Shown one piece after another: positions 1 to 64,000 of a stretch of 64,000 nucleotides of DNA; position 1 is the first letter of the stretch, and each line of letters starts with the position of its first letter. Source of the DNA: Betaproteobacteria bacterium (GTDB lineage: Bacteria; Pseudomonadota; Gammaproteobacteria; Burkholderiales; SG8-41); the NCBI GenBank assembly GCA_021730905.1, contig JAKFYK010000036.1, positions 227,734-291,733 of the forward strand, in the 5' to 3' direction. Under the pieces are notes generated by a model. That model did not search any database and was not told where the DNA came from. It saw nothing but the letters and a program-made list of their open reading frames with translations. A program made the position numbers and the translations under genes.

Positions 1-772
1 CGACTATACCGTACCAGCTTGCGGCCTCGTATCCGGGCAGCGTTTCTGCCAGCGCGGGAATTTCTGGTGCGGCCTGTGAGCGCTGCGTGCCGGTGACCGC
101 CAGTGCTTTCAGCCGTCCGGATCGTATAGTGGGCAGCGCCGCCGCGAGATTGGGAAAATACATCGCCACTTCGCCGGAGATGGTGTCGTTCAGCGCCTGC
201 GCGGTGGCACGGTATGCGACTTCAACGATGTTTACACCGGTCATGGTGCGCATCAGTTCCGCGCTCAAGTGGCTGGCAGTACCGCGTCCGGCAGTCGCGT
301 AGTTGAGTTTGCCCGGTGACGCTTTGGCAAGTTCGAGCAACTCTTTCACCGAGCCTGCTTTGGTCTGCGTACCCACCACCAGCACCGTGGGAAATATCGC
401 CATCAACGCCACCGGCGAAAAATCCCGCCCCACGTCGTACGGCAAGTCCTTGATCAGCAGCGGGCTGACGATGATCGACGGCGACGCAATCAACATGGTG
501 TGCCCGTCGGGCGTGGCGCGTGCGGCCAGTCCCGCGCCGATAGTACCGGCGGCGCCGTCGCGGTTTTCGACTATCACCTGTTTACCCAGCGTGTCGGTGA
601 GCTTCAGTGCGATCTGCCGCGCGACGATGTCCGCCGCCGTACCGGTGGAAAACGCCACGATGATGCGCAGCGGCCGCTCGGGAAATGGCTGTCCTGAGCT
701 TGTCGAAGGGGTCTGCGCGTGCGCATGAGCTGCGCAGAACAACAAGGCGCTGCAGCATATTCGACGGAACAT
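1..772 (-). CDS. Bug/TctC-family tripartite tricarboxylate transporter substrate-binding protein (partial, C-terminus beyond window edge)
   Basis: Reverse translation from ATG 772-770 gives MFRRICCSALLFCAAHAHAQT (signal), then PERPLRIIVAFSTGTAADIVAR, NYATAGRGTASHL. The frame is open to the window edge, so it is absent from the ORF track. The + ORFs 87..728 are its antisense shadows. Confidence 0.85.
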   Translation of the reverse strand, partial: MFRRICCSALLFCAAHAHAQTPSTSSGQPFPERPLRIIVAFSTGTAADIVARQIALKLTDTLGKQVIVENRDGAAGTIGAGLAARATPDGHTMLIASPSIIVSPLLIKDLPYDVGRDFSPVALMAIFPTVLVVGTQTKAGSVKELLELAKASPGKLNYATAGRGTASHLSAELMRTMTGVNIVEVAYRATAQALNDTISGEVAMYFPNLAAALPTIRSGRLKALAVTGTQRSQAAPEIPALAETLPGYEAASWYGIV

Positions 773-874
773 TATTTACTCCGGATGAGTGACAACTACG
801 GACACGGCACGACGGCTATAATTGTAGCCCTTTCCGCTTTTCCCCTTCACCCGCCCCTGCACAGCGAGGAAATC

Positions 875-1780
875 ATGTCTGATCGCGCCCCCGGTGCCGC
901 TTCCCAATTACGCAAACTGTTGTCAAAACCCGGCTGCGTGGTCGCGCCCGGCGTTGCCGATGCGTTCGCCGCGCGGCTGGTAAAGCTCGAAGGTTTTCAG
1001 GCCGTATATATGACCGGCTTCGGCACCAGTCTCACGCGCCTGGGCATGCCCGATGTGGGACTGCTCACCGCCACCGAGATGATCGACAACGCTGGGCGCA
1101 TCGTCGATGCGTCCGAGTTGCCAGTGATCGCCGATGCCGACACCGGCTACGGCAATCCGATCAACACGCGGCGCACCATCCGCGATTACGAGAAAGCCGG
1201 CGTGGCCGGTGTGCACATCGAGGATCAGGCGTGGCCCAAGCGCTGTGGGCATCTTGCGGGCAAGCGCGTGATTCCCACCGCGGAAATGGTGGCCAAGATC
1301 AAGGCCGCGTGCGACGCACGACGCGACGACGATTTTGTGATCATCACGCGCACCGATGCGATTGCGGTCGAAGGACTGGAGTCCGCGCTGGAACGCGGCG
1401 AGCGTTATCGCGAGGCCGGCGCGGATGTGCTGTTCATCGAAGCGCCGGTCGGCCGTGAGCAGGTTGAAATCGTCTCGAAGCGCTTCAAGGGCGTGCCGCT
1501 GCTCTACAACATGGCCGCCAGCGGCAAAACGCCCGATCTGCCTGCGGATGAACTGGGCAGACTCGGCTTCAAGCTGTCGATATATCCGAACTGGGTGATC
1601 CTCGCCGCGATACCGGCGATGCAGAACCTGCTGCGCGAACTGCATAAAACCGGTTCCATCGCGCATATGCGCGACCAGGTGGCTAACTTCAAACAGTTCA
1701 CCGACATCGCGGGACTGCCGGAGATACAGAAGCTTGAAGAAAAATACGGTTTGCCCGAGGATCAGCGGGCGGGACTATGA
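875..1780 (+). CDS. Isocitrate lyase/PEP mutase superfamily enzyme (2-methylisocitrate lyase / phosphorylmutase-like)
   Basis: ORF 719..1780 trimmed to ATG 875 (GAGGA upstream). Motifs AVYMTGFG, VIADADTGYG, GVHIEDQAWPKRCGH. Confidence 0.8.
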   Translation: MSDRAPGAASQLRKLLSKPGCVVAPGVADAFAARLVKLEGFQAVYMTGFGTSLTRLGMPDVGLLTATEMIDNAGRIVDASELPVIADADTGYGNPINTRRTIRDYEKAGVAGVHIEDQAWPKRCGHLAGKRVIPTAEMVAKIKAACDARRDDDFVIITRTDAIAVEGLESALERGERYREAGADVLFIEAPVGREQVEIVSKRFKGVPLLYNMAASGKTPDLPADELGRLGFKLSIYPNWVILAAIPAMQNLLRELHKTGSIAHMRDQVANFKQFTDIAGLPEIQKLEEKYGLPEDQRAGL

Positions 1781-2445
1781 ACTACCAACTCAGCTTATAC
1801 AAGGATGAGGCCACGCCGCAGGCAAAAATTCAACTTCCTGAAGGCAACGGGGTGCGCGCGATTTACGTCATTCACGGCAGCTTGCGCGTACGCGCCGGTA
1901 ATTTCAGCGGCGTGCTCGGCGGCAACAGCGCGTTTCACACCAGCGACGAATTGCACATTTCAGCAGGCCACCTGGTGACGTGGGCATTGCGTTGGGAATT
2001 CTCGCGCGCGGGGGGAGCTGATGCGACGGCCGCTGGCGAAGGCGTCACTAGCCGCAAATTGCTGACCGCTGATATGCAGCTCGATACCGCGCGCGAGTAT
2101 CTGCTGCGCTGCGACCGTGTGGATTTTCCGCCGGACGGCGAGGCGCTGACGCACACGCATCGCGGCGGCGGCATACGCTGCCTGCTGATGGGTGGTATCG
2201 ACATTCATACGCAAATCACCGTGCATCGTTACGCACCGCTGGAGCCCTGGTATGAGGCGGGGCCTGATCCGGTGTACGCCAAAGCAGCGCCTGCAGCGGC
2301 CACCGGCTTTGCGCGGGTGATGATCCTGCCGCGCGAATTGCTCGGCAAATCTTCCATCACTTATGTCAATGCTGAAGATTTAAACAAACCCAAAAATCAG
2401 AAATATCAGGTCTTCATCGATACACCGATCACGCTGCCCGCATGA
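1777..2445 (+). CDS. Hypothetical protein, possibly cupin-like
   Basis: ORF track. ATGA start/stop overlap with the upstream gene suggests translational coupling. I cannot name a secure motif. Confidence 0.5.
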   Translation: MNYQLSLYKDEATPQAKIQLPEGNGVRAIYVIHGSLRVRAGNFSGVLGGNSAFHTSDELHISAGHLVTWALRWEFSRAGGADATAAGEGVTSRKLLTADMQLDTAREYLLRCDRVDFPPDGEALTHTHRGGGIRCLLMGGIDIHTQITVHRYAPLEPWYEAGPDPVYAKAAPAAATGFARVMILPRELLGKSSITYVNAEDLNKPKNQKYQVFIDTPITLPA

Positions 2446-2482
2446 AAGCGCGATACCTTAATCAACTCAGGAGGCATTTGAA

Positions 2483-3439
2483 ATGAATCGGTTGCTGATC
2501 ACGCTGGCGCTGGCATTTGCCGCCCCCGCACACGCGCAAACGTATCCCAACAAAACCATCCGCATCGTCGTGCCTTTCGCGCCCGGCGGCAATGTGGACA
2601 TCAACGCGCGCGCGGTGGCGCCGGGCCTTACCGAACTGCTCGGCCAGCCGGTGGTAGTGGACAACCGCGCCGGCGCGGGCGGCATGATCGGCGGCGAGAT
2701 CGTCGCCAAGGCACCGCCCGACGGCTACACGCTGCTGATGGCGTCGAACAGTGTTTACAGCGTTGCGCCCAATGTATTCGCCAAGCCGCTCTACAATCCG
2801 ATCCGCGATTACGCCGCGATTTCCGGCATCAGCAATGTGCCGTTCGTGTTGATTTCGCATCCCTCGGTGCCGGCGAAGACATTCAAGGAGTTTGTCGCGC
2901 TGGTCAAAACCAAACCGGGGCAGATGACCATGGCGACCGCGGGAACCGGCACTTCGAATCATCTCGTCGGCGAGTTGATACAAATGAACGCGGGCATTCG
3001 CATGACCGGTGTACCGTACAAAGGCAGCGGTCCGGCGCTGATTGATTTGCTCGGCGGACAAGTCGATTCGCACGTTGATCAACTGACGGCGTCGATGGGC
3101 TACATCCGCTCCGGAAAAATTCGCGCGCTGGCCGTTACTACCGACAAGCGCGCGCCGCTGCTGCCCGATGTGCCGACACTCGCCGAGCAAGGTCTGAAAG
3201 GCTTTGATGCCACCACCATCACCGGCCTGCTCGCGCCGGCGGCGACATCAAAAGAAGTCATTGATCGTGTGCATGGCGCATTGGTGAAGGTCACCGCACA
3301 GCAAACGATACGCGACCGCTTTGCCGCGCTGGGCGCCACCACGCTTGGCAACTCACCCGCGGAATTCAGCGAGTACATCAAGCAGGACTACGCCAAGTGG
3401 CAAAAAGTGGTGAAAGCAGCCAACATCAGCGCCAACTAA
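2483..3439 (+). CDS. Bug/TctC-family substrate-binding protein
   Basis: AGGAGG RBS. Signal peptide ending AHAQ, then TYPNKTIRIVVPFAPGGNVD, TSNHL, VPYKGSGPA. Confidence 0.9.
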   Translation: MNRLLITLALAFAAPAHAQTYPNKTIRIVVPFAPGGNVDINARAVAPGLTELLGQPVVVDNRAGAGGMIGGEIVAKAPPDGYTLLMASNSVYSVAPNVFAKPLYNPIRDYAAISGISNVPFVLISHPSVPAKTFKEFVALVKTKPGQMTMATAGTGTSNHLVGELIQMNAGIRMTGVPYKGSGPALIDLLGGQVDSHVDQLTASMGYIRSGKIRALAVTTDKRAPLLPDVPTLAEQGLKGFDATTITGLLAPAATSKEVIDRVHGALVKVTAQQTIRDRFAALGATTLGNSPAEFSEYIKQDYAKWQKVVKAANISAN

Positions 3440-3447
3440 AATAGTGT

Positions 3448-3464
3448 TTAAAAACAAATAGTTA
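3448..3464 (+). repeat. AT-rich box S1 (core WTAAAAACAAATACTTA family)
   Basis: TTAAAAACAAATAGTTA. Starts 9 nt after the TctC stop (3439). Its last base is the A of ATG 3464. Confidence 0.7.
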
Positions 3465-4357
3465 TGTATTTTCGGCCGACCGCTTCTGCACCGCTGTGCG
3501 CGGGACCTGATCCACGTCCGCGCCAGCCATCGTTCACGCTGCCACTGGGAGCGACCGACACGCACTTTCACATTTTCGGGCCGATGACGCAGTACGGCTT
3601 TTCGGAAAAACGCATTTACACGCCGCCCGATGCGCTGCTCGCCGACTGGCAACGGCTTGCCAACACGCTGGGCGTTGAGCGTGGCGTGATCGTGCAGCCG
3701 TCGGTGTACGGCACAGACAATTCAGTGACGCTGGCGAATCTTAAAGCCATGAATGGAAAATGGCGCGCGATAGTCGTAGTTGAAGACAGCATCACCGACA
3801 ACGAACTCGAAGCGATGCACGCACTCGGCGTGCGCGGCATACGCTTCAACGTGGTTGATGTCGCCACCGAGAAAGGCGTGCTGCCGATGCATCTGGTGCG
3901 CGGCCTGGCCGAGCGCATCGCGCCACTGGGCTGGCATGTGCAGTTTTTGATGCACGTGGATGATTATTCCGATCTGGAAAAAATGTTCGACGGCTTTCCG
4001 ACGGATATCGTGATCGATCATTTTGGTTACATGAAAGCTTCCAAGGGTCCAAACCATCCGGGCTTTCGGGCGTTTTTGCGTTTGCTCAAGGGCGGGCGCT
4101 GCTGGTGCAAATTTACCGGCGCGTATCGCATCTCCGCGCATGACATGCCCTATTCCGACGTGACGCCGCTGGCGCATGCCATCATCGATGCCAATCCCGA
4201 CCGCGTGGTGTGGGGTACCGACTGGCCGCATCCCAAACATGAAGGTGCCATGCCCAACGACGGCGAGATGTGCGACCGGCTGCTCGATTGGATTCCCGAT
4301 GCGGCGATTCGCAACCGCGTACTGGCGAAAAATCCGGCACGGCTTTATGGCTTTTAG
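3464..4357 (+). CDS. Amidohydrolase-2 family hydrolase (LigI-like lactonase pattern)
   Basis: GATDTHFHIFGP metal motif and WGTDWPHP near the C-terminus. The ATG abuts AT box S1. Confidence 0.8.
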   Translation: MYFRPTASAPLCAGPDPRPRQPSFTLPLGATDTHFHIFGPMTQYGFSEKRIYTPPDALLADWQRLANTLGVERGVIVQPSVYGTDNSVTLANLKAMNGKWRAIVVVEDSITDNELEAMHALGVRGIRFNVVDVATEKGVLPMHLVRGLAERIAPLGWHVQFLMHVDDYSDLEKMFDGFPTDIVIDHFGYMKASKGPNHPGFRAFLRLLKGGRCWCKFTGAYRISAHDMPYSDVTPLAHAIIDANPDRVVWGTDWPHPKHEGAMPNDGEMCDRLLDWIPDAAIRNRVLAKNPARLYGF

Positions 4358-4392
4358 GAGAAGTATCAGAACATTCAAATAGGGAGATCGTC

Positions 4393-4854
4393 ATGCGTAT
4401 TCATATGCTTTTGGCAATCATGTTTGCCGCATTTTTGTCGTCTTGCGCCAGCAACACAGGTAGTGGCGGCGCCGATCTGGCAGCCAGGGAACAAGTCGTA
4501 GCCGCAGTCGCAGCATGGGTCGCCGCTTACGACAGCCGCGATCCGGCACGAATTTCTGCTCAATACGCGCCTGATGCGGTGTTCTGGGGCACGAGCTCGA
4601 AGACGGTTAGAACAACACCTGCAGCGATTGCCGAGTATTTCCAGGACGCCGCCAAACGTCCGGATGCCAGAGCATCGATCGGCGAGCAGCACATACGCGT
4701 TTATGGAGACGTCGCGATTGCCACCGGCTACAACACTTTTTCAAATGTTCGTGACGGCAAACGTATTCCAAATCCCGCGCGCTTTACCATGGTGTTCCAT
4801 AAGCGCGACGGGAAGTGGATTTTGGTTGACCATCACTCCTCACGGCTTCCGTGA
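4393..4854 (+). CDS. NTF2-fold (DUF4440/SnoaL-like) lipoprotein
   Basis: ORF 4270..4854 trimmed to ATG 4393 (GGGAGA RBS). Lipobox LSSC. Ends ...MVFHKRDGKWILVDHHSS. Confidence 0.7.
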   Translation: MRIHMLLAIMFAAFLSSCASNTGSGGADLAAREQVVAAVAAWVAAYDSRDPARISAQYAPDAVFWGTSSKTVRTTPAAIAEYFQDAAKRPDARASIGEQHIRVYGDVAIATGYNTFSNVRDGKRIPNPARFTMVFHKRDGKWILVDHHSSRLP

Positions 4855-4921
4855 AGACGAGAATTTCCTGACGCACCTGCGCACACTCGGCACAAAAAGT
4901 AAGCGCCGGCTAACTCTATTT

Positions 4922-4938
4922 AAATAATTGTTTTAAAA
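4922..4938 (-). repeat. AT-rich box S2 (degenerate, reverse orientation)
   Basis: TAAATAATTGTTTTAAA has 3 mismatches to TAAGTATTTGTTTTTAW. The flank ...GGATATTTAT resembles the S5 flank. Lies 15 nt upstream of the leuC ATG. Confidence 0.45.
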
Positions 4939-4952
4939 GGATATTTATACAT

Positions 4953-6359
4953 ATGCAGCGAACCCTGTTTGAGAAAATCTGGTCGCAGCACGTGGTAGTG
5001 GACAAAGGTAACGAAGCGCTGCTCTACATTGACCGCAACCTGCTGCACGACGGCGCGTTTCACGCATTCACCGCGCTGGCGAAGGAAGGCCGCAAAGTGC
5101 GCAAGCCGCGCCAGCAACTCGCCACTGCTGATCATTACGTGCCCACGCGCGAACGCGACAAGGGGCTCGAAGCCGTGGTCGATGCGGATGCGCGCGAGAT
5201 GATTCGCCTGTTCGATGCCAACGGTGCCGAGCACGGCATCCGCTGCTTCGGCATGAATGATCCGCAACAGGGCATTGTGCACGTGATCGGTCCCGAAACC
5301 GGTTTCACGCAACCGGGCATCACGCTGACTTGCGGCGATTCGCACACCTCCACCCACGGCGCGCTGGGCGCGTACGCGTTCGGCATCGGCGCCTCGCAAC
5401 TGAAGCAGGTGCTCGCCACGCAATGCCTGTGGCAGAAGAAACCGAAAACGCTGCGCATTACCGTTAACGGTGTGCTCGGCGCCGGCGTTACCGGCAAGGA
5501 TGTGATTCTCGCCATCATCGCAAAAATTGGCACCGCGGGCGCGACAGGGCACGTGATTGAGTACGCGGGCAGCGTATTCCGTGCACTGGCGATGGAAAGC
5601 CGGCTCACCGTGTGCAATATGTCGATCGAAGCCGGCGCACGCGCCGGCATGATCGCGCCGGACGATGTGACGTTTCAGTATCTCGCGGGCCGCGAGTACA
5701 CACCCAAGGGTTCGCAATGGGACACAGCGCTCGCGCAGTGGCGCGCGCTGCCCAGCGATGAAGGTGCGGCATTTGACCGCGAGGTGTCGTTGGCTGGAAA
5801 CGCTATCGAACCCACACTGACCTGGGGTACCAGCCCGGAAGAAGCACTGCCGGTAAGTGCTGCGATTCCCGATCCGGCATCATTTAGCGACGCCAACAAA
5901 CGCGCGCACGCGGAATCCGCGCTGCGTTACATGGATTTGAAACCCGGCACACCGCTCACCGACATCAAAATTGATCGTGTGTTCATCGGCACCTGCACCA
6001 ACGGCCGCATCGCCGATCTGCGCGCGGCGGCATCCGTGCTGAAAGGCCGCAAGGCGACCGTGCAGGGCTGGGTATCACCCGGCTCTACCACGGTAAAGCG
6101 TGACGCTGAGGCCGAAGGCCTGCACCGGATTTTCGAGGAAGCGGGACTCGAATGGCGCGCGTCGGGCTGTTCCGGCTGTGCCGCGATGAACGGCGATTTC
6201 GTGCCGGCCGGCATGCGCTCCGCCTCGACATCCAACCGCAACTTCGAGGGCCGGCAGGGCAAGGGCGCGCGCACGCATTTGATGAGTCCGGCAATGGCGG
6301 CAGCGGCAGCAGTGACAGGACATGTCACCGATGTGCGCACGTTACTGGGAGGGCGCTGA
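4953..6359 (+). CDS. leuC: 3-isopropylmalate dehydratase large subunit-type (aconitase family)
   Basis: Resembles LeuC end to end: YIDRNLLHD, GIVHVIGPE, CGDSHT, CNMSIEAG, GTCTNGR, STSNRNFEGRQG. No leuB in the window, so it could be a catabolic paralog. Confidence 0.75.
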   Translation: MQRTLFEKIWSQHVVVDKGNEALLYIDRNLLHDGAFHAFTALAKEGRKVRKPRQQLATADHYVPTRERDKGLEAVVDADAREMIRLFDANGAEHGIRCFGMNDPQQGIVHVIGPETGFTQPGITLTCGDSHTSTHGALGAYAFGIGASQLKQVLATQCLWQKKPKTLRITVNGVLGAGVTGKDVILAIIAKIGTAGATGHVIEYAGSVFRALAMESRLTVCNMSIEAGARAGMIAPDDVTFQYLAGREYTPKGSQWDTALAQWRALPSDEGAAFDREVSLAGNAIEPTLTWGTSPEEALPVSAAIPDPASFSDANKRAHAESALRYMDLKPGTPLTDIKIDRVFIGTCTNGRIADLRAAASVLKGRKATVQGWVSPGSTTVKRDAEAEGLHRIFEEAGLEWRASGCSGCAAMNGDFVPAGMRSASTSNRNFEGRQGKGARTHLMSPAMAAAAAVTGHVTDVRTLLGGR

Positions 6360-6360
6360 G

Positions 6361-6975
6361 ATGAAACCGTTTACCAAACTCACCGCCGTCGCCGCGCCCT
6401 TCGACATGGCGAATATCGATACCGACAAAATCATACCCGCACGCTATCTGCGCAAACTGCGCAACACGGAAGCAGGCTACGGCCCGTGGCTGTTTTACGA
6501 TATGTGTTTTGATGCAAACGGCAAAGAACGCCCGGAGTTCGTGCTCAATCAAACGCCGTGGCGCGACACCGGCATCATCGTCGCCGCGGAGAACTTCGGC
6601 TGCGGCTCATCGCGCGAAGGCGCGGCCTACGCCATGCTCGACTGGGGCATAAGCGCGGTAATCGCGCCCTCGTTCGGCGACATTCACTACGCCAACGAAA
6701 TCCAGAACGGCATGCTGCCGGCGATACTTGCCGAGGAACACTGCGCCGTGCTGCGCGCACAGCTCAAAGCCACGCCGGGTTCAAGCATCGCCATCGATCT
6801 GGAAACGCAAACCATCACCGGTCCCGACGGCAAGACCTACCGCTTCGACATCGACGCGGTTTACAAGGAGCGCCTGCTGAAAGGCCTCGACGACGTGGGG
6901 CTGGTGTTGCAGGAATTGCCTGCGATAGAGGCGTTCGAAAAGCAGCACCACGAGAAGATGCCATGGCTGGCGTGA
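6361..6975 (+). CDS. leuD: 3-isopropylmalate dehydratase small subunit-type
   Basis: ORF 6322..6975 trimmed to ATG 6361, directly after the leuC stop. Motifs NIDTDKIIPARYL, NFGCGSSREGA. Confidence 0.75.
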   Translation: MKPFTKLTAVAAPFDMANIDTDKIIPARYLRKLRNTEAGYGPWLFYDMCFDANGKERPEFVLNQTPWRDTGIIVAAENFGCGSSREGAAYAMLDWGISAVIAPSFGDIHYANEIQNGMLPAILAEEHCAVLRAQLKATPGSSIAIDLETQTITGPDGKTYRFDIDAVYKERLLKGLDDVGLVLQELPAIEAFEKQHHEKMPWLA

Positions 6976-7445
6976 AATCCCATGAGCTGCATACCATCGG
7001 CTACGAGGGGTTGGATACCGAGGAGTTTTTGAATCTGTTGAGCAAGCACGATATCGAGACCCTGGTGGACATCCGCGAACTTCCGCTGTCGCGCAAATCC
7101 GGCTTCTCGAAGAAAGCGCTGGCAGCTTCAGTCAAGCGCCGGGGAGTCGGTTACATACATCTTCCCCATCTTGGTTGTCCCAAGGCCATTCGCAATCGCT
7201 ATCGCGATGACCGCAACTGGGTGAGATACCAGCGGGATTTTCTGAAATACCTCGCAACGCAGGACGAAGCAATAGCGGACCTGACCACCATGGCCAGAAA
7301 CTCCTGTTGCGCGCTGCTGTGCTTTGAAGCAGATCACAACCTTTGCCACCGTTCGATGGTGGCCGATGCCGTGAAGCAGGTAAGCGGTATGGGCGTTTGC
7401 CACATCCGGGCACCCGGCGAAAGCCAGTGCAATCTGCGAGGGTAA
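6963..7445 (+). CDS. DUF488 family protein
   Basis: ORF 6558..7445 trimmed to ATG 6963, overlapping the leuD end by 13 nt. Motifs HTIGYEG, LVDIRELPLSRK, GYIHLPHLG. The 5' part of the long ORF is a frame shadow of leuD. Confidence 0.75.
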   Translation: MAGVKSHELHTIGYEGLDTEEFLNLLSKHDIETLVDIRELPLSRKSGFSKKALAASVKRRGVGYIHLPHLGCPKAIRNRYRDDRNWVRYQRDFLKYLATQDEAIADLTTMARNSCCALLCFEADHNLCHRSMVADAVKQVSGMGVCHIRAPGESQCNLRG

Positions 7446-7515
7446 TCCGACATTCCGGGGTGCATCGGATGCCCATCATCATTTTTCCATACATCCACTT
7501 CGACAGGTATTCCTC

Positions 7516-8421
7516 ATGGCATCTGGTCTAGCCGCATTACTCGACGATATCGCAACCATAGCCAAAGTCGCCGCTGCCTCTATTGATGATGTTGCCGCGG
7601 CGGCCGGCAAGGCGGGTACAAAGGCCGCGGGCGTGGTGATCGACGACACTGCCGTCACCCCGCAATATGTGACCGGCTTTACCCCCGACCGCGAGCTGCC
7701 GATTATCTGGCGCATTGCCAAGGGGTCGCTGAAGAACAAGTTACTGTTCATCCTGCCCGCGGCGTTGCTGCTCAGTGCGTTCCTGCCTTGGGCGATTACG
7801 CCCATATTGATGATTGGAGGAGCCTACCTGTGCTTTGAAGGCGCGGAAAAGGTGATGGAAAAATTTGCCGATGCGACCGATGGCAAAGAGGAAACCCTGG
7901 CCGAGGAAGTGGTTGAGTTAACCAGCACCGAACATGAGGCTAATATGGTGGGAGGCGCGGTGCGCACCGACTTCATCCTTTCCGCGGAAATCATGGCGAT
8001 TGCGCTGAATGAAGTTTCCAACCAGACGATCTGGATGCAGGCGGGCAGTCTGGTGTTTGTTGCCATCGCAATCACGCTCGCGGTCTACGGCGTTGTTGGC
8101 ATGATCGTGAAGATGGATGATATCGGCCTGCACATGGCACAACGCGAGCACGGCGGGACGCAGGCGATTGGCCGAACACTGGTACGCGGGATGCCGAAGT
8201 TGCTGGCGTTGCTCTCGACCGTCGGTACTGCGGCGATGCTGTGGGTGGGCGGACAGATTATCCTGCACGGCCTGCATGTGTATCCAGCCAAAGCTGTCGG
8301 GCTGACTGACGGCGTCGTGGGATGGATTGCCGATGCAGCGCTATCGGGCGTGTTCGGCCTCGCACTCGGCGCCGTGATCGTGTGGGTGCACCACAAGATC
8401 ATGCATCGCAAAGGGCATTGA
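7516..8421 (+). CDS. DUF808 (YedI-like) inner membrane protein
   Basis: N-terminus MASGLAALLDDIATIAKVAA...RELPIIWRIAKGSLKNK resembles YedI. Multiple hydrophobic segments. Confidence 0.8.
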   Translation: MASGLAALLDDIATIAKVAAASIDDVAAAAGKAGTKAAGVVIDDTAVTPQYVTGFTPDRELPIIWRIAKGSLKNKLLFILPAALLLSAFLPWAITPILMIGGAYLCFEGAEKVMEKFADATDGKEETLAEEVVELTSTEHEANMVGGAVRTDFILSAEIMAIALNEVSNQTIWMQAGSLVFVAIAITLAVYGVVGMIVKMDDIGLHMAQREHGGTQAIGRTLVRGMPKLLALLSTVGTAAMLWVGGQIILHGLHVYPAKAVGLTDGVVGWIADAALSGVFGLALGAVIVWVHHKIMHRKGH

Positions 8422-8426
8422 TGCCA

Positions 8427-8443
8427 CTAAAAACAAATACTTA
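8427..8443 (+). repeat. AT-rich box S3
   Basis: CTAAAAACAAATACTTA. The only copy between convergent gene ends (8421 / 8447). Confidence 0.7.
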
Positions 8444-8446
8444 CAT

Positions 8447-9430
8447 CTATTTCGCCAAACTCAGTTCGGTCAGCGTCTTGAGCTTATCCACACTTTCCTG
8501 ATCGCAGAATTTCAGCGAGTCGCGGCTGTTGAGATAAACGAATTCCTGCAGGCTGCCTTCAACGTCTTTTTTCCATTCCGGCAGTTGCACCATCTTGCCC
8601 AACACGCCGTCCCAGTACTGCGTTTGCGGTGCAGTCATGCCTTTGGGGCCAACCACCATGCGCCAGTTCGACGACACCGAATCCATGCCCTGCTCTTTCA
8701 GCGTCGGTGCGTTGGCCAGCGCGCCGCGCAAGCGCTGCGGCGACGCGATGCCGAGTATGCGCAACTGCCCCGCTTTAGCTTGCGCTATCACCGACGGCAC
8801 CACCGTTACCGCATAATCAACGTGCCCGCCCATCGCGGCAATCACGGCTTCGGGGCCCGATCTGAAAATGACAAGTTTGATCTTGCGCGGATCCCCGTTC
8901 ATGCTTTTGACAGCCTTGCCCAGGGCCACATGGCCGGTACCGCCGCGCGCGTTGATGCCGCCGGACACCGAATTTGGATCTTTGGCTATTTGCTGAACCA
9001 AGTCGCGCGCAGTTTTGAACGGCGAATCGGGTTTCACCACGATGACCAAATAATCGTGCGCGATCAGCGCGAGCGGCGTGATGTGCGTGTAGGACAGCGG
9101 GCTTACGCCGGTGATGCGGTTGGTCACCAGCGTGGCATTGGCCATGGAAATAAAATGCCCATCACCGACATTCTGGTTCATGTAGACCATGCCGACGGTG
9201 CCGTTGGCACCCGGCTTGTTGACCACATGGCTCGACACGTCCAGCAGTTTTTTCTCCTGGAACAAGCGCTGAATGGTGCGCGCGGGCCGGTCGGCCCCGC
9301 CACCCGCACCCGACCAGACGATGATCTCGACATTTTTGTCCGGTTTCCATTGCTGCGCATGCGCGGTAGCCGCGCACCATATGATGGCGAACAGCGCTGC
9401 CAGGTGATTCATTCCGATGCACCGTTTCAT
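8447..9430 (-). CDS. TctC-type (Salmonella TctC-like subtype) substrate-binding protein
   Basis: ORF 8447..9526 trimmed to ATG 9430 (AAGGAG RBS). Signal ...ATAHAQQ, then WKPDKNVEIIVWSGAGGGADR. The C-terminal ...LSLAK resembles the TctC ending. Confidence 0.85.
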   Translation of the reverse strand: MKRCIGMNHLAALFAIIWCAATAHAQQWKPDKNVEIIVWSGAGGGADRPARTIQRLFQEKKLLDVSSHVVNKPGANGTVGMVYMNQNVGDGHFISMANATLVTNRITGVSPLSYTHITPLALIAHDYLVIVVKPDSPFKTARDLVQQIAKDPNSVSGGINARGGTGHVALGKAVKSMNGDPRKIKLVIFRSGPEAVIAAMGGHVDYAVTVVPSVIAQAKAGQLRILGIASPQRLRGALANAPTLKEQGMDSVSSNWRMVVGPKGMTAPQTQYWDGVLGKMVQLPEWKKDVEGSLQEFVYLNSRDSLKFCDQESVDKLKTLTELSLAK

Positions 9431-9458
9431 GCTGGTCACTCCTTTTTGCCCGTCCTTG

Positions 9459-10592
9459 CTACTTAAGCAATAAATTGACCAGAATCTGCCGGTAAATTTT
9501 TTGCAGCGGCTCAATCTCATCCACACCCACGCATTCGTTCAGCTTGTGGATGGTGGCGTTGGTAGGGCCAAACTCCACCACTTGCGGACAGATATCCGCG
9601 ATGAAACGGCCATCCGAAGTGCCGCCGGTGGTTGAAAGTTCGGTGTCGACGCCGGTGACGGATTTGATTGCGCGCGCCACCGCATCTACCAGATCGCCGC
9701 GCTGGGTGAGAAACGGCCGGCCGTCGACGCGCCAGTCCAGGTCGTAGGTCACACCATGCCGGTCCAGAATATTCACCACGCGTGTTTGCAGTGATTCCGT
9801 GGTGCTTGCGGTCGAATGCCGGAAATTGAAGCGAACGTGCGCAGCACCGGGAATCACATTGTTGGCGCCGGTGCCCGAATTGAAATTGGAAATCTGCCAG
9901 GTGGTCGGCGGAAAGTATTCGTTGCCGTTGTCCCATTTGGTTTGCGCCAGTTCGGCGATGGCGGAGGCGATTTCGTGTATCGGGTTGCGCGCCATATCGG
10001 GATAGGCGACGTGGCCCTGCACGCCATTCACGGTGAGGATGCCGGTGAGCGAGCCGCGGCGGCCGTTCTTGATCATGTCGCCTAGTTTTTTCACCGACGT
10101 CGGTTCGCCGACGATGCAGTAATCGAGCTTTTCGCCGCGCGCCGCCAGTGCTTCCACCACGCGCACGGTGCCATCGATGGCCGGGCCTTCTTCGTCCGAG
10201 GTGAACATCACCGCCAGCGAACCCAGGTGATCGGGATGTTCGTTGACGAAATCACGCAGCGCCAGCACGAACGCGGCAAGCGAGGTCTTCATGTCGGATG
10301 CGCCACGCCCATACAGCCAGCCGTCGCGTATCGTCGGCGTGAACGGATCGCTCTTCCATTGATCAAGCGGGCCGGTCGGCACCACGTCGGTGTGTCCAGC
10401 AAAGCAGATGAGCGGTTTTGCCGTGCCGCGCCGCGCCCACAGATTGTCCACGCCGCCCATGGAGATTTTTTCGCACTTGAAGCCCAGTGGCTCCAGAATG
10501 TCGATCAGGATGTCGAGGCAGCCCGCGTCTTCGGGTGATACCGAGTTGCGCGCGATGAGCTGTTTGGCCAGTTCCAGCGTATTGATTTCCAC
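9459..10592 (-). CDS. dapE: Succinyl-diaminopimelate desuccinylase (M20 family)
   Basis: ORF 9459..10949 trimmed to GTG 10592 (AAGGAG upstream), giving 377 aa. Motifs [33 protein letters not shown]. Confidence 0.85.
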
Positions 10593-10698
10593 GGGGTCAA
10601 TTCTCCTTGCGATGCTTGACGAGCAGCGAATCTTATCAAAGAGCGGGTAAAATCCGCAGTGCTTCAACAAATCCGATTCTTCAATTTTTGCGCCTGCC

Positions 10699-11691
10699 AT
10701 GCCTGCTTTGCTGATTTCACACATTTGCCACACGATGTTCGGTGCTGAACTTGCCGCAGCGATTGCCCGTCTCAAATTGCCGCTTGAGGTGCTGGTGTTG
10801 CCGGCAGACAAGGAGGCACGGCTTTCCGCAGCCGACATTGCGCGTATCGAGGTGGCTTTTTTTTCGCAGGATATTGTTCCCGATTTCTCGCGGCAGTTTT
10901 TTTCGGCGGTGCGCAAAGCCCCCAATGTGAAGTGGCTGCATGTTTTCAACGTTGGTGTAGATCATCCGATTTTCACCGAGATGCTGGCGCGCGGCGTGCG
11001 GCTCACCACATCGGCGGGCACCACCGCGGAACCCATTGCGCAAACGGCGTTGACCGGACTGCTGATGCTGGCCCGCGGCTTTCCGCACTGGCTTAAAGCA
11101 CAGGCGGCGCATCGCTGGGAGCCGATCCGACTGCAGGAATCACCGCGCGATCTGTCGGGGCAGACGGTGCTGGTCTATGGTTTGGGTGAAATCGGCAGGG
11201 AATTTGCCCGTCTGGCAAAAGCGTTGGGCATGCGCGTGATCGGCGTGCGTCGCGGCCCGCGCAAGACTGACGATCCGGTGGACGAAATGCACACGCCCGA
11301 TCAACTCGATGCGCTGTTGCCACGCGTCGAATGGCTGATGCTGGCGTGTCCGCTCACGCCGGAAACCCGCGGGCTGATCACAGAAAAGCGGCTGGCGATG
11401 TTGCCGAAGGGCGCTTGCATCATCAATATTGCACGCGGTGAAGTCATCGACGAAGCGGCGATGATAGCCGCGTTGAACGGCGATCATATTGCCGGCGCAT
11501 ATCTCGATGTGTTTGAGCAGGAGCCGCTGCCCGCCGCGTCGCCGTTGTGGAACATGCCCAACGTGATTGTGACGCCACACAATTCTTCTTCCGCACTGGG
11601 CAACGAGCAGCGTGTGTTCGAGGTCTTTGTGCGCAATCTCGAGCGCTGGCAGCGCGGCGAAGCATTGATCAACGAATTCATTTCATCCTAA
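10699..11691 (+). CDS. D-isomer-specific 2-hydroxyacid dehydrogenase family protein
   Basis: [20 protein letters not shown] (GxGxxG), [16 protein letters not shown]. Confidence 0.8.
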
Positions 11692-11713
11692 TAATATTCG
11701 AGGAAAAATCTTT

Positions 11714-12676
11714 ATGAAAGAAATACTAATAGTTGCCGCCTGTGCAGTGCTCGGCCATGCCGCAGCGGCGGTCGCCCAGACTTACCCTGCGAAAACGGTG
11801 CGCATCGTGGTGCCGTTCGTTGCCGGCGGCAACACCGATTTCACCGGCCGCACCATCGGCGCCAAACTCACCGAAGCGCTGGGCCAGCAGTTCATTGTCG
11901 ATAACCGCCCCGGCGGCTACACCAACATCGGCGCCGACTTGGTGGTCAAGTCGCCGCCCGACGGCTACAGCGTGCTGCTGGCGAGTGCGGCGAGCGCCAT
12001 CAACGTTGCCGTAGTGGCAAAAATGCCGTTCGATCTGCAGCGCGATCTGGCGCCGGTCATTCTGTGCGTGAAAGGCGCCAACGTGCTGGTGATACATCCG
12101 TCGCTGCCGGCAAAAAATCTGCAGGAACTGATCGCGCTGGCCAAGACCAGGCCGGGGCAGCTCAATTATGGAACGTCCGGCATCGCCAGCTCCAACCACA
12201 TGGCGGGAGAACTGCTCGTTCACATGTCCGGCATCAAGATCAACCATGTGCCATACAAGGGCAACGCACCCGCGCTTACCGACCTGATCGGCGGCCACAT
12301 CGAAATGAGCATCAGCGGCGTGCCGGTGCTGGTGCCGCACATCAAGAGCGGGCGCATGCGCGCCGTCGGCATTGGCAGCCTGAAACGCTTCCCGGCGATT
12401 CCCGACGTGCCGACCTTCGACGAACAGGGACTCAAAGGCTACGAGGCCTCGACCTGGTTCGGTCTGTTTGCGCCGGCAAAAACGCCGCGCGATATCATCG
12501 TCAAAATTAATACCGAGGTCGGCAAGGTGCTCGCCAGCAAGGACATCCGCGACCGCTACCTGGTGGAGGGACTGGAGCCGCAGGGCGGATCGCCGGAAGA
12601 CTTCGCAAAATTTGTAAGTTCGGAAATCGCGCTTTACGCGCGGCTGGCGAAAGCGGCAAACTTGCCCAAGTTGTAG
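11714..12676 (+). CDS. Bug/TctC-family substrate-binding protein
   Basis: Signal ...AAAVAQ, then TYPAKTVRIVVPFVAGGNTD, SSNHM, VPYKGNAPA. Confidence 0.9.
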   Translation: MKEILIVAACAVLGHAAAAVAQTYPAKTVRIVVPFVAGGNTDFTGRTIGAKLTEALGQQFIVDNRPGGYTNIGADLVVKSPPDGYSVLLASAASAINVAVVAKMPFDLQRDLAPVILCVKGANVLVIHPSLPAKNLQELIALAKTRPGQLNYGTSGIASSNHMAGELLVHMSGIKINHVPYKGNAPALTDLIGGHIEMSISGVPVLVPHIKSGRMRAVGIGSLKRFPAIPDVPTFDEQGLKGYEASTWFGLFAPAKTPRDIIVKINTEVGKVLASKDIRDRYLVEGLEPQGGSPEDFAKFVSSEIALYARLAKAANLPKL

Positions 12677-12753
12677 ACGGCGCCAGAGAGGGAATTTCAT
12701 TGTACTTCGACCACATCGATTAAGCCGAGTTACTCATAGCCTCAGGAGCAAGC

Positions 12754-13101
12754 ATGCGTATCCATAACCTGTACACCGACGCCGATGGAGAATCCCATTT
12801 TCGCAACATCGAAGTCGAGTGGGCCGAAGAGCGGCGCGGCAGCAAACTCTCGAAGCGCCTGCCGGCGACCGGCATTATCTTTCGCGAGACCAAGCCGGAA
12901 AACACGGTCGACTGGCATACAGCGCCACGCCGCCAATACATCGTTAATCTCGAGTCCGGCGTCAAGATCACCGCCAGCGACGGTGAAAGCCGTGTAATCG
13001 GTACCGGCGAAGTTCTTCTGGTGGAGGACACTACCGGTAAGGGGCATGTGTCACAGGGGCTTGGCGCGTTGCGACGCAGTCTTTTTATACCCATCGAATA
13101 G
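12754..13101 (+). CDS. Small cupin-like hypothetical protein
   Basis: ORF track, 115 aa. Beta-rich, ...GEVLLVEDTTGKGH. The family is not securely recognised. Confidence 0.5.
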   Translation: MRIHNLYTDADGESHFRNIEVEWAEERRGSKLSKRLPATGIIFRETKPENTVDWHTAPRRQYIVNLESGVKITASDGESRVIGTGEVLLVEDTTGKGHVSQGLGALRRSLFIPIE

Positions 13102-13161
13102 CGGCATCCGGAGAGCATTTCCGATTGTTATCGGGTTCTCTCTCGTTGCGGACACGAACCA

Positions 13162-14340
13162 TTGTTCTTTGAAAACATAGATTTTTCGTCCCTTGAACTT
13201 CCGCCCGCTGCGCTCAAGCTGCGCGACGAAGTCCGCGCGTTTCTGCGGCAGGAGATCGCTGCAGGCAGCTTTGTGCCGCATCTGGGGCACGCCGAATTCG
13301 ATAGCGCGTTCACGAAGAAGGTCGCGGCGCGCGGCTGGATCGGCCTGACCTGGCCCAAACAATACGGCGGGCAGGAACGCTCGTATCTTGAACGTTTCGT
13401 GATGACTGAGGAAATGCTCGCCGTGGCGGCACCGTGCGCCGCACACTGGTTCGGCGACCGCCAGACCGGGCCGAGTCTGTTGCGCTACGGCAGCGACTAT
13501 CTCAAGGACAAATACTTGCCGGCGATAACGCGCGGCGAAATGGCATTCGCGCTGGGCATGAGCGAGCCGGGTTCCGGTTCCGATCTCGCATCGGTGCGTA
13601 CCCGCGCTGAACCTGTCGATGGCGGCTGGCGGGTCACCGGGCAAAAAGTGTGGACGAGTTGGGCGCACAAAGCTGATGCGTTTTTCGTGCTGTGCCGCAC
13701 CGCGCCGCTGACCGAAGATCGTCACGCAGGATTATCGCAACTGATTGTGGAGATCAAAAATTCGTCCGGCGTCACGGTGCGGCCGATACGTTTCATGAAC
13801 GGCAACCACCATTTCAACGAGGTGTTCCTCGACAACGTGTTCGTGCCTGACGATCACGTGGTGGGCGAAGTCGGCCAAGGGTGGAAGCAGATTACCTCGG
13901 AACTGGCGCTGGAACGCAGCGGCCCGGAACGCTTCATGACCACGTTTCCGCTGCTGGTGGAACTGGTGCGACGACTGGCCAAAAGTGACGATGCCCGGGC
14001 ACAAGAAATGGTCGGCCGCCTCACCGCGCGCCTGTGGACGCTGCGCCGCATGTCGCTGGCCATCGCACTGGCGCTTGACCCGTCATCCGGCAAACAGGGC
14101 TCGGTCGACCTCGCCACCGAAGCCGCGCTGGTAAAGGATATGGGCACGTTCTACGAGCGCGAGATCATCGATGCCGCGCGCGTGCTGGTCACGGTGGAGC
14201 CGACGATGGACGCGGCCGATACCTTCGAACGCTATCTCGCGGAGTGTATTGTCAGCGCGCCGGTTTCCACCATACGTGGCGGCACCACACAGGTACTGCG
14301 CACTTTGATTGCGCGGCGTTTGCTGGGCTCTCTCAAATGA
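13162..14340 (+). CDS. Acyl-CoA dehydrogenase family protein (subunit 1 of a pair)
   Basis: ORF with a TTG start (uncertain). ...GMSEPGSGSDLASVRTRA..., WTSWAH. The expected C-terminal YEGT reads RGGT by eye. Confidence 0.8.
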   Translation: MFFENIDFSSLELPPAALKLRDEVRAFLRQEIAAGSFVPHLGHAEFDSAFTKKVAARGWIGLTWPKQYGGQERSYLERFVMTEEMLAVAAPCAAHWFGDRQTGPSLLRYGSDYLKDKYLPAITRGEMAFALGMSEPGSGSDLASVRTRAEPVDGGWRVTGQKVWTSWAHKADAFFVLCRTAPLTEDRHAGLSQLIVEIKNSSGVTVRPIRFMNGNHHFNEVFLDNVFVPDDHVVGEVGQGWKQITSELALERSGPERFMTTFPLLVELVRRLAKSDDARAQEMVGRLTARLWTLRRMSLAIALALDPSSGKQGSVDLATEAALVKDMGTFYEREIIDAARVLVTVEPTMDAADTFERYLAECIVSAPVSTIRGGTTQVLRTLIARRLLGSLK

Positions 14341-15443
14341 ATAGTGCAACCGAAATCCGCACCATGCTGTGCGACGCGGCGACGCGTTTGTTCGCCGATC
14401 ATGTCGATCAAAAAATGCTGGCCGCAGCCAAACACGATGGCTGGTCGGCAGCGTTGTGGAAGGAACTGGAACAAGCCGAGTTGCCGCTGGTGGGCGTGCC
14501 GGAAGATGCGGGCGGCGCGGGCGGCTCGTTGTCGGATGCCGCTGCAGTGCTGCGCATTTCGGCGCGGCATGCCGCGCCGGTGCCGCTGGCGGAAACCGCG
14601 CTCGCCGGGTGGCTGCTTGCAAGCGTGGGGCTCAAAGTGCCGCGCGGACCACTGACTATTGGCCCGGTGCTGGACGAAAAACTCACGGCCGTGAAAGACG
14701 GTACGGTCTGGCGTGTATCTGGCAAATTGACGCGCGTGCCGTTCGCGCGCATCGCCAAACAACTGGTGCTGCTGGCAGATTCGGCACAGGGCTTGATGGT
14801 GGTCAACATCGATACCACCGAGAAGCACGCCGAGTGCCGCATCACGCCGGGGCGCAATTTGGGTTACGAACCGCGCGACGAGGTCGTGCTCGATAACGTT
14901 GCCGCTCTCGCCGCAGCACCCGCCGCTGCGGGCATCACGCGCGCAAGCCTGCAGGCGCGCGGCGCGCTGCTGCGGGCGGTGCAAATCGGCGGCGCGCTGG
15001 AACAGGCACTGCATCTCTCCTGCGAATATGCCAAACAGCGCGTTCAGTTCGGACGCAAGATCGCGCAGTTTCAGGCGATCCAGCAGGAACTCGCACGTTG
15101 CGGCGGCGAAGTCGCGGCAGCCGTGGCAGCGGCACTGTCGGCAGCGGGCATGGTCGAACGTCTGACAAATGACCACAGAGCCGATGCCGTGCAGCAAACA
15201 TTGATGGCGGCGGCTGCCGCAAAAATTCGCGCGGCCGATGCGGCGCGCGAGGCGGTAGCGATTGCGCATCAGGTACATGGCGCGATTGGCGTGACCGACG
15301 AATACGCGCTGCATCATGTTACCTTGCGCGCACTGGCGTGGCGCGAGGAATTCGGCAATGAAGCATACTGGTCGATGACGTTGGGGCGCGCGATGCTGGC
15401 GGCGGGCGCCGATGCGTATTGGACGGCGCTCAGCGCGGCGTAA
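14337..15443 (+). CDS. Acyl-CoA dehydrogenase family protein (subunit 2 of a pair)
   Basis: ORF 14244..15443 trimmed to ATG 14337. ATGA overlap with the upstream ACAD stop. ...QRVQFGRKIAQFQAIQQELA.... Confidence 0.75.
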   Translation: MNSATEIRTMLCDAATRLFADHVDQKMLAAAKHDGWSAALWKELEQAELPLVGVPEDAGGAGGSLSDAAAVLRISARHAAPVPLAETALAGWLLASVGLKVPRGPLTIGPVLDEKLTAVKDGTVWRVSGKLTRVPFARIAKQLVLLADSAQGLMVVNIDTTEKHAECRITPGRNLGYEPRDEVVLDNVAALAAAPAAAGITRASLQARGALLRAVQIGGALEQALHLSCEYAKQRVQFGRKIAQFQAIQQELARCGGEVAAAVAAALSAAGMVERLTNDHRADAVQQTLMAAAAAKIRAADAAREAVAIAHQVHGAIGVTDEYALHHVTLRALAWREEFGNEAYWSMTLGRAMLAAGADAYWTALSAA

Positions 15444-15519
15444 TGCAGCGGGACGGCGATGCAGTGTAGGATGGACAAAATCCCTAGCGTGAACAACCAT
15501 CTTTCTTACCCTATAAAAT

Positions 15520-16524
15520 ATGTTTAAAAACAAATGCTTACTATATTTCGTGCTGCTGTACCTACCGCATACTGCACCGGCGCTCGCCCAGTCTGCGGCG
15601 GCAGGTGCCGGACAGGCGTGGTCGCCCACCAGGAACGTCGAGATCATCGTCAGTTCGGTGCCCGGCGGCAGCAACGACAAGACCGGCCGCGAGATCGAAA
15701 AGGCGCTCAACGAATTAAAACTCGTGCCTACATCGACGACCATTATCGGTAAACCCGGCGGCGGCGGCGGCATCGCGATGGCTTACACCAATCAGCACGC
15801 GGGCGACGGACATTATCTGATGGTGGCAACCTCGTCGATCAACAGCAACCACATCATCGGCGCGAGCAAATTGACCTACAACGACTTCACGCCGATAGCC
15901 ATGCTGGTCAACGATTACGTGGTATTTGCGGTGAAGGCGGATTCGCCGCTGAAGACCGCTAAAGATGTGATGGCGCAATTCAAGGCCAAACCCCAATCCG
16001 TCGCAATGGGATTCGCCAACACGTTCGGCGGCAGCCGCCACGTTGCGGCCGGGCTGCTGATCAAGGCACTGGGCGGAAATCCACGCGATCTGAAGACCGT
16101 GGTGTTCAAAGGTTCTGCCGAAGCGATTTCCGCGCTGCTCGGCGCACACCTCGAAATGGTAATCATCGGTGCGGTCAACGCGGTGGCGCACGTGCAGAGC
16201 GGACGCATGCGCGTGCTCGCGGTCACCGCACCGCAGCGGCTGACGGGCACGCTATCGTTCGTCCCGACATGGCGTGAACTCGGCGTGGATGTGGTGTCCG
16301 GCAGTTGGCGCGGCGTAATGGGACCGAAAGATCTGCCGCCTGCACAACTCGCGTTCTGGGAAAATGCGATGCGTCAGGTGTCGCAAAATGCCGGCTGGAA
16401 AACCGACCTGGAAAGAAATTACTGGTCGGAAGATTTCGCCGTCGGCGCGCAACTCAGAAAAGATCTTGAAAAAGATTATGTGGATACCAAAAAGATTCTG
16501 GTGGATATTGGACTGGCCAAGTAA
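15520..16524 (+). CDS. TctC-type substrate-binding protein (tandem copy 1)
   Basis: Signal MFKNKCLLYFVLLYLPHTAPALAQ, then QAWSPTRNVEIIVSSVPGGSNDKTGR. Ends ...LVDIGLAK. Codons 2-7 are encoded by AT box S4. Confidence 0.85.
   Translation: MFKNKCLLYFVLLYLPHTAPALAQSAAAGAGQAWSPTRNVEIIVSSVPGGSNDKTGREIEKALNELKLVPTSTTIIGKPGGGGGIAMAYTNQHAGDGHYLMVATSSINSNHIIGASKLTYNDFTPIAMLVNDYVVFAVKADSPLKTAKDVMAQFKAKPQSVAMGFANTFGGSRHVAAGLLIKALGGNPRDLKTVVFKGSAEAISALLGAHLEMVIIGAVNAVAHVQSGRMRVLAVTAPQRLTGTLSFVPTWRELGVDVVSGSWRGVMGPKDLPPAQLAFWENAMRQVSQNAGWKTDLERNYWSEDFAVGAQLRKDLEKDYVDTKKILVDIGLAK
15524..15540 (+). repeat. AT-rich box S4
   Basis: TTAAAAACAAATGCTTA. With its 5' flank AAATATGTT it matches S5 at 24 of 25 positions. 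It overlaps the start codon region of TctC gene 15520. Confidence 0.7.
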
Positions 16525-16550
16525 CAACCCCTTAACCGAGCGAGCATAAA

Positions 16551-17552
16551 TTGTTTAATAAGAAATATTTTCATATTGCCTTTGCATGGGCGGCGTTATG
16601 CAGCACCGCTGTCGCGCAACCCGCTTCGACAGGCTCAGGACAGGCATGGGTACCCACAAAAAATGTCGAGATCGTCGTCGGCTCAGCACCCGGCGGCAGC
16701 AACGACCGGACCGGACGTTCGGTCGAAAAACTGTTGAACGATCTGAAGCTGGTGCCGACTTCGCTCACCGTGGTCAACAAACCCGGCGGCGGCGGCAACA
16801 TCATGTTCAGCTACGTGAACCAGCACGCTGGGGACGCGCACTACCTGATGATAGGCACCACGGCAATGGTGACCAATCACATTGTCGGCTCTAGCAAAAT
16901 AAGCTACCTCGATTTCACGCCGATCGCGTCGCTGTTCAATGACTACGTGGTGTTCGCTGTCAACGCCAACTCACCCAGCAAAACCGGCAAGGATGTGATC
17001 GAGCGCCTGAAAAAAGATCCGCAATCGGTTCCCCTCGGCTTCGCCACGTCGCTCGGCAGCCACAACCACATCGCGGCGGGCCTGTTGATGAAAGCGATGG
17101 GCGCCAACGCGCGCGATCTGAAAGCGGTGGCATTCAAAGGCGCCGCCGAAGCCGTAACGGCATTGATGGGCGGGCATCTGGAACTCGTCACGACAGCAGG
17201 CGGTAACGTCGCCGCGCACGTGCAAAACGGCCGCGTGCGCGTGGTCGCCGTGTCGGCGGACAAACGGCTGCCGGGCTCGCTCGCCAACGTGCCGACATGG
17301 AAAGAGCAGGGCGTGAATCTCGTCTACGGCGGCTGGCGCTCGATCGTCGGGCCTAAAGGTCTTACCGCGCAGCAGGTCGCCTATTGGGAAGGCGCGTTGC
17401 GCAAAGCCTCGCAAAGCGCCGAATGGAAATCAGAGCTTGAACGCAACTACTGGTCGGACGATTTCGTCACCAGCGCGCAGTTTCGCAAAGACCTCGACAA
17501 AGATTATGCAGACATGAAAGCGGTGCTGATGGATCTGGGATTGGCACGATAA
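16551..17552 (+). CDS. TctC-type substrate-binding protein (tandem copy 2)
   Basis: TTG start. MFNKKYFHIAFAWAALCSTAVAQ, then QAWVPTKNVEIVVGSAPGGSNDRTGR. Alignable to the upstream gene along its full length. Confidence 0.85.
   Translation: MFNKKYFHIAFAWAALCSTAVAQPASTGSGQAWVPTKNVEIVVGSAPGGSNDRTGRSVEKLLNDLKLVPTSLTVVNKPGGGGNIMFSYVNQHAGDAHYLMIGTTAMVTNHIVGSSKISYLDFTPIASLFNDYVVFAVNANSPSKTGKDVIERLKKDPQSVPLGFATSLGSHNHIAAGLLMKAMGANARDLKAVAFKGAAEAVTALMGGHLELVTTAGGNVAAHVQNGRVRVVAVSADKRLPGSLANVPTWKEQGVNLVYGGWRSIVGPKGLTAQQVAYWEGALRKASQSAEWKSELERNYWSDDFVTSAQFRKDLDKDYADMKAVLMDLGLAR
16555..16571 (+). repeat. AT-rich box S10 (degenerate)
   Basis: TTAATAAGAAATATTTT has 3-4 mismatches. It occupies the same position in the tandem paralog as S4. 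Confidence 0.35.
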
Positions 17553-17595
17553 GTTTTTCCATGAACCTTCAGATGATCAGGGGAGACACAAGACG

Positions 17596-18813
17596 ATGAA
17601 TTCCGCAGCGTTCGCTTCGTTTGACTTCGCGCCGCTTTTGCCCGCGGGTCTGCCGCCGGCAGTTGCGCGCTGGACCGGGCGTGTCAAATTTGATTTCACC
17701 GGCGGCAACAATGACGCCGACGCGCTGCCGCTCGAGGGACTGGTTGCGGCCGTCACTGCGGTGTTGAGACGCGAGGGACGCTCGCTCTCAACCTATGGGC
17801 TCTCCAGCGGCCCGCAGGGCTACCGGCCACTGCGCGAGTTCCTCGTCGCCAAACTCAAGGCCGATGCGGGTATTGCCTGCACGGCCGACGACATCCTGAT
17901 CACGTCGGGTTCGCTACAGGCGCTCGACCTGGTCAACGCCACGCTGCTCGCGCGCGGCGATACCGTCATCATCGAAGAAGACTGCTATCAGGGATCGATC
18001 AACCGGCTGACCCGTCTCGGCGTCACGCCCATCGGCATCCCGCTCGACCGCGATGGCATGCGCATCGACGCGCTGGCGGCCGCGCTCGGCGATCTCAAGC
18101 GCAAGGGCATACGGCCAAAATACATCTATACCATCCCGACCGTGCAAAATCCGACCGGCACCATCCTGCCTGTCGAACGACGCCAGGATATGCTGCGGTT
18201 GTCAGCCGCGCATGGCGTGCCGATTTTCGAGGACGATTGCTATGCCGACCTGATCTGGTCGGGCGAGCGCCCTCCTGCGCTCCATGCCATGAGCGAGCGC
18301 GGCGGTGTCATCCACATTGGTTCGTTCTCGAAATCGATTGCGCCGGCGCTGCGGGTCGGCTATATCGTGGCGCCGTGGGACGTGATGTCGCGCACGCTTG
18401 CACTCAAAACCGACGGCGGTTCCGGTGCGCTGGAGCAGATGGTGCTGGCCGAATATTGCACGGCCAATTTTTCCAGGCACGTGCCCATGCTGCGGCGCAG
18501 CCTGCGCGCCAAGCTCGAGACGCTGATGGAATCGCTTAAACAGAACTTCGGGGCGTCGGTGGAGTTCGATGATCCCAAGGGCGGTATCTTCCTCTGGGTC
18601 AAGCTCCCTGACGGCGTCGACACATTGAAGCTCTACCAGGCCGCACTCGCTGCAGGCGTCGCGATCAATCCGGGACCCGAGTGGTCGGTGAACAAGAGTC
18701 GCGCCCGCAACCGGTTACGGCTGTGCTTCGCAAGCCCGAGCCACGAGGAAATTAACCAAGGCGTCACGACGCTGGCTGAGGTCTGCCGGCACGAGTTTGG
18801 CGTGCCTGCGTAG
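17596..18813 (+). CDS. PLP-dependent aminotransferase (class I/II fold)
   Basis: SFSKSIAPALRVGY (PLP-lysine motif), NPTGTILP, ...LRLCFASPS.... Confidence 0.8.
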   Translation: MNSAAFASFDFAPLLPAGLPPAVARWTGRVKFDFTGGNNDADALPLEGLVAAVTAVLRREGRSLSTYGLSSGPQGYRPLREFLVAKLKADAGIACTADDILITSGSLQALDLVNATLLARGDTVIIEEDCYQGSINRLTRLGVTPIGIPLDRDGMRIDALAAALGDLKRKGIRPKYIYTIPTVQNPTGTILPVERRQDMLRLSAAHGVPIFEDDCYADLIWSGERPPALHAMSERGGVIHIGSFSKSIAPALRVGYIVAPWDVMSRTLALKTDGGSGALEQMVLAEYCTANFSRHVPMLRRSLRAKLETLMESLKQNFGASVEFDDPKGGIFLWVKLPDGVDTLKLYQAALAAGVAINPGPEWSVNKSRARNRLRLCFASPSHEEINQGVTTLAEVCRHEFGVPA

Positions 18814-18890
18814 CGCAGTAGTGTGGCCGGAGCGCGTTTTCCGGCACCGTTTAAAACCCGCCTGCGCGTCTTACTCAGGAGGTCACGGAT

Positions 18891-19886
18891 ATGGTCAGTC
18901 ACGGTACCGGCAGAATTCAGCCGCCAGGCATTCTCGCTCTGCTATTTGCTGTTGCCATCATGGCAATGCCGGGGCTCGCGCTGGCCCAACAGAAGTTTCC
19001 CACGAAGCCGATTCGTCTGGTGGTGGCGTTCACCGCAGGGGGCACTACGGACATCCTCGCGCGACTGATCACGCCGGGGATGACCGAGGTGTGGGGGCAG
19101 CCGATGGTGATCGAACCGCGCCCCGGCGCAGGCGGCACGCTCGCTGCGGCTATCGTCGCCAAGGCCGCTCCCGACGGCTACACGCTGCTGGCGACTTCGC
19201 CCGCGTTTGCAATCAGCGCGGTGCTGAACACCAACCTTCCCTACGATCCGCTTAAGGATTTCGTGGGTGTCGGCGAGATCGGCTACAGCACCACCGTACT
19301 GGTCGTGTCGCCCTCGCTGGGCGTGAAAACGGTGAAGGAATTTGTTGCGGCTGCGAACACAAGACCCGGCAAGCTTTTATTCGGCTCCACCGGTGCCGCC
19401 ACGTCAACGCACTTCAGCGCCGAGCGGTTTCGAGCGGTCACCGGCATCAGGGCGCAGCATGTGGCGTTTAAGGGCCAGCCGGAATTCCTGATCGAAATCG
19501 TGGCGGACCGCATTCAGTTCGGTGCTCCGGGATTGACGGTTGCGCTGCCGTTGATCAAGGACGGCAAGCTGGTGCCGCTGGCAGTGGCGACACCGCAGCG
19601 CACCCCAGCGCTGCCGGATGTTCCGGCGGCACCGGAAGTGCTGCCGGCGTGGGGGCGGGATGGGTCGCAGGCGTGGTATGCGCCGGCCGGCACACCGCGC
19701 GCCATCCGGCAGCAGATCGGCAGGGAGATAGCGCGCAACCTCGCGCTGCCCGAGGTCAGGCAGCGACTGCAAAACCTCGGATTTCACATCGCGCCAACGA
19801 CACCGGAGGAGCACGACAAAAATCTGCGCGCTGACATCGCGGTGTTTTCCCAGATCGCCAGGGAGTCCGGCCTTAAACCCAAGTGA
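18891..19886 (+). CDS. Bug/TctC-family substrate-binding protein
   Basis: AGGAGG RBS. Signal ...GLALAQQ, then KFPTKPIRLVVAFTAGGTTD. Confidence 0.9.
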   Translation: MVSHGTGRIQPPGILALLFAVAIMAMPGLALAQQKFPTKPIRLVVAFTAGGTTDILARLITPGMTEVWGQPMVIEPRPGAGGTLAAAIVAKAAPDGYTLLATSPAFAISAVLNTNLPYDPLKDFVGVGEIGYSTTVLVVSPSLGVKTVKEFVAAANTRPGKLLFGSTGAATSTHFSAERFRAVTGIRAQHVAFKGQPEFLIEIVADRIQFGAPGLTVALPLIKDGKLVPLAVATPQRTPALPDVPAAPEVLPAWGRDGSQAWYAPAGTPRAIRQQIGREIARNLALPEVRQRLQNLGFHIAPTTPEEHDKNLRADIAVFSQIARESGLKPK

Positions 19887-19900
19887 GACCCAAGTGAGAA

Positions 19901-19922
19901 GCTGGCAGCCAGTCCTGCCAGC
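19901..19922. terminator. Perfect 8-bp hairpin between convergent TctC genes
   Basis: GCTGGCAG-CCAGTC-CTGCCAGC. No clear U-tract on either strand. Confidence 0.3.
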
Positions 19923-19932
19923 AGCCAAACCG

Positions 19933-20928
19933 CTACATCTTGGGAATATTCGCGTCCTTGATCACCTGCGCCCAGCGGTCGATTTCCGCGCGCATGAATT
20001 TGTCGAACTCATCGCGGCTGGTCGGCGCGGGCGGCATCCCCAGCCCGGTCAGGCGCTTCTCGACTTCGGGGATGCGCATTACCGCGTGCAGATCGGCATT
20101 CAGCTTGTCGAGCACGGCCGTGGGTGTAGCGGCCGGCGCACACACGCCGTACCAGGAATTGACCTCGAAGTCAGGCACGCCCGATTCCGCCATCGTCGGC
20201 ACGTTCGGCAGCAGCTCCTGACGCTTTGCACTCGCGACCGCGAGCGCGCGCAAGCGTCCGTCCTGAATCGGCGCTATTACGAGCGGCGTGTTGGTCACAT
20301 TGATCGGGATTTGGCCGGCCATGACATCGCTCGTCCCCTGCCCCGCGTTTTTATAGGGAATGTTGACGATGTCGAACTTCATCCGCAACTTGAGCCACTC
20401 CATGGTCAGCTGCGGCGAGGTGCCGGGCGTCCCCGAAGCATAACTCAGCTTGCCCGGGTTCGCCTTTGCATAAGCCAGGAGCTGCTTGATCGATCGGAAC
20501 GGCGTCGACGGGTGCACGACAATAACGTTGGGCGGCATGCCGATGCGCGTGACCGGCGCGAAATCTTTATGCGCGTAGGGCAGGTCCGCGATCATCGACA
20601 GCGAAATTGCATTCGGGGCAATATTGCAATGGAGCAGCGTGTAGCCGTCGGCTGGCGACCTCGCAACAAATGCCGCGCCTATCGAGCCGGAGGCGCCCCC
20701 CCGGTTGTCAACAATGACCTGCTGGCCCCACAAGCGCGTCAGCGGATCGGAGATGATACGAGCGACAATGTCGTTTCCGGTACCCGCAGCAAACGGCACG
20801 AGGTAGCGGACAGGTTTCACTGGAAAAGTTTGTGCCGACAAAACGGCCGGGTATATCCAGACCGCAACCGCAATAGTGTAGACAAAGGCGTAAATCGACC
20901 CACGATTAGCTCTGATCGCACTGCGCAT
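19933..20928 (-). CDS. Bug/TctC-family substrate-binding protein
   Basis: ORF 19933..21012 trimmed to ATG 20928. ...PAVLSAQ, then TFPVKPVRYLVPFAAGTGND. Confidence 0.9.
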   Translation of the reverse strand: MRSAIRANRGSIYAFVYTIAVAVWIYPAVLSAQTFPVKPVRYLVPFAAGTGNDIVARIISDPLTRLWGQQVIVDNRGGASGSIGAAFVARSPADGYTLLHCNIAPNAISLSMIADLPYAHKDFAPVTRIGMPPNVIVVHPSTPFRSIKQLLAYAKANPGKLSYASGTPGTSPQLTMEWLKLRMKFDIVNIPYKNAGQGTSDVMAGQIPINVTNTPLVIAPIQDGRLRALAVASAKRQELLPNVPTMAESGVPDFEVNSWYGVCAPAATPTAVLDKLNADLHAVMRIPEVEKRLTGLGMPPAPTSRDEFDKFMRAEIDRWAQVIKDANIPKM

Positions 20929-21141
20929 CACGCACCTCCATGAAAAAGGTACCGCAAAGATGTACAGCCTGCTGGTCAACGCTCTGCCGAACTTGCGCGG
21001 CAACCCAAGCAACGCCGAGCGTCCACAAGATGATTATGGCACTCGAACGGTGCCGGGTCCACAAAATGGCGTTATTTCGCGCCGCCTTCCCCACCCGGCA
21101 GAACCGCGACAGGTTAGGGGCTGTTAGTTCCTGGTTGGTAG

Positions 21142-21558
21142 TCAGATCGGCGTCCGCCGCGGTGGCGGGACGCCAACCACGGCCAAACGTATCTTTTCAG
21201 CGCCGTTGTTGAGCAGTTGATGCTCCACCACGCCGGGCGGCATGTGGATCGTGTCTCCGGGACCCACTTGCTGCTCCTGGATCTCGCCGGATTCGGTCTT
21301 CCACTGGATCACGCCCTGCCCGCTGAGTATGAAATAGATCTCCTCGAAATCCGCCGGGTATTCGACTTTGACCCCCTCGTGGGTGTACTGATCGTGCTTG
21401 TGCCAGTGATGCGGACTGTAGCCGGGCGCAATTTCATCCACGTTGAAAAAGAATTTTTCGGTGGCGACGATTCTTCTTATCTGACCTGCTTCTTTGGGCA
21501 GGCCGCGTATGTTCTGCGGCTGAACTGCATCGGACTTTACGATTTTTAGCTGCGCCAT
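21142..21558 (-). CDS. Cupin domain protein
   Basis: ORF 21142..21579 trimmed to ATG 21558 (GGAGAA RBS). HHWHKHDQ...EEIYFILSGQG...GDTIHMPPGVVH. Confidence 0.7.
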   Translation of the reverse strand: MAQLKIVKSDAVQPQNIRGLPKEAGQIRRIVATEKFFFNVDEIAPGYSPHHWHKHDQYTHEGVKVEYPADFEEIYFILSGQGVIQWKTESGEIQEQQVGPGDTIHMPPGVVEHQLLNNGAEKIRLAVVGVPPPRRTPI

Positions 21559-21586
21559 AAATTCTCCACGATCAGGCACCTATAAG

Positions 21587-23299
21587 TTACTGCACTCCCG
21601 CAGCGCTCGATCGCAGCAGTTTTCCGCCCAGCGCGCCGGTATGCTCGCCATTCTTGAAAGCCACTTTGCCGGCCAATATCGTGGCCATGATGCCCTTCGA
21701 CTTCTGCTTGAGCCTGCGCGCGCCTGTTGGCAAGTCATGCTCGATGGTCGGAATCTCCGGCGCAATCGTCGCGGGATCGAAAATGTTCAGATCTGCGATG
21801 CAGCCCTGACGCAACAGGCCGCGATCGGTGAACCCCCAGGCCATTGCCGGCGTGAGGGTGATCATTTTCACACCCTCCTCAAGCGAGAACGCCTTGCGCT
21901 CGCGCACCCAGTAGGCGAGCAGGTGCGTGTGTATGGAAGAATCCATGATCAGACTGACATGCGCACCGGAATCGGAAAATGTCATGACGGTTCGCGGATG
22001 CTTCAAGGTCGCCAGCGCTTCCGCCTCGCTCTTCGGCACGGTCGCGACGTCGAACTGCATGAACAACTGATTGAAGTTGGACTCGAGTGCGAGATCCATC
22101 ATCACTTCTACCGGATCGACGTTGCGCTGCGCCGCCAGCTCGGCAACAGTGGGATTGCGCGACACGGCGCTGTACATGACATACATATTCTGGTAGTTGG
22201 GCTTGCGCGGTTCGCCCCCACCGGTGCGATAGGTGTCGCGCTTGGTGGCATCGACCAAGCGTTTGCGCTCTACCGGATTGCTGAATATCTTGCGCTGTTC
22301 CTCGATCGGCAAGGCGCGGACTTGCGCCCATTCGGGAAAGTCATCGAACTGCAAGCGCCCCTTGAACGACAACACGTGGGAAATCCCGCGCGTATGCGTC
22401 TGTCCGAACATACGGCCGCCGGCCTCGGCAGTGCTGTCCAGCAGCGCTAAGGCATCCTGCGTGCCCGGGCTTCCGGCCGGGATGCCGAAGGTGATGGGAA
22501 CGCCGCTCTTCACTGCGAGTTCACGCAATCTGTCGTTGGCGGCCTTGCGCACCTGTGGATCGGACGAACGGGCTTCTCTCTCGCGGGAATATTCGAATAT
22601 GCCGCGGCCCGTCTTTCCCATGAGACACACGAGTTGGGAAAGCTCCTCCCACGAAGCGTGAACCGATGCGACGGGCCGGTTGTCCGGCTCCGGCAGCTTG
22701 TGCCCCGTCGAACGTGAGCTGGTGAAGCCTATTGCGCCCGCGTCAAGCGCATCGAGCAATTCATGCTCCATCGCGCCAAGATCATCGTTTGATGCCTGCT
22801 GCTCGAACGCTCGCGGCCCCATGACATACGTACGCAGCGCGGAATGCCCGATGTTGGCGGCATAGTTGATCGTCTTCGGCAACTTGTCGATGACGTTCAT
22901 GTAATCCCTGAATGTAGTCCAGTTCCACTGGACTGCAGCCCCAATGGCATCGGGAGAGATGTCTTCTGCCCGCACTATGTTGCTGAGGATCAGATCACGC
23001 TGTTCGGCGGAACCCGGTGCGAGCGTGAATCCGCAGTTGCCCATGACCACGGTGGTGACGCCATGCCAGCACGAGCAGCTACCCAATGGATCCCAGAACA
23101 CCTGGGCATCCATATGCGTGTGCCCGTCGATAAAGCCCGGCGAAACGACGTGCCCGGTGGCGTCTATTTCTTCTTTGCCGCGTTCGGCTATGCGCCCGAT
23201 CGCCGCAATGCGATCACCCTTAACACCAACGTCCCCTCGAAATTTCGGCAGTCCTGTGCCATCGACTATGGTGCCGTTACGGATCACGAGATCGTACAT
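21587..23299 (-). CDS. N-acyl-D-amino-acid deacylase (D-aminoacylase) family amidohydrolase
   Basis: MYDLVIRNGTIVDGTG...VVSPGFIDGHTHMD. 570 aa. Confidence 0.85.
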   Translation of the reverse strand: MYDLVIRNGTIVDGTGLPKFRGDVGVKGDRIAAIGRIAERGKEEIDATGHVVSPGFIDGHTHMDAQVFWDPLGSCSCWHGVTTVVMGNCGFTLAPGSAEQRDLILSNIVRAEDISPDAIGAAVQWNWTTFRDYMNVIDKLPKTINYAANIGHSALRTYVMGPRAFEQQASNDDLGAMEHELLDALDAGAIGFTSSRSTGHKLPEPDNRPVASVHASWEELSQLVCLMGKTGRGIFEYSREREARSSDPQVRKAANDRLRELAVKSGVPITFGIPAGSPGTQDALALLDSTAEAGGRMFGQTHTRGISHVLSFKGRLQFDDFPEWAQVRALPIEEQRKIFSNPVERKRLVDATKRDTYRTGGGEPRKPNYQNMYVMYSAVSRNPTVAELAAQRNVDPVEVMMDLALESNFNQLFMQFDVATVPKSEAEALATLKHPRTVMTFSDSGAHVSLIMDSSIHTHLLAYWVRERKAFSLEEGVKMITLTPAMAWGFTDRGLLRQGCIADLNIFDPATIAPEIPTIEHDLPTGARRLKQKSKGIMATILAGKVAFKNGEHTGALGGKLLRSSAAGVQ

Positions 23300-23460
23300 G
23301 TGGTTTCTCCTGCGTTGATCACCCGTTGCTTGACGCCCCGCCCTGCGGAAATCTGCCGCATCCCATATGAATGTAGACTATCACACCGTCCCACGTTCGT
23401 GCACCGGCGCGTGAACGCGGATGCTTACCCCAACGATTGCTTCAAAACAGGAGACAGCCC

Positions 23461-24018
23461 ATGGCCGAGACCGCCACTTTTGGACGTTATGCCGAAGTTC
23501 CCTATGACCAGATGACACCGGAGCAGCAGGAAGGCTATCAGGTGCTGATGGAGACGCGCGGCCGGTTGCCGGGCCCGGCGAAAATTTATGTGCACAACCC
23601 GAAACTGGCAAAAGTGATGGGGCCGCTGGGGGCGCATTTCCGCACGGGCTACTCACTCAGCGAGCGCGAGCGGGAAATTGCCGTGTGCATCATCAACAGC
23701 AAATTCCATACTGCCTATGCCACCAATGCGCACGAGCGCACCGCCAAGGCGGTCGGACTGCCGAGCGACAAGGTCGAAGCGATACTCTCGGGCCTGCCGA
23801 CGTCGTTCGACGACAAACGCGAACAGATCGTCTACGAAATGGCGATATGCCTCGCCCATGCGCGCTGGGTATCGAAGGGCCTCTATGAGCGCGCCCTCGA
23901 AGCGCTGGGCCATGTCGGCATCACCGACGTAATCGGCCTGATGGGGTTTTATACCGGCGTGGCAATGACGCTGGCCTTTTATGACGTGCCGGCTGGTGCG
24001 GCCGGCTTGGCGCGTTGA
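23461..24018 (+). CDS. Carboxymuconolactone decarboxylase (AhpD-like) family protein
   Basis: ORF 23437..24018 trimmed to ATG 23461 (AGGAGA RBS). Helical, ...REIAVCIINSKFHTAYATNAHE.... The family call is by resemblance only. Confidence 0.6.
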   Translation: MAETATFGRYAEVPYDQMTPEQQEGYQVLMETRGRLPGPAKIYVHNPKLAKVMGPLGAHFRTGYSLSEREREIAVCIINSKFHTAYATNAHERTAKAVGLPSDKVEAILSGLPTSFDDKREQIVYEMAICLAHARWVSKGLYERALEALGHVGITDVIGLMGFYTGVAMTLAFYDVPAGAAGLAR

Positions 24019-24064
24019 AACAGGCTCTGACACAATCACTTTTTCAAACTGGAATGGACAAACC

Positions 24065-24835
24065 ATGACCGAACCCGGAATGCATAAAGGCGACGAGTTC
24101 GCCGGCAAAGTAGCACTGGTCACAGGCGCAGCGCGCAATATCGGACGCGCAATTGCGCTTTCTCTGGCGTCGGGCGGCGCCAAGGTGGCGGTGAACACGC
24201 GCTCGAATATCGGGCAGGCGCACAGCGTTGTCGATGAGATCAAGGCGTTGGGAACCGATGCCGAGGCCTACGTAGCGGACGTCGCTGATCCCGCCCAAGT
24301 GCAGGCTATGGTTGCTGCGGTGCTGAAACGTTTCGGCCGCCTCGACATGCTCGTGCTCAACGCCGCCATACGCGAGCACGTGCATTTCGACGAAATCAGT
24401 TTCGACGACTGGCGTCGCATACTTTCCACCAATCTGGACAGCGCATTCGTCTTCACCAAGGCCTGCCTGCCCGCGCTCAAGCTGGCGGGTGACGGGCGTA
24501 TCGTAACCTTCGCTGGTGTAACTGCGTTGCTGGGTCTCAAGGATCGCGCCCATGTCGCAGCTTCCAAGCACGGGATCGTCGGACTGACCAAAGCGCTGGC
24601 TCAGGATCTGGCCGAGTTTGGTATACGCGTCAATTGCATATCGCCCGGACAGATCGACACTGCACGCGCGCCCGGTCGTGAACTGCCGAACCGATCGAAG
24701 GATATTCCGCTCGGCCGCAGAGGCACGCCATTCGAGATTGCCGGCATGGTGCGCACCCTCTGCGGCCCGGCTGGCGCCTATATGACCGGCCAGACGCTGC
24801 ACATCAACGGCGGGCTTTCAAACTCGGGCGTGTAG
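24065..24835 (+). CDS. SDR family oxidoreductase
   Basis: ORF 23981..24835 trimmed to ATG 24065. GKVALVTGAARNIGRAIA. The expected YxxxK region reads HVAASK by eye, so the Tyr is not evident. Confidence 0.8.
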   Translation: MTEPGMHKGDEFAGKVALVTGAARNIGRAIALSLASGGAKVAVNTRSNIGQAHSVVDEIKALGTDAEAYVADVADPAQVQAMVAAVLKRFGRLDMLVLNAAIREHVHFDEISFDDWRRILSTNLDSAFVFTKACLPALKLAGDGRIVTFAGVTALLGLKDRAHVAASKHGIVGLTKALAQDLAEFGIRVNCISPGQIDTARAPGRELPNRSKDIPLGRRGTPFEIAGMVRTLCGPAGAYMTGQTLHINGGLSNSGV

Positions 24836-24887
24836 TCCGCGGTCACGAACCCGCACACCCGGTTATCGTCAGGGAATACCGGCGCAT

Positions 24888-25991
24888 TCAGGCAACGGTC
24901 AGCGTCCGTCCCGTATCCGACGCCTGCTTGAGGGTGTCAAGGAAACGGTGCAGTTCAACGGCGGTGTCGAATGTCGCGAGGCGGTCGTGCACCTTGCCCG
25001 CGCGTATGCTCTCGGCGAACAATGCGTACATCTGCCCGACGTTGAACGGGTCGCCGCGCGGAAAACTCTCCGGCACATGGATAAAGCGGTCGGGTATCGC
25101 GAGGTCCTTGAGGGTCTGGCTTTTCTGCGCGCCCTGCACGCGCAGCATTTCGCCGCGCTGCGACGAAATGTTGCCAGTGGCAATGATGGCTCCCTCGCGC
25201 CCGAAAATCTCCATGCGAAAGCCCGGCCCGCCCCACGGCACAGCGCCCACGCATACCGATGCCGCCGCACCCCTCGCCAACTGGCCGCTGACCAGGATGT
25301 TGTCGGGCGAGGTCACATCCACCATCTGCTTGGTATCCGTCTCGTACCATTGCTTGACCTGCGTGGACAGCATGCACGCCACGCGCGCGAAATTCCCTGC
25401 GACAAAACGCAGCGCGTCGATCACGTGGCCGTTGGCGATGGTCATCGGGTTCGCGCCGAGATTGGCATCGCGCTGCCAAGTGCGGCTGGAAGGCCGTTCC
25501 AGCGGGCCGTCACGGTGAGTGGAGACGTGACATGCCAGCACCTCGCCCAGGTAGCCGGTATCGATCAGTTCTTTCACATAAAGCAGCGCGGGGCTCACGC
25601 GCGATTGCAGTCCGACTGCGGTTTGCACACCGTTGGCCTTGGCCAGCGCGGTCAGTTCTACCGCTTCGGCAGTCGTGCGGCCGAGCGGCCACTCGGTGTA
25701 AACATGCTTGCCAGCTTCAATGGCGGCCTTGGTCGGCTCGTAGTGCGAGGGCACCCGCACCACCACCGCTACCGCGTCGATCTCCTTTGATGCCACCATC
25801 GCGCGATAATCGGTGAAGGCCAGCTTCGCGCCAAATGCCTTGCGTGCCGCCTCCGCACTCTCAGGATTGCGCGTGCAGACCGCGGCCACCTCAACATCAG
25901 GACTCGCCAGCAGCGCCGGGAAGTGCGACTGCGAGGCCCAGGTCGATTTGACGTTAGCGCCGATAAAGCCCAAACGTATTTTGTTTGCCAT
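24888..25991 (-). CDS. Gfo/Idh/MocA family oxidoreductase
   Basis: MANKIRLGFIGANVKSTWASQSHFPALL...VAAVCTRNPESAEAA. N-terminal Rossmann pattern. Confidence 0.85.
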   Translation of the reverse strand: MANKIRLGFIGANVKSTWASQSHFPALLASPDVEVAAVCTRNPESAEAARKAFGAKLAFTDYRAMVASKEIDAVAVVVRVPSHYEPTKAAIEAGKHVYTEWPLGRTTAEAVELTALAKANGVQTAVGLQSRVSPALLYVKELIDTGYLGEVLACHVSTHRDGPLERPSSRTWQRDANLGANPMTIANGHVIDALRFVAGNFARVACMLSTQVKQWYETDTKQMVDVTSPDNILVSGQLARGAAASVCVGAVPWGGPGFRMEIFGREGAIIATGNISSQRGEMLRVQGAQKSQTLKDLAIPDRFIHVPESFPRGDPFNVGQMYALFAESIRAGKVHDRLATFDTAVELHRFLDTLKQASDTGRTLTVA

Positions 25992-26169
25992 CCTGCATGC
26001 TCCTCAAAGTGATTACACCTTGCATTATTCCAGAGATAGCGCATGCCGATGCAGGTAGTGCTTTTTTAATGGGCCTATTGTTTCCTATAGTTGCGTGACT
26101 GCGAGGTCGCCTCCACCACGCTGTTTCGGGTTAGCATGTTCGAACTTTCCTCGGACCCAAGGAACCGCC

Positions 26170-26460
26170 ATGGCCGTACGACTCGTCGTGACTATCACCG
26201 CCGCCCCAGGCAAGGGCGCAGAACTTGCGCTGGCTTACAAGGCACGCTGCGCGCAGATCATGCAAGAACCGGGCTGCGAACAGTTCGAGGTCTTTCAGAG
26301 TGTCTTGAATGCTGACCGGTTAACGCTGCTTGAACGCTGGGTTGACCAGGCTGCTCTGGATGCACATGCCAAAGTCAATCAATCTCGGCCTCCGCTTCCA
26401 CCCGGACTGCGCGTGGGCGCAGGTGAACGCGAAGACTACGAGTACAAAAGGTCGCGCTAG
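26170..26460 (+). CDS. ABM (antibiotic biosynthesis monooxygenase-like) domain protein
   Basis: ORF 26095..26460 trimmed to ATG 26170. ...VTITAAPGKGAEL...CEQFEVFQS...LLERWVDQAALDAH. Confidence 0.65.
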   Translation: MAVRLVVTITAAPGKGAELALAYKARCAQIMQEPGCEQFEVFQSVLNADRLTLLERWVDQAALDAHAKVNQSRPPLPPGLRVGAGEREDYEYKRSR

Positions 26461-26605
26461 AATCCCGGGATGCAATTCCAGGAACGCCCCTTGCCCATGA
26501 AACCATGAGCCGTTTTCGCATTCTGGCGCCATTGCGGGTATGATTTTGCCATCGTCCGGCAGCACTTAGTCCGGATTTTGGATAACCTTTCCAAGGAGAT
26601 ACGCC

Positions 26606-27484
26606 ATGAGCGCCGTCATGCAAGCAGCCGCCCGGACCATGAAGATCACCAAAGTCAAGGAACACATCGGCGCCATCGTCACCGGCATCGATTTGAGTGA
26701 GCCCGTCGACGACGCAACGCGGAAAAAGTTATACGACGCCGTGGTCGAGAACGTGGTGCTGATAATCCGCGGACAAGCCCATCTTACGCCGGCGCAGGTG
26801 CAGGCCGCAGGCGAACTGTTCGGCGAATTGATGGAAGACCAGAACCGGCGCTATCTCGTGGACGGTTTTCCGCTGATCAGCGTGCTCGACAATTTCCACA
26901 AGGACAGCCAGGGCAAGCCGGCCAAAGTCGGCACGAATTCCACCTGGCATACCGATCACACGAATCAGGAGCTGCCGCCGAAATTCACCATGCTGTATGC
27001 GGTGGCGGTGCCGGACAAAGGCGGCGCCACATCGGTGTGCAACTCGCGCGCAGCCTACGAATCGCTGCCCACGGACCTGAAACAAAAAATCACCGGCATG
27101 AAAACCGAGAACACGCTGATCAGCAGCGCGCGCTTCAAGATCGCCAATCCCGATATTCTGCGCGCGCAACTGGAATCCAAAAAGCCGCCGACGGTACAGC
27201 CGCTGGTGCGCACGCACCCTGAAACCGGCACCAGGGCTGTGTGGTTCCACAAAAGCAAGACCGAAAAAATTATTGGCATGACGCCGGAGGACACGCAGGA
27301 ATTCCTGCAGGAACTCACCGACAAAATCACCCAGCCGCAATTCTGCTATGCGCACGAGTATCAGAAGGGCGACCTGCTGATCATCGACGACCGCCAGTCG
27401 CTGCACAAAGCCGGGTTTGATTTCGATCATAGCCAGCAACGCAGGCTGTATCGCATGTTGGTGCGCGGAGACAGGCCTTATTGA
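26606..27484 (+). CDS. TauD/TfdA family Fe(II)/2-oxoglutarate dioxygenase
   Basis: AAGGAG RBS. ...STWHTDHT (HxD)..., ...DDRQSLHKA.... Confidence 0.85.
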   Translation: MSAVMQAAARTMKITKVKEHIGAIVTGIDLSEPVDDATRKKLYDAVVENVVLIIRGQAHLTPAQVQAAGELFGELMEDQNRRYLVDGFPLISVLDNFHKDSQGKPAKVGTNSTWHTDHTNQELPPKFTMLYAVAVPDKGGATSVCNSRAAYESLPTDLKQKITGMKTENTLISSARFKIANPDILRAQLESKKPPTVQPLVRTHPETGTRAVWFHKSKTEKIIGMTPEDTQEFLQELTDKITQPQFCYAHEYQKGDLLIIDDRQSLHKAGFDFDHSQQRRLYRMLVRGDRPY

Positions 27485-27534
27485 TCGAAGTCCGGTTCGC
27501 GCTCCGCTCCTGCTCACGGTGAGGGATCACACAC

Positions 27535-27680
27535 GCGGTGAATCGAGGACTGCTTCCACACTCTCAGGGTTGCGATTGCAAGCCGCAGCCTGCTCGACAT
27601 CGGGATAGGCCGGCAGCACCGGAAAGTGCGACAGCGAGGCTTACGCCGAACGAACGTTGGCACCGACAAACCTCAAGCAT
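27535..27680 (-). pseudogene. N-terminal fragment of a Gfo/Idh/MocA paralog with an in-frame stop
   Basis: The reverse strand reads LRFVGANVRSA*ASLSHFPVLPAYPDVEQAAACNRNPESVEAV. This aligns in DNA and protein with the first ~50 codons of gene 24888..25991 (IRLGFIGANVKSTWASQSHFPALLASPDVEVAAVCTRNPESAEAA). The rest of the gene is absent. Confidence 0.6.
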
Positions 27681-27690
27681 AGGACAATCA

Positions 27691-28344
27691 ATGATCAACC
27701 GTACCGCACAGTTTCTAATCTTTACGCTTTGCGTCCTGCTGTTAGCCGGGTGTGGGAAAGAAGCGTCCAACGAGATTGATTTTGGTTCGGTTGAAAACTC
27801 CATTTATCGAAACCGATACTTTGGCCTGAGTCTGGCGCTTCCGTCTGAATGGAGTGTGCAGGATCAACAGATGCGTCAACGGCTGGCTGAGACGGGAACA
27901 AAAATGGTGGCCGGTGACGACAAGGGTATGAAAGCCATTCTCAAAGCCTCAGAACTGCGAACGGTTAATCTCCTGGCGGCATTCAAGCATCCTGTTGGAA
28001 CACCTGTTCCGTTTAACCCGAGCATCGCGTGTGCGGCAGAACGGGTCCGCGATATGCCAGGAATACAACGCGGCAAGGATTATCATTTTCACGCCAAGAA
28101 ACTAATGGAGTCGGGTCAGGTAAAATTTGAGTTTCCGAAAGAAATATCAACCGAAAAGCTTGATGGGGTCGACTTTGACGTGATGCATGTATCGATGACC
28201 ATCGGTTCCTCAACTGTGCGGCAGAAGTATTACGCATCCGTCATGAAGGGTTATGTTTTGATCTTGATTGTTTCCTTCACTACCGCCGACGAAGAATCGG
28301 CGCTACAGAAAATTCTTGACGGTGCGTCGTTTAAAAAATCATGA
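27691..28344 (+). CDS. Hypothetical lipoprotein (visibly lower GC than flanks)
   Basis: ORF 27538..28344 trimmed to ATG 27691. Signal plus lipobox LLLAGC. No family recognised. Confidence 0.65.
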   Translation: MINRTAQFLIFTLCVLLLAGCGKEASNEIDFGSVENSIYRNRYFGLSLALPSEWSVQDQQMRQRLAETGTKMVAGDDKGMKAILKASELRTVNLLAAFKHPVGTPVPFNPSIACAAERVRDMPGIQRGKDYHFHAKKLMESGQVKFEFPKEISTEKLDGVDFDVMHVSMTIGSSTVRQKYYASVMKGYVLILIVSFTTADEESALQKILDGASFKKS

Positions 28345-28535
28345 GTCCGCCCAGCAAAACGCCTGCGACGAACCGCCGCCCTGCTTCTGCGCTCGATGCG
28401 GCTCGGGAATTCCAGCGTATCGGTTGCGTGCGGCATTCCACCTGCAGCGGCGGTCGCTTAGCTTTCGTTAGGCGTCACAGGCTGCCCACTCACCAAACGT
28501 GCGCTCGATACCACACTAAACAAGGAGAAAGCACC

Positions 28536-29297
28536 ATGCCGTTCTACGAAAAAGGCAACGTCCGCATCCACTACGAAGAAACCGGCTCCGGCTTCCCGTT
28601 GTTGATCATCGCCGGTGGCGGGTTGAACTCGAACATCTCCTACTTCACCGGTCACGCGCCGTTTAACGCGATGGGGGAGTTCAAGGGCGAGTACCGCTGC
28701 ATCGCGGCGGACCTGCGCAATGCCAACGGCGGCGATTCGTCCGGCCCGCTCGAGATCGACCGGCCGTGGGACTCGTACACCGATGATCATCTCGGCCTGA
28801 TGGATCACCTGGGCATCGATAAGTTCATGGTGATGGGCTTTTGTATCGGTGGCCCCTTCATCTGGAATCTGCTGAAGCGGGCACCCGGACGTGTCGTCGC
28901 CGCAGTGCTGGCGCAGCCCAGCGGGAGCCGTCCGGAAATGCGCGACCTTTTCTACAACAACAACATGACCAAGTGGGGTCCAGGGCTGTGCGAACGCCGT
29001 TCCGATATTACGATGGCGACCGTCGACAAATTCCTCACCAAGATGTACCGCACCAACCCCGACTTCGTGTTCACCGTGACGCGCGATTTCGTGCGCGCCT
29101 GCCAGACGCCCATACTGGTCCTGCCAGACGATGTCCCGTCGCACCCGTACGCCATTGCCATGGAGTCCGTGATGCTCGCGCCGAAATCCGAAGTAAGCCT
29201 CTACCCGTGGCAGGAACCCAAGGAACGAATTCCCGTCGTGGTGCGCCAGGTACGTTCCTTCCTGCGCGCGCATCGACCTGCGGCGGCGGCCCGCTGA
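28536..29297 (+). CDS. Alpha/beta-hydrolase fold protein with Cys in the nucleophile elbow (paralog 1)
   Basis: ORF 28341..29297 trimmed to ATG 28536 (AAGGAG RBS). MPFYEKGNVRIHYEETGSGFPLLIIAGGG. Elbow VMGFCIGGP (GxCxG). ...LVLPDDVPSHP. Confidence 0.8.
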   Translation: MPFYEKGNVRIHYEETGSGFPLLIIAGGGLNSNISYFTGHAPFNAMGEFKGEYRCIAADLRNANGGDSSGPLEIDRPWDSYTDDHLGLMDHLGIDKFMVMGFCIGGPFIWNLLKRAPGRVVAAVLAQPSGSRPEMRDLFYNNNMTKWGPGLCERRSDITMATVDKFLTKMYRTNPDFVFTVTRDFVRACQTPILVLPDDVPSHPYAIAMESVMLAPKSEVSLYPWQEPKERIPVVVRQVRSFLRAHRPAAAAR

Positions 29298-29329
29298 CAC
29301 TGCCAGCCCACGGACAATCCGCTGCGGGT

Positions 29330-30112
29330 TTAGCCCAAGGTCGAGTTAAAGGCACCACCATCCAGCAGCAAGTTTTGCCCGACGATGAATCCCGAGGATG
29401 CCGCGCACAGAAATGCGCATGCCTCGCCGAATTCATACGGATCGCCGACGCGGCCGGCAGGGTTGGTCTTTGCACGCTCGGCAAGGATTTCTTCGAACGG
29501 ACGATTGGCCTTGCGCGCCGCCTCCACCAGTCCTGAGCGCAGCCGGTCGGTCAGGAACGGGCCGGGTAGCAGGCCGTTGATCGTGACATTATGCCGCGCC
29601 ACCTGCCGCGCCAGACCGCCAATGAACCCGGTGAGGCCGGCACGCGCGCCGTTGGACATGCCGAGTTCGGGAATCGGCGACTTCACCGATCCCGAGGTGA
29701 TGTTGACGATGCGGCCAAACTTGCGCGCGATCATGCCATCGACTACGGACTTGATCAGCATGATAGGCGTGATCATGTTGCCGTTTACCGCCTTCATCCA
29801 GTCGGCCTCGCCCCACTCGCGAAAATCCCCGCGCGGGGGGCCACCGGCGTTGTTCACCAGAATGTCCGGGGCCGGGCAGGCCGCCAGCACCTTCGCGCGG
29901 CCTTCCGGCGTGGTGATATCGGCGGCGACCGCTGTGACCATACGCCCCGTCGCGGCACGAATTTCCGCAGCGGTGGCTTCGAGTTCACTCGCCGTACGCG
30001 AATTAATCACTAAATCGACGCCGTTCCTCGCCAGCGACATCGCACAAGCCTTGCCCAGCCCTTTGCTTGCGGCGCAAATGATCGCCTTTTTGTCCTTAAT
30101 GCCTAAATCCAT
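29330..30112 (-). CDS. SDR family oxidoreductase
   Basis: KKAIICAASKGLGKACA glycine-rich motif. ...NNAGGPP.... Confidence 0.85.
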   Translation of the reverse strand: MDLGIKDKKAIICAASKGLGKACAMSLARNGVDLVINSRTASELEATAAEIRAATGRMVTAVAADITTPEGRAKVLAACPAPDILVNNAGGPPRGDFREWGEADWMKAVNGNMITPIMLIKSVVDGMIARKFGRIVNITSGSVKSPIPELGMSNGARAGLTGFIGGLARQVARHNVTINGLLPGPFLTDRLRSGLVEAARKANRPFEEILAERAKTNPAGRVGDPYEFGEACAFLCAASSGFIVGQNLLLDGGAFNSTLG

Positions 30113-30299
30113 GGTTCCGCTCCTTGCTTAATTTTGTATTGCGAAATCCTTCAGTCCAAAAAATGCGCGCGGGTACAGTTTGTTGAGTGTGGTTCGTGAG
30201 CGCGCTGTGCTTTGCCCATCCTCAATAAATCATCGGCCACGGCATCGGTTAACATCTCCATATTAGCTGAAGCGGCTGATGACCGGAGGAAAGTCAGTG

Positions 30300-31286
30300 A
30301 TGAGCATGGTGATCAAGCGATGTCGCGCGTTGACCTTCACGTTGGCAATCATAGCCTGTTACTTCCCCGCAACGTCCCCGGCGCAGGGCTATCCCGCCAA
30401 ACCCGTCCGCTACATCGTGCCCTTTCCCGCAGGGGGATCGCCCGACATCATTGCCCGCACAATCGCTGACCGATTCACACGAATGTGGGGCCAGCAGGTC
30501 CTGGTGGACAACCGGGCAGGGGCGGGCGGGACCGTGGGCGCCACCTTCGCCGCCAAGTCGCCGGCCGACGGCTACACGCTGTTTCAGTGCAACATCGCTT
30601 CCAGCGCGATTGCCGAGTCTCTGTACGTGAAAATGCCGTACGACCACCAGCGCGACTTTGCGCCGCTCTCCCGTATCGGTCTGACCCCGAACGTCCTGGT
30701 CGTGCACCCGTCGCTGCCGGTACGCTCTGTGAAGGAATTCATCACATACGCGAAGGCCAACCCGGGCAAGCTCTCCTACGGCACGTCAGCTGCCGGCAGT
30801 TCGCAACTGCTGACGATGGAGCTGTTCAAGCTCACGGCGAAGATCGATGTCGTGTTCGTCCCTTACAAAGGTGCGCCACAGTCGCTTTCCGACACCATCG
30901 GAGGCCAGATTCCCGCCACCGTGCAGTCGGCACCGGGAGTACTCTCGGTAATTCAGAGTGAGCGCGTGCGTGCGCTCGCGGTGACGAGCCTGAAGCGCAT
31001 ACCGCAGTTGCCTTCGGTGCCGACTGTGCACGAGACTGTGCTCCCCGGATTCGAAGTGAACTCCTGGTACGGACTGTGCGCGCCGGCCGGCACGCCCGCG
31101 CCCATCCTCGACAAGGTTCACGCCGATCTCACCGCGGTGTTGCGCGTGCCGGAGATCCAGCAGCGATTCAAGGAATTGGTGATCGAAGTCGCCCCCACCA
31201 GCCGTGAAGAATTCGCGCGGTTCATTCATGCGGAAGCCGCACGCTGGGGGCGGGTGATCAAAGACGCCGGCATCGCGCAACAGTAG
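30300..31286 (+). CDS. Bug/TctC-family substrate-binding protein
   Basis: ORF 30279..31286 trimmed to ATG 30300 (GGAGGA RBS). ...ATSPAQ, then GYPAKPVRYIVPFPAGGSPD. Confidence 0.9.
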   Translation: MSMVIKRCRALTFTLAIIACYFPATSPAQGYPAKPVRYIVPFPAGGSPDIIARTIADRFTRMWGQQVLVDNRAGAGGTVGATFAAKSPADGYTLFQCNIASSAIAESLYVKMPYDHQRDFAPLSRIGLTPNVLVVHPSLPVRSVKEFITYAKANPGKLSYGTSAAGSSQLLTMELFKLTAKIDVVFVPYKGAPQSLSDTIGGQIPATVQSAPGVLSVIQSERVRALAVTSLKRIPQLPSVPTVHETVLPGFEVNSWYGLCAPAGTPAPILDKVHADLTAVLRVPEIQQRFKELVIEVAPTSREEFARFIHAEAARWGRVIKDAGIAQQ

Positions 31287-31472
31287 CGTGCAGCGGACGA
31301 CCGCAATCGGGAAAATTTGCTTTTGGCCTGCTAGCGCATGCGAAAATTTGCGCGGTTGACCGGTTGCCGGACCACCGCTACATTGTCCGTTCGTGCAAGT
31401 GGTGCGTAGAATTTCTACCCCATACCCCCTTTGCGTTGAATTGTCCTTTCCAAGATCACACGAGGCTCCTTC

Positions 31473-32150
31473 ATGTTCTGCGAAACCAAAGATCTCTCGC
31501 GCGAGGCGCTCAAAGCCCTCGGACTTGCCTTCAATCCCTTTAAAGCCGTGGTCGTGCCGCGGCCGATCGGGTGGGTCACAACCCTGGACCGCAATGGTGT
31601 CGTGAATCTCGCGCCGTACTCCTTTTTCAACGCGGTGTCGTCGGATCCGCCGATGGTGTTCTACGGCGCGAATGGAACCCACGCTGCGGACGATGGAGAA
31701 AAGGATTCTTTACGCAACGTGCGCGAGACCGGCGAGTTTGTATGTAATCTGGTGACCTGGGAGCTGCGCCACCAAATGAACGATACTGCCACGCCTGCGC
31801 CCCACGGCGTGGATGAGATGAAGGAAGTGGGGATCGCCCAGTTGCCGTCCCGCCTCGTCAAACCGCCGCGGGTGGCCGCCTCACCTGCCCATCTGGAATG
31901 CAAGCTGCACCAATTCGTTGAGCTGCCCGCGGATCCGCGCTCGGGCAAACGCAATGTGATGGTGATTGGCCACGTGGTCGCGATACACATTGACGACACA
32001 TTCATCGTCGACGGTCGCTTCGACACCGCCCGCGCCCGGCCTGTCGCCAGACTAGGCTACATGGACTATGCGGTGGTCACGCAATCCTTCGAGATCAAGC
32101 GCCCGAGTTGGCCGCTTGCGCGCAAACCCGAATCGGTTGAGACGTCATAG
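31473..32150 (+). CDS. Flavin reductase-like (FMN-binding split barrel) protein
   Basis: FKAVVVPRPIGWVTTLDRNGVVNLAPYSFFNAVSSDPPMV. Confidence 0.8.
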   Translation: MFCETKDLSREALKALGLAFNPFKAVVVPRPIGWVTTLDRNGVVNLAPYSFFNAVSSDPPMVFYGANGTHAADDGEKDSLRNVRETGEFVCNLVTWELRHQMNDTATPAPHGVDEMKEVGIAQLPSRLVKPPRVAASPAHLECKLHQFVELPADPRSGKRNVMVIGHVVAIHIDDTFIVDGRFDTARARPVARLGYMDYAVVTQSFEIKRPSWPLARKPESVETS

Positions 32151-32212
32151 CTCCGCGCCCGGCGCCTGAGCTTGACGGCATCCCAAGGTAAATCTCAAAA
32201 AAGGTGAACAGG

Positions 32213-33397
32213 ATGATGTTTCCGAAATTAGAAGACGCGCAGAACATTTTCGACCTGCGGGATATCGCCAAGCAGCGCCTGCCAAGGTGGCTGTTCGAAT
32301 TCGTCGACCGCGGCACCGAAGATGAAGTGGCGCTACACAACAACCGCGAGGCGTTCGAACGCATCAAGCTGCGGCCACGCATGCTGGTGGATGTTTCCGG
32401 CCGCAAGCTTGACACCACGATTTACGGCAAAGAGCACAAGATGCCGATAGGCATCGCGCCCACCGGCGCCGCCGGCATGATGTGGTATCGCGGTGAGCTG
32501 GAGCTCGCGCGCGCGGCCAAGGCTGCCGGCATTCCCTTTTCGCTTGCCACCGGTTCCATCACCAGCATGGAGAAAGTCGCCGGCGAAGTCGGCGGCACGC
32601 TGTGGATGCAGCTCTATATGTGGGCCGACCGCAAGCTTTCGCACCAGGTCGTGCGCCGTGCCGAAGCCGCGGGTTTCGAAGCTCTGCTGGTGACGGTGGA
32701 TGGCGCGGTTGCCGGTAACCGCGAGTACAACCGGCGCAACGGCTACTCGGTGCCGTTCAAGTACAACAGCAAGAACACCATCGATGTACTCACGCATCCG
32801 GGCTGGATGATCAACGTGCTGGGGCGTTATATCGCCAACGGCGGCATGCCCACGCGCGAAAATTTTCCCGACGAGTTGAGGGGCAGCAAGATCACCACGG
32901 CCTACGGCGGCACCAAGGAAACCCGCAGCGATTCGCTCAACTGGGACGACTTGAAGGCGCTGCGCGATATCTGGCCCCACAAGCTGCTGGTGAAGGGGCT
33001 GCTGCATCCCGACGATGCGTTGAAGTCGCTGGAATACGGCGCCGACGGCATCATCGTCTCCAACCATGGCGGACGCAACTGCGATGCCGCGCCCGCACCC
33101 ATCGAAGTGTTGCCGGAAATCGTCAAGGCGGTGGGCGATCGCACCACGGTCATCTTTGACAGTGGCGTGCGCCGCGGCAGCGACGTGGTGAAGGCGCTGG
33201 CGCTGGGAGCGAAGATGGTGCTGATCGGACGCAGCACGCTGTATGGCACTGCCGCCGGGGGCGAAGCGGGCGCTGCCCGGGCGCTGGATATCTATCGCGG
33301 CGAAATCAGTCGCGGCATGGCCAATATTTCCTGCACCCGGGTGTCCGAGATCGGACCGCAGCATGTCGCTTTCCAGCGAGACTGGAGCGGCACATGA
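32213..33397 (+). CDS. FMN-dependent alpha-hydroxy acid oxidase/dehydrogenase (LldD/glycolate oxidase family)
   Basis: ORF 32204..33397. ATG 32213 preferred (AAGG 8 nt upstream). ...REAFERIKLRPRML..., VSNHGGRN, FDSGVRRGSDV. Confidence 0.85.
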   Translation: MMFPKLEDAQNIFDLRDIAKQRLPRWLFEFVDRGTEDEVALHNNREAFERIKLRPRMLVDVSGRKLDTTIYGKEHKMPIGIAPTGAAGMMWYRGELELARAAKAAGIPFSLATGSITSMEKVAGEVGGTLWMQLYMWADRKLSHQVVRRAEAAGFEALLVTVDGAVAGNREYNRRNGYSVPFKYNSKNTIDVLTHPGWMINVLGRYIANGGMPTRENFPDELRGSKITTAYGGTKETRSDSLNWDDLKALRDIWPHKLLVKGLLHPDDALKSLEYGADGIIVSNHGGRNCDAAPAPIEVLPEIVKAVGDRTTVIFDSGVRRGSDVVKALALGAKMVLIGRSTLYGTAAGGEAGAARALDIYRGEISRGMANISCTRVSEIGPQHVAFQRDWSGT

Positions 33398-33425
33398 AGA
33401 AGCTATTGGAATAGCCCGGCAGCCA

Positions 33426-35132
33426 TCACCCGCCCGCCAAATCCCTCCCCGCTTCCTCGATCAACGCATCAAATGTTTCCGGCACGCGCACCATGCGGCC
33501 GACGACGGCGGGGCTGTTGCCCTGCAGCCAGAACGAATGCGTCGGATGCCCGCCGCCGGCGACGACGAGTATCAGATTCTCCGGCCTGGAGGTAATCGGC
33601 CACATCTCCCTGTCGATACTGTCGCGCGCGGATTGATCGTGCGCAATTTCAATCCACGCGCGACCACCGGTGCGTTTGATCTGTTCCTGCGGGATGCGCG
33701 AGTGGTTGACGAGAAATTCGCGGATTTTCGGCTTGGTCCAACCCAGGTCCGCGAGCGCCCCGGCGACCACTCGCGTGAGCAGCATGGCGCCCGGGGTGCC
33801 TTCTTCGTAGCCGTGCAGGTAGTGATAGCTGGGCACAGCAAGAAAGCCTGCCATACGATGCAAACCCTGTTCGGCATCTTCCTGCTTGGTTTCCTTTTGC
33901 GCACCGCGCCGCACGATGTTGGTCGCGCCCGTGGAAAAAAACAGCGATACCGAATTGCTGCCCTGGGTAAAACCGTGGCGCTCCTGCGCGTGTGTCGGCC
34001 AGCCTTCGGGCAATCCCGCTTCGTCTTCGGCAAACACAATATTGTTGTAACGGTTGTTGCCCCACGGCGCCATGGTGCCGGTGCCGGGCAGCGCGCCGCC
34101 AAGATTCTGTTGCATCTGGCGCAGCGCGCGGCCTATGCTCGCACCCGCCGGGAATTGCGGATCGGGGCCGAGGCAACCGAAACCGGAATTGAGCTTGATC
34201 TGCCTGGCGATTGGCCCGTTGACCACTACCACCGGAAACGGCGCGCCCGAGGTCGCCTGCGCGAGCTCGCTGCGCAGCGATGGATCGAGAAACGCATCTG
34301 TGGCTGCGATCAGGATCGGCAGATATTCGGGCCGTCCGCCTGCCATCGCCAGCGCGATGGCGCATGCCTCGACCGTGACAATGCCGCCGCGCGGCGGGAA
34401 TTTGCCCAGTACGTGCGTGCGTGGCAGCGGCGTGCCCCGCAGCATCCAGTCCACGCGCTCGCGCGTCGCCGGCCACAGCGGCATGCCGTCGCCCCACAAC
34501 TTTGCGATGAACAGATTGTTGGCCTTGGCCAGCGCGTCCTCGTAGGTCGCCCCTTCGACGCTCAGCATGGCGCTGCCGCCCACTTTGATGGACTTGGCTT
34601 CCGCACGCGTGAGGCCGTCATATAACTCCTGCCTGCGCGCCTTGAGCGGCGCCAGGTCCGCGTCGGGTAAGAATGTCTCGATCGGGAACGTCACCATCGG
34701 TACATTGGGATCAACGTTGAGCCCTGACACCGCGTTTTTCACCACGCCAACAAAATCCTTGCGCGTGATGGTGACAGTGGGTATGCCTTCTGCTTCGATT
34801 CTGGCGGCTGCACGGCCGCACGCTGTGGAGCACGCCCCTCAGGCCGCGTTGCCGATGATCACGGCATCGACGTCGCTCTCCTTGACGAGCTTGGCAACTT
34901 CAGCGTTGCCGATCAGCGTGTTGCCCTGCGGGAAACGGTCGATGGGCAGCACTTCAACGCCGGGATAATCTTCTTCGAGCATGCTCTTGACCAGCGGCAG
35001 CATGCGGTACGCCTGCCATTGCTCGTTGGACACGAAGCCAATGCGCTTGCCGGCAAGCGACGCGAGTCGCGGCGCATGCGGTTTGGCGGTTTCGAGCGCG
35101 CCGGAGGGATCGAAAAATTCGAGTTTGACCAT
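33426..35132 (-). CDS. Candidate selenoprotein: UGSC-type module (Sec at codon 98, TGA 34841-34839) fused to a ~440-aa uncharacterised domain
   Basis: Track ORFs 34839..35132 and 33426..34745 share one frame, with a single TGA and no other stop between them. Reads ...VDAVIIGNAA-U-GACSTACGRAAARIEAEGIPTVTITRKDFVGVVKNAVSG.... AGGAGA RBS before ATG 35132. Confidence 0.65.
34804..34819 (-). other. Weak SECIS-like hairpin downstream of the UGA
   Basis: GCGGC-CGUGCA-GCCGC lies 20-35 nt after the UGA, with GU in the loop. Only 5 bp, so marginal. Confidence 0.3.
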
Positions 35133-35156
35133 AGCTATTTTCTCCTGTTGAATGAA

Positions 35157-35441
35157 TCAGCGCGCCATGTCTTTCAGCCCGGCTGTCCTGAAAAACTTTT
35201 CCCGCTTGCTGAATTCTTCCGTGAATATAGCCCTGAATTCCACCGGAGAGGTGGCCGCACCCGGATCGGAGCCGTCGGGCGCGATGCCGAGAATGATACG
35301 GATCGATTTGACGGGATAGCTGTCGGGACGTTGTGGAGGCAACTGCTGGGCGTGCACAGGCATAGCACATGCCGCGGCAGCCGTCAGGGAAACGACGGCC
35401 GTACGAAATCGAACGTGGTCATATTGCGTGAAGCTTCGCAC
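35157..35441 (-). pseudogene. Internally deleted Bug/TctC remnant (94 codons, frame intact)
   Basis: A signal peptide plus YPVKSIRIILGIAPDGSDPG joins directly to the TctC C-terminal tail TSPVEFRAIFTEEFSKREKFFRTAGLKD. About 250 codons of the fold are missing. Confidence 0.6.
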
Positions 35442-35634
35442 AAACCCTCTTCAATGGCAGCCGATTGCCTTGCGGCTATTTTGCCACGGCGCGGGAAGGA
35501 ACCTCGACAACATCGTTTGCGCCCTGCCCCGCTTTTCCGCGGAACCGCGCGTGCGGCATGCTGCGATGCTGGACGTGCACCTTCGTCAGTGAAATAATTT
35601 CCCGCAGCATCGGCCGTTACACAGAGGAAACATC

Positions 35635-36135
35635 ATGCGCAAATGGAAAGAAATCGCATCGGGTTTGTTCTGGATTGCTGTGGGATCGGGAATCCTGTGG
35701 GCTACGTGGAGCGGTTGGCAGGATTTTGCGCAACTTGAATCCGGCGAGCTCAAATCGATGAAAATCTGGGCGCCGCTGGCATGGATATACAACCTCGGCG
35801 GCACCTGGGCATTCATCGCCAAATGGGCCTTTCTTGCGATGGTGGGGCTCACCGGATTGGCATTGACGCTTGCGGGTGTCATGTCATTTTTCCCTGCCAA
35901 GGAACACGAATCCCCGGATCAGCAGGCCGTTTCGCAAAACGACGCGAGATACGATCTTGAAGTAACAGCAGCGCAGATCGCCAATGAGGACGAGATCGTC
36001 ATTCGCGGACCCAATGGCACCCTCGCTATAAAACTGCAAAAAACAATGCTCGAAGATCATTACTTGCGGTATCCGGGCGAAGGTTTCGAGGGCAAAGGCG
36101 ATCTTTACGTATTGATCAAGGTTCACAATGCCTGA
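35635..36135 (+). CDS. Membrane protein with a DnaJ C-terminal-domain-like tail (no J domain)
   Basis: Two to three N-terminal hydrophobic segments. The tail YDLEVTAAQIANEDEIVIRGPNGTLAIKLQKTMLEDHYLRYPGEGFEGKGDLYVLIKV resembles a DnaJ CTD repeat. Confidence 0.6.
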   Translation: MRKWKEIASGLFWIAVGSGILWATWSGWQDFAQLESGELKSMKIWAPLAWIYNLGGTWAFIAKWAFLAMVGLTGLALTLAGVMSFFPAKEHESPDQQAVSQNDARYDLEVTAAQIANEDEIVIRGPNGTLAIKLQKTMLEDHYLRYPGEGFEGKGDLYVLIKVHNA

Positions 36136-36160
36136 CTGGAACCCATTTCAAAAATGAGTT

Positions 36161-37144
36161 TTAATCAACGCCGATTTTCCCTGCCTTGATCACCTTCGCA
36201 TAACGCGCGATTTCGCTGGCGAGATGATTGCCGAGCTCTTCGGGCGTGCTGCCGACCGGCTCGCCGCCTTCGCGCGCGATAAAGTCGCGGATGTCGGGCG
36301 ATTTGAGTGCATCGACGGTGACGCCGTTCAGCCGGGTGACGATATCGCGCGGCGTTTTCGCAGGGAGAAACAGACCGAACCAGTTATCCGATTCGAAATC
36401 CGCATACATCGACAGCATGGTCGGCAGCTGCGGATACACGCTTGACGGATTGCGCGTGGTGACTGCAAGCCCGCGCAACTTGCCATTGTCGAGATGCTGC
36501 TTGATAGTGGTGAGCGTGGAAAAAGTGAAATCGACTTCGCCGCCAAGTATCGCCGTGGTGCCGTGCCCGCCGCCCTTGTAGGCAATGGCCACCACGTTGA
36601 TTCCGGTCATTTGTTTGAGCATTTCGAGCGCGATGTGGCTGGTGGTGCCGGCGCCGTTATGCCCGCCGTTCAGTCCGGTCTTGCTGCGCTTGGCAAGTGC
36701 CACCAGTTCACGCACCGATCGCGCAGGCACGCTCGGATGCACTGTCACCACCAGCGGCGATGACGAGAGCCATGTGACCGGCACCAGATCGCGCAGCGGA
36801 TCGAACTTGGTGCGCGCGGCAAACAACGTGGCGTTCACCGACAGCGACGCCGACGTGAGCAACACGGTGTAGCCGTCGGCGGGCGCGCGCGCGACAAGTT
36901 CGGCGCCGATCATGCCGCTGGCGCCGACCCGGTTGTCCACCACGAACGGCTGGCCCAGCGTTTCGTGAAACTTTTTCGACAGCAGCCGCCCCTGGATATC
37001 GCTGCTGCCGCCGGGCGTAAACGGTACGACGATGCGCACGGTTTTCGCGGGCCAGTTTTGCGCGGCTGCAGGTACTGCGATGGCTGCCGTAACCATCGCG
37101 ACGGCTGCCACGCGCAGCAGGGCTAACTTCAGATCATTTTGCAA
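36161..37144 (-). CDS. Bug/TctC-family substrate-binding protein
   Basis: Signal ...VPAAAQ, then NWPAKTVRIVVPFTPGGSSD. Confidence 0.9.
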   Translation of the reverse strand: MQNDLKLALLRVAAVAMVTAAIAVPAAAQNWPAKTVRIVVPFTPGGSSDIQGRLLSKKFHETLGQPFVVDNRVGASGMIGAELVARAPADGYTVLLTSASLSVNATLFAARTKFDPLRDLVPVTWLSSSPLVVTVHPSVPARSVRELVALAKRSKTGLNGGHNGAGTTSHIALEMLKQMTGINVVAIAYKGGGHGTTAILGGEVDFTFSTLTTIKQHLDNGKLRGLAVTTRNPSSVYPQLPTMLSMYADFESDNWFGLFLPAKTPRDIVTRLNGVTVDALKSPDIRDFIAREGGEPVGSTPEELGNHLASEIARYAKVIKAGKIGVD

Positions 37145-37253
37145 GGCCGCCTCCGGGGATACGCGCTGCGCCAGTTCGTGGCACGGTGGAACATTCTACG
37201 TCTGCATGGCAGCTGCCACATGAGCCCTCGGTGCGTATTGACAAGGATAACAA

Positions 37254-37270
37254 TAAGTATTTGTTTTTAA
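37254..37270 (-). repeat. AT-rich box S5 (reverse orientation)
   Basis: TAAGTATTTGTTTTTAA in the divergent region between TctC (start 37144) and the pilin-like gene (37377). Confidence 0.7.
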
Positions 37271-37280
37271 ACATATTTAT

Positions 37281-37296
37281 TGGATCGCGCCCTTGC
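37281..37296 (+). promoter_or_regulatory. Degenerate sigma-54-like element (GG-N11-GC, one nt too long)
   Basis: TGGATCGCGCCCTTGC. It is alignable to P1 (TGGCACGCGACTTGC) with a 1-nt insertion. It sits downstream of AT box S5 and a UAS-like TGCGTATTGAC (37232-37242). Confidence 0.25.
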
Positions 37297-37376
37297 AATC
37301 ATGACCCCGGATAAATCCCTGCATAATTCATTTGCACTGGAATTTCGCTTAGCACCTGCACACGGAGATTTCTTTC

Positions 37377-38216
37377 TTGAACACGCATCAAATTCCGCAA
37401 GCGGCGCGCTGTGCATGTGCCTGCATGCTGCTCGCGCCATCGGCGGCGCTTGCCAATTCCGGCATCGGCTATTTCATGGTGCTACTGCCGGTGATGATTG
37501 TCGCGTTGTTGCCGGTCATTCCGCTTGAAGCGGTCGTGCTCGCGCGCCTGCTCAAACTGCCGTTCAAGCGTGCGTTATATCTGGCATTCATCGCAAATCT
37601 GTGGTCAACGCTTGCCGGCATCGTGCTTGGTATTGTCATCGATGTGACACTGATGGGGTTGACGGGCTCATCGGGCGCGGAGTTTACGCGCGGAGCGGCG
37701 TTGGTCATGCTGGTGCCAATGTTCTTCATCACCTGGGGGCTTGAATACCGCTTGCTCAAGAAACATGTCGTCGCGTTGCCCGCGACGCGCGTACGCAGGT
37801 CTGTGTTTGCCGCCAATCTGCTTTCGTACGCGGCCATGATGGCGTGCGTGTTGATATTTCTGCCCGAGCGAAGCCCGACCATGCTGCGCGCCTACCTGTC
37901 CGAGGCGCTGCTTGTCACGTCAGCACTCAGAACGCCGGTAGAGGAATTCTGGCGGCTGCATAAACGCTTTCCGGCCGACCTCAAGGAACTCGGCAACCCC
38001 GGCATCACTCCTCCGATAGATCCGAAGCACAGCATAAGTCTCGAGTCGAACGGGCGTATCACATCGCACATTCATCGCCCGGAAATCACGGAACTGCATG
38101 GCAAGCGCGTGCAATCATGGCCCGTGGTGCAAGACGACACGTTGATATGGAAGTGCGGGTCACCCGACCTCGATCCACGCCTGTTGCCGCTGGCGTGCCG
38201 CGAGCGAGCACCATGA
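37377..38216 (+). CDS. Polytopic membrane domain fused to a type IV pilin-like globular domain
   Basis: TTG start (uncertain). About 5 hydrophobic segments. Then ...IFLPERSPTMLRAYLSEALLVTSALRTPVEEFWRLHKRFP...LHGKRVQSWPVVQDDTLIWKCGSPDLDPRLLPLACRE, which mirrors the pilin alpha1-C, beta-sheet and C-terminal disulfide loop. No G/FTLIE prepilin leader. Confidence 0.65.
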   Translation: MNTHQIPQAARCACACMLLAPSAALANSGIGYFMVLLPVMIVALLPVIPLEAVVLARLLKLPFKRALYLAFIANLWSTLAGIVLGIVIDVTLMGLTGSSGAEFTRGAALVMLVPMFFITWGLEYRLLKKHVVALPATRVRRSVFAANLLSYAAMMACVLIFLPERSPTMLRAYLSEALLVTSALRTPVEEFWRLHKRFPADLKELGNPGITPPIDPKHSISLESNGRITSHIHRPEITELHGKRVQSWPVVQDDTLIWKCGSPDLDPRLLPLACRERAP

Positions 38217-38311
38217 ACAGTATCGTCCGCTTCCCGCGGCACAGTGATTTCCACCGCGCAAACAGGTATTCTTCGCGTTCCCGTTCGGCCTGACTATTTC
38301 AAGGAATCGTT

Positions 38312-39088
38312 ATGACTGCTCCCGTAGTACTTGCCGAGCGCCCTGCCGACGGCGTGGGCCTGGTTCGCATCAACCGTCCGGATGCGCGCAACGCGCTCAA
38401 TCTCGAGGTGCGCAAGCTGCTGGCAAAACACCTTGTGGAAATGGGCGACGATCCGGCGATACGCTGCATCGTGCTCACCGGCAACGAAAAATCATTCGCC
38501 GCCGGTGCGGATATCAAGGAAATGGCCAATGCCGGCACCATCGAAATGCTGTTGCGCGGCACGCACAAATTGTGGCGCACAATCTACTCGTGCCCGAAAC
38601 CGGTGATCGCGGCGGTGAATGGATTCGCGCTGGGCGGCGGCTGCGAGCTTGCAATGACCTGCGACATCATCATCGCGGGCGAAGGAGCGCGCTTCGGTCA
38701 ACCGGAGGTAAAGATCGGCATCATCCCCGGCGGCGGCGGCACCCAGCGCCTGCCGCGCGCGGTCGGGAAATACAAGGCGATGCGTTATTTGCTGACGGGT
38801 GATTTGATCAGTGCCAAAGAAGCGCTCGACATGGGACTGGTGAGCGAAATCGTGCCGGATGCTGAAGTCGAAAAACGCGCTATCGCAATGGCGCAGCAAA
38901 TCGCGGAACTGCCGCCGCTCGCCATCGAACAGGTGAAGGAATGTGTGCTGCGCGGCATGGATGCCTCGCTCGACACCGGCCTCGCGCTGGAAACCAAGGC
39001 GATCCAAATGTTGTTTGCCTCGCTGGACCAGAAAGAAGGCATGGCGGCATTTATCGAGAAGCGCAAACCGAAATTCACGGGGAAATAG
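38312..39088 (+). CDS. Enoyl-CoA hydratase/isomerase (crotonase) family protein
   Basis: ...VLTGNEKSFAAGADIKEM..., AAVNGFALGGGCELAMTCD, ...FGQPEVKIGIIPGGGGTQRL. Confidence 0.9.
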   Translation: MTAPVVLAERPADGVGLVRINRPDARNALNLEVRKLLAKHLVEMGDDPAIRCIVLTGNEKSFAAGADIKEMANAGTIEMLLRGTHKLWRTIYSCPKPVIAAVNGFALGGGCELAMTCDIIIAGEGARFGQPEVKIGIIPGGGGTQRLPRAVGKYKAMRYLLTGDLISAKEALDMGLVSEIVPDAEVEKRAIAMAQQIAELPPLAIEQVKECVLRGMDASLDTGLALETKAIQMLFASLDQKEGMAAFIEKRKPKFTGK

Positions 39089-39089
39089 C

Positions 39090-39482
39090 ATGAGCAACGA
39101 GGTCACGCTGGGGCTGCTTAAAAAACTGGGCAAGGCATTCAATGCAGGCGATGTCGAAGCCGTACTCGAATGCGTCACCGATGATTTCGAGTGGATATTG
39201 GCGACGGGCCCCGATGCGCCGCATGGAAAAACGGTGCGCGGCCGCGACGCGGTTGCCGCCACGCTGGCCGAGCGAGCGCGCGATATTCCGGAATTGCGCT
39301 TTTCCGAGACGGAAGTCATGTATGCCGGAGACCGCGTAATCGGCACGTATCGCGCCACTGGCCGCTATGCCGATGGCCGGCCCATCGACGCAAGAGGCTG
39401 CGATGTCTACGTTATCCGCGACGGGAAAATAGCGCGCAAGGACAGCTACTGGAAGCAAATCAGTGGCGGCAATGCACGCTGA
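39090..39482 (+). CDS. SnoaL-like / NTF2-fold protein
   Basis: ORF 38943..39482 trimmed to ATG 39090 (2 nt after the crotonase stop). ...FNAGDVEAVLECVTDDFEW...VYVIRDGKIARKDSYWK. Confidence 0.7.
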   Translation: MSNEVTLGLLKKLGKAFNAGDVEAVLECVTDDFEWILATGPDAPHGKTVRGRDAVAATLAERARDIPELRFSETEVMYAGDRVIGTYRATGRYADGRPIDARGCDVYVIRDGKIARKDSYWKQISGGNAR

Positions 39483-39534
39483 ACGACAAACATCGGCGCA
39501 TTTGCTGCGCTAGCTTCGCGGCATCCGCCATTTC

Positions 39535-40422
39535 ATGTCAGCCGCAGACTCCCGCGCCCGCACGCTTGCCGTTGTCGCGTTGCTCGCCGGCGCCACGTGC
39601 ATCGGCACCTCGGCGCTGTTCGTCAAGGTGAGCGAAACCGGACCGATATCCACCGCGTTCTGGCGCGTGCTCTTGGCACTGCCATTCTTGTGGGCGTGGG
39701 CATGGATGGATCAACGCAAATTCACGACCGTGCAAGCCAGCCCACGCGGCTTGATGTTCGCTGCGGGATTTTTCTTCGCAGGCGATCTGGCGGTATGGCA
39801 CTGGTCGATTGTGCTGACCTCGGTCGCCAACGCGGTGCTGCTCGCCAATCTCGCGCCGATATTCGTCACGCTGGTGGTGTGGCTGCTATGGCGCAAGAAA
39901 CCAACGCTGATGTTTCTCGCCGGGCTCGCAGCAGCGCTGGCAGGTGTAATGCTGATGGTTGGCGGTGATTTCTCGCACACCGATGGTCGCGCGCTGCTGG
40001 GAGATGCGCTGGGCGTGGTGACCGCGATGTTTTACGCTGCGTATCAACTGACGGTGAAGCGGCTACGCGGCACGGTGAGCACGGCGCGCATCATGGCAAC
40101 GACCAGTGTGGTGACCGCGGCAATTTTGCTGCCGCTTGCGTGGCTGTCGGGCGAACTGTTTTTCCCGGTCTCCACGACGGGTTGGTTGAAAGTATTCGGC
40201 CTTGCGCTGATTTCACAAGTTGCCGGGCAAAGCCTGATCGCTTATGCGATGGCGCATTTACCGGCGACGCTGTCTTCGGTGGGGCTGCTTTTGCAGCCGG
40301 TGATGGCCGGCCTGTTTGCGTGGATACTATTGGGCGAGACGCTGGGCGCCGTTGCGATAGCCGGTGCTGTGCTGGTGCTGATCGGCATACGCATCGCTAC
40401 GCAGGCTGAAAGCAGGATTTAA
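39535..40422 (+). CDS. DMT superfamily (EamA-like) transporter
   Basis: Ten hydrophobic segments in two EamA-like halves. Confidence 0.85.
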   Translation: MSAADSRARTLAVVALLAGATCIGTSALFVKVSETGPISTAFWRVLLALPFLWAWAWMDQRKFTTVQASPRGLMFAAGFFFAGDLAVWHWSIVLTSVANAVLLANLAPIFVTLVVWLLWRKKPTLMFLAGLAAALAGVMLMVGGDFSHTDGRALLGDALGVVTAMFYAAYQLTVKRLRGTVSTARIMATTSVVTAAILLPLAWLSGELFFPVSTTGWLKVFGLALISQVAGQSLIAYAMAHLPATLSSVGLLLQPVMAGLFAWILLGETLGAVAIAGAVLVLIGIRIATQAESRI

Positions 40423-40430
40423 ATTTATCA

Positions 40431-40447
40431 ATAAAAACAAATATTTA
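40431..40447 (+). repeat. AT-rich box S6
   Basis: ATAAAAACAAATATTTA. Starts 9 nt after the EamA stop (40422) and ends 14 nt before GTG 40461. Confidence 0.7.
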
Positions 40448-40460
40448 TAAAGGATTCACC

Positions 40461-41630
40461 GTGAAAATCGTTCGCGTACACGCTATTCCCATGTCCGACC
40501 CGGTGCCGCCGGAGCGACGTCACCGCACGGATCTCGGCACCAAGGTGAAAAGCGATGCGACGCTGATCCTCGTCGAAACCGACAACGGTTTGACCGGCAT
40601 GGGCGCAGCACTCGGCACGCCGCCGATCGTCGCCGCCATCGTCGAACATGAACTGGCGCCGGAAGTGGTCGGCGAAGATCCGATGTTCTCCGAGCGCATA
40701 TTTGAAAAAATGTACAACGGTTCGCGCGCCAAACCCGCGCTGGAGCGCGGCGTGCCGCAGGCCGAAACCAGCCGCCGCAACGGCATGGTGATGGAAGCGA
40801 TTTCCGGCGTGGACATCGCGATTTGGGATGTGAAGGCAAAAGCGCTGGGCATACCGGTGTATCAGGCGCTGGGCGCGGTGCGAAGTTCGGTGCGCGCGTA
40901 TGGCAGTGGCGGCTGGGCGCCGGGCAACGAGGCCGAAGCGGAGTTGGGCGGTTATGCAGCAAAGGGTTTTACCGCGGTGAAAATGCGCGTGGTGGGCCGT
41001 GACGGATTTTCCATCGAGAACTGCGTGCGCAGAGTCGAAGCCGCGCGACGCGGCATCGGCCCCAATGTCGAACTCATGGTTGACGCGCACGCCTCGCTGG
41101 AAACGCCAGTGGCGATACGCCTCGCCAAGGCGCTGGAACCGTACAACATCGCGTGGTTCGAAGAGCCGGTGTCGCCCGACAATCACGCCGGCATGGCGGA
41201 AGTGCGCGCCTCGACACGCATCCCCATCGCGTCGGGCGAGCGCGAGTTTTCGCGTTACGGTTTTCGCAGCATGATTGAGCACAAGGCCATCGACATCGCG
41301 CAGCCCGACGTGGCGCGTGCCGGCGGCCTTACCGAAATCCGCCGCATCGCTGCGCTCACAGCCGCATATGACCTGCGTCTTGCGCCACATGCGTGGGGCG
41401 CCGGCGTGCTGTTCGCCGCCAGCATTCATGTAGCAATGGCCGCCGCAAATTGCCACATCCTTGAAGTCAGCCAAGGCTACATGCCGATGATGAACGAGCT
41501 GTTCAACGAGCCGTACGACATCCGCGACGGTTATGTGCATGCGCCGGAGCGGCCGGGGCTGGGCTTTACCCTGCGCAAGGATGCACTCGAACGATTCAAA
41601 TATGTGGACGGGCCGGAGTATGCATTTTAG
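40461..41630 (+). CDS. Enolase superfamily enzyme (mandelate racemase/muconate lactonizing enzyme family)
   Basis: GTG start after AAGGA. ...AISGVDIAIWDVKAKALG..., ...VDAHAS..., WFEEP, ...ASGEREF.... Confidence 0.85.
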   Translation: MKIVRVHAIPMSDPVPPERRHRTDLGTKVKSDATLILVETDNGLTGMGAALGTPPIVAAIVEHELAPEVVGEDPMFSERIFEKMYNGSRAKPALERGVPQAETSRRNGMVMEAISGVDIAIWDVKAKALGIPVYQALGAVRSSVRAYGSGGWAPGNEAEAELGGYAAKGFTAVKMRVVGRDGFSIENCVRRVEAARRGIGPNVELMVDAHASLETPVAIRLAKALEPYNIAWFEEPVSPDNHAGMAEVRASTRIPIASGEREFSRYGFRSMIEHKAIDIAQPDVARAGGLTEIRRIAALTAAYDLRLAPHAWGAGVLFAASIHVAMAAANCHILEVSQGYMPMMNELFNEPYDIRDGYVHAPERPGLGFTLRKDALERFKYVDGPEYAF

Positions 41631-41686
41631 CGCTTCGCCGGTTTGATGTTAAATTTCATCCTCTTCACCCATACACGGAGAACGCC

Positions 41687-42421
41687 ATGATCGAACTGCA
41701 CTCGTCCCCCACCCCCAACGGCCAGAAAGTCATGATCATGCTTGAGGAGCTGGGCATCGAATGGAAGCACATCGACGTCAACATCCGGCTCGGCGAGCAA
41801 TTCACGCCGCAGTACCTGAAGCTCTCCCCCAACAACCGCATCCCGACCATCGTCGATAGCGACGGCCCCGGCGGCGGACGCTACACCATGATGGAATCGG
41901 GTGCGATCCTGTTTTATCTCGCCGAGAAAAGCGGAAAATTTCTGCCGAAGGATGCGCGCAAGCGTTACGACGTGATGCAATGGCTGATATTCCAGATGGC
42001 GCACGTCGGCCCGATGTTCGGCCAGGCCAATCACTTCAACAACTACGTCAAGGAAAATACCAACGCGCCGCAGCAGTACGCGCAGGACCGCTACAACAAT
42101 GAATCGATCCGCCTTTACCGCGTGCTCGACAACCGCGCGCGCGAAAGCACGTGGATGGGCTGCGATGAATACACCATCGCCGACATGGCGATCTACCCGT
42201 GGACCAAGATGCACAAGGACCGCGGCATCACCGAGGCCGAGTATCCGAATTTCATGCGCTGGTACAAGGCGATGGAAGCGCGGCCCGCCGTTCAACGCAA
42301 CAACAAGATGGCCGCGGAAATCCGCGAACGCATGACCAAGGCGATGGAAGGCAAAAAAGCCATCAGCCTTTACGACACCAAGGACAACGCCGCGCGGCTG
42401 GCAGGCGCGACCAAAGCCTGA
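41687..42421 (+). CDS. Glutathione S-transferase (Nu-class, YfcG-like)
   Basis: MIELHSSPTPNGQKV...LSPNNRIPTIVD...ESGAILFYLAEKSG resembles YfcG. Confidence 0.85.
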   Translation: MIELHSSPTPNGQKVMIMLEELGIEWKHIDVNIRLGEQFTPQYLKLSPNNRIPTIVDSDGPGGGRYTMMESGAILFYLAEKSGKFLPKDARKRYDVMQWLIFQMAHVGPMFGQANHFNNYVKENTNAPQQYAQDRYNNESIRLYRVLDNRARESTWMGCDEYTIADMAIYPWTKMHKDRGITEAEYPNFMRWYKAMEARPAVQRNNKMAAEIRERMTKAMEGKKAISLYDTKDNAARLAGATKA

Positions 42422-42436
42422 CGCACGGAGGTCACC

Positions 42437-42850
42437 ATGCACATCGACGGCGCTTGTCATTGCGGCAATATCAGCTACGAAGCGGAGATCGACCCCGGCG
42501 CGGTGAGCATCTGCCATTGCGCCGATTGCCAGACGCTCACCGGCACGGCGTACCGCGTCAACGTGCGCGTGAAGAAGCAGGATTTCAAGCTGCGCGGCGG
42601 CGCACCGAAGATTTACGTAAAAACCGCCGAGAGCGGCAACAAACGTGCGCACGCATTCTGCCCCGAGTGCGGCACACCGATGTATTCGAGTTCGGTAGAT
42701 GCTGACCCGCAGGAATATGGCCTGCGCGTGGGCACCGCGCGGCAGCGCGCACAGTTGCCTCCGAAGAAACAGGGCTGGTGCCGCTCGGCGATGCCGTGGT
42801 CGGCGAACATCGAAGCGCTGCCCAAAACCATGACGCAGTTGCAGCGATGA
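42437..42850 (+). CDS. GFA (glutathione-dependent formaldehyde-activating / CENP-V) family protein
   Basis: GACHCGNISYE...ICHCADCQ...FCPECG. Zinc-cysteine pattern. Confidence 0.8.
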   Translation: MHIDGACHCGNISYEAEIDPGAVSICHCADCQTLTGTAYRVNVRVKKQDFKLRGGAPKIYVKTAESGNKRAHAFCPECGTPMYSSSVDADPQEYGLRVGTARQRAQLPPKKQGWCRSAMPWSANIEALPKTMTQLQR

Positions 42851-43539
42851 CAAAAGACATTGCTTTGATCGTCGGCGCCGGCAGCGGCCTCTCTGCTTCC
42901 ATCGCGCACGCGTTCACGCTCGAAGGCCTGAACTGCGTGCTCGCCGCACGCCGCACTGACAAACTGAAATCATTGTGCGACGAAATCAATGCCACCGCCA
43001 TCGCCTGCGACAGCGCACAGCCCGATCAGGTCAGCGCGCTATTCGCGCAACTCGATACGCTGTGCGATGCACCGGCGGTGGTGGTGTACAACGCCAGCGC
43101 CCGCGTGCGCGGCCCGCTGGTCGAACTGGACGCCAAGGCGGTGACAGACGCGATCAACGTGACCGCCTTGGGCGGTTTTCACGTCGCGCAGGCCGCCACC
43201 AAACGCATGCTGAAAAAAGGCGCCGGCACCATCATCTTCACCGGTGCATCGGCGAGTGTGAAAGGCTACGCGCAGTCGGCGACGTTTGCGATGGGGAAAT
43301 TCGCGCTGCGCGGGCTGGCGCAAAGCATGGCGCGCGAACTCGCGCCGCAAAATATCCATGTCGCGCACGTCGTGATTGACGGCGGTATCAGTTCGGCGCA
43401 ACGTCCAGTGCCAACGGATAAACCGGACAGCCTGCTCGATCCGGATGCCATCGCGCAGAGCTATGTGCACCTGCTCAAGCAACAGCGCAGCGCATGGACC
43501 TGGGAGATCGAAGTCAGGCCGTGGGTGGAGCGGTTCTAA
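42847..43539 (+). CDS. SDR family oxidoreductase
   Basis: ORF 42778..43539 trimmed to ATG 42847 (ATGA overlap with the GFA stop). ALIVGAGSGLSASIA. Confidence 0.85.
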   Translation: MTKDIALIVGAGSGLSASIAHAFTLEGLNCVLAARRTDKLKSLCDEINATAIACDSAQPDQVSALFAQLDTLCDAPAVVVYNASARVRGPLVELDAKAVTDAINVTALGGFHVAQAATKRMLKKGAGTIIFTGASASVKGYAQSATFAMGKFALRGLAQSMARELAPQNIHVAHVVIDGGISSAQRPVPTDKPDSLLDPDAIAQSYVHLLKQQRSAWTWEIEVRPWVERF

Positions 43540-43594
43540 GCGCGTAGCTCGCGCGCGCAAAGGGCACCATACTGCCTTACCAAGGGGGATAGCC

Positions 43595-44341
43595 ATGCCG
43601 TTCTACGAAAAGGGAAACGTCCGCATCCGCTACGAAGAGGCCGGCTCCGGCTTTCCTTTGTTCATCATTTACGGCGGAGGACTCAACTCAGGCGTGAACT
43701 ATCCCAAAGCACCATTCGACGCGATGGCGGAGTTCAAATCGGAATACCGCTGCATCGCGATGGACCTGCGCAACGCCAACGGCGGGCAATCCACCGGCCC
43801 GCTGGATTTCGATTCGCCGTGGGACGCGCACACCGGCGACCAGCTCGGTGTGCTCGATCACCTGGGCGTCGACAAATTCATGGTGATGGGGTTTTGCATC
43901 GGCAATCCGCTGATCTGGAACATGCAGAGACGCGCGCCCGGACGCATCGTCGCATCAGTGCATGCGCAGCCCAGCGGCGTCGATCCCAATTACCCGGACT
44001 ACTTCATCAAGAACAATTTGAAAATCTGGGCGCCGGGCCTCGTCGCCAGCCGGCCGGACATCAACATGGAGATGGTCAACCGATTCCTCAACAAGATGTA
44101 CGGCGGCGTCGATTTCGTGCTCACCGTGCCGCGCGCTTTCGTCAGCGCCTGCCAGACGCCCATACTCGTGCTGCCGGACAACGTGCCGTCACACCCGTAC
44201 GCCACGGCAATGGAAATGGCGCATCTCGCGCCGAATTCGCAAGTGAGCCTGTTTCCGTGGAAGGACAAGCCGGAGAATGTGAAGCTGGCGGTGCGGCACA
44301 TACGCACGTTTCTTAAGGCGAATCGACCGGATGCAGTTTGA
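43595..44341 (+). CDS. Alpha/beta-hydrolase fold protein with Cys in the nucleophile elbow (paralog 2)
   Basis: ORF 43376..44341 trimmed to ATG 43595. MPFYEKGNVRIRYEEAGSGFPLFIIYGGG. Elbow VMGFCIGNP. ...LVLPDNVPSHP. Confidence 0.8.
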   Translation: MPFYEKGNVRIRYEEAGSGFPLFIIYGGGLNSGVNYPKAPFDAMAEFKSEYRCIAMDLRNANGGQSTGPLDFDSPWDAHTGDQLGVLDHLGVDKFMVMGFCIGNPLIWNMQRRAPGRIVASVHAQPSGVDPNYPDYFIKNNLKIWAPGLVASRPDINMEMVNRFLNKMYGGVDFVLTVPRAFVSACQTPILVLPDNVPSHPYATAMEMAHLAPNSQVSLFPWKDKPENVKLAVRHIRTFLKANRPDAV

Positions 44342-44704
44342 GCGAAGCGCCGATTGATTATTACTCACGCGAAGATTTAACAGAGCGAGGTTTTTTGGTA
44401 CCGCTTTTGTAGTCCAAGAAATCAAAATTTGACAAGCCTTATCGACTACTCTTTTTAGTATGCACCGCTTTCCAAAAAGGATATTTAAACAAATTCCAAG
44501 CAAGTGAAATATTGAGCCGGGGTTACTCCAAGCATTAGGGCCTTTCCGATATGTGTAGACGCTAGACGTTTCTAAACCTTTTTCGGCGCGTTTAATTAAT
44601 TCTTCAAGAAAAGCGTCTCGATTGTCCTCATTGTTTGGAGTTTGTATCATCGAACGTAACCATCTATTGTGAGCAAAACTCGAAGAACTTGATTTTTCTG
44701 TAAA

Positions 44705-45007
44705 TTACGCTTCGACCAGTTCCGTATGCAACTTCAATCCCAGTGCCTTACAAACTTTCATCACCATCGCAAAACTCGGATTTCCCTCCGGTGACAATGC
44801 CTTGTAAAGCCCCTCGCGCGTAAGTCCAGTTTCGCGTGCGAGATGCAACATGCCGCGCGCGCGGGCGATATCGGCGAGCGCTGCGACTACCTGTGTCGGT
44901 TCACCGTCAGACTCGTCGATCACCGCTTGCAGATAGAGCGCGCAATCCTGTTTCGTTTGCAGGTAAGCGACCGCGTCGTACGAACGTGTAGTCAGTTTTT
45001 TAGCCAT
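44705..45007 (-). CDS. Addiction-module antidote protein (HigA-like HTH antitoxin), no cognate toxin gene upstream
   Basis: ...YLQAVIDESDGEPTQVVAALADIARARGMLHLARETGLTREGLYKALSPEGNPSFAMVMKVCKALGLKLH matches the antidote family pattern as I recall it. Confidence 0.8.
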   Translation of the reverse strand: MAKKLTTRSYDAVAYLQTKQDCALYLQAVIDESDGEPTQVVAALADIARARGMLHLARETGLTREGLYKALSPEGNPSFAMVMKVCKALGLKLHTELVEA

Positions 45008-45019
45008 GACTCACTCCAG

Positions 45020-45050
45020 CAACCGCACGTTAACCGGTGGTTTGCGGTTG
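45020..45050 (-). promoter_or_regulatory. Operator-like inverted repeat upstream of the antitoxin gene
   Basis: CAACCGCA-N15-TGCGGTTG, with an inner ACCGGT palindrome. Lies 13 nt upstream of ATG 45007. Confidence 0.3.
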
Positions 45051-45096
45051 TCAATGTTGGTTGTGCAAGCCCCACTTCAGCATATAAAAATATGTA

Positions 45097-45113
45097 ATAA
45101 AAACAAATACTTA
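45097..45113 (+). repeat. AT-rich box S7
   Basis: ATAAAAACAAATACTTA at the right edge of the low-GC islet, between the antitoxin start (45007) and hydrolase paralog 3. Confidence 0.7.
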
Positions 45114-45281
45114 CAAACATCATGGTTCACGGTCACGTAAATCTCATGTCGCGGCCTAGATACGCAGCCAACTTGACTCCGCATCTACGTAAGTAGAATC
45201 TTCTTACCCTTGCAGGTCCGGCTCCGGCAAGCCGCGCAGATGATGCCGCCGGTCCTCGCGTCCAACAAAAGAGAGCCCACG

Positions 45282-46139
45282 ATGGATACCACCAGACGCA
45301 CTTTGCTGACCACCGGCGCCGCAGCAATTGCCGCCGCCGCCGCACCGCAGGCTTTTGCGCAACAAACCGCAAAAGGAGATACCGCAATGCAGTTTTACCA
45401 GAGGGGGAATGTTCGCATCCGCTATCAGGAGATTGGTTCGGGTTTTCCGGTATTGATCATTCCCGGCGGCGGGCAGAACTCCACCATCGCATGGGGCTCG
45501 AACAATGCGCCGTTTAATTCCACCGAGGAATTCAAAAACGAATACCGCTGCATCACTGCTGATTTGCGCAACGCGCACAGCGGAGAATCCTTCGGCCCGC
45601 TGGAAATCGACCGGCCTTGGGATTCGTACACCGACGATCACCTCGGCCTGATGGATCACCTCGGGGCCAAGCGTTTCATGGTGATCGGCTACTGCATCGG
45701 CGGCCCGTTCATCGCCAACCTGATCAAGCGCGCGCCGGAGCGCGTGGTTGCGGCGGTGATCGCGCAACCCGTCGGCTTCAACAAGAAAACACCGTACATG
45801 TACGACGCCAGCATGAAAAACTGGGCACCCGGGCTGCTCAAGCGCAGGCCCGACCTGACGATGGACATGATCGACAAGTTCCTCACGCGCATGTACCTCA
45901 CCGACGCCGACTTTCTATTCACGGTAACACGCGATTTCATGCGCGCATGCCAGACGCCCGTGCTGGTGCTGCCGGACGATACACCGGCGCATCCGTACGA
46001 CGTCTCGATCGACTGCGCCATGCTCGCGCCCAGGGCTGAGATGACTTTTTATCCGTGGAAAGACACCAAGGACAAGATTCCACTCGCGGTGCGCCACGTG
46101 CGCTCGTTCATGCGCGCACATCGGCCGGCAACGGCTTGA
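45282..46139 (+). CDS. Alpha/beta-hydrolase fold protein with Cys in the nucleophile elbow (paralog 3, Tat signal)
   Basis: ORF 45210..46139 trimmed to ATG 45282. MDTTRRTLLTTGAAAIAAAAAPQAFA (twin-Arg). Then MQFYQRGNVRIRYQEIGSGFPVLIIPGGG aligns to residue 1 of paralogs 1 and 2. Elbow VIGYCIGGP. Confidence 0.8.
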   Translation: MDTTRRTLLTTGAAAIAAAAAPQAFAQQTAKGDTAMQFYQRGNVRIRYQEIGSGFPVLIIPGGGQNSTIAWGSNNAPFNSTEEFKNEYRCITADLRNAHSGESFGPLEIDRPWDSYTDDHLGLMDHLGAKRFMVIGYCIGGPFIANLIKRAPERVVAAVIAQPVGFNKKTPYMYDASMKNWAPGLLKRRPDLTMDMIDKFLTRMYLTDADFLFTVTRDFMRACQTPVLVLPDDTPAHPYDVSIDCAMLAPRAEMTFYPWKDTKDKIPLAVRHVRSFMRAHRPATA

Positions 46140-46169
46140 TTGTCGTCGAACGAAATTGAAGGAGCGATC

Positions 46170-47132
46170 ATGACTGTCGGTGTACTGGCTCTCGTGGGAC
46201 TCAGCCCCGAACGCCTGGCTGCCCTTACTGCTGCCGGCTACGCCGTTCGCGAGGGGAAGCCGTATCCAAACCGGATAGACGCCATTCGCGAAGCAGGCGA
46301 GACCGTCAGGGCCGTTCTGACCAACGGCCGTGGCGGTTTGAGCGGCGAAGAGATGACATTGCTGCCGAAACTCGAAATCGTCTGCGCTGTCGGCGCGGGC
46401 TATGAAGCTGTTGACCTTGACACGGCGCGCAGCCGAAGCATCGCAGTCGCCAACTGTCCCGACACGAACGCATCTGCCGTTGCCGACTCCGCCATGATGC
46501 TGTTGATGGCGGCCACCCGCCATCTGCGCGCAGCCGATCGTCACGTACACGCCGGCGGATGGCAGGACCAATGGGCGGTCGCCACGCCGACCATTTCCGG
46601 CAAGCGTCTGGGGATTCTCGGCATGGGGACCATCGGCAGCAAGATTGCACACCGCGGCGTGCGCGGCTTCGACATGGAGGTCAGTTATCACAACCGCAAG
46701 GCCGTCGCCGGAACTTCCTATCGATATTTCGAGAACCTGATCGAACTGGCGACGTGGGCCGATTTCCTGGTGTGCGCTGCGCCAGGTGGCGCGGGGACGC
46801 GACACCTCGTCAACGCGGACGTACTCACCGCGCTCGGACCGAAAGGTTATCTCGTCAACGTCGGACGCGGTACGGTGGTGGACACGGCGGCACTGATCGA
46901 CGCTCTGCGAACAAAGCGCATAGCGGGGGCAGGCCTGGATGTCGTCGAGGGCGAACCGGCCGTACCGCCGATCCTTCCGGAACTTCTGCAATTCGACAAC
47001 GTGGTGATCACGCCGCACTGCGCGGGACGCGCGCCGGAAGCGCGCACCGCAGCGACGGCGTTGATACTCGCCAATTTGAACGCGTATTTTTCCGGGAAGC
47101 CGCTACCGTCGCCGGTTTCATTCAAAGTCTGA
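46170..47132 (+). CDS. D-isomer-specific 2-hydroxyacid dehydrogenase (glyoxylate/hydroxypyruvate reductase-like)
   Basis: ORF 46140..47132 trimmed to ATG 46170 (GAAGGAG RBS). GILGMGTIGSKIA, NVGRGTVVD, ITPHCAG. Confidence 0.85.
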   Translation: MTVGVLALVGLSPERLAALTAAGYAVREGKPYPNRIDAIREAGETVRAVLTNGRGGLSGEEMTLLPKLEIVCAVGAGYEAVDLDTARSRSIAVANCPDTNASAVADSAMMLLMAATRHLRAADRHVHAGGWQDQWAVATPTISGKRLGILGMGTIGSKIAHRGVRGFDMEVSYHNRKAVAGTSYRYFENLIELATWADFLVCAAPGGAGTRHLVNADVLTALGPKGYLVNVGRGTVVDTAALIDALRTKRIAGAGLDVVEGEPAVPPILPELLQFDNVVITPHCAGRAPEARTAATALILANLNAYFSGKPLPSPVSFKV

Positions 47133-47297
47133 GGTCGCATCCAGGTTTCATTGCCGGTATCGCTGGTAGCCTGATCCGTAATTTGGGCTTGTCGTTTCGA
47201 CCTGTCATGCTCATGCGCCATGCTGTCCGGCGTTGGTGAGAGCAGTGGCAGGCAAGATTGCCAACACGTATGCTGCAACAGACTTACAGGAGGAGGC

Positions 47298-50228
47298 GTG
47301 AGCGTCGGTCGGGCAAAAAAGGGGGCGAATAAACGCGGCCGTGCGCACGACCTGACCGAGGAGGCCCTCGAACAGCAGGCCGCCACGGCCGAGATCCTGC
47401 ATGTGATAGGCAACTCGCCGGCGGATTTGGAGCCGGTATTCCGCACCATATTGTCGAATGCCTCGCGCCTGTGCCAGGCGAGCGTGGGCGCCGTGTTCCT
47501 GTTCGATGGCGAGGTGCTGACGAATGTCGCGCACCAGAATGCATCCCCCGAATTTGTACAATTCCTGAATCGTTCTGGCCGGCGACCGAGCCGCGAAACG
47601 ACCACACGGCGGTGCGCGCTCGAGCGGTGCACGGTTCACACCGCCGACCTGCTGAATGATCCCGATTACGCGCCTCCCGAATTCCAGCGGCGCGAGAACG
47701 TACGCGCGGCGCTTTCGGTTCCGATGATACGCGATGGCGTTTTGATCGGCGTCATCACGCTGTGGCGGCATGTAACGACACCCTTTACCGACAGGCAGAT
47801 CGCACTGGTGCAGACCTTCGCCGACGAGGCAGTGATTGCCATCGAGAACGTGCGGCTATTCAGGGAACTCCAGGCGCGCAATGTCGAAATCACGGAGTCG
47901 CTGGAACAGCAGACGGCTACGGCAGACATCCTGAGCGTCATCAACAGCTCACCGACGGATCTGCAGCCGGTGTTCGACGCGATTCTGGAAAAGGCGATCC
48001 GCCTGTGCGACGCGCATATGGGCCACCTGCGGTTATACGACGGGGAAAGGTTTCTGGACGTCACGCAGCGAGGCGCCAAAGCTGAATACGCCAGGTTTCT
48101 CAGCGAAAGAGGCTCATTTCGACCGCCCCCCGGCGGGGTCTATGCACGCATGACGGACGAACGGCAACCCCTTCAGATCGCGGATATCAGGAATTCATCC
48201 GAGTACCGTGATGGCCTTAAGGGCGTAACCGCGCTGGTCGAACTGGGCGGCGCACGGACTTTTATGGTAGTGCCCATGCTCAGGGACGGACGTGTCGTCG
48301 GTGGCATCTCCATTTACCGCCCCGAGGTGCGCCCGTTTACGCAGAGGCAGATAGCCCTGGTAAGCACGTTTGCGAATCAGGCGGTGATCGCGATTGAGAA
48401 CGTGCGCTTGTTCAAGGAACTCGAAATACGCAACAAGGATCTGTCTGAAACGCTGGAACAACAGACCGCAACCGCCGAGATCCTGCGGGTAATGTCGAAC
48501 TCGCCGGCTGACGTGCAGCCGGTGTTCGAGGCGATCGTGCGCAGCGGAATCCGCCTGTTCGAGGGCGCAGGCGTGACGTTGTCCCGTCCCGAGAATGGAC
48601 AGGTACGACTGATGGCGATCGCCGAGCGCGATCCGCAGCGCGTGCGTCTGTGGAATGCGCGCTTTCCCTTTCCGCTGACGCGCGAGTACATGCATGGTGC
48701 GGCTATCCTTGATTGCCGCATGGTCGATATGCCGGACGTTGAGCAAATGGACGAGCACTTCGCGGCCGGTAAGCGCAATTTCGCCGCCTCAGGATACCGC
48801 GCCATGACGGTCGTGCCGATGGTCAAGGAGGGTGCTGCAATCGGTACGATTTCAGTGGTGCGCGACGCGGCAGGGCCATTGAGCGACAAGAAAATCGCGC
48901 TGCTGAAGACGTTCGCCGATCAGGCGGTGATCGCCATCGAGAACGTGCGGTTGTTCAATGAAACCAAAGAGGCGCTCGAACAGCAGACGGCCATCAGCGA
49001 AATCCTGCACGTGATCTCGGGTTCTCCTGGCGACGTGGCACGAATGCTCGAGGCCGTGGCGCTACGCGCCGTGAAACTCTGCGAGTCGGGCGAAGCAGGC
49101 ATCTTCCTGCTTGACGGTGAGCGGCTGAAATTCGCGGCCGGCTGCCAGAGCGGGGAGACCTTCAGGCCGGGCGAAACCATACCGCTAAGCCGCGGCAGCG
49201 TGCTGGGACGCGCCGTCATCGACCGTGAGACCGTGCATGTTGTCGACCTGGCAGCCACCGCCGCCGGGGATTTTCCATTAGGCATCGAGTATCAAAAACG
49301 GTTTGGGCACCGCAGCCTCGTCGCCGTGCCGCTCATGCAAAAGGACCGTGCCATCGGCGTGATCGGACTGTGGCGTTTCGAGGTGCGGGAGTTCAGCGAA
49401 AAGCATATTGCGCTGGTCCGGACTTTTGCCGACCAGGCGGCGATTGCGATAGAGAATGTGTCGCTGTTCAACGAGATTCAGGAGAAGAGCCGACAGCTTG
49501 AGATCGCCAGCCGCCACAAGTCCGAGTTCCTCGCCAACATGTCGCACGAACTGAGGACGCCGCTCAACGCGGTCATCGGCTTTACGCGCATCGTCATGCG
49601 TCGCTCCCGCGAACAAATCGAGACCCGGCAATACGAGAATCTGGAAAAGATACTCTCGAGCGGGCAGCACCTGCTTGCGCTCATCAACTCGATCCTCGAC
49701 CTCGCCAAGGTGGAGGCAGGGCGCGTCGAGATCAATGCAACGCAGATCGGCCTTGCGTCAGTGCTTGAAAGCTGCGCGCGCACCATCGAACCGCTGGTAA
49801 AGGCCGAGGCTGTGACGCTGGTGAAGGAGTTCGGCGATACCCTGCCGCAGATGTACGTCGACGAAGAAAAACTGCGGCAGATCGTGATCAACCTGCTGAG
49901 CAATGCCGCCAAATTTACTGCGCACGGCAGCATCCGGCTGCGGGCGCGGGCACTGAACGACTCCGTCGTGATTGCCGTTACCGACACCGGTATCGGCATT
50001 GCCCCCGACAAGCTCGACGTGGTCTTCGAGGAGTTCGCGCAAGCCGATGCAAGCAGCACACGCGTCTATGGCGGCACGGGGCTCGGCCTTACCATCGCGC
50101 GCCGCCTCGCCCGGCTCATGGCCGGAGAAATAACGGCGGAGAGCACGATCGGCAGCGGCTCGACATTCACGCTGATCCTACCGCTGCGCTATGGTTCGTC
50201 TGGCCCGTCCAAGGCATCCGGCGTATGA
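47298..50228 (+). CDS. Cytoplasmic sensor histidine kinase with four tandem GAF modules
   Basis: ORF 47220..50228. GTG 47298 follows AGGAGG. There are four repeats of LEQQTA(T/I)(A/S)(E/D)IL...SP.D..PVF...FA(D/N)(E/Q)A(V/A)IAIENV(R/S)LF. Then the H-box SHELRTPLN and an HATPase (GTGLGL). No TM segment. Confidence 0.85.
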   Translation: MSVGRAKKGANKRGRAHDLTEEALEQQAATAEILHVIGNSPADLEPVFRTILSNASRLCQASVGAVFLFDGEVLTNVAHQNASPEFVQFLNRSGRRPSRETTTRRCALERCTVHTADLLNDPDYAPPEFQRRENVRAALSVPMIRDGVLIGVITLWRHVTTPFTDRQIALVQTFADEAVIAIENVRLFRELQARNVEITESLEQQTATADILSVINSSPTDLQPVFDAILEKAIRLCDAHMGHLRLYDGERFLDVTQRGAKAEYARFLSERGSFRPPPGGVYARMTDERQPLQIADIRNSSEYRDGLKGVTALVELGGARTFMVVPMLRDGRVVGGISIYRPEVRPFTQRQIALVSTFANQAVIAIENVRLFKELEIRNKDLSETLEQQTATAEILRVMSNSPADVQPVFEAIVRSGIRLFEGAGVTLSRPENGQVRLMAIAERDPQRVRLWNARFPFPLTREYMHGAAILDCRMVDMPDVEQMDEHFAAGKRNFAASGYRAMTVVPMVKEGAAIGTISVVRDAAGPLSDKKIALLKTFADQAVIAIENVRLFNETKEALEQQTAISEILHVISGSPGDVARMLEAVALRAVKLCESGEAGIFLLDGERLKFAAGCQSGETFRPGETIPLSRGSVLGRAVIDRETVHVVDLAATAAGDFPLGIEYQKRFGHRSLVAVPLMQKDRAIGVIGLWRFEVREFSEKHIALVRTFADQAAIAIENVSLFNEIQEKSRQLEIASRHKSEFLANMSHELRTPLNAVIGFTRIVMRRSREQIETRQYENLEKILSSGQHLLALINSILDLAKVEAGRVEINATQIGLASVLESCARTIEPLVKAEAVTLVKEFGDTLPQMYVDEEKLRQIVINLLSNAAKFTAHGSIRLRARALNDSVVIAVTDTGIGIAPDKLDVVFEEFAQADASSTRVYGGTGLGLTIARRLARLMAGEITAESTIGSGSTFTLILPLRYGSSGPSKASGV

Positions 50229-50587
50229 AGTCCATACTCATAGTCGAAGATGTCGAACTGAACCGTGATCTATTGGTACAGTTGCTCGAGGACAGTTACC
50301 AGTTGGTGCTTGCCGCGGACGGTGTAACCGCACTTGAGCGCGCAGCCGAGGTAAAGCCAGACCTGATACTCATGGATCTTTCTCTTCCGCGCATGGACGG
50401 CTGGGAAGCCACGCGGATACTGAAGGCGGATGCGGCGCTCTCGCACATACCTGTGATCGCACTTTCGGCCCATGCCATGCGCAGCCACGAGGCGCGTGCA
50501 CGGGCGAGCGGTTGCGACGATTTTCTCACCAAGCCGATCGACGAAACACTGCTCTTCAAGAAAATAGCGAGTTACCTTGGCAACTGA
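50225..50587 (+). CDS. Single-domain response regulator (REC only)
   Basis: ATGA overlap with the kinase stop. ILIVEDVELN...LILMDLSLPRMDG...KP. Confidence 0.85.
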   Translation: MKSILIVEDVELNRDLLVQLLEDSYQLVLAADGVTALERAAEVKPDLILMDLSLPRMDGWEATRILKADAALSHIPVIALSAHAMRSHEARARASGCDDFLTKPIDETLLFKKIASYLGN

Positions 50588-50597
50588 ACCGTCATCC

Positions 50598-51983
50598 ATG
50601 GTTGCTACCGTCCTCATCGTCGACGACGAGCCGTTGAACGTCGATCTGCTCGAGCAGGAGCTCGCGGCAGCGGGATATCGGACGCTGTCGGCTGCGAACG
50701 GCGAAGAAGCGCTGACCGTGGCGAAGGCGCTGCCCGACCTGGTGCTCCTCGACGTGATGATGGAAGGCCTTGATGGCTACGCGGTGTGCGAGCGGCTGAA
50801 GGCCAACGATGCCACGCGTACGATTCCGGTGATCTTCCTGACAGCGCTGACGGATTCATTCGAGAAAGTGCGCGCTTTTTCAGTCGGCGCGGTGGACTAC
50901 GTGACCAAGCCTTTCGAGACCGGGGAGCTGCTGGCGCGCGTCGGCACCCATATCGCCTTGCGCAGGGAAATCGAAGCACACCGCAAGTCGAGATCGACAA
51001 TTCAGTATCTGGTGGAGGAAATCCGCTCGGATCGCGACGCGATGGTGGGCGAATCGCCGGCGCTGAGACATGTCCGGGAGCAGATCGCACAGGTCGCGCC
51101 CACCGACAGCACCGTGTTGATTCAGGGCGAGACCGGCACGGGAAAGGAGTTGGTCGCGCGCGCAATCCACGAACTCAGCTTGCGTCGCGAGCGGCCGCTG
51201 ATTAAAGTCAATTGCGCCGCACTGCCGCGCGATCTGGTGGAAAGCGAACTGTTCGGCCATGAAAAAGGTGCGTTCACCGGCGCCACCCAGCAACGCCGCG
51301 GGCGCTTTGAGCTTGCCGACGGCGGCACGCTGTTTCTCGACGAAGCGGGCGAGCTTCCGCTCGACACCCAGGCCAAACTGCTGCGCGTGCTGCAAGAGCG
51401 CGAGTTCGACCGCGTCGGCGGCACACGCAGCCTGCGCACCGATGTGCGGGTAATCGCCGCCACAAACCGCGATCTGCACGCACGCGTCGAGGATGGCGGC
51501 TTTCGCGCCGATCTCTACTACCGGCTCAACGTATTTCCGATTGTGGTGCCGCCGTTGCGCGAGCGCCGCGACGACATTCCCGGCCTGGTGCGGCACTTCG
51601 TGGCAAAGGCCGCGCGCAAACTCGGGCGCACACTAGACGGAATCTCTCCTGCTTTCGTCGAACGCGCATGTGCCTACGCGTGGCCGGGTAATATCCGCGA
51701 ACTGGAAAATCTTGTCGAACGCGCGGCCATTATGTCGCGCGGCGCAGTGCTCGATGCCGTCGATCTTTTCTCGTCAGCTTCTGCAACTGCATCTGAAAAA
51801 ACGCCCGCTGTAATGGCGGGCGACGCCATGCTCGAAGCTGTCGAACGCGCGCACATACAGCAGGTGTTGGAACGCACGCGCTGGGTAATCGAAGGCGAGC
51901 GAGGCGCGGCTCGCATTCTTGGTCTCAATCCCAGCACACTACGCGGCCGACTGCGCAAGCTCGGCATTCGCAAGACCTCTTAA
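50598..51983 (+). CDS. Sigma-54-dependent response regulator (NtrC family: REC + AAA+ + Fis-type HTH)
   Basis: ORF 50577..51983 (TTG). ATG 50598 preferred. VLIVDDEPLN...LLDVMMEGLDG. Walker A GETGTGKE. GAFTGA loop in HEKGAFTGA. C-terminal ...AARILGLNPSTLRGRLRKLGI. Confidence 0.9.
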   Translation: MVATVLIVDDEPLNVDLLEQELAAAGYRTLSAANGEEALTVAKALPDLVLLDVMMEGLDGYAVCERLKANDATRTIPVIFLTALTDSFEKVRAFSVGAVDYVTKPFETGELLARVGTHIALRREIEAHRKSRSTIQYLVEEIRSDRDAMVGESPALRHVREQIAQVAPTDSTVLIQGETGTGKELVARAIHELSLRRERPLIKVNCAALPRDLVESELFGHEKGAFTGATQQRRGRFELADGGTLFLDEAGELPLDTQAKLLRVLQEREFDRVGGTRSLRTDVRVIAATNRDLHARVEDGGFRADLYYRLNVFPIVVPPLRERRDDIPGLVRHFVAKAARKLGRTLDGISPAFVERACAYAWPGNIRELENLVERAAIMSRGAVLDAVDLFSSASATASEKTPAVMAGDAMLEAVERAHIQQVLERTRWVIEGERGAARILGLNPSTLRGRLRKLGIRKTS

Positions 51984-51985
51984 GT

Positions 51986-52039
51986 CGTCGTATTTCGCGG
52001 ATTTCCCCCGTCATATTTGACAGTGCCGTCATATTTGAC
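51986..52039 (+). promoter_or_regulatory. Upstream activator sites of cassette P1 (three related sites, two GTCA-N4-TGAC dyads)
   Basis: CGTCGTATTTCGC (51986), CCGTCATATTTGAC (52008) and CCGTCATATTTGAC (52026). Offsets are 23 and 18 bp. Centres lie roughly -118, -95 and -77 relative to the predicted start. Confidence 0.5.
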
Positions 52040-52054
52040 GACCTTATAAATTTA

Positions 52055-52071
52055 TAAGTATTTGTTTTTAT
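52055..52071 (-). repeat. AT-rich box S8 (reverse orientation, inside sigma-54 cassette P1)
   Basis: TAAGTATTTGTTTTTAT. TGGCAC begins 31 nt after the ATAA that precedes the core. It overlaps the perfect 16-bp palindrome CTTATAAATTTATAAG (52043-52058). Confidence 0.75.
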
Positions 52072-52084
52072 TCATTTTTTTGTT

Positions 52085-52099
52085 TGGCACGCGACTTGC
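52085..52099 (+). promoter_or_regulatory. Sigma-54 (-24/-12) promoter P1
   Basis: TGGCACGCGACTTGC has the canonical GG-N10-GC spacing. It lies 43 nt upstream of ATG 52142, downstream of the UAS and AT box S8. Confidence 0.7.
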
Positions 52100-52141
52100 C
52101 ATAAGTCAAGCTCCGATAAATCATTTTTTCAACAAAGGAGC

Positions 52142-53011
52142 ATGATCATGACCACCGCATTGCAAACCCGTAAGTCCGTCTCTTCCAACCAAGCGCCATC
52201 CACCAGTGCACCGGTGAATTTCGACGCCATCAAGCAAAAACAGCAAGCCACGTGGGCGAGCGGCGATTTCGCCATCATCGGCACCACGCTGCAAATCGTC
52301 GGCGAGACCCTGGCGGAAGCCGCCGACGTGCGTGCCGGCGAACGTGTATTGGACGTAGCTGCCGGCAACGGCAACGCCACGCTCGCTGCCGCACGGCGCT
52401 TTGCGCAGGTGACTTCCACCGATTACGTGCCGCACCTGCTGGAAAAAGGCGCCGCGCGCGCTAGGGCCGAGGGACTCGAGGTGCGCTTCGAGGTCGCGGA
52501 CGCCGAAGCCCTGCCCTACGCAGGTGAATCCTTCGACGTTGTACTGTCCTCCTTCGGCGCGATGTTCACGCCGCAACACAGCCGCACCGCGCTCGAACTG
52601 CTGCGCGTCACGCGCCGCGGCGGGCGCATTGGCCTCGCGAACTGGACACCCGAAGGCTTCATCGGGCAACTGTTCCGCGTCATCGGTGCTTATGTGCCGC
52701 CGCCCGCCGGCATGCAGTCGCCGGCGTTGTGGGGCACCGAGTCGCACATCGCGAAGCTGTTTGGCACGCAGGTCTCCGACATCCGTTGCGTGCGGCGCAA
52801 CTTCAACTTCCGCTACCGTTCAGCGCAGCACTGGATTGACGTATTCCGCGCTTTCTACGGACCTACGCACAAGACATTCGCGGCACTCGATTCGGCAAAC
52901 CAGGTGAGCCTTGCGGCAAGCATCACCGCCCTGCTCGACAAGCTGAACGTGGGCGGGCCGGGCTCGCTGGTAGTACCGAGCGAGTACCTCGAAGTCGTCA
53001 TCACCAGATAA
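52142..53011 (+). CDS. Class I SAM-dependent methyltransferase
   Basis: AAAGGAG RBS. VLDVAAGNGNATL (motif I), ...FDVVLSSFGAMF..., ...GGRIGLANW.... Confidence 0.85.
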   Translation: MIMTTALQTRKSVSSNQAPSTSAPVNFDAIKQKQQATWASGDFAIIGTTLQIVGETLAEAADVRAGERVLDVAAGNGNATLAAARRFAQVTSTDYVPHLLEKGAARARAEGLEVRFEVADAEALPYAGESFDVVLSSFGAMFTPQHSRTALELLRVTRRGGRIGLANWTPEGFIGQLFRVIGAYVPPPAGMQSPALWGTESHIAKLFGTQVSDIRCVRRNFNFRYRSAQHWIDVFRAFYGPTHKTFAALDSANQVSLAASITALLDKLNVGGPGSLVVPSEYLEVVITR

Positions 53012-53037
53012 CCATCACACCTCTCAAGGAGAATGCC

Positions 53038-54180
53038 ATGAAAAAATTGATTTGCGCCGCCACGCTGGCGGCAATTATTGGCGCGGCCACTACGGCACAT
53101 GCCGAAACCGGCAGCGCCGCACCCACGCAGGAATCGGCCACTTTAACGTGGAACAAAATCGCGCTGGAGTCTATCGAGCGCGCCAAGCCCACGCAGCATC
53201 AGGCGATACGGCTACTCACGCATGTGTCGCTGGCGCAGTACGCGGCACTCGCCGCGGCAAACGAGGCAGCGGCGCGCGATGCCGTGGCCGCGGCATCGGC
53301 GCGTGTCATCGCCGAACTGATGCCCACGCAGGCATCATTTGCACAGGAACGTTATCGTCAGTCGCAAGCCGGTACAATCGATGCCGGGGTGCGCGCCGCG
53401 CAACGCGTGCTCGATGAGGCGCGCAGTGATGGCTTTGGCACGGCCTGGAACGGCCAGGCGCCGCAAGCGGCTTGGGCATGGCGCAGCCTGGCGAATCCGC
53501 CAGCGCCGGCAGCGTATCCAGCGATCGGCGGCATGCGCACCTTCTTCGCCGAGTCCGGCAATAGCTTTCGGCCCGTAACCGCTCCCGCGCCCGGCACTAC
53601 ACGCTTTACCACCGATATCACGGAAGTGCGTTCCTATACCGACGCGCCGACGGCGGAAACCACGCGCATTGCAAAGTTCTACGACATGACCACCGGCACG
53701 CTGGCAGGCGGCTTCTGGAACGAACGCGTAGCGGAACTGATACGCAGGCACGCAACCGGTGAGCGGCAAACGGCAACCGTTCTGGTCACACTCAACGCCG
53801 CGATGATGGATGCGCTTGTCGCGTGCCACGACGCAAAGTACGTCTACTGGGTACCACGCCCGTCGCAGGCAGACCCGTCGATCAAGCCGCTGATCGATGT
53901 GCCCAATCATCCGTCGTATCCGAGCAACCATTCATGTCTTTCCACCGCGGCCGCGTTGGTACTCGCGCACTTCTTTCCACAGGAACGTCCGCGTATGGAA
54001 AGCATTGCAACGGAAGCGGGCGTCTCCAGAATCTACGCCGGCCTGCACTACCGTTTCGACGTGGAGGCAGGTGAAGACATCGGCCGCAAAGTGGCGAACG
54101 TGGCGATTGCGCGCCATGCGCAAATGCTGGCGAAGTGGGCACAACCCGAAGCCGTCGCAAGGCAGGCAGCGCGGGAGTAA
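53038..54180 (+). CDS. Secreted PAP2-superfamily protein (vanadium-haloperoxidase / acid-phosphatase-like)
   Basis: Signal ...TTAHAE. The full PAP2 signature is present: KYVYWVPRP (Kx6RP), PSNH (PSGH-like), SRIYAGLHYRFD (SRx5Hx3D). Confidence 0.8.
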   Translation: MKKLICAATLAAIIGAATTAHAETGSAAPTQESATLTWNKIALESIERAKPTQHQAIRLLTHVSLAQYAALAAANEAAARDAVAAASARVIAELMPTQASFAQERYRQSQAGTIDAGVRAAQRVLDEARSDGFGTAWNGQAPQAAWAWRSLANPPAPAAYPAIGGMRTFFAESGNSFRPVTAPAPGTTRFTTDITEVRSYTDAPTAETTRIAKFYDMTTGTLAGGFWNERVAELIRRHATGERQTATVLVTLNAAMMDALVACHDAKYVYWVPRPSQADPSIKPLIDVPNHPSYPSNHSCLSTAAALVLAHFFPQERPRMESIATEAGVSRIYAGLHYRFDVEAGEDIGRKVANVAIARHAQMLAKWAQPEAVARQAARE

Positions 54181-54204
54181 TTGCCTACACAAAATACCCG
54201 ACAG

Positions 54205-54231
54205 CCGGCGGACTGAATGTCCGCCGGTTTT
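54205..54231 (+). terminator. Rho-independent terminator
   Basis: CCGGCGGAC-TGAAT-GTCCGCCGG followed by TTTT, starting 25 nt after the stop at 54180. Confidence 0.7.
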
Positions 54232-54236
54232 GCTTG

Positions 54237-54865
54237 TCGGGGCCAAGGGCGGCGAGGTCGTGTTGCAATGCGCAGGTACCGACCTGCATCGCGTACATCA
54301 CTCGGCCGTCTATAACTAGAACCTATTTCATGATTATTCGCGTGATGCGTTGTGGCCCAAACACGATGGATGCAAGGAGCGCGGCAGTCCCAGCTTCGAA
54401 TAGGGGCAAGCCGTGCGACGCCGCAGACGCGTGTTTGGGCCACAACCCTTCGGGACGGGGCACTGCGGGCGCGCTGCTTTGTCGGCCTCGCTTGCCATAT
54501 TCGCGATATGGCTGCGCGAGTCCTCCTCGCATCGCATCCCGCATTGCCGCCGTCGCACACGTGAATAATCATGAAATAGGTTCTAGTCATCGAGCAACGT
54601 CGGATTCAACCTACCGTACTGGGATCGACTGTGCGGCACGCATCTCGCGCAACCGGCTGCTGGTGCAGCCGTTCCGCGACACGCCTGGGACTCACCCGAT
54701 CAACCTGCGCCAGGAGGCGCCGTGAGCGTTTGGCGCGCGCTGATCCCGCACTTGCTTGATCGCTTCTGAAATCAAATTCTGAAGTGGGTCAATATTCAAT
54801 CAGCGCCAACATTGCAGCTCGCTCGCGGCCGGCTACGCAAGCTCGGCATCCGCAAGACTTCCTGA
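54237..54865 (+). pseudogene. Decayed paralog of the NtrC-type activator (REC missing, internal deletions, frame changes, MITE insertion)
   Basis: Frame-hopping remnants, each compared with gene 50598..51983: VLLVGAKGGEVV...HRVHHSA (cf VLIQGETGTGKELVARAIHELS); IDCAA (cf VNCAA); RLLVQPF...INLRQE (cf RLNVFPIVVPPLRER); LIPHLLDRF (cf DIPGLVRHF); ...GRLRKLGIRKTS* (identical C-terminus). Confidence 0.55.
54315..54587. mobile_element. 273-bp MITE-like non-autonomous element
   Basis: The 30-bp terminal inverted repeats ACTAGAACCTATTTCATGATTATTCGCGTG (54315-54344) and 54558-54587 are 29/30 complementary. The GC-rich interior holds a perfect 17-bp stem (54349-54365 / 54430-54446) and the hairpin GCCATAT-TCGCG-ATATGGC. 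No plausible ORF. Target-site duplication not identifiable. Confidence 0.6.
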
Positions 54866-54866
54866 A

Positions 54867-54921
54867 CCGTCGTATTCAGCGGATTTGCACCGTCATATTT
54901 GACGGCACCGTCGTATTCAAC
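54867..54921 (+). promoter_or_regulatory. Upstream activator sites of cassette P2
   Basis: CCGTCGTATTCAGC (54867), CCGTCATATTTGACGG (54890, a perfect 6-N4-6 dyad) and CCGTCGTATTCAAC (54908). The 23/18-bp offsets match P1. Confidence 0.5.
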
Positions 54922-54936
54922 AGCGTTAAATATGTA

Positions 54937-54953
54937 TAACTATTTGATTTTAT
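54937..54953 (-). repeat. AT-rich box S9 (reverse orientation, inside sigma-54 cassette P2)
   Basis: TAACTATTTGATTTTAT. Its reverse complement contains AATCAAATAGTTA, a perfect match to the IHF consensus WATCAANNNNTTR. The 31-nt offset to TGGCAT matches P1. Confidence 0.75.
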
Positions 54954-54966
54954 TAAATTTTTATAT

Positions 54967-54981
54967 TGGCATGCGTCTTGC
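54967..54981 (+). promoter_or_regulatory. Sigma-54 (-24/-12) promoter P2
   Basis: TGGCATGCGTCTTGC has GG-N10-GC spacing. It lies 54 nt upstream of ATG 55035, downstream of the UAS and AT box S9. Confidence 0.7.
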
Positions 54982-55034
54982 GATATATCGGTTGCCAGCG
55001 GGGAATTTGGTCCTCGCCAGAAAAGGAAACCGAC

Positions 55035-55676
55035 ATGAAAACTGAAACGAACAAGCTACTTACACAGGCCGCTCATCAATCGCAAATTGCTGCCCGTTAC
55101 GTCATTGCTGCTTCGATTACGCTGACCGCGCTCACAGTTGCCAGCTGTGCCAGCGTGGGCGCCTTGGAAAACACTGCAATCGTTCCCGCCACGCTCCATC
55201 CAGGTGCAAACGAGTTGTTGACCAACGTCGTTCCTGCGAACGGCGTGCAAATTTACGAATGCCGCGCGCGCAAGGATCAGCCTGATGCGTACGAATGGGC
55301 GTTCGTCGCACCTGAAGCTACTTTGTTCGATGAGCGTGGAAACCGCATTGGTCGCCATTACGGCGGGCCGCATTGGGAATCGAACGATGGCAGCAAGATC
55401 GTGGGTGCGGTCAAGGAACGCGCCGATGCGCCGGCGACCCATGCAATCCCGTGGCTGCTGCTTGCCGCGAAATCCGTTGGTCCACAAGGCTCGTTCAGCA
55501 AAGTAACCAGCATCCAGCGCGTGAATACCGCGGGCGGCACAGCGCCCCAAGATGGCTGTTCGCGGGAGCTCGCAGGCACGACGACACGTGTTGGTTACTC
55601 GGCCGACTACTACTTTTTCAGTGCGAAGCAAACCGGCCAGCGCGCGAGCAATCAGGTAGCGCAGCCGCGCTATTGA
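55035..55676 (+). CDS. DUF3455 domain protein (exported, possible lipoprotein)
   Basis: ORF 54966..55676 trimmed to ATG 55035 (AAGGAAA RBS). ...LTVASC.... IYECRA...YEWAFVAPEATLFDERGNRIGRHYGGPHWESNDGSKIVG...IPWLLL...IQRVNTAGG. Confidence 0.75.
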   Translation: MKTETNKLLTQAAHQSQIAARYVIAASITLTALTVASCASVGALENTAIVPATLHPGANELLTNVVPANGVQIYECRARKDQPDAYEWAFVAPEATLFDERGNRIGRHYGGPHWESNDGSKIVGAVKERADAPATHAIPWLLLAAKSVGPQGSFSKVTSIQRVNTAGGTAPQDGCSRELAGTTTRVGYSADYYFFSAKQTGQRASNQVAQPRY

Positions 55677-55719
55677 TGCCCCAGGCAATCGCAGAGTCCC
55701 AGGCCAAAGGGAAATCAAC

Positions 55720-55935
55720 ATGAAAAACCTCACCTACGAAATCTATCTCGCCCACCCGGAGATCCGGGACCAGATCGAACGGGAGGTGCGCCGCGCGCGC
55801 GCCGAAGCATTCGACCAGTACGTCATAGCACCGCTGATAAATGCATTCCGCAAGTTGTTCAGGTGCGCCGCGCTTCCATTCGCCGGGCCGGATGTCCGGA
55901 ACGGCATTCACTTCAACCCCCAATCAAGGAGTTAA
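55720..55935 (+). CDS. Small hypothetical protein (71 aa)
   Basis: ORF track. AAGGGA RBS. The stop lies 2 nt before the next start. No family recognised. Confidence 0.45.
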   Translation: MKNLTYEIYLAHPEIRDQIEREVRRARAEAFDQYVIAPLINAFRKLFRCAALPFAGPDVRNGIHFNPQSRS

Positions 55936-55937
55936 TC

Positions 55938-56873
55938 ATGCAAACCATGCAACACAATGAAGCACACGATCGGTATGCCAAGTGCATCGAAGTCTCCAAG
56001 CGCATCCGCTGGGAGATCGACCGCGACGTGATCCGCGGGCGCAGCTTCGACGTATCGAAGAAATTCCTGCCTGACGGCCTGTGCAGGATCGGCAAACTAG
56101 ATTTTCTCGGCGCCGCAGAGAAGCGCCTGGTGAGCCAGATACAGGGCCGCACCTACGCCAACATGTTCGGCCTGGTAGAACGTTTCATCGGTGCCAAGAT
56201 GCTCGAGATCAGCCGCGAACACTGGCTCGGCGACCAAACCGCGCTCGAGGCGCTGGTGCGTTTTACCGACGAGGAACTCAAGCACCAGGAGCTGTTCCGC
56301 CGCATCGAGCAAATGGTTGCTCCAGACATGCCCGCAGGCTACAGTTTTATGCCGCAGCCCAACGACGTTGCAACGGCGGTGCTGGGAAAATGCACTTGGG
56401 CTGTCCTCGCGCTGACCTGCCACATCGAACTTTTCACGCAGGCGCATTACCGGCAGAGCATCGAGCCTGACTCCGATCTTTCCGATCTGTGGAAGGATGT
56501 GTTCCTGTTCCACTGGAAGGAGGAGTCGCAGCATGCGATCCTCGACGAGCTGGAATGGAAGCGCGAGGATGCAAAGCTGACACCGCAGCAACGCGACCAG
56601 GCTGTTTCCGACCTCATTGATCTCGTCGCCGCCGTGGACGGCATCCTGCAATTGCAGGCCGCCGCTGACACAGACTATTTCCTGCGCATATGCGGCAGAA
56701 TTTTCCAGAAAGCACAGGTAACCGCGATAGGCGACGCAATGCTCGCTGCGTACCGCTGGCAGTACATCACCTCGGGCGTACAGGACGAGCGCTTCGGCAA
56801 GATCCTGAGCGGCATGATCACTGGCGCGCAGATGGAGCGTATCGGTGCCGCACTTGCGCCTATCGTCAACTGA
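55938..56873 (+). CDS. Ferritin-like di-iron oxygenase (AurF-like)
   Basis: ORF 55863..56873 trimmed to ATG 55938 (AAGGAG RBS). Two ExxH motifs (TDEELKHQE, WKEESQHAILDE) plus upstream Glu residues (LVERF, HIELF). Confidence 0.7.
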   Translation: MQTMQHNEAHDRYAKCIEVSKRIRWEIDRDVIRGRSFDVSKKFLPDGLCRIGKLDFLGAAEKRLVSQIQGRTYANMFGLVERFIGAKMLEISREHWLGDQTALEALVRFTDEELKHQELFRRIEQMVAPDMPAGYSFMPQPNDVATAVLGKCTWAVLALTCHIELFTQAHYRQSIEPDSDLSDLWKDVFLFHWKEESQHAILDELEWKREDAKLTPQQRDQAVSDLIDLVAAVDGILQLQAAADTDYFLRICGRIFQKAQVTAIGDAMLAAYRWQYITSGVQDERFGKILSGMITGAQMERIGAALAPIVN

Positions 56874-56881
56874 AACAAGCG

Positions 56882-56919
56882 GAAAAAGCGAGGGGCCTTA
56901 TGGGTATTTATGGCCTCTC
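56882..56919 (-). terminator. Candidate terminator for the minus-strand protease-like gene
   Basis: The minus strand reads GAGAGGCC-N14-GGCCCCTC followed by GCTTTTTCC. About 130 nt beyond the stop at 57051. Confidence 0.35.
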
Positions 56920-57050
56920 GTCGACATCTATCCGTTCGTCGATGCATGGTGACACGCAACATGGATGAACGAATCAGACCAGGGTAACGCCCTATCGACG
57001 ACTCTGTGTTGCCCTGCCCGCGCGGAAAAGCGGTACAGCGGTTTCGGACC

Positions 57051-58025
57051 TCAATGCATATTCGGCTTTTTGAGAAAGTCATCGCGGTCGGCCGACTTGA
57101 CTGTGACACTAAACACCTCGCCCGCGCGTGCGAGGGTGAGCGGCACCTCAACGCCAGCCGGGCCGAGGTGCCGCACGACCCGGAACAATTCCGCCAGCCC
57201 ATGCACACGCCGGGTGCCAACAGCCATTACCATGTCGCCCGCCTGAATACCGGCGCGCTCGGCCGGGCCGCCAGCGGCGGCTCTTCCCACGACCAGATTG
57301 CCTTCCGCTTCCAGTGTGCGCATACCCAGCCATGGACTCGGCGGATGCGGACTACGGCCGGTTTGTAACATCCCGTCGAGGATGGGACTGAGCAGGTCGA
57401 TCGGCACGAACATGTTGACGTGGACGGATTTGCCGTTTACCTCTTGCTCCACCAACAGCGAACCGATGCCGACGAGTTCACCTCCCGCATCGAGCAGCGC
57501 GGCGCCGCCCCATTGTGGATGCGCCGGCACGGTGAAAAGCGCTTCTTCGAGCAGGTATTCCCAGGGGCCGGCAAACTCGCTTTTCGCGACGACTTGCGTC
57601 TTGAGCGCATGCGCGCGGCCGCCGTGGCCGATCACAAATGAGGAATCACCGACGTTCACATCCGATGCGAGACCGCGCCGCAGAGAGGGCGCATCCAGTT
57701 TTCCGAGCGGCTGGATCAGGGCAAAGCCGGTGGTTCGGTCATAGGCAAGCGGATAGCCGCCCACCACGGCTCCGCGATTGGTAGTAAGCCAGATTTGCGT
57801 CGCTTCGGTAATCAAATAGCCGATGGTGAGCACGAGGCCGTCCTCGCGGATCACCGCACCGTAGCCCCCGCGCTCGGTGCCGAGGTTGGATGCGGTGTAT
57901 CCATCCTCCGGCACTTCCGCACGGATCAATACCATCGCGTCGAGCGCGCGCTCGAGGTCAAACTGGGTTTCACCGGCCTTCGGTTGCAGCGACTCCCGGA
58001 AGGCCCATTGTTGGGGTTCGGACAT
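57051..58025 (-). CDS. HtrA/S1C-like trypsin-fold + PDZ protein lacking recognisable catalytic His/Asp/Ser
   Basis: ORF 57051..58496 trimmed to ATG 58025; the longer version overlaps the selW-like gene antisense. The expected TNxHV, DxAxL and GNSGG regions read TIGYLI, TGFALI and QWGGAA. PDZ-like tail ...PAERAGIQAGDMVMAVG.... Confidence 0.7.
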   Translation of the reverse strand: MSEPQQWAFRESLQPKAGETQFDLERALDAMVLIRAEVPEDGYTASNLGTERGGYGAVIREDGLVLTIGYLITEATQIWLTTNRGAVVGGYPLAYDRTTGFALIQPLGKLDAPSLRRGLASDVNVGDSSFVIGHGGRAHALKTQVVAKSEFAGPWEYLLEEALFTVPAHPQWGGAALLDAGGELVGIGSLLVEQEVNGKSVHVNMFVPIDLLSPILDGMLQTGRSPHPPSPWLGMRTLEAEGNLVVGRAAAGGPAERAGIQAGDMVMAVGTRRVHGLAELFRVVRHLGPAGVEVPLTLARAGEVFSVTVKSADRDDFLKKPNMH

Positions 58026-58115
58026 GCGGCAATTCTGACACGATACCCAGCCGGCAAGGAAATCCGGGGTTGTCGAGGTATCCGCTATCATTGTGATTCT
58101 TATAGGAGCCTTGCC

Positions 58116-58346
58116 ATGCGCATCTCCATCAAGTACTGCGTGAGCTGAAATTACCTGCCCCGGGCCGCCAGTCTGGCGGCCGAGATCTCCGCGCAGTTCA
58201 GCGTACAGGCCGAACTCATCAAGGGTAGCGGCGGTGTGTTCGACGTCACCGCGGACAGCGCATTGATCTACTCCAAGCACCACACAGGGCGCTTTCCGGA
58301 CAACGCCGAGGTGCTGCAGACCTTGCGCAGTCTGCCGAAGCGTTGA
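58116..58346 (+). CDS. SelW/Rdx-family selenoprotein (CxxU; Sec at codon 11, TGA 58146-58148)
   Basis: TAGGAG RBS. Reads MRISIKYCVS-U-NYLPRAASLAAEISAQFSVQAELIKGSGGVFDVTADSALIYSKHHTGRFPDNAEVLQTLRSLPKR*. The frame stays open 65 codons past the TGA. The YCxxU...GGxFxV...GRFP pattern is typical of bacterial SelW-like proteins. Confidence 0.75.
58163..58181 (+). other. SECIS-like hairpin
   Basis: GGCCGCCA-GUC-UGGCGGCC is a perfect 8-bp stem starting 15 nt after the UGA. The GU in the apical loop is about 23-24 nt downstream. Confidence 0.55.
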
Positions 58347-58586
58347 ATCGGTCGGCTGGGGTTTGATGAGCGCTATCCAGGCAGTGGAGCCGCAGACCAG
58401 ACTGTAGACGCGCAGCGCTATCCTTGCGCCAGGGTTCGCGTGATCGCCGTGATTGGCTTCGCGTTTTTCCATGCTGCCACGGACACCTGTCGGCAACGAG
58501 CAGGATGCCGAGTCCGGGTTTGTAGATTAATATCTGTGGTTCCCGACCTTAGTCCACCTAGAAGACTCGCCACTGGAGGAAACCTG

Positions 58587-59825
58587 ATGAATGCTCAATC
58601 CGTGCCTGCGCCCGCGGGTAAACCTGCGCTCGCCGGCATCCGTGTTGTCGATCTCACCCAATTCGAAGCCGGCACCTCGATTACGGAGACGCTGGCCTGG
58701 CTCGGCGCCGATGTGATCAAGGTCGAGAACCCTGTCGGCGGCGAGCAAGGCCGCAACGCGTCCTCGGATCGCAAGGACGCCGACAGCTACTACTTCATGC
58801 TGCTGAACGCCAACAAGCGCTCGGTGACGCTCAACCTCAAGGACGAGCGCGGCAAGAAGATGCTGCGCGACATGATCGCCAAGGCCGACATCTTCGCGGA
58901 GAACTTCGCGCCGGGCGTTATCGAGAAGCTCGGCTTCTCCTACGAGGAGGTGGCGAAGATCAACCCGCGCATCATTTATGCGACAGTAAAAGGGTTTGGC
59001 AAGGGCGGCCCCTTCGAATCGAATCTCGCCTTCGACATGATCGCCCAGGCGGCCGGCGGTGTGATGAGCATCACCGGCGAACCCAACGGACCGCCGATCA
59101 AGCCCGGCGTCACCCTCGGCGACACCGGCACCGGCCTGCACGCCTGCATCGGTGTGCTTGCCGCGCTGTTCCAGCGCACCATCACCGGTCGCGGCCAGAA
59201 AGTGGAGGTCGCCATGCAGGACGCGATGGTGAACTACTGCCGCATCGCCTATTCACACCAACTCGCCACCAACAAGGCCTGCGAACGCAAGGGCAACCGC
59301 GTGGTGCTTGGCAACGCGCCGTGCGACGTTTTCAAATGTAAGCCGGGCGGCCACAACGACTATGTCTACATTTACACCAGCCGCGCTACCAATTCGCACT
59401 GGGAGCGGCTGTGCGAAGTGATTGGACGTGAGGACCTCAAGGCCGACAAACGCCTCGCGACGCCGCCGATGAGGGCGAACCACGTCGACGAGATCAACGG
59501 CTGCATCGAGGCCTGGACCCAGCAGTTCACCAAGCACGAGGCGATGGAAAAGCTCGGCAAGGCCGGTGTGCCGTGCGGGGCCGTGCTCGATACGATGGAG
59601 CTATCCGAGGATCCGTCGATGCGCAAACGCGAGATATTCGCTGAGATCGACCATCCCGTCCGCGGCAAGGTTGTCATCCCCGGCTGGCCGGTGAAGATGT
59701 CGGACAGCTACGTCAAGGTGACGTCGTCGCCCATCCTTGGCGCGGACAACGCAGATGTCTACCGCGACATGCTCGGACTCTCTGAGGCCGACATCGCGGC
59801 CTTGAAAGCAGACAGAGTAGTCTAG
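58587..59825 (+). CDS. Class III (CaiB/BaiF) CoA-transferase, formyl-CoA transferase-like
   Basis: ORF 58440..59825 trimmed to ATG 58587 (TGGAGGA RBS). GIRVVDLTQFEAGTS...GADVIKVE...ENFAPG...GDTGTGLH. Confidence 0.85.
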   Translation: MNAQSVPAPAGKPALAGIRVVDLTQFEAGTSITETLAWLGADVIKVENPVGGEQGRNASSDRKDADSYYFMLLNANKRSVTLNLKDERGKKMLRDMIAKADIFAENFAPGVIEKLGFSYEEVAKINPRIIYATVKGFGKGGPFESNLAFDMIAQAAGGVMSITGEPNGPPIKPGVTLGDTGTGLHACIGVLAALFQRTITGRGQKVEVAMQDAMVNYCRIAYSHQLATNKACERKGNRVVLGNAPCDVFKCKPGGHNDYVYIYTSRATNSHWERLCEVIGREDLKADKRLATPPMRANHVDEINGCIEAWTQQFTKHEAMEKLGKAGVPCGAVLDTMELSEDPSMRKREIFAEIDHPVRGKVVIPGWPVKMSDSYVKVTSSPILGADNADVYRDMLGLSEADIAALKADRVV

Positions 59826-59929
59826 CCCAGTAGCTCTTACTAACCCCTGCCGCCAAAGAGGGTTGGGCCGCGAACGCGCGACGTAGCTGTACGAAACGAC
59901 TATGCGCTAGTACCCTGGGAGTCACGAAA

Positions 59930-60415
59930 ATGACCAAACGCATCAATGTCGAGACGCTGCCGGCGATCTCAGGAACACTATATCCAGCACCCTTCGACGA
60001 GCCATGCCGGGCGCGGGAGCGAACCCGGCTCGCTGACGCCGCAGGCCTCACGCAATACGGGGTCAACCTGGTGCGCCTCAAGCCCGGAGCGTGGTCGAGC
60101 CAGCGCCACTGGCACATCGAGCAGGACGAATTCATCTATATCCTGTCTGGCGAACTCACGCTGGTGACGGACGTTGGGGCCGAAACCCTGCGCGCTGGCG
60201 ATTGCGCCGGGTTCAAGGCCGGCGACGGCGATGGCCATCACCTGCAGAACCGCTCGAACGCCGATGCCACGTTCCTCGAGATGGGCACGCGGCTGTCGGG
60301 CGACGGCGCTTATTATTCTGACATCGACATGATCGCGCCACCCGGCGGCAAGCCCGCACAATACTGCCACCGTGACGGCACGCCTTATCCGAAACAGAAA
60401 CGGCGCGGGCCTTAA
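59930..60415 (+). CDS. Cupin domain protein
   Basis: ...SQRHWHIEQDEFIYILSGELTLV...GDCAGFKAGDGDGHHLQN. Confidence 0.7.
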   Translation: MTKRINVETLPAISGTLYPAPFDEPCRARERTRLADAAGLTQYGVNLVRLKPGAWSSQRHWHIEQDEFIYILSGELTLVTDVGAETLRAGDCAGFKAGDGDGHHLQNRSNADATFLEMGTRLSGDGAYYSDIDMIAPPGGKPAQYCHRDGTPYPKQKRRGP

Positions 60416-60431
60416 GGCTACGGATCGGAAG

Positions 60432-60657
60432 CTATCCAACAAACCGCTCCAGCCGACGCGCTAAAGCACGCGGCGCTCTGAGCATAAACAGCGCGCCCAG
60501 CGCCAGCAGCGAAAACCCGCCTGAAACCACCAGCGCTGCTGTACCGCCCCGCACCGTCGAGCACCAGTCCGAACACATAAGGCGCGAGCGCCTGCATGGT
60601 ACGTGCCGCCCGAGGTCTACACCCGCTGAATCGCGAATTCTGACCTTTTCTTTGCAC
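60432..60657 (-). pseudogene. 3' fragment of an MFS-type transporter gene with a frameshift
   Basis: Two overlapping minus-strand ORFs together read ...RAARTMQALAPYVFGLVLDGAG / GTAALVVSGGFSLLALGALFMLRAPRALARRLERFVG*. The remaining upstream TM segments are absent. Confidence 0.5.
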
Positions 60658-60755
60658 CTATGTGTCCCAACGCACGGATGCCGCGAGATGGACGGCACAT
60701 CCCGTCAGCGCGCTTAGCCACGAAGCGAGCATCGTGGTTCATTCAGGAAATCACG

Positions 60756-60926
60756 ATGACTTATGAAAAAACCATTGGACCGCCGCCATCAAGCGGCATA
60801 GCAAGGCTAGGTCGCTTTGCACTATTCTTTGCGAGCGCCGGTTTCGCCTATCCCAACGTGTTTAGCGAAAATATTGATTTCGCCAAGCTCGCTGCCAAGC
60901 ACAAAATCAACGCCGCAAAGCCGTAG
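60756..60926 (+). CDS. Small hypothetical ORF (56 aa), doubtful
   Basis: ORF 60660..60926 trimmed to ATG 60756 (AGGAA RBS). One hydrophobic stretch. Lower GC. No homolog recognised. Confidence 0.3.
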   Translation: MTYEKTIGPPPSSGIARLGRFALFFASAGFAYPNVFSENIDFAKLAAKHKINAAKP

Positions 60927-60960
60927 TTGAACCGCTGAATCGCGTCCCACGCGGTTCGCC

Positions 60961-61005
60961 TTGAAACGGGTAATGCGTTTCTGCGCAGATTGTTAACCGC
61001 ATTAC
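60961..61005 (-). terminator. Candidate terminator / structured element after the TctC triple array
   Basis: GTAATGCG...CGCATTAC is an 8-bp stem (60970-60977 / 60998-61005) enclosing the 10-bp palindrome TCTGCGCAGA. GUUUC follows on the minus strand. Confidence 0.3.
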
Positions 61006-61040
61006 GTTATCACCGTCGTGCGGTGCAATCAGCCGCGGCA

Positions 61041-62027
61041 TCAGTCGAGAGCACCGGACTCGCGCAACTGGGAAATGATCTTCCGCCACTTTGTGGCCTC
61101 CGTCCGCTGAAACTCGGCGAGCGCCTTCGGTCCGTCGACCGCGAGCAACTGGCCTTCCTGGTCAAGAATCGCCGTCGTGCCCGGCTTATTCACCGCCACG
61201 CGTACTTCCTTGTAGAACTTTTCCCTGACGGCTCCCGGCGTGTTCCTGGGCGTGAAGATTCCGAACCACTGATGAGACTCGAATCCCTGCACGCCCGACT
61301 CCGCGACAGTCGGAACGTCGGGATACACGCTCGTGCGCTTTGCGCTGGTGACGGCTATCGCCCGCAGGCGCGCGGCCTTGATGTGAGGCGCAACCGGGAT
61401 AACGGTGGTAATGACGAGCTGCACGCGGCCGGCTATCGTGTCTATCACCGCCGGCGGCCCCCCTTTGTAGGGAACGTGCATCAGGCTGATGCCGGCGGCG
61501 CGGTTCAGCATCTCGATCGTGAGATGGTGGATTCCACCGGCGCCGGGAGTGCCATAGAGCAGGTCTTTGGGCTTTGCCTTGGAGAGGCTGATCAGCTCCT
61601 GCACCGTTTTGACGGGCAGCGAAGGATTGCTCGCCAGCACGAGCGGCGCGAGCGAGACGAGCGTCACGGGCGTAAAATCCGCGACCGGGTCGTAGGGAGG
61701 CGTTTTCGTGAGGAATGGAACGATCACGAGGCTGCCGCCACCGACGATGAGCACGGTGTAGCCGTCGGCAGCAGCGGCGGCGGTGATCTGCGCCCCCAGC
61801 AGTCCGGCCCCGCCGCCGCGATTGTCGAGGATGAGGGACTGCCCCATAGACTCTGACATGCCTGGGCCAATGAGGCGCGCTATGATGTCGGGCGCCGTGC
61901 CCGGCAACCCCCCGATAATGAGCCTGACCGGCTTGGTAGGATAAGCCTGACCCCACGCAGAGCCGCCCGCAACAAGCACGATCGATACGATGAAAAGTAC
62001 AGCCACTTGAGACAATTTCGTTTTCAT
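61041..62027 (-). CDS. Bug/TctC-family substrate-binding protein
   Basis: ORF 61041..62072 trimmed to ATG 62027 (GGGAGGAG RBS). ...GSAWGQ, then AYPTKPVRLIIGGLPGTAPD. Confidence 0.9.
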   Translation of the reverse strand: MKTKLSQVAVLFIVSIVLVAGGSAWGQAYPTKPVRLIIGGLPGTAPDIIARLIGPGMSESMGQSLILDNRGGGAGLLGAQITAAAAADGYTVLIVGGGSLVIVPFLTKTPPYDPVADFTPVTLVSLAPLVLASNPSLPVKTVQELISLSKAKPKDLLYGTPGAGGIHHLTIEMLNRAAGISLMHVPYKGGPPAVIDTIAGRVQLVITTVIPVAPHIKAARLRAIAVTSAKRTSVYPDVPTVAESGVQGFESHQWFGIFTPRNTPGAVREKFYKEVRVAVNKPGTTAILDQEGQLLAVDGPKALAEFQRTEATKWRKIISQLRESGALD

Positions 62028-62154
62028 ACGCAGCTCCTCCCTGTGATTCATCCTGCGTTCAACAATCCGCATCCTTCACTGAAAGCACTCACTGTCGTTC
62101 GAACACATTGATCGCCCACCCCCGGTGTGGCGGTAATCTTCACCAGAACGGCCG

Positions 62155-63135
62155 TCACTGCGGTTTGATGCCGGCGTCCTTTACCACCTTGGCATACTTG
62201 TCCCGCTCAGCGCGGATGAACACAGCGAACTTCTCGGCCGTCAGTTCGTTGGGCTGCATACCCTGAACCGCCAGTTGCTTTTTCATCTCCGGCAAAGCGA
62301 GCACCTTGCCAAGTGCGCCGCGAATGCGCTCAAGCTCCGCTTGCGGCACGCCCGCTGGCGTGCACAAGCCCTGCCACGAAACGACCTCGAAGCCCGGCAT
62401 GCCGGACTCGGCAAAGGTCGGTACGTCGGGCAGATCGGGGTGGCGCGTCGTCGACGTCACAGCGAGCATGTGTATCTTGCCGGCGCGAGCCGCCCCGAGG
62501 AACGACGGCACGGTGGAAGCCATCGCCTCAACGTGGCCTCCCATCAGCTCCACCAGTGCCGGCCCGGCGCCCTTGTACGGTACGTGGATGAGTCGGATGC
62601 CGGTGGCTGTCCTGAGCATCTCCATCGAGAGTTGCGGCGAAGTTCCCACACCGGGCGATGCGTAGTTGATCTTGCCCGGGCTCGCTTTCGCCAGAGCAAT
62701 GAATTGTGCGATCGTCTTCGCCGGCACCGCGGGGTTGACGACGAGGGCGTTGGCCGTGCTGCCAATCAGGCCGATCGGCGCAAAACCGGCCACAGGATCG
62801 TAGCCGAGCTTCTTGTAGAGCGCCGGGCTTACCGCAAGCGATCCGATATTGCAGGCGAAGAGGGTGTAGCCGTCCGGTGTCGTGTGGGCCGCGATCTCGG
62901 CGCCGAGGGTTCCGCCCGCCCCTCCGCGATTGTCGATGACGACCTGCTGGCCGAACAATTCGGCCAGCCCGGCGGCCACGATGCGCGCGACGATGTCGGT
63001 CGAGCCGCCCGGCGGGAAGGGCACGATGTAGCGCAGCGGCCGGTCCGGAAACCCCTGTCCCGTACGCTGCGCCAGCGCGGCGCACGGGATAACCAGCAAT
63101 AGGACAGCGACGAAAACACGAGTGCTGCGGTTCAT
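62155..63135 (-). CDS. Bug/TctC-family substrate-binding protein
   Basis: AAGGAGGAG RBS. ...CAALAQ, then ...FPDRPLRYIVPFPPGGSTD. Confidence 0.9.
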   Translation of the reverse strand: MNRSTRVFVAVLLLVIPCAALAQRTGQGFPDRPLRYIVPFPPGGSTDIVARIVAAGLAELFGQQVVIDNRGGAGGTLGAEIAAHTTPDGYTLFACNIGSLAVSPALYKKLGYDPVAGFAPIGLIGSTANALVVNPAVPAKTIAQFIALAKASPGKINYASPGVGTSPQLSMEMLRTATGIRLIHVPYKGAGPALVELMGGHVEAMASTVPSFLGAARAGKIHMLAVTSTTRHPDLPDVPTFAESGMPGFEVVSWQGLCTPAGVPQAELERIRGALGKVLALPEMKKQLAVQGMQPNELTAEKFAVFIRAERDKYAKVVKDAGIKPQ

Positions 63136-63169
63136 GGGCTCCTCCTTAATAGGTTTGTTCCGCTGCGAC

Positions 63170-64000
63170 TCACTGCGCCTGCGCGCCGGTTGAACGGATG
63201 AGTTTTTCGTATTTGCCGTAGTCCGATTTCAGGCGTGCGGCGAACTCATCCGCTGTCATGTGCATCGGGTCAAGCGCCTGCACGCCGAGGATTTTTGTCG
63301 ACTCGGGATGATCCAGCGCCTTCCTGAACTCGGTGTTGAGGCGCTCCACGATCGCACGCGGTGTCGCCGATGGCACGAAAGAACCGATCCACGCGGTGAG
63401 CTCGTACCCGGGCACCGTTTCCGCGATCGTCGGAATATCGGGGAACTGCTTCAGCCGCTTGTCGGACGCGACACCCAGCGGGCGCACGCGCTTCGCCGGG
63501 AGGGCTGAGGTCAGTGAACCGATGCCCACGAAAAACACCTGTGTTTCTCCGGCCATGAGCGCAATCACAGCGGGGCCACCACCCTTGTAAGGGATCTCCA
63601 GCATCTTCGTCCCGGTCATCTGGAGTAGCTGCGCCATGGTGAGCCAGGTGTAGCTGCCGGTGCCGGTGGAAGCCCAGGCGATCTGGTCCGGTTTCGATTT
63701 TGCGAGCGCTATCAGTTCCTTCACCGAATTCGCTGGCAGTGCCGGATGCACGACGAGCATGCCGACCTGCACCGCGAGCGGCATGACTCCGGTCAGGTCC
63801 CTCATCGTGTCATACGGCAGATTCTTGTAGGTATGCGCGTTCGCGACGTGGGTAGCGGAGGTGACCAGGATGGTGTAGCCGTCAGGCGGGCTCTTCGCAA
63901 CGATGTCGGTTCCGATGACGCCTGTCGCACCGCCCCGGTTGTCAATCACGAAGGCCTGCCCCAGCGCTTCCGTAAGCTGCTGGGCCATCACGCGCGCAAC
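63170..64000 (-). CDS. Bug/TctC-family substrate-binding protein (partial, N-terminus beyond window end)
   Basis: ORF 63170..63991. The frame stays open to the window edge. ...FVIDNRGGATGVIGTD...PPDGYT...IPYKGGGPA. Confidence 0.85.
   Translation of the reverse strand, partial: VARVMAQQLTEALGQAFVIDNRGGATGVIGTDIVAKSPPDGYTILVTSATHVANAHTYKNLPYDTMRDLTGVMPLAVQVGMLVVHPALPANSVKELIALAKSKPDQIAWASTGTGSYTWLTMAQLLQMTGTKMLEIPYKGGGPAVIALMAGETQVFFVGIGSLTSALPAKRVRPLGVASDKRLKQFPDIPTIAETVPGYELTAWIGSFVPSATPRAIVERLNTEFRKALDHPESTKILGVQALDPMHMTADEFAARLKSDYGKYEKLIRSTGAQAQ

Follow-up and report, generated by a model that had tools for sequence, protein, structure and literature searches.

The paradigm of the bacterial SECIS is found in Escherichia coli fdhF and fdnG, where an in-frame hairpin lies directly 3' of the UGA and carries GU in its apical loop at a defined distance, and the eukaryotic SECIS is a kink-turn element located in the 3' UTR and read by SBP2 and eEFSec. 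SelW-like selenoproteins of bacteria, with a CxxU motif and a bacterial SECIS placed in the coding region, were described in 2005 (PMC1088965; also PMC2398784). In the Sargasso Sea and GOS data, they outnumber every other prokaryotic selenoprotein family (PMC1088965, PMC2398784), with 48 SelW-like genes in the former (PMC1088965) and 427 Sec forms versus 56 Cys forms in the latter (PMC2398784). Their role is given in the literature as 'candidate redox', an assignment that rests on the CxxU motif and on glutathione binding by SelW (PMC1088965).

The locus studied here lies in a window of 64 kb, which is the whole stretch of DNA that was analysed and has a GC content of 60%. Positions 58116-58346 of its forward strand can be assigned with high confidence to a functional, stand-alone gene coding for a 76-residue SelW-like selenoprotein (Rdx/SelT-SelW-SelH family), with Sec predicted at an in-frame UGA. 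A Shine-Dalgarno sequence AGGAG (58104-58108, +) is separated by a 7-nt spacer from the start codon ATG (58116-58118, +), which opens a frame encoding the N-terminus MRISIKYCVS, followed by an in-frame TGA as codon 11 (58146-58148) and by 65 further open codons; an earlier sequence-only reading of this DNA had proposed each of these elements, and direct reading and translation confirmed them all. The frame is closed by a terminal TGA (58344-58346). The CxxU redox motif (58137-58148, +) consists of Cys8 (TGC, 58137-58139), Val, Ser and the predicted Sec11. GC content at the three codon positions of this plus frame is 0.55/0.47/0.83, which is normal for coding DNA. The coding sequence is thus documented by its translation, by family HMMs, by codon-position GC and by 80 orthologous loci, and, judged from these sequence data, it is a genuine, ordinary small bacterial gene whose product is a candidate for a redox-protein role.

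Only two ORFs are recorded at the locus in the mechanical ORF list, namely a 117-aa ORF on the plus strand (57795-58148) and a 481-aa ORF on the minus strand (57051-58496), in agreement with the picture drawn earlier of a plus ORF stopping at the TGA and a minus ORF running across the locus. The 117-aa ORF is in the same frame as the SelW-like gene and ends at the in-frame TGA; it extends the true N-terminus of 10 codons in the upstream direction.

For profile searches, U was written as C in the protein of the window. Under this convention, the protein matched Pfam Rdx PF10262 over residues 2-71 with 77.1 bits (cut-off 22.6; E=1.2e-21), NCBIfam TIGR02174 'SelT/SelW/SelH family protein' with 58.6 bits (cut-off 34.2) and NCBIfam NF041051 'SelT/SelW/SelH family (seleno)protein' with 92.1 bits (cut-off 88). 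The SelW/SelT/SelH (Rdx) identity suspected from the letters alone is thereby borne out by scores above the cut-offs of all three models. Furthermore, the 65 residues located after the UGA are significant on their own against Pfam Rdx (E=3.3e-14), and a chance open frame is therefore ruled out. Among proteins of known structure, the best sequence matches are Cys-form, SelW-related bacterial proteins, namely PDB entries 2FA8 (E=1e-11, residues 2-73), 3DEX, 2OJL, 2OKA, 2OBK and 2P0G, and the CxxC of the solved 2FA8 and 3DEX aligns residue for residue with C8-x-x-U11.

The fold was judged on the AlphaFold model (pLDDT 91) of a full-length homolog, P0001, which is 83% identical to the protein of the window. 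This model is composed of beta1 (3-8), a motif loop, alpha1 (14-28), beta2-beta4 and alpha2, and the motif equivalent to CxxU lies between strand E3-8 and helix H14-28. It superposes on 2FA8 with a TM score of 0.90 at 1.1 A; its top matches among SelW-related PDB entries range from TM 0.83 to 0.90, mouse SelW reaches TM 0.70, and thioredoxins are weaker matches. According to this homolog model, the protein of the window is predicted to adopt the thioredoxin-like beta-alpha-beta-beta-beta-alpha fold.

A scan of species-representative genomes yielded 80 orthologous loci, which span at least six phyla (Burkholderiales, Planctomycetota, Acidobacteriota, Myxococcota, Desulfobacterota and others) and include beta-proteobacterial MAGs, Phycisphaerae, Thermoanaerobaculia and Electrothrix (Desulfobacterota). 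The five closest loci come from Burkholderiales/beta-proteobacterial MAGs and share 73-80% protein identity with the window. The codon aligned to codon 11 is TGA in 78/80 loci, in which the flanking frame is conserved on both sides of the TGA and a start codon is found about 10 codons upstream. In the remaining two loci (L079 and L080, Planctomycetaceae), which are nearly identical to each other, this codon is TGC and encodes Cys. The comparison that the sequence-only reading had called for thus came out in its favour, the Cys orthologs (2/80) aligning at codon 11 and the frame after the TGA being conserved in 78/80 loci. As read from this alignment, codon 11 displays the Sec/Cys homology by which selenoprotein genes are defined.

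A search of protein databases retrieved 72 homologs (P0001-P0072), the closest of which are 79-85% identical to the protein of the window. Most of these records span just 42-63 aa, as gene calling had placed their start at an internal codon past the UGA; some of these fragments, from Burkholderiales MAGs, are named 'Rdx family protein' or 'SelT/SelW/SelH family protein' by NCBI. The sole two full-length calls (P0001 and P0064) have W at the position of the UGA. These records represent a systematic mis-annotation, and the W at the Sec position is spurious. A reading of TGA as Trp (genetic code 4), raised by the W of these two entries, was considered and rejected, because TGA appears to serve as a stop in this 60% GC window and in its Burkholderiales-like relatives, including at the end of this very gene. 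Separately, one of the orthologous loci (L001, CAZQJF010000276.1) is labelled 'uncultured Streptomycetaceae bacterium', while its SelW-like gene is 79% identical to that of the window and groups with the Burkholderiales loci; this 5-kb contig is probably mis-binned.

The 481-aa minus ORF is the longest ORF over the locus, and its translation does match related loci in tblastn, as would be expected if it were the real gene (57051-58496) and the plus frame its shadow. Several observations make this reading vanishingly improbable. The tblastn matches of the minus extension are confined to residues 51-137, the exact mirror of the SelW-like gene, and a protease core adjoining the SelW-like gene was not found by tblastn in any relative; the 481-aa antisense ORF is therefore a shadow ORF as far as its extension is concerned. 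The strongest protease/PDZ matches of this ORF begin at residue 181-212, and no family match covers its residues 1-180 in Pfam and NCBIfam profile searches, an ATG being available at 58025. In addition, codon-position GC of the minus extension (58496-58026) is 0.69/0.52/0.59, which is not coding-like, whereas that of the plus frame is, and variation among orthologs follows the codon periodicity of the plus frame. On the grounds of codon-position GC and of the missing domain match, positions 58026-58496 of the minus strand are thus taken as a non-coding 'shadow' extension. The trypsin-like/PDZ serine protease gene itself probably starts at 58025, its most likely extent being 57051-58025 (-); the resulting protein of 324 aa begins with MSEPQQW and its gene is clear of the SelW locus.

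The SelW-like gene on the plus strand stands alone, with the divergent protease gene upstream and an intergenic region of 90 nt, in which no sigma-70-like promoter was detected. Its downstream neighbour is a family III CoA-transferase, nominally a GTG-started ORF of 461 aa, whose real start is probably an ATG near 58587. A weak terminator-like site (58448-58463, +), made of a 5-bp stem followed by TTTTT, occurs about 100 nt past the stop codon of the SelW-like gene and inside the nominal 461-aa CoA-transferase ORF. No conserved neighbourhood was found across the loci compared, the largest neighbour cluster being present in only 10/81 of them, and there is therefore no operon-based clue to the function of the SelW-like protein. 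As for the wider surroundings, genes for TctC ('Bug') family periplasmic receptors occur at 36161-37144 (-), 62155-63135 (-) and 63170-63991 (-), and homologs of the ORF at 61041-62072 (-) are found near the SelW-like gene in Burkholderiales relatives (L001-L005 and L008). The TctC/Bug genes fit the known Bug expansion in Burkholderiales, and a Burkholderiales origin, and they probably do not indicate a functional link. Some sizeable ORFs of the window had no Pfam match (55863-56873, +; 35635-36135, +) or no NCBIfam match (8447-9526, -; 19933-21012, -; 61041-62072, -).

A predicted bacterial SECIS hairpin is located at 58163-58181 (+), that is, wholly within the coding sequence, in the stretch that encodes R-A-A-S-L-A-A-E. 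Its sequence, GGCCGCCA-GUC-UGGCGGCC, starts with the 15th nt past the UGA and forms an 8-bp stem (58163-58170/58174-58181) in which 8/8 pairs are perfect, closed by the apical loop GUC (58171-58173); folded alone, it has a free energy of -15.3 kcal/mol. The published bSECIS model (PMC13188914, Fig. 2) describes (i) an upper stem of 4-16 bp capped by an apical loop of 3-9 nt, (ii) a G at loop position 1 or 2, usually followed by G or U, (iii) an apical loop separated from the UGA by 16-37 nt, and (iv) a minimum free energy of at most -7.5 kcal/mol. The hairpin of the window agrees with this model on 4/4 counts, with a 3-nt loop and an 8-bp stem, the loop sequence GUC, a distance of 22 nt and -15.3 kcal/mol, so that the 8-bp hairpin with GU in its loop and a SECIS geometry, as first proposed, can be both read in the sequence and matched to the model. 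In the ungapped alignment, the distance from UGA to loop is 22 nt in all 78 Sec-form loci, and the energy threshold of -7.5 kcal/mol is passed by 76/78 Sec-form orthologs.

A 61-nt single-sequence fold gave z=-1.5, which is not unusual for GC-rich DNA; since single-sequence fold statistics are uninformative in such DNA, significance was taken from comparative data. No Rfam match was obtained for the whole window at the gathering threshold, and an E-value scan of the locus returned a single chance-level match (E=1.8); this silence means that nothing in the Rfam library reached threshold, and it does not count against the SECIS. The exact 17-nt hairpin core is unique to this site within the window, and with up to two mismatches 4 matches were found (two palindromic sites, each on both strands), where chance would give 0.08. 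The palindrome GCCGCCACGCTGGCGGC at 53056-53072 differs from the core by two mismatches and is located 18 nt inside the ORF 53038-54180, a frame that weakly matches the models of the acid phosphatase PhoC and of the undecaprenyl-diphosphatase SepP. No in-frame TGA precedes this palindrome, and it is probably coincidental.

As the hairpin is entirely contained in coding sequence, it could in principle be a mere by-product of encoding the helix peptide P-R-A-A-S-L-A-A, with no function at the RNA level. The peptide RAASLA does occur in both Cys-form loci too, and the GC-rich Ala codons that make up the stem are common in a 60% GC genome. This explanation is nonetheless given very little weight, as the constraint acts on synonymous sites. 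Indeed, these sites are fixed in a complementary pattern: the Ala codon of the 5' arm is GCC in 123/130 cases (116/295 elsewhere in the same genes) and that of the 3' arm is GCG in 71/74 cases (125/295 elsewhere in the same genes). In the loop, Ser is encoded by AGU in 50/50 cases, as compared with 14/254 elsewhere in the same genes, and where Gly replaces Ser its codon is GGU in 26/26 cases, as compared with 79/537 elsewhere in the same genes; these rare codons, used in 76/76 cases against the GC bias, yield the GU of the loop. The apical loop is GUY in 75/78 sequences and GGU in the other 3/78. Third codon positions within the hairpin carry 1.66-1.83 bits, versus 0.1-0.5 bits at most third positions outside it. 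The Cys forms, by contrast, have the Ser codon AGC, giving a loop GCC, together with a stem mismatch, the contrast between Sec and Cys forms being drawn from two nearly identical loci.

Covariation, examined in 79 Sec-form sequences aligned without gaps, also speaks against a coding by-product and for a functional RNA hairpin. The hairpin is found at the same offset in every Sec-form sequence aligned, and 88% of the pair cells form standard pairs, versus 20-53% in controls with the 3' partners shifted by 1-3 columns. Compensatory, double-sided changes occur at four pairs (e.g. GC to UA, CG to GC and CG to UA). Three of the 8 pairs join a third codon position to another third codon position, and both of those located in the conserved core pair in every sequence (100%), with switches from GC to UA or GU and from CG to GC. 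The observed covariation score was reached by 0/500 shuffles, although the shuffle and Fisher statistics overstate significance, as the 78 sequences are phylogenetically related; despite this kinship, the direction and size of the constraint on the hairpin read as unambiguous in the alignment. According to the ortholog alignment, the universally conserved part of the hairpin is its inner 6 bp (58165-58170 paired with 58174-58179, +), the two outer stem pairs being held in 60-68% of sequences.

Within the core, alignment columns 22/32 (window positions 58167/58177) show an A-C or U-C mismatch in 21/78 distinct ortholog SECIS sequences, which arises from Thr ACC or Ser UCC replacing Ala GCC, and where the 3' partner at 58177 is changed to A, the 5' base at 58167 is U in 4/4 cases. 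This appears, from the sequences compared, to be an internal mismatch that is tolerated at a fixed position. The 17-nt SECIS core is near-identical across at least six phyla. One may speculate that helix 1 (P-x-A-[A/S/T]-[S/G]-L-A) is dictated mainly by the SECIS RNA and that the shared core reflects a repeated horizontal spread of the gene-plus-SECIS cassette, but we consider this rather doubtful.

No tRNA gene, and hence no tRNA-Sec, was predicted by ARAGORN in the 64-kb window, and none of the 20 window ORFs scanned, which include LeuC, an NtrC-type regulator, a histidine kinase, an amidohydrolase, a PrpB-like lyase, a CoA-transferase, a cupin, TctC receptors and an FMN dehydrogenase, is SelA, SelB or SelD. 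Likewise, no tRNA-Sec occurs within 6 kb of the SelW-like gene in 60 loci (L001-L060), where only tRNA-Lys and tRNA-Cys were detected, in two loci. That Sec machinery genes and tRNA-Sec are not seen in the window would fit a decaying pseudogene or relic in a genome no longer able to decode Sec, the UGA at 58146 then being an ordinary stop and the product a 10-aa peptide or nothing. Such a relic is very unlikely. The frame after the UGA is intact, with a family HMM match at E=3e-14 and a GC3 of 0.83, the SECIS hairpin is perfect at 8/8 pairs, and a second, unrelated gene of the window keeps an in-frame TGA where its homologs have Cys, followed by an intact frame of 439 aa; two intact relics would be improbable.

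This second predicted Sec gene (33426-35132, -) encodes a UGSC-family fusion of 568 aa, in which an in-frame TGA (34839-34841) sits in the context IIGNAA-U-GACSTAC. Against NCBIfam 'UGSC family (seleno)protein', its N-terminal domain gives E=5e-14, below the whole-protein cut-off, as expected because the protein is a fusion, and its large C-terminal domain had no match in the Pfam library copy scanned. A UGSC-containing protein fused to a conserved domain of unknown function, 'Unknown_1', has been described (PMC2398784). The closest homologs of the fusion (82-95% identical) are about 439 aa long and start after the TGA, and in every one of the more distant homologs of full length (about 575 aa, PF24696) that column is occupied by Cys, in the motif IGNAACGxCSTA; one of the latter, from Variovorax, is named 'UGSC family (seleno)protein'. 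A stem-loop with the apical loop GUGCG is found 17 nt after the TGA. The earlier suggestion that this gene, too, decodes Sec is supported by the presence of TGA where full-length homologs have Cys. It is very likely that the source genome decodes Sec, since two independent, intact genes carry a TGA at redox positions where homologs have Cys. As two predicted selenoprotein genes lie less than 25 kb apart, this soil Burkholderiales lineage may have an unusually rich selenoproteome.

With a functional selenoprotein gene as the preferred reading of 58116-58346, its expression can be outlined by analogy with the established bacterial pathway. Translation would begin at the ATG at 58116, and the SECIS hairpin at 58163-58181 would present its GU-containing apical loop 22 nt past the UGA held in the ribosomal A site. 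The loop could then recruit SelB-GTP-Sec-tRNA(Sec), so that Sec would be inserted instead of termination taking place, and translation would run on to the TGA at 58344. The product is predicted to fold as a small thioredoxin-like protein with beta1, the CxxU loop, alpha1, beta2-beta4 and alpha2. Cys8 and Sec11, lying between beta1 and alpha1, would most likely cycle between the selenolate/thiol and selenenylsulfide (Cys8-S-Se-Sec11) states, and the protein could thereby act as a thiol-dependent oxidoreductase.

The SelW-like gene belongs to an already known and very common family, and its recognition is an annotation fix and no discovery; nothing new is added on selenoprotein biology. Its value lies mainly in annotation, since standard gene callers would miss or shorten the gene, and the 481-aa shadow ORF on the opposite strand can be called in its place. 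Together with the UGSC gene at 33426-35132, it identifies the source organism as one that uses selenocysteine. Furthermore, the alignment of 78 loci provides a clean example of dual-coding constraint, in which an RNA structure is imposed on synonymous sites.

In comparison with known systems, the protein of the window resembles the SelW-like proteins of the metagenomes in its length (about 75 aa), in the CxxU placed directly after the first beta-strand, in the GG-x-F-x-V and G-R-F-P motifs, in a SECIS that directly follows the UGA and has G in its apical loop, and in the excess of Sec over Cys forms (427 to 56 in GOS, 78 to 2 here). Nothing substantial separates them, except that the copy of the window comes from a 60% GC, Burkholderiales-like genome and not from a marine one. 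The solved Cys-form proteins of Agrobacterium (Atu0228, 2FA8), Streptomyces (SAV_2001, 3DEX), Bordetella (2OJL), Pseudomonas (2OBK/2OKA) and Vibrio (2P0G) share the same fold, but have Cys in place of Sec and are about 25-30 residues longer; their helix 1 reads RAGWMAQE or RAAWLAQE, whereas that of the window protein reads RAASLAAE, the stretch that encodes the SECIS. Mouse SelW (2NPB) and MIEN1 (2LJK) have the same Rdx fold and the same CxxU/CxxC position (TM 0.70 and 0.79, respectively, with the P0001 model) at about 23-25% sequence identity. Unlike the mammalian element, the SECIS of the window is a simple hairpin within the coding sequence, which, by analogy, would be read by SelB. Compared with the hairpins of E. 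coli fdhF and fdnG, it is shorter, with a 3-nt loop and no bulged U, and about a quarter of the orthologs of the window gene have the fixed-position internal mismatch instead of the bulged U.
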